From Octopus vulgaris (taxonomy: Eukaryota), in assembly GCA_951406725.2 (NCBI GenBank), contig OX597829.1, positions 2,480,001 to 2,544,000 of the forward strand: a stretch of 64,000 nucleotides of DNA, written 5' to 3'. Positions within the stretch are counted from its first letter, which is position 1, and the number at the start of each line of letters is the position of its first letter. Of the stretch, positions 1-64,000 are shown one piece after another. A program made the position numbers and the translations under genes. The notes under the pieces were generated by a model. It saw only the letters and a list, made by a program, of their open reading frames with translations. It ran no database searches and was not told where the DNA came from.

Positions 1-157
1 TGTTTGTCTCTATATATCTAATTATTTCAATTTGTTAAACCATATTTTCTCTACGTTTATTATATTAACCGATAGATTGGTAGATTTGTTAAAATATACA
101 AGTTCAGGTATAGGGGTATGATTTCAAGTTTGGTTTCACTTTACATCATATTTAGCA

Positions 158-310
158 TGTGTGGCTGTATGATAAGAGGTTTGCTTCTCAACCACATGGT
201 TCCAGGTTCGGTCCCACTGCGTAGCACCTTGGGCAAGTGTCTTCTACTATAGCCACGGGTCGACCAAACCCTTCTGAGTGAATTTGGTTGACAGAACTGA
301 AAGAATCCCA
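158..310 (+). mobile_element. Degenerate tRNA-derived SINE, 5' part
   Basis: A/B-box-like head (gtggctgtatgataag...ggttcggtcccactgcg) followed by accttgggcaagtgtcttctactatagcc; same family as the minus-strand copies at 28630-29065 and 43750-44118. Confidence 0.65.
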
Positions 311-484
311 AGTCCTTTCTCCATGTGATCGGCTTGAAGAATCGTTAAGACACTAGGATATTTTCCTACTTTTCTTAACATGAAACCAATGGTAGCCTTA
401 ATTCACAAATAAAGAAATTATATCCACCAATGCGGTTTTGAGCACCCATTTTCATCGTTCGACATTAACATATATATATCATCT

Positions 485-562
<78 letters not shown>

Positions 563-641
563 ATGTATATATGTATATATATATATGTACATATATATAT
601 GTATATGTATATATATACATACATACATAATATATATATAT

Positions 642-710
<69 letters not shown>

Positions 711-713
<3 letters not shown>

Positions 714-1500
714 TAAAAGAAATAAAACATATGCATATATATAAACATATATGTACGTACCTACCTCTACATGTACATATACATGCATATATGAGTACAG
801 GACACCAAGGGGACGTCGAACACATAGAGAAACGAAAACATAGACACAAACCAAAGGAACAGGACATTTTTTTTAAAACAACAAAAAATGGAGTACAGGA
901 CAGTTAACACAATGAAAAAACCCCTTCTTCAGTCGCTAAGGTTTCATCTACTCTACGTTTCGAAGGATAAAAGCGAGACGTATCTTCGACAAGAAACTTT
1001 CCTTCCTGCGAAAAGCAAATCAATTAAAATTCTGAGATCTTTTCGCAGAGGGGTAAAAAATGGTAAAAAAATGGTAAAAAAACGAGACAGTAACGACGGT
1101 ACAAAAATATAAACAGTAAAAAAAAATATATATATATAAACAGTAAAAAATATATATATAACAGTAAAGGACAGGACAGGGAGAACAAGATAAGAAGGGC
1201 TGTTGACGCCGAACGTAAAAAGTATTGCAAACGCTGAATTTTTTGTGACGACGAGAGAGCAGGAAAAGTCGTCCAGTAGCCTTAAAAGGCGGGCGAGAAA
1301 GACCGTTAGCAGTTACGGCGGAAGTATCGTCGCAGATGGACGACGGGAATGGGGGAGGAGGAGCAAGAGGAAGGGAGAGAAGAAGGGGAATGGTGCGAGG
1401 AGACCATGAAGAATGGTGAGGGGGAGAGAGAGAATGAAGAATGAGAGAGAGAGGAAGAGACAAGTTAAGTGAGGGAAAAAAGACGAAAAGGGGATGGGAT

Positions 1501-1531
<31 letters not shown>

Positions 1532-1720
1532 GCAGAGTGCGCGTGAGAGTTAATATCAAGGCGAACTTGATATACAGAACAATCTTACTTAAGAGGGTGC
1601 GTGCGTTTAGTCGTATAATATATTAATAAAAGAAATAAAACATATGCATTTATATAAACATATATGTACGTACCTACCTCTACATGTACATATACACGCA
1701 TATATGAGTACAGGACACCA
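711..1720 (-). mobile_element. Non-autonomous element with ~96-bp terminal direct repeats in (TA)n, probably PLE pLTR-derived
   Basis: 711-806 repeated at 1624-1720 (taataaaagaaataaaacatatgca...gagtacaggacacca); similar to 53856-55020, 47830-48000 and 48450-48680; strand is tentative. Confidence 0.55.
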
Positions 1721-1800
1721 TATATATATATATATATGTATATATATATTTATATATATGAAAGAAGGTTTCAAAATGCAATTTTAAAGATGTTTATTCA

Positions 1801-1840
1801 CTTGACCGGTTTCACTTTTTTAGAAAAAGATTGTCAAAAA
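1801..1840 (-). ncRNA. Hammerhead ribozyme motif, U3-A8 core variant
   Basis: Minus strand: ttt-TTGACAA-tctttttctaaaaaagt-GAAA-ccgg-TC-aag; palindromic stem III accggt; weak stem I. Confidence 0.5.
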
Positions 1841-2008
1841 TATAATGTAAAAGCTTTGTTGTGTTAAGCCCTGGTTGTCACAAAGGTATTAAAATACATA
1901 TATACATTCTTTGATAATGATAAGAAAACGTTAAAAACAGTTTACAAAAAAGTATTTAAGAAAGTATTCAAAAAAGTATTAGGAGTTCAATAAAAATCAT
2001 GTTTGGTA

Positions 2009-2045
<37 letters not shown>

Positions 2046-2211
2046 GAAGGAGATATATTTAAGAATTTACAAAAAATCGGAGAGGAACCAACCTTTTGGC
2101 ATTTTTTCTGTCATGTGTGTAGCTAAGGAATGTTTGTTATTTTAAGGAACAGTGTGGGAGGTTGGTCGGGGTGGGGAGAAGGAGGAGCAACGGGGAATTA
2201 AAAGGATTTTT

Positions 2212-3084
2212 GGATCTTTACCTTTTGACCAACAGATTTTAAAAAATAATTAATTGTAACTAAACACTTTCAAACTTCGGACACTGGTAGAATGTGTCAT
2301 ATAAAACATGTTTTAGTTTCAGCATTTCTGAGAAAAACTTATAGTTACGAAGATATTTCACCTTAAAGTTCTCGTATTTCGGTAATTTCAACCAATCAAT
2401 GACATGTATTCAGCTGAATAAAGTTACTGCTACTGTTTGTCAACAAGAACTTCCGACGATGTATATTTCGTTTGTCACTGTTATTTATGACAACCCTAAC
2501 CATAAAACCCTAAACCTAACCCTTACCCTAAAACCCTAACCCTAAAACCCTAACCCTAACCTTAACCCTAAAACCCTAACCCTAACCCTAAAGCCCTAAC
2601 CCTAAAACCCTAACCCTAACCCTTACCCTAAAACCCTAACCCTAACCCTAAAACTCTAACCCTAACCTTAACCCTAAAACCCTAACCCTAACCCTAAAAC
2701 CCTAACCCATAAACCCTAACCCATAAACCCTAACCCATAAACCCTAACCCATAAACCCTAACCCTAACCCTAAAACCTTAAAACCAGTACAGACGCACGA
2801 ATGATGTCATAAATAACAGTGACAAACGAAATATACACCGCCAGAAGTTCTTGTTGACAAATAACGGCAGTAATTTTATTTAGCTGAATACACGTCATTT
2901 ATTGGTTGAAATTACCGAAATACGATGACTTTAACGTGAAATAACTTCGTAAATATAAGTTTTTCTCAAAAATGCTGAAACTAAAACATGTTTTATATGA
3001 CACATTCTACCAGTGTCCGAAGTTTGAAAGTGTTTAGTTACAAAAAATTATTTTTTAGATCTATAGGTCAAAAGGTAAAGATCC
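2212..3084. mobile_element. Foldback/MITE-like DNA element with ~280-bp TIRs enclosing telomere-like repeats
   Basis: ggatctttaccttttgacc... at 2212 is mirrored by ...ggtcaaaaggtaaagatcc at 3084; flanks ggattttt / ggtttttt form an 8-bp TSD with 1 mismatch. Confidence 0.85.
2493..2783 (+). repeat. Interstitial telomere-like array (CCCTAA with CCCTAAAA/CCCATAAA variants)
   Basis: Directly visible tandem ccctaa-type units. Confidence 0.95.
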
Positions 3085-3899
3085 GGTTTTTTTTTTATTT
3101 CTGGGCTAGTCTGTCATGGATCAATAGTTTTGGGGACTGGTCTTAGAGGTCAGAAGGGTGTGAGTGTGTGTGTCTCTGTGCACGTCTCTATGTGTGTGTA
3201 TATATATACATGTGTATGTGTTTGTGTGTGGGGTCCTTTTTTGATTGGTCCCAGAGTTTATTGTGGCGTGTGTATATGGGTCTGTGTGTGTTTTATATTT
3301 GGTAGGATGGTGTGTGTGTATATGCGTGCACGTTTGTGTGTGTGATTGATATTTGTTAGGGTGTTGTGTGTGCACATGTGTATGTATGTGTTTGTTCGCG
3401 TGTGTGTATGTGTGCGTCTGTGGGTGTGCGTGTGTATGTTTGTGTGTTTTGTGTTGGTGGGAATGTTATGTGTGTGTACGTGGGTGTGTGGGTGTCTGTC
3501 TGATTATGTTCGTGTTATAATTGTCCTGGTGGTGTGTGTGTATGTGTGTGTATGTGTGTGAATGGTATTTGTCAGAGTATTGTGTGTGTGCATGTGTGTG
3601 TATGTTTGTTCGTATGTGTGTATGTGTGCGTCTGTGTGTGTGCGTGTGTATGTTTGTGTGTTTTGTGTTGGTGGGGATGTTATGTATGTGTACGTGAGTT
3701 TGTGTGTGTACGTGTGTGTCTGTCTGTCTGAGCATGTTTGTGTTGTTTTAATTGTCCTTGTTGTGTGTGTGTGTGAGCAACCATATGTGTGTGTGAGGGT
3801 GTATGCGTATGTGTGTATGTTTGTGTGAGTGTGTTGTATTTATCAGGGATTCTGTGTTTGTCCGTGTGTGTTGGGCTTCGTAACAAGAGCAGTTATAAT

Positions 3900-4932
3900 C
3901 CCACAAAAGGCAGAAACAAAACTTAGGACAAATTTTGTGACTACATTTCAAACTTCCCTTATAGTGAACTTCCACAACCTAAACCCAAACCCAATACCAG
4001 TAAAAGGGAATAAGAAATCATCTGTGAGTTACGAAACACTCATGACATCACAATCAAGGAAGCAGAATTGGTAGTACTGTCGTGATTATGGATACTGAAC
4101 AATACAAAAAACTCTGTATCTCACTTTTTACAAGATACTACCTACTATGAAAGAGTAGTCAACTACCAACAATCCAAAACAATGACTTAATTAAACACAC
4201 TCATTTGCCAACATCGAAATAGCTTAACAGCAAAGGAATGCGACTACTAACAAACTTTAATTGCAAAACCAGGAATCCTCTATGGGCTTCCAAAAATCCA
4301 CAAGAGCAAAATTATTACCGAAGCTTGCAAAAAGTTCACTTCAACCTGCACCACTGTACCACATCCCACTGATCTCAAACTGAGAGTAATAGTGGCAGCC
4401 CCAAACTATGAAACACACAGATTAAGCAACTTTATCGATATCAGCTTAAAACCAATACTTAAACACATACCAAGTATTGTAAGAGATGACCTGGACCTAC
4501 TAAATCATCTCCCCAAACATACCAATAAAGACATTTTCATTGTCTCCTTTGATGTTATAAACCTTTACACTACGATCCCACATCAATATGGACTGGAAGC
4601 CATTAAATTCTGGCCAGAAAAATGCCCCAATGAGATCCCGGAAAGAATAAAAATAGAATCCATCATCGGGGGCCTTAAGTTCATCCTCCAAAACAACTTT
4701 TTGAATTTTAATAACACCTACAGGTAGGTATCAGGGACTGCAATAGTTACTAAAGTTGCCCCTACTTATGCAAACCTGGTGATGACCTACCTAGAATTAC
4801 AAATTTATGAAGAATCCAAATATAAATACGGCTTGTATTTCCACAAATACCTGTTGGAGAATTGGAAACGCTACTTGATGATTGCCTCATCCTATGATCC
4901 CACACACTCGACCAACTCATTGATTTCAAAAA

Positions 4933-4935
<3 letters not shown>
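3900..4935 (+). pseudogene. Penelope-like (Neptune-type) reverse transcriptase fragment, disrupted
   Basis: YGLPKIHKS, SFDVINLYTTIPH, G-T-x-x-x-T-KVAPTYANL and WKRYLDD motifs across stops and frameshifts (ORFs 4392-4727, 4779-5000). Confidence 0.85.
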
Positions 4936-4969
<34 letters not shown>

Positions 4970-4971
<2 letters not shown>

Positions 4972-5158
4972 ATGACAGACATAAACCAAAACATAAATAA
5001 AAAATAAAATATATTTTAAAAAATATAACTGGATCACAAAAAGTACAAAAATGAATAAACAATATATAATATTGTTTATTCATTTTTGTACTTTTTGTGA
5101 TCTAGTTATATGTTTTAAAATTTATTTTTTATTTATGATTTGGTTTATGTCTGTCATT
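4970..5158. repeat. Foldback palindrome (~90-bp arms) next to (TA)n
   Basis: caatgacagacataaaccaaa...aaacaatat / atattgttt...tttggtttatgtctgtcattg. Confidence 0.85.
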
Positions 5159-5207
5159 GTTTGAATTACATAACAGTGGTTTTTCTCTAATTTATATATA
5201 TACATAC

Positions 5208-5269
<62 letters not shown>

Positions 5270-5399
5270 CAAATGGCAGTTGCTAAAAAGCATTCGTGAA
5301 GTAAAATCATGTAGCAACACCAAATGGCGGTGCCCCAGCATGGCCACAGCTCGTGAGCTGAAACTAGATAAATTTAAAAAAAAAATTTTTTTTAATATA

Positions 5400-5865
5400 C
5401 TAGCAGTATTGCCCGGCTCGTGCGCTCGTGCGTTCTATGCACGAGCGAATTAAGCTAAACTTGGATGAAGTTCAATCAAAGTTCAATTATTTGGGTTTTA
5501 GAATCAAGCATTTAATGCCTTGTATTTTTGCGCTTATGTGTTACATTTTCTCAATAGGAAGTACGTAGAAGCGTTTCCTAAATTTTTGTTGATCAAATAA
5601 TTGCATTGTTGAATTATTCTTTTAGATCAGTATTTCTCAACGGGGATTTCAGGGGAGAGTTTCAGGGAGTCGCTGGCGATGTATCGTGATGATCAAAAAT
5701 CCGGCCTGCTAAAATTTGGTTAAAGTGATTCAAACTGCAGATTCAACGCAAAATGGTCACATTTAATTCAAAGCGTTGAAAATGTTATGAAAACAATTGG
5801 TATGTGTTCACAGACACACACACAGATACACACACAGACACACAAGTTGAGTTTTATATATATAT
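5400..5865 (-). mobile_element. Non-autonomous Helitron-like element
   Basis: Minus-strand 3' end ...gccgggcaatactgCTAG; 5' end tatatataaaactcaacttgtgtgtctgtg; same end architecture as 48047-48431. Confidence 0.65.
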
Positions 5866-6380
5866 ATGGATATATAATACTAAATGGGGCAAGAACGCAA
5901 AATATCCGGACAGTTAGGTGATACGAAAAAGGGACAACAAAACATCCAGATAGACGATACAAAGAAAACAAAGTCATTCGTAGTTTTCGCTCCTTAGTCA
6001 AGTACCAGATCATTTTCGCAATTTCGGCTGATTATACTTTAGATTGCTCCAATCTGGCCAGCCCCAAGGAAAAACTAAGCTAAGAGGATTACATTCCTTG
6101 GAAGAAAGCAGCGAATGTATACAAAAACAAGGACGGAAAAGAAACGGACAATGTTACACAAATACAGTAAAAAATATAATAACAGAACATAGCAACAGAT
6201 CTCTTTCGACTAAGGACGAATTAAATTAAGCTGGCGTGTGTGGAAATGAAGCCTTACGGCAAAGAGATGAGATATATGTAAATATCGAACGATGATCCGT
6301 GATAGAAAATTCAACAAAACGAGTATTCCATCTGGTGAGAGATAAGTATTATTTATTTAAATGTCACAATACATGCATTA

Positions 6381-6419
6381 AAAGTCAGTGAACAGTAATG
6401 ACGAAACCGGTATGACTTT
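6381..6419 (+). ncRNA. Minimal type I hammerhead ribozyme motif, G3-C8 swapped core
   Basis: aaagtca-GTGAACA-gt(aatg)ac-GAAA-ccgg-TA-tgacttt: 7-bp stem I, 2-bp stem II, palindromic stem III accggt, GUA triplet. Confidence 0.7.
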
Positions 6420-6610
6420 CTATATTGACTCATGCTAATGATTTCTATACTTCTTAATTCCACCTCAAATCATTTATTTGTATGTAGATATCTTTGTTTT
6501 TATATTTATTAAAGCCATTACTTTTATACCTAGTGCGCATTTTCTTCGTTTCTTTTTACTTTTCCTCTATTTATACCACGTGTAGATTCTTTTTATTCAC
6601 ACCTGTTTCT

Positions 6611-6651
<41 letters not shown>

Positions 6652-6709
6652 TAGCAGAGATACCCGGTTTTGCTCAGAATTAAAATGGCACAGTTTTTTT
6701 ATTGTTTTA

Positions 6710-6935
6710 CTTGTTTCAGTCATGTGACTGCGGCCATATGATTTATTCTTTGAAAGCCTAGTACTTATTGTATCAGTGTCTTTTACCGAACCGTTAAGTT
6801 ATGGGAACATAAACACAACTACATTAGTTGTCAAGCAATGGTGGAGGTACAGACATAGACAGACATCTGCACAAACATACACATGTATACGACAGTCTTC
6901 TTTCAGTTTCCGTATACGAAAGCCACTCACAAGGC
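6710..6935 (-). mobile_element. SINE 3' portion
   Basis: ttgtttcagtcatgtgactgcggccat...agcctagtacttatt...cactcacaaggct, shared with 28630-29065. Confidence 0.65.
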
Positions 6936-7023
6936 TATAATATATATGTGTGTGTGACCGCGTGTGTACCGTTGGCGATTTTTTCCCTCTGTCTTCCCTT
7001 CTCTGGATCTTTCCTTCTCCTAT

Positions 7024-7058
7024 GTTTCTGACGAAGAGCTCCGCTCGAAACGTTAAAC
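7024..7058 (+). ncRNA. Minimal type I hammerhead ribozyme motif in a ~210-bp (TA)n-flanked element
   Basis: gttt-CTGACGA-a-gagc(tcc)gctc-GAAA-cg-TT-aaac; stem III acgt; one extra A after A9. Confidence 0.7.
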
Positions 7059-7325
7059 CCTCCTTCTTTCCTTCTTTCCTGAGCGTCCAATAATACTATA
7101 TTTGTTCCACATCCTCGCGTTGTGTTTTTTTTTTGTGCTTTCATGTTTGGATTAACTATATACATATATATATATATATATATATTACGGAGATGTACTC
7201 GCATAGCAAGTAATTTGATCTGAGATCGTGTGCTGAAACGAAAACAATTGCAGCGTGGAAGGTGTTTATAAGCCATTTAAGAAACACACAAAAGCCGTTC
7301 GATTCACTCCAACATTTAAGTTTAA

Positions 7326-7375
7326 TTTGTCAAAATATTTTCGTCGCTAAAATCCGCGACCTGTTCACTGACAAA
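7326..7375 (-). ncRNA. Type I hammerhead ribozyme motif, G3-C8 swapped core
   Basis: Minus: tttgtca-GTGAACA-g-gtcgc(ggatttta)gcgac-GAAA-atat-TT-tgacaaa; 7-bp stem I, 5-bp stem II, palindrome aatatt. Confidence 0.65.
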
Positions 7376-7384
7376 GTCCGTGCT

Positions 7385-7458
<74 letters not shown>

Positions 7459-7705
7459 TACAATAAATTTAGGGTGAATACTTGATAAGTATATTAAATT
7501 ATTAAATATTAAATTATCAAATTATAACTGTTATGTACTCATAAACGAGATAGACACTTATAAGATATAAGTGTGTATATACATGGATGTAAATGCGTGT
7601 ATGTATGCGGATATTATACATGGAATATATATATACGTATACATATGTATGTGTATGTATGTGTGTATATATAAATATATATGTGTGTGTGTGTATATGT
7701 ATGTG

Positions 7706-7748
<43 letters not shown>

Positions 7749-8660
7749 ATAAAGATATGTGTGTCTTTGTGTGTGTGTGTATAGATATCTATATCTGTAC
7801 ATATGCTTAAGGATAGGTGGATATAGTAGTGTATGTATACGTTTACTAGGGTTTAACTGTTGGTATGTGTGGAGATGTGTGTGTAATTCCATGTATTTAA
7901 TGCTGTGCATAATGAGTCATACTTGTATACGCTCGAGAATGTTAGTGCATATATATGTGTATGAGTACGTGTATATACACACGCATATACATATACTATA
8001 AACTTATAAAGCTAGTAACTTTTAGTGGCGGGTTTGTGTAAACTGACCATTCATCACAACGATATCAAATTACAACCTCAGTCGAGTGGTCGAAATTAAG
8101 AAATTATTTATGACCCCTGCCATCCCATCCAAGCCAAAATCTTATTCTCAGCCCTTACTCTACTTTATATTCTCAAGTCTTTTGTCTTTATCTTTTTTTT
8201 CGTTACTTTATTCTTATTTGGTTAATTTTTATTTATTGCCCTTATATTTTACTTTTTTTTTTACTATTTTTGCTTTTATTACTCTTGTCTTTTGCTTCCA
8301 TTGTCTTTTACTTCCAGTACTCTTGCTCTTTATTTCATATTTTTTATTGTTTTAACGTTTAACTTTTATTTTTTCTCTCTATCTTTTCTTTTTTTCTTTC
8401 TACATTATTTTCCTTCCTATCTCATACAAGCGAATTAAATATAAACTCATTCCAATCTATTTAACATTCACTCTATGTTGACTGGTGATACAGTATGGAC
8501 AGATTTTCGAAATCCAATGAATCTTTATACAGTTATACAGTTACGAAAGTTTACAAATACACTTTTTCATGGAGAAGATAAACCTATTATAATGGGTAAT
8601 ACTACATGTACTTTTCATATTTTTTATATTGTGATGTAATTCTTTGGAATAACAATGTTT

Positions 8661-8751
8661 GCGGCTGAAGAGAGCTTTAAACATTCTTTTATATCAATAA
8701 TACACTGATGTAATAACGGATTATTTATAAGGCTTGAAACACGTGTACCGC
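8661..8751 (+). ncRNA. Type I hammerhead ribozyme with extended stem II
   Basis: gcgg-CTGAAGA-gagcttt...aaggctt-GAAA-cacgtg-TA-ccgc; sits at the end of a putative PLE pLTR remnant (~7500-8780). Confidence 0.8.
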
Positions 8752-8816
8752 GATATCCTTTGTCTTCTGTTTATAATTATATATATATATATATCCATAT
8801 ATACACACATACATAT

Positions 8817-8867
<51 letters not shown>

Positions 8868-8961
8868 AAATATTAATTCGAGACAAAACCACTATTTTGC
8901 AAAACAAACAAGGAAAGACTTAATCAATACATAAAAATTTTAATATAAAATAAATAAACCG

Positions 8962-9005
8962 CCACTACAATCGTTTCATGTCTTCAAATGACATTCGTCA
9001 GGTGG
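8962..9005 (-). ncRNA. Canonical minimal type I hammerhead ribozyme
   Basis: Minus: ccac-CTGACGA-atgtc(atttgaa)gacat-GAAA-cgattg-TA-gtgg. Confidence 0.85.
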
Positions 9006-9030
9006 ATTTCCGATCTTCTAATCAGTTTTA

Positions 9031-9108
<78 letters not shown>

Positions 9109-9205
9109 ATAAAACGGTAAGATAACAAAAGAAAGAAAGAGACCTCAATATTATGTAAATAGAGGAAATTTATCTATACAATATGTTACATTACTCGGTA
9201 GTCAA

Positions 9206-9266
9206 GATAAAACTCTGAGTTTCAGATGCCGAAGTGGAAATCCACAACACCATCTCTTCGGTTATC
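9206..9266 (-). ncRNA. Hammerhead motif in PLE pLTR, U4C core (CCGAAGA)
   Basis: gataa-CCGAAGA-gatg...catct-GAAA-ctcagag-TT-ttatc on the minus strand. Confidence 0.65.
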
Positions 9267-9461
9267 TGGCTATTTGAAAACGTTATGAAAAAATACCGTT
9301 AAAAATGAAGGGAAATTACTCTGTTATAACTCTGCTTTGCCTGCGTACTTATACATCGCTCGCATTTTTCGTCATAAAAATTACATAAAAATACATAAAA
9401 ATATATAAAAATATATAAAAATATATAAAATCTTCTTGGGACATAACACAGAAAGCATGTT

Positions 9462-11000
9462 CTATCCGTTTTCTTTAGGGGACCAAAAACGTAACAGAAA
9501 TTTAGTCACATGTGGGCATGATCCGAAAAGCTCTGTCCTTGTATTTAGACATGTGGTAGGGTCTAAGCTGCTTTTCCAGATAAGCCATCTCTCCATGTCG
9601 CATAAACCGCACCTTCCGCTGCCGTTAGTATAGGGCTTACATCTGGCCAAAATCTTCCATTGTATGTTATAATCGACACCTTTATCTCTTAAAGACCAAA
9701 TATGATTGGATAATTGTGTCGCTTTTCTTTTGTTCCAGTGCCTAAAGCTCAAAGTGTGGTTATTGAACCTGGCCTTGAAATTACCCTCTGTCAGGCCCAC
9801 GTATTTCTTCGTCGAAACGGTGTCTTTAGTGGTTATAGAGTTTACGGTAGCTTCATATATGATGGTCTTGGACATGCAAGCTCCATTTAGCGGGCACAAT
9901 TCTTTATTCCTGCATGAACAGCTGTTTTCTTCTTGTGTTTTTTGTATGTTATGATTGATTATGTTTTTAAAATTGGTAGTTGAACTAAAACTAATTTTTA
10001 AATTGTGTCTATTGAAGAGTTTCCTATAAGCATGGTTAACTGGAAAATGTCTATCTATCAGTGCTAGGAAATATTTACCTATATTGAAGGCCACCTCGGG
10101 TGAGTAAGGGGGCGTAAACCAGATGACCTTCCTATTTCTATTATTCCTTTTCCTTATTGTTGGGCTGGTGATAGGTGTATATTTTATTTTTTCGCTAAAA
10201 CCACTATCTTTTAAAGCTTTATTATAAACTGGGGCAACGCTATTGAAGATGTCCTCATTAGATGAGAGGCTAGAAATCCTCTTACTAATATTTTTAACTA
10301 AATTTTTGAATACTATAGGGGGATGGCATGAACCTACATTAATATAACTTAGTCTATCATTGGGCTTCCTATAAGGCTTATAAATATTATTATTAAGATC
10401 TAAGGAAACGTCTAAGAAATTGACAACCGTCAGGTTAGTGTCTATAGTTATACTAAGTCCGAAGTGTTTCATTAACTGGATAATATCCTTCCTAAAACGA
10501 TCTTGTGCTGGTCCATTTGTATTAGCTGTTAAGGCGAGGGCATCATCTTTGTAGATGGCGAAATGTACGTTAGGGAATGTCTTACTGAAGGTATCTAGGA
10601 GAAAGAGTCCAATTAGATCACAGATGCCTACCCCATCATATGAACCCATGCTCACATCGAAAGCGCCCTCCGTGTCGGTGTTTTTTACCCACTTTGCATT
10701 CTCACTGAAAAGTAATGTCTTTCTAGCATGGAAGATTATATCCTTATCATTGGTACTAATTTCTATGAAGTCACTAGCGAAGATTAGGGCTTTATCTAGC
10801 AGTTCTTTAGAGATAGAGGCATAAAAATCAACAATATCGAATTGTGTAAACCTCGCTTTTTTCTTATTCTTAATAGCTTTAAACCAGTCTACGACTTCTA
10901 TACTATTGGACCATTGCACTAGCCTAGTATCGGTCTTAATTTTCGTATTTATTTTATCTAAAATTTCTTTGCTAATAATCCCTAGTTCTGACTTGGCTGG
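9462..11000 (-). CDS. PLE reverse transcriptase + C-terminal GIY-YIG endonuclease (5'-truncated open frame)
   Basis: FDIVDFYASI, SMGSYDG, YKDD, FLDV, YRKPN; CSCR..CPLNGAC, IIY..YVGLTE..FKARFNNH, CGLCDME, CPH; the frame stays open 27 codons upstream of the tracked start (PAKSELGIISK...) up to the inversion junction. Confidence 0.92.
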   Translation of the reverse strand, partial: PAKSELGIISKEILDKINTKIKTDTRLVQWSNSIEVVDWFKAIKNKKKARFTQFDIVDFYASISKELLDKALIFASDFIEISTNDKDIIFHARKTLLFSENAKWVKNTDTEGAFDVSMGSYDGVGICDLIGLFLLDTFSKTFPNVHFAIYKDDALALTANTNGPAQDRFRKDIIQLMKHFGLSITIDTNLTVVNFLDVSLDLNNNIYKPYRKPNDRLSYINVGSCHPPIVFKNLVKNISKRISSLSSNEDIFNSVAPVYNKALKDSGFSEKIKYTPITSPTIRKRNNRNRKVIWFTPPYSPEVAFNIGKYFLALIDRHFPVNHAYRKLFNRHNLKISFSSTTNFKNIINHNIQKTQEENSCSCRNKELCPLNGACMSKTIIYEATVNSITTKDTVSTKKYVGLTEGNFKARFNNHTLSFRHWNKRKATQLSNHIWSLRDKGVDYNIQWKILARCKPYTNGSGRCGLCDMERWLIWKSSLDPTTCLNTRTELFGSCPHVTKFLLRFWSPKENG

Positions 11001-11412
11001 TGTCGATTATAACATACAATGGAAGATTTTGGCCAGATGTAAGCCCTATACTAACGGCAGCGGAAGGTGCGGTTTATGCGACATGGAGAGATGGCTTATC
11101 TGGAAAAGCAGCTTAGACCCTACCACATGTCTAAATACAAGGACAGAGCTTTTCGGATCATGCCCACATGTGACTAAATTTCTATTACGTTTTTGGTCCC
11201 CTAAAGAAAACGGATAGAACATGCTTTCTGTGTTATGTCCCAAGAAGATTTTATATATTTTTATATATTTTTATATATTTTTATGTATTTTTATATAATT
11301 TTTATGACGAAAAATGCGAGCGATGTATAAGTACGCAGGCAAAGCAGAGTTATAACAGAGTAATTTCCCTTCATTTTTAACGGTATTTTTTCATAACGTT
11401 TTCAAATAGCCA

Positions 11413-11473
11413 GATAACCGAAGAGATGGTGTTGTGGATTTCCACTTCGGCATCTGAAACTCAGAGTTTTATC
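11413..11473 (+). ncRNA. Inverted copy of the pLTR hammerhead motif (U4C)
   Basis: Reverse complement of 9206-9266. Confidence 0.65.
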
Positions 11474-11503
11474 TTGACTACCGAGTAATGTAACATATTG
11501 TAT

Positions 11504-11555
<52 letters not shown>

Positions 11556-11589
11556 ACATACATACATACAGATATATATATATATATAT

Positions 11590-11905
11590 GGTGACCCCCT
11601 TCGGTCAGACACTGACCATGGGTTTGCACCTAGAGAGTTACCCTCTGAGGCACAAGTCTGGGCAAGGTTGTTTTTTATGGAAGACCAGCAGTCGCCCATG
11701 CATACCGGCCTCCCCTCTCCACGTCACCGATGTTGTCCAAGGGAAAGGCAAGGGCCGATACAGCTTGGCACCTGTGACGTCGCACCTCATTTCTACAGCT
11801 GAGTGAACTGGAGCAACGTGAAATAAAGTGTCTTGCTCAAGAACACAACACGCACCCCGGTCCGGGATTCGAGCTCACAACCTCACGATCGTAAGCTCGA
11901 CGCTC
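11590..11905 (-). mobile_element. tRNA-derived SINE, near full length
   Basis: Minus head ...gatcgtgaggttgtgagctcgaatcccggaccggg..ttgtgttcttgagcaagacactttatttcacgttgctccagttcactcagctg and a LINE-like tail. Confidence 0.75.
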
Positions 11906-12328
11906 TCTCTCTATATATATATACATATATATATATATACAGATACATATATATATATATACAAATATATATATATATATATACGCATATATACTATATA
12001 TAGACATGCATGTATACATACATTTACATATACGCATATATATATATATGCATATATATACATATGCATATATATATAAATATACATACATATATGTATG
12101 TATATTTATATATATATGCATATGTATATATATGCATATATATATGCGTATATGTAAATGTATGTATATATGCATGTCTATATATAGTATATATGTGTGT
12201 ATATATATATAAGATATATATGTGTGTATATATATGTGTGTGCATAGACATATATGTATATATATATATATATATATATTTGTATATATAAATATGTATC
12301 TGTATATATATATGTATATATATATATA

Positions 12329-12399
<71 letters not shown>

Positions 12400-12425
12400 A
12401 AGGGTGAAAAGGAACACACGAGTTG

Positions 12426-13210
<785 letters not shown>

Positions 13211-13216
<6 letters not shown>

Positions 13217-13459
13217 TAGTTATCGCCATACTAATATGGCATTCTTATAAAAATAAGAATAAAGCTGTCCGCTTATTAGCTCCATGAGGCCATCGCCTTA
13301 AGTTAGCTATTTGATACACAAACTGTATCCATATAACCTTCGAACAAGGGAGGTCAGTCGCTCCACACTTAAGGCGATGGCCTCATGGAGCTAATAAGCG
13401 GACAGCTTTATTCTTATTTTTATAAGAATGCCATATTAGTATGGCGATAACTATTATTT
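13211..13459. repeat. Foldback with ~90-bp arms and ~65-bp spacer
   Basis: aaataatagttatcgccatac...cgccttaag / cttaaggcg...gataactattattt; mirror copy ~21127-21375. Confidence 0.85.
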
Positions 13460-13506
13460 TCCGAGAACGCTGCCGTTGTTCTCTTTTAGAGAGACTTAGT
13501 AATTTT

Positions 13507-15431
13507 GGTTAATATAGGGCGTAACAAATATCAGAAAATCAAAAAAAAAATGTGTGTAATAGGTGTAAAACAACTTCCTATGAACGAATAGGAAAAAAAA
13601 ATTCGCGCACGCGAAAGGGGGGTGGGGGAGAGGCCTCGGAAAATTCACATCGGGAAGTTCCGAAAGCGTCTGAGGGGCTGACCCGGGCACCAAAACAAAA
13701 AAAAAATAGTGTAATATGTGTAAAACAACTTACTCTAAACGAATATGAAAAACAAAATGCGCTCTCGAGAAAGAGGGGTGGGGAGAGGCCTCGGAATATT
13801 TATATCGGGAATTTCCGAAAGCGTCTGAACCGGGCACAAAAACAAAAACAAAAACAGCGTAATAGGTGTAAAACAACTTGCTCTAAACGACTATCATGAA
13901 AAAAATGCGCGCTCGCGAAAGGGGGGTGGGGGAGAGGCTTCGGAAATTTAACATCTTCAGTCCACGGCCTTTAAACTAAGAAAAAATAGTGTAATTGGTG
14001 TAAAACTACTTGTTCTAAACGAGTATCAAGAACACACACTCACACATGAATCATAAACTCCGTATTTGGCAAAAAAAATAAAATAAAGAGAAGAAATTCT
14101 GGAAAAAGTGAAGAAATGTTGGATCTCCGCCATGTGAATCAAAATACGTGTCAGAAACATCTTGAAATACTACAGAAATTATGTTACGAAAATGATAATG
14201 TATACATACCTCTTTGAGTGGTCCATCGATAATGATGATAAAGAAATGAGTTGGATTTGAACTCAGAATATTGACTAACACAACTACATACTACAAGACT
14301 CAAAATATTCAGCCAAGTCACCACCCTTTAACTAGCAATAATAATAACATCAATAACATAACAGCCAAAAGATTTATTTGTTCTGAAAATAACAATCATA
14401 GTAAATAAATATGTTCTTTAATATTCACATTCATGTGCACAGTTAAACACACTTACATACAAACAGTCACGCATGCATAATACAGAACGGAACACATAAA
14501 TGAAGGATGCATTACTTAGTATATATTACATCTAGAGAATTTTGATTAATAAGTCAAATATGCAAATTATAAAGATAATTAATTGCTTTACTAAACAGTG
14601 TTGTAAAGGTGAAAAAATAAATTTGGGAAAAAAATACACGCCAAAACTAATTAATAAAGGATAATTAGGGAAGGATTGACACAAAATAATAATTTTTTCT
14701 GTCTCTTTTTTCTGATAAATGCATCTTAATAAGTGAGAAGAATTGCATATATCTGAACTATTTCAAAGAAAAGCATAAATTTAATGTTTAAAATAGCTTT
14801 AACCAAGGAATGAGATCCAACATTTCTTCACTTTTTCCAGAATTTCTTCTCTTTATTTTTTTTTTTTTTTGCGAAATACGGAGTTTATGATTCATGTGTG
14901 AGTGTGTGTTCTTGATACTCGTTTAGAACAAGTAGTTTTACACCAATTACACTATTTTTTCTTAGTTTAAAGGCCGTGGACTGAAGATGTTAAATTTCCG
15001 AAGCCTCTCCCCCACCCCCTTTCGCGAGCGCGCATTTTTTTCATGATAGTCGTTTAGAGCAAGTTGTTTTACACCTATTACGCTGTTTTTGTTTTTGTTT
15101 TTGTGCCCGGTTCAGACGCTTTCGGAAATTCCCGATATAAATATTCCGAGGCCTCTCCCCCACCCCTCTTTCGCGAGAGCGCATTTTTTTGTCATATTCG
15201 TTTAGAGCAAGTTGTTTTACACATATTACACTATTTTGTTTTTGTTTTGGTGCCCGGGTCAGCTCCTCAGACGCTTTCGGAACTTCCCGATGTGAATTTT
15301 CCGAGGCCTCTCCCCCACCCCCTTTCGCGTGCGGGAATTTTTTTTTCATATTCGTTCATAGGAAGTTGTTTTACACCTATTACACACATTTTTTTTTGAT
15401 TTTCTGATATTTGTTACGCCCTATATTAACC
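13507..15431. mobile_element. Non-autonomous foldback DNA transposon, ~620-bp TIRs, 8-bp TSD (Merlin-like)
   Basis: GGTTAATATAGGGCG...CGCCCTATATTAACC; TSD gtaatttt (13499-13506, 15432-15439); the empty site is present in the mirror arm at ~21079-21095; GG ends with 8-bp TSD fit Merlin. Confidence 0.88.
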
Positions 15432-15477
15432 GTAATTTTAATATTTCTATTATATATATATATATATTTAAACATAT

Positions 15478-15539
<62 letters not shown>

Positions 15540-15748
15540 TACATATATATATATATATATACAAATATATATATATATACATATATGTCTATGCACACAC
15601 ATATATATATACACACATATATATCTTATATATATATATATATACACATATATACTATATATAGACATGCATATATACATACATTTACATATACGCATAT
15701 ATATATATGCACATATATACATATGCATATATATATAAATATACATAC

Positions 15749-15793
<45 letters not shown>

Positions 15794-16009
15794 TATATAT
15801 ATATGCACACACACACATATATATATATATACACACATAAATATACATGCATAAATACATAATGAAAGTAATTGTAATTGAAACCAAATTGTGTGTGTGT
15901 ATAGATATCTATATCTGTACATATGGTTAAGGATAGGTGGATATAGTAGTGTACGTATATGTTTACTAGGGTTTAACTGTAGATATGTGTGGAGATGTGT
16001 GCGAAAGTT

Positions 16010-16251
16010 TTAATAGGGATGTTGTTTCACTTTTGACAGGTAATACGGAAACAGTGTAAGAGATAAGAGATTGCTCCGGGCTTGCTTTAGGCAAGAAGTT
16101 GAAAATATTTTTGGCCTATGACACTGCATGGACCCTAAGTAAGGCATGTGTGAAATTTGAATGAAATTCGTTGGGTAGTTCTCGAGTTTTAATGATGCAC
16201 ACATGCATACAGACAGACAGACTCACAACATTCTCAGTTTTATATATAGAG

Positions 16252-16253
<2 letters not shown>
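16010..16253 (-). mobile_element. Helitron-like 5' fragment (mirror copy at 19445-19690)
   Basis: tctctatatataaaactgagaatgttgtgagtctgtctgtctg start, like the other Helitron 5' ends here. Confidence 0.55.
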
Positions 16254-16322
<69 letters not shown>

Positions 16323-16364
16323 AATAAAAAATGGAGTTAACGCAGGTTTAAACAAGTATTTTTT

Positions 16365-16449
16365 CTTTCTACATATGTTTCAAAAATTCCACTGATACTT
16401 ATTCAAAAGAATAAAAGGTATAAACAATGCAATCTTCTCTTCGGGAAAG
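16365..16449 (-). ncRNA. Hammerhead motif in pLTR, U4C core
   Basis: ctttc-CCGAAGA-gaaga...ttttt-GAAA-catatg-TA-gaaag on the minus strand. Confidence 0.65.
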
Positions 16450-16718
16450 TGAAAAAACGAAACTTGTCAATACGACATTTTAGCAAAAAATGATGGATTC
16501 GTATAGCGATAGACAGAACGCTATTAATATTGTTTAAAAAAACGTTATATGATATAACGTCATAAGTAGCTAACAGAAAGAGTAGGGATATTAATAGTGA
16601 ATGTTAAATATAAAGGAAATTAAAGTCTAAACTATATATAATGATAGAGACTACTTATATGCACTAAAAGTATGTTTTTGCCAATGCTTACATCTGTATG
16701 CTCGTTCTATAACCGTGT

Positions 16719-18227
16719 TTACAAGAGTATTTTTAGAAAAATAATGAAAAATAGCTCAGAATTGCAGAGAAGACAGAATTTCTTGCCTTTGTCATATGGT
16801 ATCGAAATTGAGAGGATCAACCATTCCAAATGAAATTGTTCATTGTGGTCTTTTAAATTCCAAATCAGTTTGCTGAGACCGGTACTATTCCGTTTATTTC
16901 TATCCCTAAATGTTGAGTAATGGATAGAAATTCTCTTAGATAACTCTAACGATGTGCTTCCAATGTAAAATCGTACTTTATTACGAGTACTGATTATACA
17001 CTGGTATATAGAATTTTTAATCTTAGAGTTACTTGACATAAATTTAATTCTATTGGGATTGACTTCAGATACAATAACCTTGTTATTAATATTTCTAGAG
17101 GGTTGGATGGTAGTAGCTAAATTAATGTTAGTATTAGTAAATGTATTAATATTTAACAGTTTGTTATTATGAGAAGATATAATTTGCAAGAGATTTTTTG
17201 TGTTTGAAAAACCTATCCTAACCTTATGTGAATTAATTATAGAGTAATATCTAGAATTATTTGGAAAATTCCTAGCAATAGCTTGACGAAACAGCAGTGG
17301 GAGATTAGTATTAATTTGTCTCCCGTAAGGAATTATTAACCAAATATTTTTACTAGTATTCATAGCGTAATTACTTTTGAAGGTGTTATATTTACTTTTA
17401 GATCGGTAACAGGGGAATAAATAAGGGTTATCTGCCTTCATTCGCTTTGTATCGGTGCGTAAGTTATGTTTGTTATCAATAATTCTTTTACGACTAGAAA
17501 TCTTATCTACATTATTGAATTTACAATTAGACTGAGCAGAATCAATGTAGAAAATTTTTTCTGTATAACCTGCTTTGATTAAGGCAGAGTTATAGAATTC
17601 AGCGTTATTATTGAAAATATCAACATTAGCAGATAATTTAGATAATCTAAATGAAATATTCTTAACTAAATTCTTAGTAATTGCTCCAGGATGATTACTA
17701 AATTTGCTAATGTACTTAAGATTGGTCAACGGTTTATGATATGGGAAGTAAGAGTCACTGTGTAAATTAAGCGTAATATCTAAAAAGTTGGCCTTCGTCA
17801 GATCGTCATCAAAAACGATTTTTAAGCCCATTCTACTGAAAAATTTAACTAAACTATTCTTAACTCTTTGTACCTTTTGGTTGGAAACATTTTGGAGGTA
17901 AAGTAAACAATCATCACGATATAGACCTCCATAAATGTTAGGGAACTCTTCAGCCATTTCAAAAAGAATATATATACAGACCAAATCAGCTATATGTGCT
18001 GAATCAGAACTTCCCATAGGTATATCGAAACTATCTGGTGTGTCTTTACTGACCCACAACTTATCATCAAATTTAATAATAGATCTTCTGGCTGCCAACA
18101 CAACATTAATTTCTTCTCGGGTGAGACCAGCTTTGTTATGAGCAAGCCAAAGTGCCTTATTAAGTACTATTGGATTAATAGACGAACAAAAATTGGAAAT
18201 ATCAAACTGGATAAACTTCGTACTCAC
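16719..18227 (-). pseudogene. PLE RT + GIY-YIG, frameshifted
   Basis: FIQFDISNF, PMGSSDS, LYRDD, FLDI, YHKP; SIYQ..FYIGST..RISIH, CLLCNSE; upstream LKDHK motif lies in another frame; the C-terminal NTVIERAYRCKH is shifted by a 1-nt loss in a T run. Confidence 0.9.
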
Positions 18228-19239
18228 CTTACTGTTAATAGACCTAAACCAGTCAACTACGTCAAATGAATTAGTCCATAAACTAAGTTTTAATGTTTTG
18301 ATTAGATTAGGAATATATTTATCTAGTATATTTTTACTAAGGATACCGATGTCAGAGCAGAAGGGCAGATAAGCCTTAATGATGGGTTAGTAAAAAAATT
18401 TGGTTTGTGATCCTTCAAAATAAACCTAGGTTGCTTAGGAACAAGTGGTTCTGTCTTCATTTGTAGGTTATATTTCTCCATGATTTTCATAGCCTCGATG
18501 TTGGTTTTCTTAAGTATTCTTTTATCAGCAATTTAAATATTAATACATTTACTAATACTAACATTAATTTAGCTACTACCATCCAACCCTCTAGAAATAT
18601 TAATAACAAGGTTATTGTATCTGAAGTCAATCCCAATAGAATTAAATTTATGTCAAGTAACTCTAAGATTAAAAATTCTATATACCAGTGTATAATCAGT
18701 ACTCGTAATAAAGTACGATTTTACATTGGAAGCACATCGTTAGAGTTATCTAAGAGAATTTCTATCCATTACTCAACATTTAGGGATAGAAATAAACGGA
18801 ATAGTACCGGTCTCAGCAAACTGATTTGGAATTTAAAAGACCACAATGAACAATTTCATTTGGAATGGTTGATCCTCTCAATTTCGATACCATATGACAA
18901 AGGCAAGAAATTCTGTCTTCTCTGCAATTCTGAGCTATTTTTCATTATTTTTCTAAAAATACTCTAGTAAACACGGTTATAGAACGAGCATACAGATGTA
19001 AGCATTGGCAAAAACATACTTTTAGTGCATATAAGTAGTCTCTATCATTATATATAGTTTAGACTTTAATTTCCTTTATATTTAACATTCACTATTAATA
19101 TCCCTACTCTTTCTGTTAGCTACTTATGACGTTATATCATATAACGTTTTTTTAAACAATATTAATAGCGTTCTGTCTATCGCTATACGAATCCATCATT
19201 TTTTGCTAAAATGTCGTATTGACAAGTTTCGTTTTTTCA

Positions 19240-19324
19240 CTTTCCCGAAGAGAAGATTGCATTGTTTATACCTTTTATTCTTTTGAATAAGTATCAGTGG
19301 AATTTTTGAAACATATGTAGAAAG
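19240..19324 (+). ncRNA. Inverted copy of the pLTR hammerhead motif (U4C)
   Basis: Reverse complement of 16365-16449. Confidence 0.65.
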
Positions 19325-19366
19325 AAAAAATACTTGTTTAAACCTGCGTTAACTCCATTTTTTATT

Positions 19367-19445
<79 letters not shown>

Positions 19446-19885
19446 CTCTATATATAAAACTGAGAATGTTGTGAGTCTGTCTGTCTGTATGCATGTGTGC
19501 ATCATTAAAACTCGAGAACTACCCAACGAATTTCATTCAAATTTCACACATGCCTTACTTAGGGTCCATGCAGTGTCATTGGCCAAAAATATTTTCAACT
19601 TCTTGCCTAAAGCAAGCCCGGAGCAATCTCTTATCTCTTACACTGTTTCCGTATTACCTGTCAAAAGTGAAACAACATCCCTATTAAAACTTTCGCACAC
19701 ATCTCCACACATATCTACAGTTAGACCCAAGTAAACATATACGTACACTACTATATCCACATATCCTTAACCATATGTACAGATATAGATATCTATACAC
19801 ACACACAATTTGGTTTCAATTACAATTACTTTCATTATGTATTTATGCATGTATATTTATGTGTGTATATATATATATATATGTG

Positions 19886-19933
<48 letters not shown>

Positions 19934-20053
19934 ACAATCCCCTATTTTGTCGGGTTTGTTCTGAGTCTGCGCAGTGTTTTGAATAGTTTAGAAAGAGCAT
20001 TTCGATAGACGCACATGGGTCTATTGATATGGTCTTCCCATCATTAACAGGAA

Positions 20054-20126
20054 TCTTACTGAAGAGCCAGCCTGAGTAAATAAATACTATTTTTATTACT
20101 GAATTTGGCGAAACTGCAGTATAAGA
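20054..20126 (+). ncRNA. Canonical type I hammerhead ribozyme
   Basis: tctta-CTGAAGA-gcca...tggc-GAAA-ctgcag-TA-taaga. Confidence 0.88.
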
Positions 20127-20457
20127 AAAGCTAAGTTTGTAAAAGTTTTTAATTTTCATCTCACTAAATTTATCCAGCTATTGTGTATCTAGTGCACTCT
20201 TCGCCTTGAATGTAATGATATATGTATAATATATGGCGTGTACTGGTACACCGGCGATTATAATTAATTTTATTGTATCGCATTTATCTTTGTTTACATA
20301 TTCTCTCGATAAATTTCTGACCGTTAGACGATATACCACAATCCCCTATTTTGTCGGGTTTGTTCTGAGTCTGCGCAGTGTTTTGAATAGTTTAGAAAGA
20401 GCATTTCGATAGACGCACATGGGTCTATTGATATGGTCTTCCCATCATTAACAGGAA

Positions 20458-20530
20458 TCTTACTGAAGAGCCAGCCTGAGTAAATAAATACTATTTTTAT
20501 TACTGAATTTGGCGAAACTGCAGTATAAGA
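20458..20530 (+). ncRNA. Canonical type I hammerhead ribozyme (second tandem copy)
   Basis: Same motif as 20054-20126, offset 404 bp. Confidence 0.88.
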
Positions 20531-20695
20531 AAAGTTAAGTTTGTAAAAGTTTTTAATTTTCATCTCACTAAATTTATCCAGCTATTGTGTATCTAGTGCA
20601 CTCTTCGCCTTGAATGTAATGATATATGTATAATATATGGCGTGTACTGGTACACCGGCGATTATAATTAATTTTATTGTATCGCATTTATCTTT

Positions 20696-20751
<56 letters not shown>

Positions 20752-20980
20752 GTATGTATATTTATATATATATGCATATGTATATATGTGCATATATATA
20801 TATGCGTATATGTAAATGTATGTATATATGCATGTCTATATATAGTATATATGTGTATATATATATATAAGATATATATGTGTGTATATATATATGTGTG
20901 TATATATATATGTGTGTGCATAGACATATATGTATATGTATATATATTTGTATATATATATATATATATATATATGTATT

Positions 20981-21071
<91 letters not shown>

Positions 21072-21369
21072 GAAATATTAAAATTACTAAGTCTCTCTAA
21101 AAGAGAACAACGGCAGCGTTCTCGGAAAATAATAGTTATCGCCATACTAATATGGCATTCTTATAAAAATAAGAATAAAGCTGTCCGCTTATTAGCTCCA
21201 TGAGGCCATCGCCTTAAGTGTGGAGCGACTGACCTCCCTTGTTCGAAGGTTATATGGATACAGTTTATGTATCAAATAGCTAACTTAAGGCGATGGCCTC
21301 ATGGAGCTAATAAGCGGACAGCTTTATTCTTATTTTTATAAGAATGCCATATTAGTATGGTGATAACTA

Positions 21370-21430
<61 letters not shown>

Positions 21431-21647
21431 TAGAATGGTTGTATACTGTCAATCTAACACGAACGTGACAGTAGGGGGGTACACCACCGCTGTATAGCCC
21501 TAGGAAGCATCGACACCTCCTGATGGCTTCGACACATTTTTCCCTGTGTCCTTATATACATTTACGGAGGGAAGACAAACACCCCCGCCCGCCGTAAATG
21601 TATATAAGGACACAGGGAAAAATGTTAGATTGACAGTATACAACCAT

Positions 21648-21762
<115 letters not shown>

Positions 21763-22240
21763 GAAAAAACAAGTCAAAAATAGAAAATGCTAAAATAATT
21801 TTATAGTGATACAGGCCACTTCTAAACGGGTCCACGACAAACAATTAATATACCCCAACTTCAGAATAAAAGAAATATTCACACACAAATATTACATTCC
21901 AAGGAATCCATTACTAATCACAGCCAAAATCACAGCTATAATCCATAACATGCCAACTTCAAGTCATGACTTGAAGTTGGCATGTTGTGGATTATAGCTG
22001 TGATTTTGGCAGTGATTAGTAATGGATTCCTTGGAATGTAATATTTGTGTGTGAATATTTCTTTTATTCTGAAGTTGGGGTATATTAATTGTTTGTCGTG
22101 GACCCGTTTAGAAGTGGCCTGTATCACTATAAAATTATTTTAGCATTTTCTATTTTTGACTTGTTTTTTCATATATATCAACTCGTGTGTTCCTTTTCAC
22201 CCTTATACATATATATATATATATATATATATAAGTTGAT

Positions 22241-22562
22241 TCACAGAAAAACCATTGTTCCACAGTGAGAAAAGTTCTGTTGAACTGTTAATTTAAATTT
22301 GGCTATGGGGATCGAATCCACTTCATGCTTGCAAGATTCACTAAATCACTCCTCGCCAGTGAGGCTCCGGGAAAGGAAACGAATGATCGAAGGAGAGAAA
22401 GAGATGCATATATGTTTGTGTGTGTGTGTTTTACGTTTATGTTTGTCTCCAGCGCTTGATAACTGGTACTGGTTTGTTTACGTTCTTGCAGTTTAGCATA
22501 TATATATGTGTGCATAGACATATATGTATATATATATATATTTGTATATATATATGTATCTG

Positions 22563-22595
<33 letters not shown>

Positions 22596-23010
22596 ATATA
22601 TATATGTGTATATATATATATATATATACACATATATATACACACACACACATATATATATATATACATATATATATACAGATACATATATATATATACA
22701 AATATATATATATATACATATATGTCTATGCACACATATATATATGCTAAACTGCAAGAACGTAAACAAACCAGTACCAGTTATCAAGCGCTGGCGGGAG
22801 ACAAACATAAACGTAAAACACACACACACAAACATATATGCATCTCTTTCTCTCCTTCGATCATTCGTTTCCTTTCCCGGAGCCTCACTGGCGAGGGGAG
22901 TGATTTAGTGAATCTTGCAAGCATGAAGTGGATTCGATCCCCCATAGCCAAATTTAAATTAACAGTTCAACAGAACTTTTCTCACTGTGGAACAATGGTT
23001 TTTTCTGTGA
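22241..23010. repeat. Foldback palindrome, ~380-bp arms, centred in a TA tract
   Basis: tcacagaaaaaccattgttccacagtgag... is mirrored by ...ctcactgtggaacaatggttttttctgtga. Confidence 0.9.
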
Positions 23011-23264
23011 CAGCAGTTTTACATTTGCCAGATTGCCTTTAGCTAGGCCGAAATAATGTCTTCCCCACTTGACCCTTATAACCTCTTCTACTTCACCAAA
23101 AGCTAGAACCAACCGTTACAACTGGCGACCCCGAGCGAAAGAATCGATGCCTTCTGAAACTGCATTGCCAACAGTCACAACTGGCGACCCCGTGGAAAAG
23201 AATTGCTGCCTTTTGAAGCTGTATTACCAACAAATTGGTGACCCCATGTTTGTTCCTTCTCAAG

Positions 23265-23550
23265 CCATGCCTGGCTCATAAGGGCCGGTTTCCCGGTTTC
23301 CTTGGCGTATAGGTTCCCCACCTGGACGGGACGCCGGTCCGTCGCAGGTGACCTTCAAGATGCAGGAGCAAAGAGTGAGAGAAAGTTGTGGCGAAAGAGT
23401 CAGCAGAAGTTTCGCCACTACCTTCTGCCGGAGACGCGTGGAGCTTAGATGTTTCGCTCATAAACATACACATCGCCCGGTCTGAGATTCGAACCCGCGA
23501 TCCCTCGACCGCGAATCCGCTTCTCTAACCACTAGGCCATGTGCCTCCAC
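23265..23550 (-). mobile_element. tRNA-derived SINE
   Basis: Minus head gtggaggcacatggcctagtggttagag...gggttcgaatctc (A and B boxes). Confidence 0.8.
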
Positions 23551-23891
23551 GATGCCCCCCATGTAAAGAGAATTGATATCTTCCGATTCTGTATGCCGCT
23601 GTATTTTGCTGATTCGAACTAGAATATCAACTAGAATATCAACCAAAGAAAAAGAATGACAACCTTCGTCACCACCAAGATGCTCCCTCCATCGACCTAC
23701 TACAAAAAGCTCTATACTGCGATCCACGTTATAATGCACTTCACATCAATGCAACACTGCACAAGGAATTTACGGACCACGGAAGCCAATAAATGCATCA
23801 TTTCGACAGCTACGTGCCCAGAAACTAACTGGAAGAAAATATAGGAGCACACACGTACAACGTCTTCACAGTAAACTCGAACAAGAAGCGG

Positions 23892-23972
23892 GCGAAGAGT
23901 CCGCTGGCCGGCGAAGAGTCCGCTGGCCGGCGAAGAGTCCGCTGGCCGGCGAAGAGTCCGCTGGCCGGCGAA
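23892..23972 (+). repeat. GC-rich 19-bp minisatellite x4
   Basis: (gcgaagagtccgctggccg)4. Confidence 0.9.
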
Positions 23973-25224
23973 ATACATACAAATTTTCTATTTCAAAAAA
24001 AATTCCAGTTGAGTGATTTACAAGCACCAATGCCTTAATTTCTAAACGAACACCTTATTTATTTATATTTTGCTTTCCACTGAACTTCCCAAGGACCCTA
24101 CCTGTAACACTTACATTACATTAATTCAATTTTCTGTTTCTCATATTAAATCAAAATTGATTCTGCTTGCATTCTAACAGACTCAAATGAACTGAGCATT
24201 TTATTCATAACCTAAATTTTCGTTTGCATGTCTTCTCAATTTTATTCATATTTTGCACTTTCACTGTCTTTCAGTCGCATTGTCGCACGTTGCGTTTTGC
24301 ATCTACAAATTTTTTTTGTCTCGTTCTCTTCGAAAATGTATGGTTGCATATACACACGCATGCACCTTTCCTCAGCGCCCGGCCATGCGCACGCATCAGC
24401 ACACATTGTTACACAAACACATGCTAACTCTGTCTCATTTATGCACCACACATGCCTTTCTCGCTTGTTTTTCATGCTCAATGCGCCCTTGTACACACAA
24501 CGCATCTCTGTAAGACCCTAGGTCGGTGACGCATACATAGAGAAAGTTGTTTGTCCCTTACAACGTGCCAGCATGCCACACTTTTGTTCCTGCACGATCG
24601 AGGCGTATAATACCTCATGCATCGGCTGGCAGCCTCAGCCTTACTGCATTGATAACTGGCATATTCAATACTGTACTCTGTACTTGTAATCAATGCACTA
24701 GCATTAGCCCCAGCCTTGCAAGCCCTATTGCACTCATGCACATGCACCTCTGTTATGCACATCTACTTCCTTGTCTTGCAACACGTCTGCGTCAGCTCAA
24801 TTCTTCTTCCGACTCAAAGCACGTCGGATGTTCACATGCTCTGCGCACATGTTTAGACGTAATTTCCCCCTGTTAGACCCCCGTTTGGTTACATAATTAA
24901 CAGAGAAAATTATCTGTCTTGTGCACCACTCCAGCATGCTACATTGTCGTCCTTGCTAACTCAGCAATTAACCACAACAGCACCAGACGCATTTCACCTT
25001 CAAGGCATTTCACACACTGCAACCCTGCAGGAAGATCTTCCATATCATGGATTAAGAATACACTCATTCGCTCGCCCGAGCTTATTTTACAGCCAATTTC
25101 GAAACGTGCACCTGCACTCTTGTATACGTCCTCACGCGCAAGAACGCGCTCCTGCCCAGCCACTGACTGCACACATTTTGGCTCTCAAAGCGACACCGCT
25201 ATTCGAACTAATCCGAATAGAAAA

Positions 25225-25399
25225 CTGTCCAGAAATAGGGGCTGCAATAAGGGTGGAGCACTTGCAGAAAACAGCACTGCTTGGAACCGCTCGAATACTC
25301 CGGATGGTGCTCGAAAAATAATAGGTGTTACCTTAGTTCACTGGTAGGGAACAGCTGACACCGTAGTACATCTCCAGCGTTAGAAGCTGTGCAAAGACA

Positions 25400-25400
<1 letters not shown>
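25225..25400 (+). mobile_element. 3' fragment of an R4/Dong-type non-LTR retrotransposon
   Basis: IRVEHLQKTALLGTARILRMVLE C-terminus, short UTR, then (AAT)n. Confidence 0.75.
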
Positions 25401-25824
<424 letters not shown>

Positions 25825-26329
25825 CAAGGCTGCGAGCAGATAGAATTGTCTGCGGGTGAAATGCTTAGCGGCATCTCATCCGTCCTTACGTTCTGAATAC
25901 AAATTCCACCGAGGTTGACTTTGTATTTCGTTCTTTCGGAGTCAATAAAATAAAAATTAGTTGAGTGCTGGGTTTGGTGTAATTGACTTAACCCTTCACT
26001 CGAAATTATTTGCCCTGTACCCAAAATTCGTAACCATAATTATCATTATTATGATTAACCACAGAATAAGAAACCACGTTGATTTTTCAGCTCAGAAAAT
26101 TTGTGCTAAATTTCTCTTGTTTTTTTTTTTTTTCAGACCGCTTGAAGGTTTGTTTAATTTGTTTTTGTATTTTGTTTTATATTTTTGTCATTGTGAGATC
26201 AGCAGCTGCGTCTAAGGTGTGATTATTCTTACGTAACGATCCCCACCCCTTTTCCGATCGGGGTATCAGACGTTTGAATTTTTTCAAAACAGCGAAGTCT
26301 AACCTCTGTCTGTTACATTAGTTTGTCGA

Positions 26330-28260
26330 TATAGAAAACAAAAAGCCAGGAAAACCCTACTATATCGGTACGTTTCAATTGAGAAGAGATGAGATGAAAT
26401 AGCCATCTACGTCCTGATACAAAAATGTTTCAGAGGAATTTGTTGTGATATTGGTTTCGTCATCCGAGCAAAAACAATACGGCAGTTTTGGTTGGATGCT
26501 TCTCTGAAGTAAGAAACAGAAACATTCCATTGCTCCATATATGAGTATGGATTTTATCCTCATTGTGATACGCTTATGTAGGCGAGTGAAGATAAAAAAA
26601 ACTTCGGATGTGTCGCCAGAATTAAACATCTGGTGGCTGGTGGCATGTATTGTTTCTTGGAGAAGTTGATTCTCTTCTAGAAATTAAAATGCATTGACAG
26701 GAATTGCGTTAGAGGTCATCATCCATGAGAAACCAGAAGACGTGGACAAAGTTCCGTATTATATACATTTCCCAAATGGAAACCAACTTCAAATCATGAT
26801 AGAAGGGAAACGGTCAAAGTGCTACTTATGTGAAAGCACTAACCATTTGAAGGCTTTCCGTTCACAACAACTGAAGGGAGCAAAAAAAAATTCCATCTCC
26901 TCCGAACCCTCATCAAAAACAATACAATCACCAGCAGAAATAAACATACCAAAATATGTATTTTAACCTGACAAGAGAGAAAGAACTCATGGTAGTATAT
27001 CCAAGAAAATGTTACGCTTGTAGTTTTGCCTTTACGTGGAGACTCAGTTTGTGAAACTTTGGTGGTATACATTAAACAGATCAAAATGGTTATATGTTTA
27101 CATATTACCCACCAGGTGCTCCAAAACATGGGGATTGGTTTGGGGAGATCCTCAAAAACATAGATGACAACCATCACATACTTTTTCTAAGAGACTTTAA
27201 TTTCCCTAATGTCGAACAGCATGAACAGAGGCAAGCAGGGTCTCTGCCTAATCTTACAAACATGCTGTTCATGGGGCACATAATGCTCAATCCAATAAGG
27301 AGTAAATATATTTTGGACATCTGCTTCACAAATAATGCGGCACTCATCTATAATGTTAAGTTGGCAACAACGGTTTTCTCCGACAATAACTTGGTAGAAG
27401 TAACAATATATGGTCCGCAGAAAACTACAGACAAGCAGGTTACTAAAAGCACCCTACTCCTTTCCAGCCGGAAAGCTGATTGGAATGGTACTCAGAAAGA
27501 GGTCATGTCACAAAAAAGTAGTTTCCTATTCTTTCTATGTAGGACATTGACGTAAAGCTACAACACCTTACGACAACCATGCAAGACATTTGCAATAAGT
27601 CTGCTCCAGCGAGAAAGTCAAACCGACAGAAAAGCATAATTCTCGAGGATAGGAAAATTCTGACGAGACAACAAGGTTCTAAAATTGCATAAATGGGCCT
27701 CTAAAGGATAGTGAAGATGTCTATCTCAAAGGGACACTGCTTCAGATTGAGAGTAAACTCAAACACACTCACGAAAAGGAGTGGGTAGATAAAGAAGCTT
27801 GGACTGTAAAAAAAAAAATCTAAAGAGAAGCCCAAAAGCCTTCTACAGTTTTGAAAAAGAATTTGCTTCAGTACAGTACAAGATAGGGCCACTGGTCGAA
27901 GAAAATGGCTCACAGGCTGCGGACCCGCAAAGAATGAGATATTGAATATGCAGTACAAAAGTGTTTCACATTTCTGTTGGGACAGTTGCAAATGAATATG
28001 CCAAACAAGTTCTTTCATTCAAAGTTTTACATGAAGGGATAGCAACTATCGATTACATCGAGTCAGAGGAATTAGATATAATATCAGCCATTGATGAAAT
28101 GAACTTAAACTCAGCCACTGACCCTGATGGATTTCCGGCAATCTTCCTTGAAGAATGCAAATGGGCCGGAGCATGATCTTTGCAGATTTTCTGCCGAAGC
28201 TACTTTGCAAATGATAGACGTCATAGAAAGTTCAAGGAAAGCATGTACTATTCATGGAAA
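26330..28260 (+). pseudogene. Degenerate LINE fragments: ORF1 zinc knuckle, APE endonuclease, RT N-terminus
   Basis: CYLCESTNHLK; YYPP..DFNFPNV..ILDICFTN..FSDNNLV; SATDPDGFPAIFLEEC. Confidence 0.75.
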
Positions 28261-28629
28261 GAAAAAAAAAAGAAAAAAAAAAAAAGAGAAAGAAAAATCA
28301 CACCAATCAAACGAGTAAGATAAGGAGGAAACAACAAACAATACATGATGTCAGGCCAGGAAAAAAAAGGCCAGAAAAAGTGAGATATGAAACGAAAGAA
28401 TAGCAATGGAAGAATGTGTACAATGAAAATAATGACGTCAGTGAAACAAACTGATTATAGACTTTATCAAAGAAACGGACAATAAATAAGAGAAAGAGAA
28501 AAAGAAATGATGCCGAAGTTAGATGCTTGTTTATATGGCAAAGTTAGGCCTATTATTTAATGAGTTTTATAGCAATTAAATAATTGAATAAATTAAGAAG
28601 TATAAAAACAAGTAAATAAAGGTATATAC

Positions 28630-28822
28630 TCTTTTATTTGTTTCAATCATTTGACTGTGGCCATGCTGGAGCACCGCCTTTTAGCCGAGCAAATCGATCC
28701 CAGGACTTATTCTTTGTAAGCCTAGTATTTATTCTATCGGTTTCTTTCATCGAAACGCTAAGTTACGGGGACGTAAACACACCAGCATCGGTTGTCAAGC
28801 GACGGTGGGGGAAAAACACACA

Positions 28823-28873
<51 letters not shown>

Positions 28874-29065
28874 AAATATATATATATATATAGATATATA
28901 CGACGGGTTTCTTTCGGTTTCCATCTACCAAATCCACTCACAAGGCTTTGATCGGCCCGAAGCTATAGTAGAAGACATTTGCCCAAGGTGCCACGCAGTG
29001 GGACTGAACCCGGAACCACGTGGTTGGTAAGCAAGCTATTTACCACACAGCCACTCCTACGCCTA
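28630..29065 (-). mobile_element. tRNA-derived SINE, full length
   Basis: Minus head ggcgtaggagtggctgtgtggtaa...ggttccgggttcagtccc; internal (CA)n; tail ...ggtgctccagcatggccacagtc. Confidence 0.85.
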
Positions 29066-29344
29066 TAATGTATATGTATACAAAAGTTACACTTGGTGTT
29101 GATTCGAAACAAAACGCAACGTCCATCAAACTGAGTTATATCCTGCTTATATATGGTAAATGCCTAATATTCCCTTCAGGCCCCCAAACGTCTTATCCGT
29201 GTGTAGTTATGTGTTGCGCAGATGTGAAGAAATCGTTTTATGACGAAACAAATGGAAGCAAAATAAACAAACAGTATATACCCAACTGCATGTTTCTTTA
29301 TAAGACATGGCTTAATATTACTATATTCTCTACCCTCACACAGT

Positions 29345-29389
<45 letters not shown>

Positions 29390-29512
29390 ATTGTGTGGGT
29401 GTATATACATGCACATGAGGACATATGTATGTATGTATGTATGTATGTAATGTATGTATGTATGCCTGTATATATGTATGTATGTATGCATGCATGCATG
29501 CATGCATGTATG

Positions 29513-29546
<34 letters not shown>

Positions 29547-29548
29547 TG

Positions 29549-29580
<32 letters not shown>

Positions 29581-29594
29581 TGTATGTATGTTTG

Positions 29595-29628
<34 letters not shown>

Positions 29629-29901
29629 TGTATGTATGTATGTATGTATGTATGTGTGTGTGTATGTATATATATATATATAAATACATACATACACACA
29701 TTCAGCTAGCCATACATACAAACATATATGTATACACACACACACACACATATATATATACATATATATACATACACGCATATACATATACATACATACA
29801 TACACACTCTTCCATCCATCTAGCCACACATACATCCGTATATACAAAGACATATATGTGTGTGTGTGTGTGTGTGTTTTGTGTGTATGTGTGTGTTTTG
29901 T

Positions 29902-29962
<61 letters not shown>

Positions 29963-30239
29963 TGTGTCTGTGTCTGTGTGTGTGTGTGTCTGTGTCGGCG
30001 TGTTTGTGTTTATTTGAGATTTATATTTTCGGCAAAACATAATACGAGTCAGTCTTTTACAAAACGACATGAATCCGGTGTTTTAAGTCAACACAGTTTC
30101 TGGTAAGTGTGCATAAAAGGGAAACATAAAATGTCTGTTTTAATCTAATAATACTTCTGTTGCATGTAACGGATTTTTATTCAGCCGGGCAACTAATTGC
30201 TATATCAACGATTGCTTATTCACTGTAAGTGTGTGTATA

Positions 30240-30312
<73 letters not shown>

Positions 30313-30410
30313 AATTATTATTTGAGGGAATATTAATCCAAACTTACAGGGAAAAAATTCAATTTAGAAATACTAAATCAAATTTCACACAATATAATCT
30401 ATATATATAT

Positions 30411-30729
30411 AAAATTAGAAAAAAAAAACACCTTTTATCAATTCAAAATGAACAATTAAATTACACCATCTAGAAAATTACATATAATAGAAATATTAAA
30501 AATTAAATAACAATAAAATACAGAGGATTAAGTAAATTGCAAAAAAATTATTTAAAAAATAATACAAACCAATTATATACGTTTTTATTATTCTTTTTTT
30601 TGCAATTTACTTAATCATTGGTATTTTATTGTTATTTTATATTTAATATTTCTATTATATGTAATTTTCTAGATGGTGTAATTTAATTGTTCATTTTGAA
30701 TTGATAAAAGGTGGTTTTTTCTAATTTTC
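30411..30729. repeat. AT-rich foldback palindrome
   Basis: caccttttatcaattcaaaatgaacaattaaattacaccatctagaaaattac is mirrored at 30661-30713. Confidence 0.85.
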
Positions 30730-30747
30730 TCTCTCTCTCTCTCCCTC

Positions 30748-30840
<93 letters not shown>

Positions 30841-30877
30841 AATTAGAAAAAACCAGCAGCAGAAAATTCAACAAAAC

Positions 30878-30915
30878 CTGTTACTCTGAGTTTCATGTTC
30901 CCGTTCGTCGGACAG
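30878..30915 (-). ncRNA. Hammerhead motif, U4C core
   Basis: Minus: ctgt-CCGACGA-acg(ggaa)cat-GAAA-ctcagag-TA-acag. Confidence 0.6.
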
Positions 30916-31110
30916 TTTTTGCTAGCATATTACTCTACTCCTGGTATTTGAGTACTCTTTTTTCACCTAGTTTCACATTTATGTGTTTACTCCGGTATAT
31001 ATATATATATAACGGGAAGCTTTATGAAAATAAACAAAAGACGAAGGCAGGTGGAAAACAAACGAACAATTGTATTAGTATGGCGCTCAGGAAATATAAA
31101 TAAAACAAGT

Positions 31111-31146
31111 CTTTAACGTTTCGAGCCTACGCTCTTCAACAGAAAG
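31111..31146 (-). ncRNA. Hammerhead-like motif, A6U core
   Basis: Minus: cttt-CTGTTGA-a-gagc(gtag)gctc-GAAA-cg-TT-aaag; related degenerate copy at 32818-32853 (+). Confidence 0.5.
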
Positions 31147-31553
31147 ATACACAGAGAGAGAAAAACACAGAAAGAAGGAGAGAAAAAAATGCGTGCAGTA
31201 GCTAACGAATCAACATGGCGATCTGATTTCGGCCAGAGGTCAAAGATCAAACATGAGACGCGAGAGCGAAATAAGGGGAGATAATAGGGTTGATAAAAGG
31301 GTTGAGGGACCAGCTAAAAGTGCGTGGGAGGGGTCTGGATGTGTGTATGTATAGGGTTGGTGTATGTATTAGTATGTATAAGGGTGTATGTGTGTGTGTG
31401 TGTATGAGAGAGTATTAGTGCGTAGGATTGGTCTGGACGTGCGTATGTATGGGGTTGGTGTATGTATTAGTATGTATTAGTATGTATTAGTACGTATTGG
31501 TATGTATAGGTGTGTGTGTGTGTGTGTGTGAGAGAGTATAAGTGCGTATGCGG

Positions 31554-31624
<71 letters not shown>

Positions 31625-32126
31625 CATACATGTACATGTCAGTGGTGACAGATTTCGTCTAAGCGTGCTTGCTGTGAGTACACATTATTGATAATGCCTA
31701 ATGCGACAGAAATATATTTAATGTCCTCATTCACCACTGCTGGGACGAGTTCCATCTTTGCCTGGTAAACACATATTGCATTTTTAAACACAGTGTGTTC
31801 GTGAGAGAAACCGCAATAAATTGTACCTGTCACAATGTAATTACTTTTAGTATAATATATAAATGGCTGTTTTTATCTAATATTCATCCTATTGCATGTA
31901 GCAGATATTCTTTTATTCTGTTATTTGTTTCAGTCATTTGATTGTGGCCATGCTGGAGCACCGCCTCTAGTCGAACAAATTGAGCCCCAGGACTTATTCT
32001 TAGTAAAGCCTAGTACTTATTCTATCGATCACTTTTATCAAGCCGCTAAGTTACGGGGACTAAACTCATCAACATCAGTTGTCAAGTGATGGTGGGAGGA
32101 AACACGCACAGACACACACACACACG

Positions 32127-32246
32127 GCTTACTACAATATCACGTTGAAAGCACCGGTTATCGTCCGATCACCGAAATTAAGCAACATCGAGCCTATGGA
32201 GTACTTAGATGCGTGACCGCTTGGGAAACCTAGGTGCTGTAAACGT
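32127..32246 (+). pseudogene. 5S rRNA pseudogene (isolated, full length, diverged)
   Basis: atatcacgttgaaagcaccggttatcgtccgatcaccgaaattaagcaac...agtacttagatgcgtgaccgcttgggaa matches the metazoan 5S pattern with helix-breaking changes; no immediate oligo-T terminator. Confidence 0.85.
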
Positions 32247-32439
32247 CTCGCCTATTTTATAGGTGCAGGAGTAGCCGTGTGGTAAGTAGCTTTTTTTTTG
32301 CTTTGTTTTCTTCTTTTGAACTATTGTTTATATCTTCTATTGTGACTTTTTATTGCACTGTTTGTTTTTATTTCTTTCTTCTTCCCTTTTGTTTTCTTTT
32401 GAATTCTCTCTTTCCTTTGTGTGAACTATTGTTTTGAAC

Positions 32440-32730
32440 ATAGCAAAAAAATACGGATAAGATTGTAGTGTGAGAGATTGTCCCGCCGAAGCAGTGGTTA
32501 AAAGTTATGGAGGAGAAGACGTTGGTAGTTAGAACTTATTCTAAAGTTCTTGATATCCTCACCGTCTTCCCAAAACCAGTTATAGAACTTGAACTGAAAG
32601 ACTATTTGTCCTCGGTGAAATACATACCCCGCGGTGTCAAACATGCAACCGTATGGTTGTTGTTTGACACCCGGGAGAAGGCTCGTAATTTCGCAAGCCA
32701 GCCCTTGGAGGGCAACGAAATTCATGCATT
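32440..32730 (+). pseudogene. Possible LINE ORF1 N-terminal fragment
   Basis: Non-repetitive ORF 32507- (MEEKTLVVRTYSK...VWLLFDTREKA) truncated by (CATA)n; RRM-like pattern. Confidence 0.35.
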
Positions 32731-34314
32731 CATACATACATACATACATACATACATCGCCATGATAGATCGTTAGCCACTACACACATTTTTTCTCTCC
32801 TTGTTTTTTCTGTGTTCCTTTCTGTAGAAGAGCGTAGGCTCGAAAAGTAAAAGACTTTTTCTATTCCTGAGCGTTTTAATAATACATCTGTTTGTTTTTG
32901 TACACCACCTGTCTTCGTCTTTTGTTTCTTTCGTAAACTCTCCCTACATCTATACATACATACGTTCGGGCATGCATCCATACACATACACACATATAAA
33001 TATATCTGTATAAATATGAAAGAATTACCAATCCACATTTTGCCATTTGTCTTTACACGATTGAATTTAACTCGAGTGCATTGTTGCATTTTCTTCATCA
33101 ACCCTCTTGACACAAAAAAACATGATGTGTAAAACCATGTCTTGAAGGTTCATTCTGTCATAACAATATGGTGCTTCAGGGTGATGTCAAGGCTCGATTC
33201 GAATAAGATGACCTCAGAATTGCAGGAATCGCCCAGGGGACATCTGCAATTCATTGTGCAAGAGAAAATATGGTCTCAGTGGATACTGCAGATTTATAGG
33301 ATTTAATTTGTTCCTTATTAGCAATACGGTTAAGCAGTTTTCTATATCAATAGTTTGTAGAGAAGAGCTTATCTGTTAATCTTAGGAAATATTTTGCTAT
33401 GTTTAACTTAGCGTGTGGCAAGTAACCTTGTAAACAAATTAATATTTCATCACCTTTTATTTTGATGGATCAGGATTTGGAATATAGCTAATTTTATCAC
33501 TGAATGTTCTAGCTTCCAGGACAACGTTATAATAAGGAACTACATAATCAAAAATCTTTTTTCTAAAAGACTGATTCAAGATGATACTACTTAAGCTGTT
33601 GTTAAGAGTGTGTATACCATAAGTAACAGGTGTGAGGCCGTTTTTATGTCAGTAAGATATGCTTTTGGTTTTAAAATCAGTTGCTTTGATAACGAACATT
33701 CAGTTATTCGAGAATTAACCCGTTTGAACATTCAAGAAATACGTTTAATCATAACTGTTATTTTCCGGTTGAATAAGCATGACATATGCAAAAGAGGCTA
33801 TACTTTTTGAATTACAGATGTAAGAAATCCGACAGGCTGCCGCACATTTTCCACTTTCACTCATAATTCTTGAATCAACTTGGAACAAAAGTGAAAGGCA
33901 CTGGGATCCAACCTGGTACAATGTTATTGAGAAGCAGACTTTTTAACCATTCGGCCAACATGCGTATACACACACACATCTTATAGAACCTAGCTGTTCT
34001 TTCTAGCGTGTTGAATCCTATGAGTGGATTCCCCATGTGTTTAAATGTACACTGTATCTTATGACTAATACAAAGTCTTTGGACTAAATTTTTACACGTT
34101 AGGCCACTGGAAATGAAAATTTTAATTAATTTCCATTTCCCTTTGATATGATTAAATATTGTAAGTTTTTGGATAATTTTCGGTTTTTAAAAGTTGACAT
34201 TTTTTATTGCTGGCGAAGGAACTGCGGCTGCACAGTAGATTTTGAAAAAGTTAGGATATATAAACAAGGGGCACGTAGTTTGATCGCCTTGTGTGTATAT
34301 GTTTAACCCTAGGT

Positions 34315-34403
34315 TTTCCTGCTGAAGACCATTTCACCTGGCGGGTAGATATGTTATTCATTTACTCGCTAAACTAAAATCAGAAACCAATTGGTCCAGG
34401 AAA
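34315..34403 (+). ncRNA. Type I hammerhead motif in a direct-repeat-bounded remnant (33983-34548)
   Basis: tttcctg-CTGAAGA-...-GAAA-ccaattgg-TC-caggaaa; base of stem II imperfect. Confidence 0.65.
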
Positions 34404-34545
34404 CTAGATGGCAAAATGTTTTTATCTTTCATTTCGTTCTTGTTGAATTTTATTCCTAATTTTGTGGTTGTAGAACCTAGCTGTTCTTTCTAGCGAGTTG
34501 AATCCTATGAGTGGATTCTTCATGTGTTTAAATGTACACTGTATC

Positions 34546-34576
<31 letters not shown>

Positions 34577-35952
34577 CATACATACATACATGCATACATA
34601 CATACATATATACATACATACATACATACATCCATCCATACATACATACATACATACATACATACATACATACATACATACATACATACATACATACATA
34701 CATACGTACGTACGTACGTATGTATGTATATATATAAGATACAGTGTACATTTAAACACATAACGAATCCACTCATATATATATATTGGCCTGCTCGCTT
34801 AGCCAGCGGGATGGTGTCATTTGAAGGCTAAAACAATGCGAAGCGCATTGTGACCAGCGATGTGTAACAACATCTGATAGCCTGATCGGTCACGGTGATC
34901 ACGATGATATATATATATAGTAAAGTAGCTTGTTACGGCACATAAGTAGTAACAATACTAGACGGTAATTTTTTTTTGCTACTATAATATGGCTGTTCTA
35001 TACAGAACAGTGTTACCACATTTTAGCCGCAGAAAAGCGTCTTTTCCCGCTGGTTAACGACACACAACCTGTGTCCGATATATTGTGAATAAGGGAGCGA
35101 ACCACTTCCCTCCAGCTTGGCACGACCAGTAGACCATGCTTTCTGGGTCTTTGCCTGTCATCGATACTGGACACCTGCCTGCTAGAGATGGCAGTCAATA
35201 GTCCTTAATCACAGAGAAGCGGCAGACAGTCGTTGATCTCATAACGAGATTATATATACATGTGTGTATTTGTGTCTGTGCCTGTGCTGTCTATGTGGAG
35301 GTGCGTGATTTAGTGGTTGGGGTGTTGCATTCATGATCGCAAAATTGGGGTTTCGATTCGTGGACCCGCCGATATGTTGTGTTGTTGAACAAAACCTTAC
35401 ATTTCACGTTGCACCTGTCTACTCATCTGGCGAAAATGAGTAATCTTACCATGGACCGGCGTCCCGTTTAGGTAGGGAATATATGCGGCACTGAATACGG
35501 GAAAGCAGCGTTATCAGCCTATGGCTCGAGAGGGATCTTTGAGCCTTTTTTTTTCCCGAAAGGCGCAAAATGTGTATTGGACAGGGCCATGAAGGGTTGT
35601 TGGTTACTACCGTTGGAAGTGTCCTGGATTCTAACTGCTCAGATATAGTTATCCCATAACACTCAGCTGAAAATGTATACATGTAGTAAACCCTCTTTTT
35701 CTGCGGCATTACTGATGGAAACATATTTTGCAACAAATTATTCATTTGCTCATCATAACCGTTACCTTTTAATTTGATGTGTAAAAGTTTTAACAGAAGG
35801 ATGGCTGACGGATGGGTCATTACAGCGCCCTTCTGACCAGGACTATTAATGTGCACAATAAAGGGGTGTAACTCTGCAATGTTACCCCAACGTAGTAAAA
35901 CAACCGCGATGAAGTTACCCATTTATAACCACTTTTCTACTAATATATATAC

Positions 35953-36032
<80 letters not shown>

Positions 36033-36312
36033 TTTCCTAAAAACTTGATTTCGAAACGTACGTCCGTAGATAACTTAAAATTGTATGATAGATTGCCGTC
36101 AATTCATTCCCTCTTACCTGTTTGTGTCTGCCTTCCAATTGCTGTTTTTACTGAGATCTCCTTTTTAGTAGAAGAAATAGCTATAACTCTTTGACTGCTA
36201 TTTCTAAATTCGGTATGTGGTAAGGCAATTCGTTGCCAAACCCTTTATTGCTTATATATATATATATATAAAAATGTATGTATGTATGCGTTTCTGTATG
36301 TGTGTGTGTGTG

Positions 36313-36439
<127 letters not shown>

Positions 36440-36486
36440 GTGTGTGTATGCGTTTCTGTATGTGTGTGTGTTTGTGTGTGTGTGTG

Positions 36487-36600
<114 letters not shown>

Positions 36601-36892
36601 GTCTAGCTAGCTTCTTATCTATCTGTCTGTCTGTTTGTATGTATGTTTGTATGTATGTACGCGTGTTTATGTATGTGTATGCGTGTATATATATATACAC
36701 ACGCATGCACATACATACACACACATATATAATACACACACACACGGGCATGTGGATGAATTTATGCTTTGTTTCGTGTGAGAATAATTGGGATTAGTCA
36801 TTCATTCTTATGAATCATGTTCATTACACCATTCTCACAAGTGTTGTACTAAAATCACTCTACATCCACTAAAAGTAGGTTGCTGCTGCTGC

Positions 36893-36933
<41 letters not shown>

Positions 36934-37047
36934 CTATGGGCTTTGTTGAATGAGCAAGGCAAGATTTAGATCTTGTGAAGGAATGGGTATTGTGTCTATA
37001 ACAGAATCTGCTAAGACGATTTAATTTAGAAATCAGCAGCAGGTGCA

Positions 37048-37230
37048 GTGGAGGCGCAATGGCCCAGTGGTTAGGGCAGCGGACTCGCGGTCGGAGGATC
37101 GCGGTTTCGATTCCCAAACCAGGCGTTGTGTGTGTTTATTGAGCGAAAACACCTAAAAGCTCCACGAGGCCCCGGCAGGGGGTGGTGACGACCCCCGTTG
37201 TACTCTTTCGCTCCAACTTTCTCTCACTCT
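37048..37230 (+). mobile_element. tRNA-derived SINE 5' part
   Basis: gtggaggcgcaatggcccagtggttagggcagcggactcgcgg...ggtttcgattccc; same family as 46635-46893. Confidence 0.8.
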
Positions 37231-37702
37231 TTCTTCCTGTTTCTTGTCCCCGACTTCCTACGCAACCGCTGAGCCTGGATGCGCATTCATCCATCCGTCG
37301 ATGCCTCGGTGTCGGGGGTTGACCTGCTTTCTCTCTTCTGCGGGTCTTACGAGTAGCAAAGGACCACGTTTCGGACTTTTCCCACAACAGAGGCCCGATC
37401 TTGCGAGCTCTGGGACGAAGACCGCTTCGCTCAACAAGCAAACAAACATGCAGCAGGTGCAGAAGAATTCTTCATTATTACTGTTAATAATAGTTGGCGC
37501 ACTAAAGAAATTGACAAGTAATTCGTTGATAGTTTGAGTATTAACAAGTAAAGATACTTATGAAATCTGTTATCTTATCCAGGAGGGAATATCACATCTC
37601 GAAGCTATCGAAACAGGAACTGAACCTAAGCAGTTTGGATCTTTATAAAAATGTGAGGGTGGTAGGATGGACGTATTGTAGGAGTTCCAACGCTTCATAC
37701 AA

Positions 37703-37935
37703 TGCCGAGCTGGCAGAAACGTTAGCGCGCCGGGCGAAATGCTTAGCGGTATTTCGTCTGCCGCTACGTTCTGAGTTCAAATTCCGCCGAGGTCGACTTT
37801 GCCTTTCATACTTTCGGGGTCGATAAATTAAGTACCAGTTACGCACTGGAGTCGATGTAATCGACCTAATCCGTTTTGTCTGTGCTTGTTTGTCCCTTCT
37901 GTGTTTAGCCCCTTGGGGGCAGTAAAGAAATAGAA
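37703..37935 (+). mobile_element. SINE (family of 40252-40480)
   Basis: gagctggcagaaacgttagc...gagttcaaattccgccgaggtcgac. Confidence 0.8.
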
Positions 37936-38619
37936 ATGCTTAGCTGTATTTCGTTGATATAATCGACTTAATCCGTTTGTCCGTGCTTGTTTGTCCCTGC
38001 TGTGTTTAGCCCCTTGTGGGTAGTAAAGAAATTGGTATCGTAGGTGTTCCAGACAAAATGCCTCGCGTTATTTATTCCGGTTCTTTATGTTCTGGTTTCA
38101 AATCTTGCTGAGGGCAATTTTGACTTTTATCCTTTTAGAATTGATAAAATAAAGTGTCGGCCGAAGATCGATGATACTGTTTAAGTCCTCCCCTCAAATT
38201 TGATGGCCTTTTAGAAATAAAGTTTTTAGAAATAAATGTGGAGATAATGAAATAGGAAACTCAGTAGAGCGTCAAGTAGAATTCGACGTCTCTTCCGGGT
38301 CCCTGTGCACTGTGTTTAAATGCAGAATCGTCGGACACTGATGTGATGCCTTTCGGTAATTTTTTCCGTTCTTATTTTCATTTTATATTCAAGTCTGGCT
38401 CCTATCATAGAGCCTGGAATTTGGACGCAGCTAACTGTGATAAATCCATAATTCTTAGACTACTCGTCAATTGGAATAACAACTCCAGTTACGTTAATAG
38501 AAGGGTTAAACCTTTTAGAAAGCAGAAAAATGATATTAAAAAAACAAAAAAAAATATTAGAAGTGTATGGGCAGAAGATTAAAAAAAATTAAGAAAGGAT
38601 GGTTTTTTTCCCTTATTTT

Positions 38620-39030
38620 CCTTGTTGAATGTGAACGAAGGAGCAGCATCCACGATCACATCATGTCCTAGCAGACCTGTAATTTTGATTCTGTTAAAGT
38701 GCCTTTTAAATTGCCATCGGTCAACATCTACACGGAAGACAGAAGCAGGGAGAAACTCTAGAGGACCGATGTTCAAGTGAGTAAAGACTGGAAGAGGGAT
38801 TAGTGTGGAGGTGTGAGTGGACGCAAAAAAGGTTCAGGAGAAGTGGAGAGATGAATCGGTTGAAAGTACCTTAGTGGAAGGGGTTCGAAACCAGCCAGCT
38901 CCGAGAAATAGAGATTACTACAGTAGTGACAGAAAAGACAGAGAGAGGACATATCACGCTTGAGAGATGGACACTGGAGCATCTGTTAGCAACTGAATGC
39001 CAATCAGTCGAGTGGCCCTTTTCTGGATGC
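38620..39030 (-). pseudogene. 3' fragment of a Jockey/CR1-like LINE
   Basis: RDMSSLCLFCHY and LPASVF..FKRHFNRI resemble LINE ORF2 C-termini. Confidence 0.55.
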
Positions 39031-39054
39031 GGCCCAGGTATTTAAATCCGTCGT

Positions 39055-39364
39055 TCAAGTAACGTAGCAGTATAATCTGAGCCGTGATGTCCTTCTCCCA
39101 ACTCCACTTCCCAACTGGCGGAAACGCGCGGGGGGGGGGGGGCAGCTGAAGACCTGGGATATGACGATCAAGGAGGACCTCTCCGTGCTCACGGGACCGC
39201 AGGTGGTCGACCTACGCCGATGGAACCGTGACTGGCTCGCTATCTCCAGTGAACTGGCACAGGACCGTCGTGCATTGGTTCGAGATGCCTCGAGGGTGGT
39301 AGAAGAAGCCGACTCAACCCGCCCAGGGTGAATGTCGACACAAGTACAAGTAAGTAAGTAAGTA
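39055..39364 (+). mobile_element. RTE LINE 3' fragment
   Basis: WRKRAGG.QLKTWDMTIKEDL..LAQDR peptide and (taag)n tail. Confidence 0.75.
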
Positions 39365-40251
39365 TAATCTGGATTCATACAGTTGACTATGCACTTTCTG
39401 ACATCCCCACAAATATGTGGTTTTGTGTTAGAAATCATTATTAACAAGATTACTTATGCTCCGTATACCACAAATATTCTTGCACACAAGTGCTGACACT
39501 TATTTACACACACACAAATACATACATTGACACATTAATATTCGCATACACAGTTGTACAAGTACACACACATATTAATGAGTTACACATATACAGACAC
39601 AAAGACGCATACAGTCGTACATTGATTCATATACATATATATATACACGTATATACATATATTAATGGCCTACTTGTCATCTCCTCCAGTAATACTCACT
39701 CATACACAAATGATGCCATCTTTTCATTCTTCCTGACCCTTCCACACTCAAGCCACGTCCTCTGGTACCCAGTGAGTGATTCTTTGTGACTAATATTAGG
39801 CCCCATGCCTTCTATTAATATATTAATGAAAAGCCTTCTTCGACATCAGAAAAAAAAAAAGCATCTACCTCATGTATGAAAGCAAACGTAACTCACATCA
39901 CTCCCTTAAACATAAACAGCGTACAGCTAAAGAACTCAAGAAGAAAATCTTTGAAAATTTTCTTGTACCGGATGTACATCCTCAACATAACAAATATTCC
40001 GTCTTCAAGTGTGTGCTTTCCTCCTCAGGGTTTTAAAATAGCTCAGCCCTCAGTAATGACAACTAACCTCACCTCACTTCAAAACTCTGTTGAGGCCAAA
40101 ACTTGTGCATGGTAGACCTGTAACCAATAGGTTTAGGAACATTTAGTATTAGGAGACGACACAGGAAGAATGTATTTTTAAAGTTTATTCCCATTTTATT
40201 GACTATTGCAGACTACAGGCTTTTTTTCACATTAAAGATGTAATTGCAAAA

Positions 40252-40480
40252 GGCGGCGAGCTGGCAGAAACGTTAGCACGCCGGGCGAAATGCGTAGCGG
40301 TATTTCGTCTGCCGTTACGTTCTGAGTTCAAATTCCGCCGAGGTCGACTTTGCCTTTCATACTTTCGGGGTCGATAAATTAAGTACCAGTTACGCACTGG
40401 GGTCGATGTAATCGACTTAATCCGTTTGTCTGTTCTTGTTTGTCCCCTCTGTGTTTAGCCCCTTGTGAGTAATAAAGAAA
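40252..40480 (+). mobile_element. SINE, full length
   Basis: ggcggcgagctggcagaaacgttagc...gagttcaaattcc...aataaagaaa. Confidence 0.85.
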
Positions 40481-40639
40481 TATATATATGTAATTATATT
40501 TCGTTTTTGTATTTGGTTTGCAAGATTCTTTATGTGAATCCGTGTATACAAGCATATTTTATTGTTGAGGAGAGTCATTCTGTAACCTCAGCCAATATTG
40601 TTATATGTTACCACATTTGTTTGCAAGTAGGTAGCCCTC

Positions 40640-42310
40640 TGTTTTAATTTTTTCCGGGTTTATAAGATTATGCTCAAGGTGACTTCGTCATTCATACGTG
40701 CCATCCTTGCTACATTCACCCATCTTTATTTGAAAGATTCGCTAGACAAAACTTGCCTCTCTACTCTCACTTTCCTTTTCAAGTGATACTTGAAGAAGTT
40801 GATGAGAGATTGACCAGAGAGGAAAGTGTTTGTCTCTAATCCTTTCAGGCGCGTACACCAGATACATTCTTTCCCCATAGCCACAAGGATGATAAAAATA
40901 GCTCTTCCTTCCCATTTGAAGGAAGGAGGCGTGACAATATTGACGATAGACTCGGCTGATAGACCGACTCGTCCCACACGTGACAGCAGTCGTTCGACAT
41001 AACCCACAGTGCGTGCAGAGCGGTTTCGTTGCTCTGACCGCATCTCGGGCAGGTCGGCTCCGTGTTTCTGGAGCCGTGTCTACCGAACGGGTAGTGCTTC
41101 TCGGTAGCACTGCCAGGCCAGGGATCTCTGGAAGTTGTCCATGGGCCCTGGCCCAAAAGTCGTCCTGAACAAGCGGGTCAGGTATTCCTCGTCGACGTCC
41201 AGGTTCGCCCTGAGCTCCCCTCCACTAATCCCCTATAGAATGCTTTGGTTGTATTGAAGTCATTCAAGATCGACCCGGGACGGCATAATTACTTGAGAGC
41301 AACGCGACACTGGCGGTGCCCTTCGCCCTTCCTCGGCCTCTTTTTGATCCACGACTGCAGTTCGGTCATGGAGACGAGTTGCGGGAAAGCGTGCCTCACA
41401 AACGGTGACCATACCTGTTCACCGTCGTCTATGTAGAGCCTGAGATGTCGCAGTCTCAGCGCGTGTCTGCGCATCATCAACTACGGCATGCCCAGTCCTC
41501 CTTTTAACGGGTGTTGACAGCAAATGGATCGCCTGATCATCGGGACGCATCCTTTCCACAAGAAGGGAAAGAGAATGCATTCTAGTTTGGTGATGGTAGG
41601 GTCGGGACAAGGCACGACGGTCAGGCGGTAGTAGATGACGGATGCGATTTACGTATATTCTCCACCTCCACCCGACCTTTTAGGGACAGTTTCCTCTCGG
41701 CTCATTGCCGGGCGAGAGTGACCACCCTACTCGTTATCTCGTTCCAGAGTTTTTCTCCATTTGGAGGTCCGGACCAAACCAGACCCAGAGCAACTCGACC
41801 GGACCGTCGGTCCGGCGTCCCACGACGGAAACGCTGGTGGACGGCATGGGCTTGCTTCTCCAGGTGCCGAGCCGCAAGCCCACTGACTTTTCCCGGTTGA
41901 TTTTCGCACTTGTCACCGCTTCGTAGTCTTTCAGTGTCTCGCCGACCTGCTCGATGTGCTCGTGGCTAGACACTATGACGGTGACGTCGTCCGCGTATGC
42001 AGACACGCTCGTCCCGCATCCCAATTCTCGCGGGATGCCCCTCAGAGTTGCCAGCTTCCGCAATAATGGCTCGAGAGTCAATACGTAGAGAAGCGAACGT
42101 GCAATACGTTCGTGCAATGTCGAAAGGTCTCGATAGATGTCCATTTACGCGAATTACTGAACGGGTACCTCTGTACAAAGCGGCTATCCAGCCGCGAAAG
42201 ACGGGAACGAAACCAGCCGCTCCGAGGACAGCCTCCAAGTATCGATGGTCTACCCTATCGAAAGCTTTCGATTGATCCAAATTGATCAGGGCCCCGCCCA
42301 TACCAGGTTC
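40640..42310 (-). pseudogene. Tx1/L1-clade LINE ORF2 (RT) fragment
   Basis: LINLDQSKAFDRVDH, LEPLLRKL, YADDVTV, AKINREKS and C-terminal CPRCG..ETALHAL. Confidence 0.9.
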
Positions 42311-42521
42311 CTTAGATAGCTAGCTAGCTAGCTAGATAGATAGATATATAGATAGATAGATGGATAGAGAAAGAGAGAGACACACAATCACATACCCAAG
42401 CATACCCATGCATATTCTGCTAGCTACCCTATCGTTCACTTTCCCACTCATAACTATCGTCACCGCTTTAACCCTTAGTCACCAGTTTTCATTCTCTACC
42501 ACTACCAACACTTGCACCACC

Positions 42522-42564
<43 letters not shown>

Positions 42565-42980
42565 TTTCCACCGTCGTCAACGTGGTCTTCTCCTCCGCCT
42601 TCTCCTTCTCTACACATCCTCGTTCTTCTCTTCGCTTCTCGTCCCCAACCCCCCCTCACCCACGACCTGCTCATTTGTCTTTAGGGGAAATAGCTGTGGC
42701 TGCAAAATCTGCTGAAATTTCTCCCGAGAGTCGAAGAAGCTGAGGAGAAAGAGAGAAAGTGAGAGAGAGAGAGAGAGAGAGAAATGGTAAGAGGAGATGC
42801 AAGAGCAAGGAGGCGGGAGTAATCTAGAAGTAAGAAGAGGTTCTTTTTCCTTTTCCTTTTCCTTTTCTTTTTCTCTTCTTTTCTTTTCTGAAAAGATTTG
42901 TTTGTAGACGTGGGAATTTATTTGAGAACAGGAAGGAAGTTTAAAGAGGGTGTAAATTTGGAAGAAGAAGAAGAAGAAGA

Positions 42981-43015
<35 letters not shown>

Positions 43016-43424
43016 GAGTGAGGTGGTGTAGAGAGCTTTGCACAATAATAATAACAGTTGGAAAGAGAAGGAAGGAATAGAGGCGAGCTATGCCTGCTAG
43101 TGCCATTGTTCTGAGATTCTATACAGAACCGAATCTAGTTGTGCAGTTGTTTATACGGAAACCTGTGTTGGGTTTCAAGAACCAGTATATTTCTTTTTCA
43201 AAAATTCCGTCTGCATATATAGATGCATTAATGCACATACAAATATGTATGTGTGTGTGTGTGAGTGTGTGCGTACGTGCGCATGTGTGTGTGTGTGTGT
43301 GTGTGTGTACGTATATGTATGTATGTATATATATATATATATATATACGAGCAATATGTATGTATATATATATATATATATATACATACATATTGCTCGT
43401 ATATACATATATACATGCATATAC

Positions 43425-43548
<124 letters not shown>

Positions 43549-43584
43549 GTATATGCATGTATATATGTATATACGAGCAATATG

Positions 43585-43670
<86 letters not shown>

Positions 43671-43689
43671 CGTACATATACATACATAC

Positions 43690-43722
<33 letters not shown>

Positions 43723-43749
43723 CATATGCACGATATATACATATATATA

Positions 43750-44118
43750 TATTCTTTTATTCTCTCATTCTTTTACTTGTTTCAGTCATTTGACTGCGGC
43801 CATACTAGAGTACCACTGGAGTACCACTGTATGCCTAGTACTTATTCTATCGGTCTCTTTTGCCGAACCACTATGTTACGGGGACGTAAACACACCAACA
43901 TAGGTTCTCAGGTGATGGGGGGGGCGCAAGCACACACACACACATATATACAACGGGCTTCTTTCAGTTTTCGTCTACCTAATCTAAATCCACTCACAAG
44001 GCTTTGGTTGGTTCGAGGCTATAGTAGAAGACACTTCCCAAGGTGCCACGTAGTGGGACTGAACCCGGATCCATGTAGTTGGGAAGCAAGCGTCTTACCA
44101 CACAGCCACTCCTGCGAC
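43750..44118 (-). mobile_element. tRNA-derived SINE
   Basis: Homologous to 28630-29065. Confidence 0.75.
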
Positions 44119-44200
<82 letters not shown>

Positions 44201-44301
44201 TAATAATAATTAGCAACTAAAGAATGAGACCTCGATATTTGATAAATAGAGGATTATTTATATATGTTATAATTTAGAACAAACAGTAAAAGTTTGTCAT
44301 T

Positions 44302-44360
44302 ATAATACTCAGAGTTTCAAATGTCGGAGCGAATAGCTACGATACATTCTCGTCGGCTAT
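44302..44360 (-). ncRNA. Hammerhead motif, U4C core
   Basis: Minus: atag-CCGACGA-gaatgt...acattt-GAAA-ctctgag-TA-ttat. Confidence 0.6.
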
Positions 44361-44695
44361 TAATGGCAACAGACGCTATGAGAAACCTTTGAATATAAGG
44401 GAAGTTACAGTAATAGGTAGAAAAAAGAAAAAAGAAAAATATCAGCAACCTTATTCACACAAACATTTATACGTACATGCACATACACACAAACTAAACA
44501 TATGTGTATATACGTACTCATACATACACACATATCCACACGCACACATATATATGCATATATATACGCAACCTCATCCTCATATACACAGGTGTTTACA
44601 TGCGTACGCGTAGCATAATACATATATATCTAGACATTTATTCGTAAAAATATACGTATATATATAAATAATACATACATACATACATACATACA

Positions 44696-44756
<61 letters not shown>

Positions 44757-44762
<6 letters not shown>

Positions 44763-45895
44763 TTCCCCCTCGTTATCGAGTATGGCCATTGCACGAAGCT
44801 TAACTGTTACTGGTGCTGAGATCGAATGTGACTTTTTAGCCCAGCCAAAGATCTACAATGTCTTGTACAGAATTGGCAACTAAAACCTTTACCGGTAATA
44901 GCCGGCTGTAGTTGTAACTGGGCTTCATGTACCTTTGTATGTCGTTTAAGTCCTCCTGCCGAATTACACTCTCTTCCACATGCCCGACAGATATGATTAG
45001 TATGGTGTGTTACACCACCACCAGTGGCCAGGTTATCTCTCATCTGTCTCGTTTTATGACTACGAAGATGACTCATGAGTCCAGCTTTACTGAGGCAGGG
45101 TCTTGCACAGATATTGCATGTCAAAATCAAAGGAAGCCCCTTCCCATCTGGAAGTGTAACAGCGATGCCCTTCCTGACATCCCTCCTTACGTGCAACTCC
45201 TTACGTGCAACTCATGTGCAACTCGAGATTTCTCAAACGTGGCTGTCCCCTCATGCACAATCCTTCTCCACCTGCTACGATCAATAGCTATTCCTTCCCA
45301 TATGTCAGGAGAGATGCAAGCATCTCTTAAGGAAGCCTTCAGCAAGTCCTTATACCTCTTTTTTGGTTTATGTGGAGGTCGTTCTCCTTTAGCTAACTCT
45401 CCATAAAAGAGATGACCAGATGACCACTCCATTTGAGCCTTTGCTTTAACACAAGAGCTTCTATACTTTCACACCGAGAGCCTTCGAGTATTTCAAGATC
45501 ACTGATGCGGTCCTTCCACTTAATGCCATAGATCCGTCTGAGGCACATCTGATGGAAACGTTCCAGTTGTTTAAGGTGGTATCGATATGTGACCCACGTC
45601 TAGCAGGCATAGAAAAGAGAAGGGAGCACACATGCATTGTACACCTTTATCTTTGTCTTTCTGCATATGTCTCGCCGATTCTAGAGGCGCTTTTCTAGCC
45701 TTCCGAAAGAAACACTTGCTTTCCTAATTCTATATGGAATTTCATCATCCACATTGTCATATCTATTAATAGTGCTTCCCAGGTAGACAAACTGATCGAC
45801 TACATCAAGTCGTTTACCATTCACATAGATATTTGGTACACTATACTGCTTACCAGGGGCAGGTTGATGCATGACAACAGTTTTCTTGAGATTGA
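44757..45895 (-). pseudogene. RTE LINE 3' portion with three C-terminal C2H2 zinc fingers
   Basis: VNLKKTVVM, FVYLGS, LFYGELAKG.RP, DRSRWR; CxxC..HxxxH-type motif x3 in ORF 44807-45196. Confidence 0.9.
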
Positions 45896-45990
45896 CTGGA
45901 TATTGGAACAGTACCTTTAATGATTCTACAAAAAAGAAATATATATATATATTTTTTTTGTTGGCACAACAGTATATATATATATATACA

Positions 45991-46042
<52 letters not shown>

Positions 46043-46459
46043 AATTGAGATATGGGTTGTAAATGCAACCCTCTATGGGATAACGCATATCCAATATACT
46101 GCTAGTGAAGTACCCAACAAAGTTAATACATAAATGTTAATGATTGCGATACAATCAATTCATTTACTGTATTATATGGGCAAAGGTAAAATGATTTATC
46201 ACAAATTACTAATACAAGATAAGAAAATGGAGAAATACATCTAAATCAAATATCAATTACCAGATAATACTCAATCACATACTTTATTAAACCACCACAT
46301 AAGAGACTGTAGGGTTAAATATAAAAAGCAGAACAAATCAGTGTACATAAAGGAATGTACATAAAAAAGTGTACATAAAAGAGTAATGTTGTATAATAAG
46401 TAGAATATATATAAAAGAGAATATAAATACAAGTAAATATAAATATAAGTATAAATTAG

Positions 46460-46581
46460 ATCTTACAGCTGTTTCGGCCATGTCGATAATTATGTCTCAT
46501 TTTACCAATATTAGCCCTTTATGGTTGGTCATAGATATAAATGAGACATTAACAAAAATATCACAAGGCCTCTTCGGAGAT
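46460..46581 (-). ncRNA. Hammerhead motif, U4C core, long stem II insertion
   Basis: Minus: atct-CCGAAGA-ggcc...ggcc-GAAA-cagctg-TA-agat. Confidence 0.7.
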
Positions 46582-46599
46582 TATGTAATATTCTTATCT

Positions 46600-46634
<35 letters not shown>

Positions 46635-46639
<5 letters not shown>

Positions 46640-46893
46640 CACATGACCGTTCGCATTGTTTTAGCCTTCGGATGACACCACCCCGCTGGCTAAGCGAGCA
46701 GGCCCAACAGAAGAAAGAGTGGGAGAAAGAGTGGTGAAAGAGTACAGCAGGGATCACCACCCCCTGCCGGAGCCTCGTGGAGCTTTTAGGTGTTTTCGCT
46801 CAATAAACACTCACAACGCCCAGTCTGGGAATCGAAACCGCGATCCTACAACCGCGAGTCCGCTGCCCTAACCACTGGGCCATTGCGCCTCCA
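46635..46893 (-). mobile_element. tRNA-derived SINE, full length
   Basis: Minus head gtggaggcgcaatggcccagtggttagggcagcgg; partial copies at 51625-51780 and 34790-34905. Confidence 0.85.
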
Positions 46894-46894
46894 C

Positions 46895-46973
<79 letters not shown>

Positions 46974-47136
46974 CACATATATATATATATGTATATATAC
47001 ATACATATATATGTATATACATACAAACATATATATATATATACACACACACACACATATATATATATGTGTGTGTGTGTGTATGCGGGAGTGTGAATGT
47101 ATGCGAGTGTGTGTGAGTGTGTGTGTATATATATAT

Positions 47137-47178
<42 letters not shown>

Positions 47179-47561
47179 TGAGAGAAAGAGAGAAATAAAG
47201 AGAGATAGAGATGTATATTTATACGAATAAATGTCTAAATACATATGTATTATGTTACGTGTTATGCATGTAAACACCTGTGTGTATATGAGGATGAGGT
47301 TGCGTACACATATGCATATATATGTATGTGTGGATATGTGTTTACGTATTAGTGCGTAAATACACATATATGTTTGTGTGTGTGTATGTACATGTACGCA
47401 TACATGTTTGTGTGAGTGTGTACGTATGTAGACGTTGTGAACGCAGTAGGTTTATGTCTATGTATTATGAGGATATGGTTGCATTTAGTTTCTTCTTTTT
47501 TCTTGTTCTACGCATTAGAGTAACTTCCCTTCTATTCAACAGTTAATGAATAGCGTCTGTA

Positions 47562-47620
47562 ATAGCCGGCGAGTATGTGTCGTGGCTCTTCGCCCCGACA
47601 TTCGAAACTCCGAGTACTGT
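47562..47620 (+). ncRNA. Degenerate hammerhead motif (CCGGCGA), paralog of 44302-44360
   Basis: atag-CCGGCGA-g...acattc-GAAA-ctccgag-TA-ctgt. Confidence 0.45.
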
Positions 47621-47691
47621 AATGACAACCTTTTACTGTTTGTTCTAAATTATAACATATATACATTTAATATAAATGATATATATATATG

Positions 47692-47773
<82 letters not shown>

Positions 47774-48000
47774 CATACATATATACATATATATATACAT
47801 ACATACATACATACATACATATTCATATATATATATATATATGCATATGTGGGTACAGGACATCACAAACAGTAAACAACATGAAATACGAAAACAAAAC
47901 AGTTGAATACACAAACAATGAGAGAAACAAATAGAAAACAGGACAAATAACATAAAGAACGACCGTTCATCAGTTGTCGGCTACCTATCTACTCATTATT

Positions 48001-48046
<46 letters not shown>

Positions 48047-48047
<1 letters not shown>

Positions 48048-48431
48048 TAGCAGTATCGCCCGGCGTTGCTCGGGTTTGTAAGGGAAATAACTATATAAGC
48101 ATTTTTAGAGATGTAAAGTATAATAGCCATCTCAATATGGCTAACTACAAAGGGGGGTGTTACTGTAGCTTTTTACGTTCTGAGATTTTTAGAGAGTTAC
48201 TTCCCTTATATAATAGCAAAAAAATGCACTAAAAATGGGAAAAAATTATGGTAATTTTTTTTTAAATCGTAGACTCATCGTAGACGCGCGCTAATACGCA
48301 GAAGGGCTCGATATGAATCACGACTACTATAAGATACCCGCTCTTGGTTACACTGCACCGCAAAATGTGGTAGTAGTTAGGAATCTAAATCGTAGGAGAC
48401 AGACACACAGCTTCACTTTTATATATAAAGA
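48047..48431 (-). mobile_element. Complete non-autonomous Helitron
   Basis: Minus: 5' TC(tttatatataaaag), 3' hairpin cccgagcaacgccggg, then CTAG; inserted between A and T in (TA)n. Confidence 0.85.
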
Positions 48432-48688
48432 TATATATATATATATAACGCGGAGTAGATGAAACAGGGACAACTAAAGAAGGGGAATATTCCTTGTCTT
48501 GTACTCTGTTTTTTTCGTTGTTTGAAAAAGTTCGTTTCTATGTTTTTGTTTTTATTTTCGTTTCTCATTGTGTTCCACGTTTTTTTTGATGTCCTGTACC
48601 CATATATGCATGTATATATACATATATATGTAGGTATGTACATATATGTGTGTATATATGCATATATTTATATATTATTTATATTATA

Positions 48689-48769
<81 letters not shown>

Positions 48770-48803
48770 GTATGTATGTATATGTATATGTATATATATA
48801 TAT

Positions 48804-48835
<32 letters not shown>

Positions 48836-48920
48836 GTAGGTCCCGGGTTGAGTCGGGGTTAACCGCAATAAATAAGGTACTCAATACATAGCAGAGTAAA
48901 TTAATTTATTTTATAGAAGG

Positions 48921-48971
48921 AGCTTCTACAGGACTTGAACTGTTTCATTCAAAAGAAATCATCAGGAAGCT
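48921..48971 (-). ncRNA. Type I hammerhead ribozyme
   Basis: Minus: agcttc-CTGATGA-tttc(tttt)gaat-GAAA-cag..ctg-TA-gaagct. Confidence 0.75.
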
Positions 48972-49155
48972 AGGTGACAAGAATAGTTTTGGCATTTATA
49001 CATTTAGGCAGATTTAGAGGGGTGGTGGTGGGGGACTTTTTGGGGTAGGCATGGCGCAAACTATCTTTCTTAGGGGAGTGGTCAAAGAAATCAGTGGTAA
49101 AGTAGATAAAAGAATAAATAGAATAATAGAGTTTTAGGTAAATAAGAAGACTATC

Positions 49156-49218
<63 letters not shown>

Positions 49219-49369
49219 CACATACATACATATATACATACATATATATACACATATATATATATATATACATACACATACACACATACATCCATATGCA
49301 CCCATTTACATACATCTACGTACACACCCATACACATACTCATACATACGCACATACATATATCCATAT

Positions 49370-49412
<43 letters not shown>

Positions 49413-49469
49413 AATACACACACACATACATACATGCCAATATGCAAGCAAGCAATTGGCATGTATGTA

Positions 49470-49512
<43 letters not shown>

Positions 49513-49570
49513 AAAAAATGAAGTTCGAAAATGCTGCTATATTATACAATTTTTAATTTTTATATATACA

Positions 49571-49612
49571 TTATAACATGTTTCAGTTCCTGAAATGAAC
49601 CTTATCAAAAAA
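49571..49612 (-). ncRNA. Hammerhead motif, U3-A8 core
   Basis: Minus: TTGATAA-ggttc(atttcag)gaact-GAAA-catg-TT; weak stem I. Confidence 0.55.
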
Positions 49613-50495
49613 AGTTATATATAAAAAAAGATAGTTCATGCTATCAATCACAAGAAATTCATTTATAATACACAACGGTGTCAGTCATCTTAAAGTTCAT
49701 ATATATATAGTTTGAAGTGAGTTCGTTCATGCTATATGTTTAAAGTGCATGATGCAGCGGTTCACGGTGGCGACATGCATCCAATACAAAAGACAGATCA
49801 AAGCGGCGATATGTAGTCAATACAAAAAACTGATGTTCCTGAAAGAGAGAGGAATTCATTTTTACCTTTATCAACTGTGGTGTTCGCTGGATGATTCTGG
49901 CGAATCTTGTGAATTGTTCAGGTTTTATAACACTGGTCAGTCCAGCGTAACGTGACGTCATCAACGTTTTGACCAATCGTTTCGTTAGGTGGCTTAGTCA
50001 AGCAGAACGGGACGTCATCAACATTCTGACCAATCGTGACCTATCGCTGTATTATAACTGCCTCTTGTCTGTATCCTGTTTTGACTAATCGTTTCGTTAG
50101 GTGGCTTAGTCAAGCAGAACGGGACGTCATCAAAATTCTGACCAATCACGACTTATAGCTGTATTAGATCTGCCCCTTGTCTGTACCTGTTAGGTGACTA
50201 GTCAAGCAGAAAAGAACGTCATCAATCTTCTGACTAATCTCTGCCCCTTGTCTGTATCCTGTCCAGTCTAGCAGAATTAGACGTCATCAACGTGTTGACC
50301 AATCAGAATCGGGTCTGACCCTTAGCTGTATCGTATGTGGTCAGTCCATCAGGGTTAGATTTGTACGAAGAGATCTTTTTATAAATTTTTTTCCCCTTTT
50401 TTCCTAAGGCATATTTCCGTCAGTGTGAGTGACTGTTTAAGGTAGCGGCCGTGGTGGAATTTTGCTTCTCCTTTTCGGAGGACCTATCTTTTGTT

Positions 50496-50880
50496 TTAAT
50501 ATTCCTGGCCCAGGGTGTTTAAACTTGGTTTAAATTTTTTTATGAAATGCAGTTCTTTATTTTGGCGTTGCGTGAAGGTTGCGTTGTCACTGAATTTATA
50601 GAGCGGGTTAGTTGTAAATTTCGGATTTACATTTCCAGCACATCTATCTATGTGTCCGCTGACCGGTATTTTCCGGTACACAGGGTTTCTAATTTGTGAT
50701 TTATACACCGCCATCATGTTACGTAAGCTATTTTTTGTATGGCCTATATACTGCCTATTGCAGCCTGCGCATGTTATGACGTAAATTAAGTTTTCTGATG
50801 CGCAGGTGAAGTTTGTTCTAATGGTGAACTGGTGACCTTGTTCCAGTATAAATTCTGATCCTTCTTTCAAGATGTCGCAG
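50496..50880 (-). pseudogene. PLE GIY-YIG endonuclease domain (5'-truncated)
   Basis: [27 protein letters not shown]...VSGH...[14 protein letters not shown]. Confidence 0.9.
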
Positions 50881-51005
50881 ATATATATATATATATATGT
50901 GTGTGTGTATGGATATATGTATGTGCGTATGTATGAGTATGTGTATGGGTGTATACGTAGATGTATGTATATGGGTGCATATGGATGTATGTGTGTATGT
51001 GTATG

Positions 51006-51036
<31 letters not shown>

Positions 51037-51263
51037 GTGTATGTGTGTGTGTACATATATATATATATATATGTATAAGTGATAGTCTTCTTATTTACCT
51101 AAAACTCTATTATTCTATTTATTCTTTTATCTACTTTACCACTGATTTCTTTGACCACTCCCCTAAGAAAGATAGTTTGCGCCATGCCTACCCCAAAAAG
51201 TCCCCCCCACCACCCCTCTAAATCTGCCTAAATGTATAAATGCCAAAACTATTCTTGTCACCT

Positions 51264-51314
51264 AGCTTCCTGATGATTTCTTTTGAATGAAACAGTTCTA
51301 GTCCTGTAGAAGCT
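51264..51314 (+). ncRNA. Type I hammerhead ribozyme (inverted copy of 48921-48971)
   Basis: agcttc-CTGATGA...GAAA-cag..ctg-TA-gaagct. Confidence 0.75.
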
Positions 51315-51329
51315 CCTTCTATAAAATAA

Positions 51330-51366
<37 letters not shown>

Positions 51367-51418
51367 GTATAGGAATGAATGGAGCTGAACGAAGATTTAA
51401 CAAAATTCCGTTATTTTA

Positions 51419-51502
51419 TTTTCGACATATGTTTCGAAGTCTGCAAAGTCCCTAATTCCGAGTGAATAAGGAGTCCATTTTGCAGCTTTCTCTTCAGGAA
51501 AA
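51419..51502 (-). ncRNA. Canonical type I hammerhead with long stem II
   Basis: Minus: ttttc-CTGAAGA-gaaagctgcaaa...tttgcagacttc-GAAA-catatg-TC-gaaaa. Confidence 0.82.
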
Positions 51503-51970
51503 TCCAGGAACTTAATTCTCCAACAAAATGCACAACAAGCTTTTCGACAAACGCTCACGAGGAGCCCATGAAATTAATGATACAAACTGTCTATCTATAT
51601 GCGTTGACGCCAGATTGGATGAAAGCCTTCGAATGACGCCACCCCGCTGGCTAAGCAAGCAGGCCAACAGAAGAAAGAGAGGGAGAAAGAGTGGTGAAAG
51701 AGTACAGCAGGGATCACCCCCCCCCTGCCGGAGCCTCGTGGAGCTTTTAGGTGTTTTCGCTCAATAAACACTCATAACGCATAATATTTTGCCAAATAAC
51801 CACGTACACTGTATATTAGTTTTTCACTCGTTTATTACTGTTCTTATTCTAACTATTGTCCGGAAATCTTTCATCACACATCTGTGACCTCCTCCGTGAC
51901 ACTTTCTGTCTTCGTGTTCGCTCTTGATTTGCTTATTCCATTCTCTAGTATTACTTGATGTCTTTAGGCG

Positions 51971-52005
<35 letters not shown>

Positions 52006-52024
52006 ATACACCCACACCCACACC

Positions 52025-52057
<33 letters not shown>

Positions 52058-52222
52058 GTAGTGGTGGTGGTGGTGGTTGGGAGGGGAAGAGGCGAAGAGA
52101 ATGAAAACTGGTGACTAAGGTTTAAAGCGTGAGACACAACATAGCAGTGACTGTAGTTATGAGTGGGAAAGTGAACGATAGGGTAGCTAGCAGAATATGC
52201 ATGGGTATGCTTGGGTATGTGA

Positions 52223-52266
<44 letters not shown>

Positions 52267-52290
52267 TAGTAGATATTTCTTTAGGTGCGT

Positions 52291-52327
<37 letters not shown>

Positions 52328-52538
52328 CAGGATAGGCCTAAAAGTCATCCGGACAATAAATCAAAATTCCATAAATACTATCTGTAATTCTATATTGACT
52401 CGAATGGAAAAAAATGTGTCGCTGAAGAAGGACTTCAGTTTGAACAATCTTCATGATGTTTCATATTCAGATCGTTTTATGAAATTCATTCAGTCGTTAA
52501 ACTCAGGTGACTTTTGGTCAACCCTGTGTATATCTTTA

Positions 52539-52594
<56 letters not shown>

Positions 52595-53855
52595 AGAGTT
52601 TGTATGTGTATGTGTGTATGTTCCTTATGCATTCCAAAACCGAGTTGAGTTGCTGAATTTGACGTATGGAATAGGCTTTTGTCTACCAACTAAACTATAT
52701 TTTCATTCACATATTTGCATTACAAAACTTTAACATTGGCATTTTTCTTTTATTCACCTGCAGTAAAGGACATTTTATACCACCACCACAACCATAATGA
52801 CGTCACGTTTTCTATATGAGTGTTTTCGCGCGTTCGTTACCTACGTTAGGCCGATGTCTGTGTGTGTGTGTGTGTGTGGCGGTGTATGTGTCTATCAGTA
52901 TACATACATTTTTTATGACGACCGACACACACACAGGGACAGAGATTGTCTTCAGGTGTGCGTTAATGTATGTGTGCGTGTGTGTATGTGTGTGTGTATG
53001 TGTACGTGTATGTGCGTGTGTGTCTGCGTGTGTGTGTGCGTGTGTGTGTGTTAGTTTATGTATGTAAACTCCCGCCCAACAAGGAAACGCGCCGATATTA
53101 AAAGTTTAGTTGTGGCCTGGACTTTAAACGAACAGCATTCACTTTGAATTACTAACAACATGAATATTTGGCTAGTTTAACACTCGCAATATATCTAAAA
53201 AAATGTTATTCTGGTTATTTGGAAACTTGGCGAAGTAGAAAACCTCAAAGGCTCTTTCAATATAATTACAGAAATGTTATTCCACACCTTCTAACCAGTT
53301 TCAAGATAATTTTTAACAGTCCTCCCAAGCTTCTTTATCACTCCGAGTATCAACGTCGCACAACATTTTTACTACATTACTCAGTATTTATTCTGCAGCC
53401 TGTAACGTTACTCAGCTGAAAAATATGTAGTAATGTCAAATTAATTTATATCTTGCTATATACATCCTTCAGCAAATATTTTAAATTAACGTTACAACAA
53501 TAGCATCTTCCTTCTTATACACTTGGTTCAGCGTTCGTTTCAATGTTGCAAAATAGATTATTTTTGTATGAAAAATTGAATTTTCTTGGACTTTCACTTT
53601 TTTCACCGTCGTATTCAATCGTGAATTTTATAACGTTTAGTCCATGTTTCAAATAAATGTTGATTTTCTGTACTTTGTTACATTGGTGACGCATAGGAAC
53701 TTTTGCTAAATTGGTGACTTTCCACTTTTTTATAGCATAACTATGCTACAGAAAGTTTGTTTTGCACCTATATTAACTACATTTAGCAACTTTTGCTAAA
53801 TTGGTGACTTTCCATTTTTTCTATAAAATAACTGTACTACAGAAGGTATTTTTGC

Positions 53856-55020
53856 AACGAATCGAATCGAATCGACGCGAAGGCGCTCAGTCATACAATT
53901 GTGTAATGAATAAAATATATGCATACATACAAACATATATGTACGTACCTACATCTACATGTATATATACATGCATATATAAATATATATACGTGTGTAC
54001 AGGACACCACAAATAGACGTAGAACTCAACGAGAAACGAAAATGTAAAAACAGCATGAAACGGACCATTTTTTTAACAACGAAAAAACAGAGTACAAGAC
54101 AACTACACAAGGAAAAATCCCCTTCATCAGCTGTCCCTAGTTTAACTCTAGCGTGTTTCGAAGGTGAGGACAGAACACGTCTCGTCGAAATACTCCTTCC
54201 TGCGAAAGAATTAAATAAAATTCCTTTGCAGAGGGGTAAAAACAAGGAAAAAAATGTGACAAAAACAGGACGTAAAAACAATAGAATTAAAAACAAATAC
54301 AAAATAAAAATACAATTACAAAAAATACAGTACAAGAAGAAATAGAAACAACCAAGAAAACAAATAAAGATCCTATAAGCCTAGACGAGGAAAATTTTTT
54401 TTCACGAGCGCAGGAAGAAACATGTTTACTTGAATAAGGCCGCCAGCGAAAGGAAGTTCGTAGACCCGGCTGTGAGAGAGATGAGGGGGAGTGAGAGAGA
54501 GAGAAAGAGATAGAGAGGAAGGAAGGAAAAGAGGGTGAAAGAAAGAGAGAAGTAGGAGTTATAGAGTTTCGCGTCATAATTATATATAAAAAAACCCAGC
54601 TTAGAGAAGAAGAAGAAACGAAACGAAACGAAACGAATCGAATCGAATCGACGCGAAGGCGCTCAGTCATACAATAGTGTAATAAATAAAATATATGCAT
54701 ACATACAAACATATATGTACGTACCTACATCTACATGTATATATACATGCATATATAAATATATATACGTGTGTACAGGACACCACAAATAGACGTAGAA
54801 CTCAACGAGAAACGAAAACGTAAAAACAGCATGGAACGGACCATTTTTTAACAACGAAAAAACAGAGTACAAGACAACTACACAAGGAAAAATCCCCTTC
54901 ATCAGCCGTCCCTAGTTCAACTCCAGCGTGTTTCGAAGGTGAGGACAGAACATGACTCGTCGAACTAGCCCTTCCTGCGAAAGAATTAAATAAAATTCCT
55001 TTGCAGAGGGGTAAAAACAA
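53856..55020 (-). mobile_element. Partial tandem element (776-bp period, ~390-bp direct repeats)
   Basis: 53856-54244 repeated at 54632-55020; related to 711-1720; strand is tentative. Confidence 0.75.
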
Positions 55021-55024
55021 GAAC

Positions 55025-56420
55025 CCTCAACCCAAATGAGCGTCGTTATTCTTGTATTGAAAAAGAGGCGACAGCGATTGTAGAAACTGTGAGAAAACGG
55101 TCTCATTTTCTTCTTGGACGTAACTTCACACTAATAACTGATCAAAACAGTGTGACTTTTATGTTTAATTGTCAAAAGCGCAGTAAACCTAAAAACGAAA
55201 AGATAATGCGTTGGCGGATCGAACTAGCCCAGTATCAATTTGATATCATTTACCGCCAAGGCAAGTTTAATGTTGCATCTGATGCTTTATCGCGTACTTA
55301 TTGCGCAGCTACGACTGATAAAGAACTCTATCGTATTCATGCAGCGCTGTGTCATCCTCGGATCACACGATTGTTTCATTATATTAAAGTTAAGAATTTA
55401 CCTTACTCTGTAGATGATGTAAAGCGTATAACTAACAATTGTGTAATATGTTGTGAAGTGAAGCCTCGCTTTACTAAAACCTCTGTTTCCTCAGGAATTA
55501 AATCTACTCAAGCTTTTGAAAGATTGAATCTTGATTTTAAAGGACCCCTACCTTCAGTGTCTTTTAAAGGACCCCTACCTTCAGTGTCAAAGAACCATTA
55601 TTTTTTAACTGTTGTGGATGAGTATTCACGTTTTTCGTTTATTTTTCCATGTACTAATACTAGTGGTCATTCCGTTATTAGTAATTTGAAGGTTTTGTTT
55701 AGTCTTTTCGGATTTCCTGCTGTTATTCATAGTGGAAATGCTAAATGTTTTGCATCCAAAGAACTTAACAATTTCTGTATGATAGGGGAATAGCGATTAC
55801 TCATTCTACCGTGTAAAATCCTCGTGGAAATGCTCAATGTGAAAGGTATAATGGAGTAATATGGAATTCCATTAAATTGGCCTTACGTAGCCGAAATTTA
55901 CCAGTTTCTCAAAGGGAAGTCGTGCTTCCAGAAGTTTTATATTCGCAACATTCATTATTATGCGTGGCAACTAATGAGACCCCACATAAGAGATTCTTTA
56001 AATTTCCTAGACGTTCTATGTGTAGTCTTTCCGTTCCTACTTGGTTAATGCAAGGAACTGACAAAGTGTTTGTTAAACGACATGTACACAATAAGTATGA
56101 TCCGTTAGTAGATGAAGCCCAATTGGTACAAACTAACCCTAACCACGCGAGGGTACAGTACCCAGATGGACGTGAAAGTACTGTATCCATTAGAGATTTA
56201 GCCCCTTCTGGCAAAACGACTGAGGAGTATCAATTAAGTAAGGATCAAACTAATGTTGCTGACACTGATCCTACTCAAGTGCATTGAACACCGTGGTGGT
56301 TTTTCAGATACCATGATCGATTCTGTCCCACCTAGACCAGCTCAAGAACCAGAACCTCAAACTACTTTGCACTGGCGTTCAACCAGAACAAAAAAAAGTT
56401 ACTGGTAGGTTAAATTTATG
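55025..56420 (+). pseudogene. Gypsy pol fragment (RNase H end + integrase)
   Basis: FTLITDQ, RWRIEL, NVASDALSR, H..CH..CVIC, LDFKGPLP, VVDEYSRF, P.GN.QCERYN; stops and an in-frame 27-bp duplication. Confidence 0.92.
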
Positions 56421-56530
56421 ATTGATGATGTGCTACGCTTATGAAAAGCCTCACTATTACGTTTGACTCATGGTTATGTTTGTATTTTGCATTTTGTTGG
56501 TTAATTGTTCTTTTTCTTTAGAGGGAAAAA

Positions 56531-56714
56531 TGTGATTTTAGTTTTGATCACGTGATTTTGATTGTCTCGATTGCTGTTATATGCCTGCAGTGCGACTGCG
56601 CGGAGTTCTGTTCCGTTTGCGACACGACATGTTCAGTGTTGGTTTTAGTTAGTCGAGACTGTAGCAACCCGCTGCATAAAACTCTTATTGCGTTGAAGTT
56701 TGGTTTTGCTTACA
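56531..56714 (+). mobile_element. Probable 3' LTR of the Gypsy element
   Basis: PPT agagggaaaaa directly followed by TGT...ACA. Confidence 0.6.
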
Positions 56715-57228
56715 ATTTTAGCAATCTTTGTTTGTATTGTAGATTGCTGTATTTTTAGTCGATTAAAACCTTTTAAATTTTGATATTCGAGTTTGGGTTT
56801 ATAACACGAGTATCCGGTTTTTTCAATTGAAGGCATTGTTGAAAAATATACAGGATGAAAGTCGTTAACGAGGATATGAGGTTATAAATAAAAATGCCAA
56901 AATAACACGAAAATATGAAATTTATATTAATCACTCCTCAAATGTTATACATTGATTCTTCTTCGTCTGTAAAGTATGTTGAAGTCAAGGATTCACTCTT
57001 TATTTTACAATAAATGTTCGACATAATTTCACAAAAGCTGTGCATGTACATATATTAAAAACTACTAAAATATATGCATATTTACACATAGATACACGAT
57101 CTTACAAACGGGTTACACACTTTTTCTAAAGCTTCAAGAGACGGCAGGTTTAGTTCATGAAAAAGCTGCTCATTTACAATGTATTTGACTCATTCAGCGC
57201 AAAAGCTACTTATGTAATTTTGTACATA

Positions 57229-59440
57229 AGTAGAGCGATTTTTTTTACCTTAAAAATTGCTTGATTTTAACTTTATTTTCATACCTTTTGTAGCCTTATT
57301 TAAAAAATTTATTGATATATTTTAACTTTATTTTAACTTCAGCATTATTAATAAATCCATAAACATTAAGGAGTTTACTCTAGTTTTGATTACTTTGTGA
57401 TATACGAATATCATCAAAACAATTTTAAAAAATAACTTTTTTTAGGAAATTTATTATAGTACAACATGATACAATGTCTTATATTGCAGGTAGAAATTAC
57501 TGTCTTTTGCATGGATCTTTTTCAGCATTTTCTGTTGTGTCTGGGGAGAGTCATTTTCTTTTTGTGCCTTATAATGTAACACACTCACCGGTAAAATTTC
57601 CACTTATTTCTTATTTTTATTTTCCTAAAATTTTCGTTGCATCTTGCAACCTTTTCAATCGTCTGTCCATCTAATTAATGGACACAGTTTTTCTGCATTG
57701 AAAAACTGCATTCTACAATAGCTGTGGTCACTTGGGATTGTATCAGATCTGCATATTCCACAAGTGAAACTTTGGGGTTCGTTAGTTGAATTACTAAATT
57801 GGTTTGGTTTTTATTGAATCTAAAATCAATGTGATTCATAATGCAGCATGGGTCTTTGCTGAATTTCAATTCTTTCAGGCTTTTGTAAGCATCGTAAATG
57901 GTAAAGGCTGTTGACTCAGCTTTCAAAAACAGATTTGGGTGAAGTCCTGATCTCAGGATTTCGTACAGTTTCTTTCGCTCTCGGCACCAGAATACTTTTG
58001 TTCTCAAAACTTTCTACAATTTTCGTAACTTCTGCAAGGTCCTTGCTCATAGTAATTGCAGGTATCCCACCAGCTGCTCCACTCGGTCACAATTGGCTGG
58101 GGTGGGGGACTATTTGTTTCTTACAGTGGCAGCCTTGACGGTAGCAACCAGACAACTAATTACAGGATAGAAACCCTTTATTTTTAGGGCACAATAGGTG
58201 AGAGAGGCAGATTACATAGAAGAGCTTAGGGTACATAACTTACAATGTTGCTCCGTCAGCTATGATATGCCGAGCAGCACAAGACAATAATAGCAGAAAA
58301 TTTCCTGTTATACTTCTTAAAGTACAATCGATGATCTGAGCAAAGATTGTGGCAGTTAGAACTGATCCGAGCGGCAAACATTCTATTAAGAACGTTTCTT
58401 GAGGATTTTTACCTGAACCAATAAGTACATTAACATTTTTTTTATTATCAATTTCACTTTGTTCAACAATTAAAAATACATTTTGATCAGTCAGGCAACT
58501 CTTGCAATTTACAACTGCGTTTGCACTAAACACATCAACATATTTTTGGCATGTAGATTCAGATGGCAATGGCTTATTGATAGAATCAAAGAGATTTCTC
58601 AAACTTGGATTAGTGAGCTCAATAAGGCAATGACAAAAGAACTCCACAATCAACTTCAAAAAGAGCCAGAAATGCGAAAGAAAATTATTCAATTCAATTA
58701 ATCTTAGATAAAAATTTACATAAAATATTTAACAACAAATTTAAATGATAAATAAAAAGTATATATCAAAATATTATTAAGAAATAACTAACACACTATA
58801 CATTTATGTATAGTAAAAGAAATAGTAAAGAAAAGTACTTACTTTCGATGGTAAATTTAGAATTCCTAAATAACAGGCCCAGAGAATTAAAACTGTAAGT
58901 AGATACACTTACAATTAGATGGTAATAAGTAATTCTATTCTTAATGAGGCCTGTTTCATGAATTGGAAAAAAACATATGCATATAATTAATATTAGCGGT
59001 TGGTATCGATCACAAATAACTAATATTGGTAAAAGTATCTTGAAGACTGAAATTTCTCTTTCAGAAAAACTATACAGGTATGCTAGGCTTTTGTTCAAAT
59101 GACTGGATGCACATAGTGTCAAATAATTTTTAACATTGAAGGTAGAAGAAGCCATAGCGAGAGTTATAAATAGCTCCAAAGAGGTAGTCCAGTACATCAG
59201 CTCCACTAAGAACTAGCAGAAATGTGTATCAAATTTAGGTTTAATCAATACATAAAAATATATATCAATGAATTTATTTTCTTTCAGTATCTAATAAAAA
59301 AAAAACCTTTGCTTTTTTTTTCAGTGTAATTTCATTTTTTTAAACCTTATTTTAACTTTATCGCGCGATTTTAAACTTTATAAGCTTTAAAAAGTAATTA
59401 ATTAGGTTGACGAATCATAAAAAAAAAAGATCCTCGACTT
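57229..59440 (-). mobile_element. Degenerate hAT (CGGBP1-like) transposon with nested insertions
   Basis: LPSESTC, FLLLLSCAARH (cf. LLSDAAxYM), TTAIVECSFSM (cf. ERSFS); imperfect TIR-like ends. Confidence 0.65.
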
Positions 59441-59821
59441 TAGAATTAACCTTGAAATAAACGTTTCTACGTGCTTTAACTTTTTGGGAAAACACTGCCT
59501 TTACAATGACGCTTTATCCAAACTCACTGTAAAAGTTCCTCAGCACAATATTTCTTGTTTAAACATGAGGAGAAAACTGCACCCCTTGACCATCTGAAAT
59601 ACGCTGAATTTGATAACATGATATCTCTCTTTATGTTGAAAATACAAGGTAATAGAGGGATGGAGGGCAATATATGAAGCAGAATAATTAGCAGTGGAAT
59701 AAGTGTATATACATAAAGCGTATTTAAAATATATATTGATGACACGCACTTCATCAATGTATATTAAATATATGCTTTAGAGTGTGCTTCTTTTTCGGAT
59801 ATGTGATACACTGACGATGTG

Positions 59822-59885
<64 letters not shown>

Positions 59886-60074
59886 ATTTGATATTTATTT
59901 AATCATCAGAATTTATGAACATTGATTGAGCATTACGAAGAGAGCAGAATGAATACCCGGGTACAGAAACATAAACAGCCAATAATGAGAACTCGTGCAG
60001 AATAAATTATAAAGTAAATCATATATATAAAGGTGAACAAGCTCAACAGCTTGAAATGACAGTAACTCACAATT

Positions 60075-60635
60075 GTACATACATACATACACACACACAT
60101 ACATACATGCATACATACATACATGCATACATGCATACATACATACATACATACATACATACATGCATACATACATACATGCATACATACACACACACAT
60201 ACATACATACATATATACATGCATACATGCATGGATGGATACATACATACATACATAGCATACATACATACATACACACATACATACATGCATACATACA
60301 TACATACATACACACACACATACATACATGCATACACACACACATACATACATGCATACATACATACCATACATACATGCATACAGCATACATACATACA
60401 TACATACACACATACATACATGCATACATACATACATACATACACACATACATACATACATACATACATACATACATACACACACACATACATACATGAC
60501 CATACATACATGCATACATACATACATGCATACATGCATACATACATACATACACACACATACATACATACATACACATACGTGTATACACCATACATAC
60601 ACACACATACATACATACATATATACATGCATACA
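60075..60635 (+). repeat. Degenerate (CATA)n microsatellite
   Basis: Direct inspection. Confidence 0.95.
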
Positions 60636-61545
60636 TGGTGGTTGTCTATTCCTTGTGCAGAGTCCTCCTCCTGTACCTACACCTTAGCACCATCACATCT
60701 GATGTGGCCTTTTAAACCAAACAATGGTTTGAAAAGACACCCACATAGATTGCATATCCAATTTGGACCACCAAAGTTGAAGTTAAGTTCTGATCTTTGT
60801 GGATCTTAAAATATTTTTTAAGGCCTCAGTTAGATTTGCAGACCTTGTGGCATACACTGCATTCAAAGGTGTGCACACACATATAGGCAGAATAGTTGGT
60901 GGAGGTTCGTTTTCCATGCGTTTGCAGATGAGATTTGAGGCCAGCAAAAGACAGGCATGGTCTGTCAAAAAAAGGTCATTGTCATTCACCTTCTCGATCG
61001 TTACATTATTCCTTAGATCTTTTTTGAATCTTATTTGTGTTACCCTGGCCTCTTGAAATGCTTTCACTCCACGCCACACCTTTGTTCGCCATCCAACTCG
61101 ATCCGAAGCAAGGGTTTCAATATTTTCTGGAACCATTCCAAGTGACTTCATAGTAGTCCTTATGCCGTCCTTGAACCATTTTTTAGGTTTACGCCGATAG
61201 CGTTTCCCCTCTGCAATCTCACCATAAAACAGCTGTTTCGGCATGCATTCATCTGCCATTTGAACAATAGGGCCACACCGTCTCAGTTGGTTCCTTAAAA
61301 ATCATAGCTTTAATTGAAGTGATGCCTGCAGATGCAAGGACATCTGTGTTTGGAGTAAAAGAACTCCATTTTATTTGTAAAATGCGATGAAGGCATTTTT
61401 AGTGGAATTGTTCAAACAATTTAAAATGCCTTTCATAATATGTCCGTGTTTCACGGGAATATAAATGGGGCGGTAAGACAAATGCTTTGTAAAGAGCCAG
61501 CTTTGTATTATAATACGTGTTTGGTGTCGCTGGCACCAAACACGT
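60636..61545 (-). pseudogene. RTE LINE 3' fragment with zinc-finger remnants
   Basis: MADECMPKQLFYGEIAEGKRYRRKPKKWFKD..DRVGWR. Confidence 0.85.
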
Positions 61546-61549
61546 GACA

Positions 61550-62157
61550 TATAAACATACATACATACATATATATATATACATACATACATGTATACAT
61601 ACATGCATGCATGCATGCGTGCATACATACATACATACATACATACATACATACATACATACATACATACATACATACATGTACATACATACATACATAC
61701 ATGCATACATACATACATACATACATACATACATACATACATACATACATACATACATACATACATACATACATACATACATACACACGTACATACATAC
61801 ATACATACATACATACATACATACATACATACATACATACATACATACATACACACATACATACATACACACATACATACACACGTACATACATACATAC
61901 ATACATACATACATACATACATACATACATACATACATGCATACATACATACATACATACATACATACATACATACATACATGCATACATACATACATAC
62001 ATACACACATACATACACACGTACATACATACATACATACATACATACATACATACATACATACATACATACACACATACATACACACGTACATACATAC
62101 ATACATACATACATACATACATACATACATACATACATACATACATACATACACACA

Positions 62158-62190
<33 letters not shown>

Positions 62191-62205
62191 TCATACGTAC
62201 ATACA

Positions 62206-62237
<32 letters not shown>

Positions 62238-62490
62238 CATACATGCATGCATGCATGCGTGCATACATACATACATACATACATACATACATACATACAT
62301 ACATACATACATGTATACATACATACATACATACATACATACATACATACATACATGCATACATACATGTATACATACATACATGCATGCAAGCGTGCAT
62401 ATATACATACATACATACATACATACATACATACATACATACATACATACATACATACTTACGTACATACGTACATGCATACATACATAC
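61550..62490 (+). repeat. (CATA)n microsatellite
   Basis: Direct inspection. Confidence 0.97.
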
Positions 62491-62829
62491 AAACAAGAAG
62501 TACTGTGATTGTCGTGGGAGACTATCGACTATACGATGGAAGCTATCTCCAACTTTGAAGCCACAACTATCAGTCCTGTTAAATAACTGGTTAATCTTCA
62601 GATAAATTTACTAAGGAAGCCTTTTATTCAAGATCGTAGTGATTTTCGACTGAGACTTGAATTTATCATTCAGAGAGATACTACAAACAGCATGGCTGGA
62701 CAAACAACAACAACAACACGAATGAGGAACAAAACGAAAAGGATAGCACAACAGGTAGGCAAATTATTTCCGGCTGTGGTTACAGAAGAAACTGTAAATA
62801 CAGTTTCTGTGGAGTTTCCCAAACCAAAC

Positions 62830-63230
62830 AGATCAGGTGCTAAAACATAACAGACTGGACCTAATGGTGGTGGACAAGATGCACCACATGTGCTATGTAG
62901 TTGATGCTGCATGACCCTTAATAGTCAAGAAGGGAGGCAGAAAATAGATAAATACATGTACGAAATAGCCCGGCTATGGAAAATGAAGAAGGTGAAGATA
63001 GTGCCAATTATTTTTGGGTCCTTGGGAACAGTATAAGAAGGCATCATGAGGAATATAAAGGAAATTGGAACAGAGTGCCCAGTAGAACTGTTACAAAAGG
63101 TTTGCCTCGTTGGCATGGCCAGAATAATTAGGAAAGTATTTGATAGATGAATAGAACGAATAGCATGGAACTGTAGGCTGCAGGCAGCAAGCCCGCAAAG
63201 CTTTCTCACAACGAAACCTGAGAGAAAGAG
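62830..63230 (+). pseudogene. R4/Dong-type retrotransposon 3' fragment (restriction-like endonuclease)
   Basis: DLMVVDK, LWKMKKVKIVPIIFGSLG, LLQKVCLVGMARIIRKVF; ends in (AAT)n 63230-63508. Confidence 0.75.
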
Positions 63231-63245
63231 ATAATGATGATGATG

Positions 63246-63315
<70 letters not shown>

Positions 63316-63333
63316 TAATAATAATAATGATAT

Positions 63334-63412
<79 letters not shown>

Positions 63413-63442
63413 TATAATAATAATTATAATTATAATAATAAT

Positions 63443-63507
<65 letters not shown>

Positions 63508-63509
<2 letters not shown>

Positions 63510-64000
63510 CAGTACCAGGCAGTGGTTCTCATGGCTTCTGATCTTAACCGATTGGAAGTGTTATCATGTACATTGTTTTGTCTTGGTATAAAAGATGGCC
63601 TACAGCAAATATTCTGCTCAATACCACAGATTTGCTGGTCAGTTGTTTGACCTTAACCAGTTGACCATGTCCCCTAGTGGCTGACGATATGTGCATCTCT
63701 GATCATGAGCAGAAGTAGTGGGGGAGCATCATAGCCATGTGTTGAGAGGGATTCTTTGGGGCTTGAATAATTCACCTTTCGAAACAATGGCCTGATGCAG
63801 TACCAGGCAGTGGCTCTCATGGCTTCTGATCTTAACTGATTGGAAGTGTTATCATGTACATTGTTTTGTCTTGGTATAAAAGATGGGCTACAGCAAATAT
63901 TCTGCTCAATACCACAGATTTGCTTGTCAGTTGTTTGACCTTAATCAGTTGAGCATGTCCCTTAGTGGCTGGCGATATGTGCATCTCTGATCACGAGCAG
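63508..64000. repeat. 288-bp tandem repeat (runs off the window)
   Basis: tgcagtaccaggcagtgg at 63508 and 63796. Confidence 0.9.

Follow-up and report, generated by a model that had tools for sequence, protein, structure and literature searches.

The Watson-Crick pair C3-G8 in the core of the hammerhead ribozyme is known from crystal structures and double mutants. It forms in the tertiary-stabilised active core (PMC3884650), and G8 acts via its 2'-OH (PMC3884650, PMC8495972). With G8C the reaction is 10^5-fold slower, and part of this loss is recovered by C3G (PMC8495972); likewise, C3G/G8C partly rescues cutting in the hammerhead of Poseidon of Anolis, a PLE case that requires the element's protein (PMC11167929). 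A G3-C8 variant was stated to be more active with G17 than with C17, as data not shown there (PMC3884650).

Among natural hammerheads, U3-A8 variants have been described (Perreault et al. 2011, PMC3088659; PMC4209133). These are likewise a compensatory change at 3-8 and the only one named in the available text of PMC3088659, where stems II of 1-2 bp are also known. An earlier sequence-only reading of the locus studied here had noted both this natural variant and the partial rescue by the double swap. The closest described systems are the PLE hammerheads of Cervera and de la Pena 2014 (PMC4209133): like the motifs reported below, these are of type I with a palindromic loop 3 and a G10.1-C11.1 pair, lie in the pLTR of RT/GIY-YIG elements and occur in many solo and inverted copies. 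One additional residue inserted after position 9 and before 10.1 is a known trait of theirs, seen in one of our motifs, and their elements have an intron end close to stem I. As far as the available parts of that paper go, the core is C3-G8 with U3-A8 as sole named covariation, and G3 or A3 occurs in 0 of the 56 representatives of its Fig. S3, whereas octopus has two families fixed for G3-C8 and three for A3-U8. PLE motifs with a palindromic loop 3 cut poorly and do so as dimers (PMC4209133, PMC6765202). The dimer-cleaving PLE hammerhead variants referred to in PMC6765202 resemble ours in their short stem III and PLE association, and they cleave as dimers, as proposed here.

Two type I hammerhead motifs with G3-C8 cores

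The window, by which we mean the whole stretch of 64,000 nucleotides of Octopus vulgaris DNA that was analysed, had been reported to hold two type I motifs in which the CUGANGA box reads GUGAACA. Scanned with a descriptor that put no constraint on positions 3 and 8, the window gave both of them at exactly the positions reported, each with a 7-bp stem I, GUGAACA, GAAA, a palindrome and an NUH triplet. The features are as follows.

6381..6419, + strand: hammerhead motif A
6381-6387/6413-6419, + strand: stem I of motif A, 7 bp
6388-6394, + strand: core GUGAACA of motif A, with G3 at 6388 and C8 at 6393
6395-6402, + strand: stem II and loop of motif A, followed by GAAA at 6403-6406 and the palindrome at 6407-6410
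6411 and 6412, + strand: U16.1 and A17 of motif A, with the predicted cut at 6412/6413
7326..7375, - strand: hammerhead motif B
7375-7369/7332-7326, - strand: stem I of motif B, 7 bp
7368-7362, - strand: core GUGAACA of motif B, with G3 at 7368 and C8 at 7363, and the extra G at 7361
7360-7356/7347-7343, - strand: stem II of motif B, 5 bp
7342-7339, - strand: GAAA of motif B, followed by the palindrome at 7338-7335, U16.1 at 7334 and U17 at 7333, with the predicted cut at 7333/7332
7024..7059, + strand: minimal hammerhead with the canonical C3-G8 pair, from a third repeat family (about 6953-7185); it lies between motifs A and B and served as control

Motifs A and B share the three-way junction of type I hammerheads, with an open stem I, a stem II and a stem III that begins with A15.1-U16.1. 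U4, G5, A6, A9, G12, A13, A14, A15.1, U16.1 and H17 are all present in both motifs and in the majorities of their families. The literal consensus letters C3 and G8 are missing, with G3 and C8 in their place; Watson-Crick complementarity is kept, as G-C in A and B and as A-U, U-A or C-G in sister families. Loop 3 is a 4-nt palindrome in both (CCGG in A, AUAU in B), and the NUH triplet is GUA in motif A and UUU in motif B. The reported topology holds, with some corrections. In motif B a single extra G follows A9, ahead of G10.1. In motif A, stem II measures 2 bp in the window copy and 1 bp in most family A copies, and the minimum-energy fold of the A monomer consists of stem I only (z +0.2). Motif B alone folds into stems I and II as its minimum-energy structure (z -3.4; 1/200 shuffles).

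Under a strict descriptor, 464 kb of sequence (a 400-kb systematic sample taken at fixed steps, plus the window) gave 6 motifs, four with C3-G8 and the two G3-C8 motifs of the window, against 0 matches in reversed and complemented controls of the same 464 kb. The 400-kb sample alone yielded only 1 motif (C3-G8), which is too few for estimates of pair frequencies. On its own the 7-mer GUGAACA occurs at chance level (6 seen, 8.6 expected), and loose patterns run on the genome returned mostly background (2255 matches vs 1346 in the control, and 3622 vs 1622), although the latter nevertheless led to family G, described below. Motifs A and B had been expected to escape standard CUGANGA descriptors because of the swap. 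They do go unmatched in Rfam, at the gathering score and at E up to 10, but the swap is not the cause, since the canonical C3-G8 motif at 7024-7059 is missed at the same thresholds.

Both motifs lie in pLTRs of PLE families

Copies of both motifs were searched in the 2.8-Gb O. vulgaris genome, to which a protein with the label Octopus vulgaris aligns at 100%, and each belongs to a repeat family with the features of PLEs. Three further features of the window place the motifs.

6377..6650, + strand: 5'-truncated 3' pseudo-LTR fragment of PLE family A, an RT + C-terminal GIY-YIG element, ending in (TA)n
7185..7388, - strand: short copy of the young PLE family B, consisting of pseudo-LTR and tail between two (TA)n tracts and starting at a putative 3' splice site
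7186..7276, - strand: opening codons of the ORF of family B, whose ATG is at 7276-7274, with the same N-terminus as the ORF at L066:3970

Family A is old: 585 candidate copies were found, and the 40 that were scored are mostly 88-95% alike. Its longer copies (L061-L063, L067, L068) carry RT and GIY-YIG fragments upstream of the motif. Family B, with 1126 candidates, is young, 42 of the 52 matches listed being identical across the full query. One near-full family B element (L066) reads motif - ORF - 3' UTR - motif, and in another copy (L064), within an open stretch of 718 aa, RT and GIY-YIG motifs were identified by eye, the family B ORF having no match in Pfam; among the sisters of A, Pfam recognised RVT_1 (just under the cut-off) and GIY-YIG. 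Both motifs thus sit in the pLTR of elements that combine an RT with GIY-YIG at the C terminus (L066 and L064 for B, L061-L063 for A). In both families, copies form inverted pairs or tandems with the tail on one arm and have (TA)n targets, all of which are PLE features (PMC8557442). Tail-less family B arms end at about 7243. Most copies of either family are solo, inverted or ORF-linked rather than in the head-to-tail arrangement of non-LTR retrozymes. Both clades also have a cysteine linker before GIY-YIG, of the kind described for Neptune and Nematis; by motif likeness, the A clade may be Neptune and the B clade Nematis-like.

Long B copies contain a branch-point-like CTAAC, a pyrimidine run and an AG 13 nt before stem I, which suggests a splice acceptor upstream of stem I of motif B, at 7388; an intron end would then lie close to stem I, as in the elements of PMC4209133. 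Short B copies begin at this branch-point/pyrimidine/AG site (window 7388; L066:8800-8835), several of them with a few extra purine-rich letters, and look as if they had been copied from spliced RNA with a tiny first exon. The ATG of family B lies 56 nt downstream of the predicted cut.

G3-C8 is the family state

For each family, a sample of 30 copies was chosen by the downstream flank only, so that the core played no part in selection. All 30 family B copies have G3-C8, some of these being the two arms of one insertion. For family A, 29 of the 30 loci were scored, one of them the window itself, and 26 retain both positions: 23 read G-C, 2 G-U and 1 G-G, with C3 in none. One locus (L118) was excluded from the flank-selected tally since its match began late. 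Older B subfamilies with a different loop 2 retain G3-C8 as well. At positions 7368 and 7363 no alternative letter reaches 5% in contigs of 4 runs with 4 organism labels, at thin cover. G3-C8 is thus the family state of A and B and not decay, and a CUGANGA family consensus, which the sequence-only reading had named as grounds for abandoning its claim, was not found (30/30 in B, 23/26 in A). That reading had argued from seeing the pair twice in one window; this argument is weak, as both motifs are copies of repeat families.

Relatives of B and of A

The sister of B is family C, with a 58% identical protein (SH-aLRT 100). Its motifs are C3-G8 in 5/5, share the extra G of B and have a stem II homologous to that of B; C replaces the invariant A9, and loop 3 is non-palindromic. 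The family is young (L169-L171; motif at about L170:634-685), and many of its 1312-aa ORFs are intact. Judged by its ORF start, family G is an older relative of C; it has the inner stem I pairs, A7, extra G and homologous stem II of B but C3-G8, its loci having been picked through a C3-G8 core with the loose pattern (11/12 loci examined belong to G). A metagenome relative at 50% (L174), the sole motif-bearer among 11 metagenome relatives, also reads C3-G8, and no relative of family B was found among viral contigs. Since C, G and the metagenome relative carry C3-G8, the swap in B appears derived and its motif context native. Stem II covaries between B, C and G in the alignment, a rough check only, because stem I aligns poorly there and L174 has lost register.

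Sisters of A were located by protein search, with further copies of family F found through its 3' UTR, and their cores were read without constraint on positions 3 and 8. Among the 20 loci examined, three (L192, L194, L200) are interrupted ahead of the motif; some 1 kb behind L192 lies a C3-G8 motif, which was set aside, no tie to that element having been established. Family D (L183-L188, L190, L191) has U3-A8 in 8/8, with open frames up to 811 aa. The other sisters have A3-U8: 5 of 6 copies in family E1, 2/2 in E2, and 8 of the 9 copies with a motif among 10 loci of family F. An extra U lies inside the GAAA box in 5/6 E1 copies (GUAAA or AUAAA).

L195-L199, L201-L211, L193, L189: A3-U8 cores of families E1, E2 and F

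In both DNA and protein trees with midpoint roots, A groups with E at 100/100 and F falls outside. The upstream flank of A is common to E, and its short stem II region, CCGG loop, stem I and upstream flank match E2 and F. Proteins of the A and B clades share only 24-28% identity over short RT stretches and fall on opposite sides of a long branch. On these trees and motif contexts, A and B reached G3-C8 separately. By parsimony, family A would have passed from A3-U8 to G3-C8 by two transitions, possibly via a G-U wobble, and family B probably went from C3-G8 to G3-C8 by two transversions.

Covariation of positions 3 and 8

All four Watson-Crick pairs, G-C, A-U, U-A and C-G, thus occur at 3-8 within one genome, and a mismatch at 3-8 is fixed in none of the families sampled. 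The separate changes number at least three (A-U vs U-A, A-U to G-C, C-G to G-C), all ending Watson-Crick; the chance of three such outcomes is roughly 0.02-0.04, a crude figure from few events. Independent variation of the two positions, the other outcome that would have spoken against the initial claim, was not found, as 3 and 8 change together across families. Because sister families use other Watson-Crick pairings, selection likely keeps a Watson-Crick pair at 3-8 regardless of its orientation, for a working fold. The idea of a selected natural G3-C8 hammerhead is therefore upheld as regards the family state, separate origins and 3-8 covariation, while the word class overstated the case: the motifs are PLE type I hammerheads of the ordinary sort, with a 3-8 pair that changes among all four Watson-Crick forms. 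We also considered whether G3 cores avoid C17, A having A17 and B U17, with D and F mostly C17, and dropped the idea, two cases being an anecdote.

Cleavage and alternative readings

We favour, with moderate confidence, the reading that A and B are PLE type I hammerheads that came independently to G3-C8, fold the active core and would cut weakly, as dimers or assisted by protein. Thanks to the palindromic loop 3, stem III would be built jointly by two motifs on a tandem or read-through transcript; cutting would trim read-through RNA ahead of the family B ORF, and new DNA copies would come mostly from uncut RNA. In folding predictions motif A does better as a double-hammerhead dimer than as two monomers (-14.9 vs -7.2 kcal/mol); the B dimer gains little (-27.2 vs -26.6), and another dimer scores -31.3. 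Against catalysis stand the stem II of A, with 1-2 bp, its monomer without a hammerhead fold, and the UUU cut site of B. The predicted cut is the start of 0 of 30 B copies, 28 of which begin within 14 nt of the putative splice site, while 2 extend upstream. This lack is not specific to the swap, since the canonical 7028 family (motif 7024-7059) shows no such starts either (0/11 copies). Insertion from uncut RNA looks general, as 10 of these 11 copies begin upstream of the motif, the remaining one starting about 10 nt past the cut; it has also been reported for a lizard PLE (PMC11167929). Core changes expected to be harmful are tolerated in octopus families, namely C9 in C, the GAAA-box U in E1 and U4C in the 7028 family. 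The last of these is shared by 5/11 copies (window 7024-7059; loci L037, L134, L145, L159, L206), which look like a spreading subfamily with a weakened core.

Because selection on cutting may be weak, two readings that do without it keep some weight. The hammerhead fold, including the 3-8 pair, might be kept as a structure, either as an RT binding site or as an aid to splicing or translation, with cutting no longer of consequence. We hold this to be rather unlikely, although it would accord with the derivation of copies from uncut RNA, with the place of motif B 13 nt after the putative splice acceptor and 56 nt before the ATG (from the predicted cut), and with the spread of the C9, U4C and GUAAA variants. 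In the available text on the lizard PLE, moreover, hammerhead mutants leave in vitro insertion unaffected and no RNA-seq reads end at the cut (PMC11167929). Against this, the 3-8 pair is part of the active conformation (PMC3884650), and the families read retain U16.1 and H17 at the cut site. A distinctly less probable view is that the motifs are dead or nearly neutral relics, whose core is simply that of the founder and which match at 3-8 by luck, the events being few. The independent changes seen number only about 3, several families have damaged cores, and repeat families amplify a founder sequence without testing it. Against relics, U4, G5, A6, A9, G12-A15.1 and U16.1 are constant in A and B despite turnover in the stems and loops; the covariation of stem II, the persistence of G3-C8 across older B subfamilies that differ in loop 2, and the lack of any sampled family with a fixed 3-8 mismatch speak against them too.

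The favoured reading also supposes two origins of G3-C8. A and B resemble each other beyond the core, in four pairs of stem I and in the G that follows the core, making 12 letters in a row. A single origin, with the motif moved between clades by recombination or template switching, would account for this match, but it is largely refuted and we give it very little credence. The inner stem I, A7, extra G and stem II of B match those of its own-clade family G, which differs at 3 and 8, and A agrees with its own-clade E2 and F in upstream flank, stem I, CCGG loop and the short region of stem II. The independence of the two motifs therefore stands, each context being native to its own clade, and the 12-letter match is best read as coincidence or convergence because each context is inherited within that clade.

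Relation to described hammerheads

Reached on two occasions, G3-C8 adds a new core variant to the PLE type I hammerheads already known, and A3-U8 in sister families is a second variant that we did not find in the literature searched. Lunse, Weinberg and Breaker (2017) reportedly assembled a large catalogue of dimer-cleaving PLE hammerhead variants; it falls outside that search, in which no natural G3-C8 or A3-U8 was found, and may bear on novelty. Only U3-A8 is named in the text of PMC3088659, unlike the G3-C8 and A3-U8 of octopus, and the available parts of PMC10085705, PMC11014351 and PMC13725137 hold no natural case of either. The engineered C3G/G8C hammerheads (PMC11167929, PMC8495972) have the same pair and a partial rescue; these are man-made, whereas the octopus G3-C8 occurs naturally and has become fixed at family level, in one case in a young family that has many identical copies.

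More tentatively, and just short of an even call, we propose that octopus PLEs hold active hammerheads with all four 3-8 pairs, of which G3-C8 and A3-U8 are undescribed as natural, and that a large share of animal PLE ribozymes may be invisible to CUGANGA searches, including some in elements listed as hammerhead-less. Descriptors fixed on CUGANGA undercount hammerheads. One genome offers related families with G-C, A-U, U-A and C-G, and the path between these pairs can be traced on a tree. This gives evolutionary support for selection of the active fold in small PLE motifs, and bears on whether such motifs cut in vivo or are passengers. It also supplies matched natural constructs, namely B vs G, whose cores differ at 3 and 8 only, and A vs E and F.

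Other observations in the window

Two C3-G8 hammerheads with a long loop 2 lie 404 bases apart at 20054-20126 and 20458-20530, a pair that looks like a tandem repeat and is retrozyme-like. A weak U3-A8-like descriptor match at 31682-31724 falls in AT-rich DNA and may be due to chance. Finally, a divergent 5S rRNA copy (75 bits) with many unpaired positions is found at 32127-32245, perhaps a pseudogene or a SINE head.
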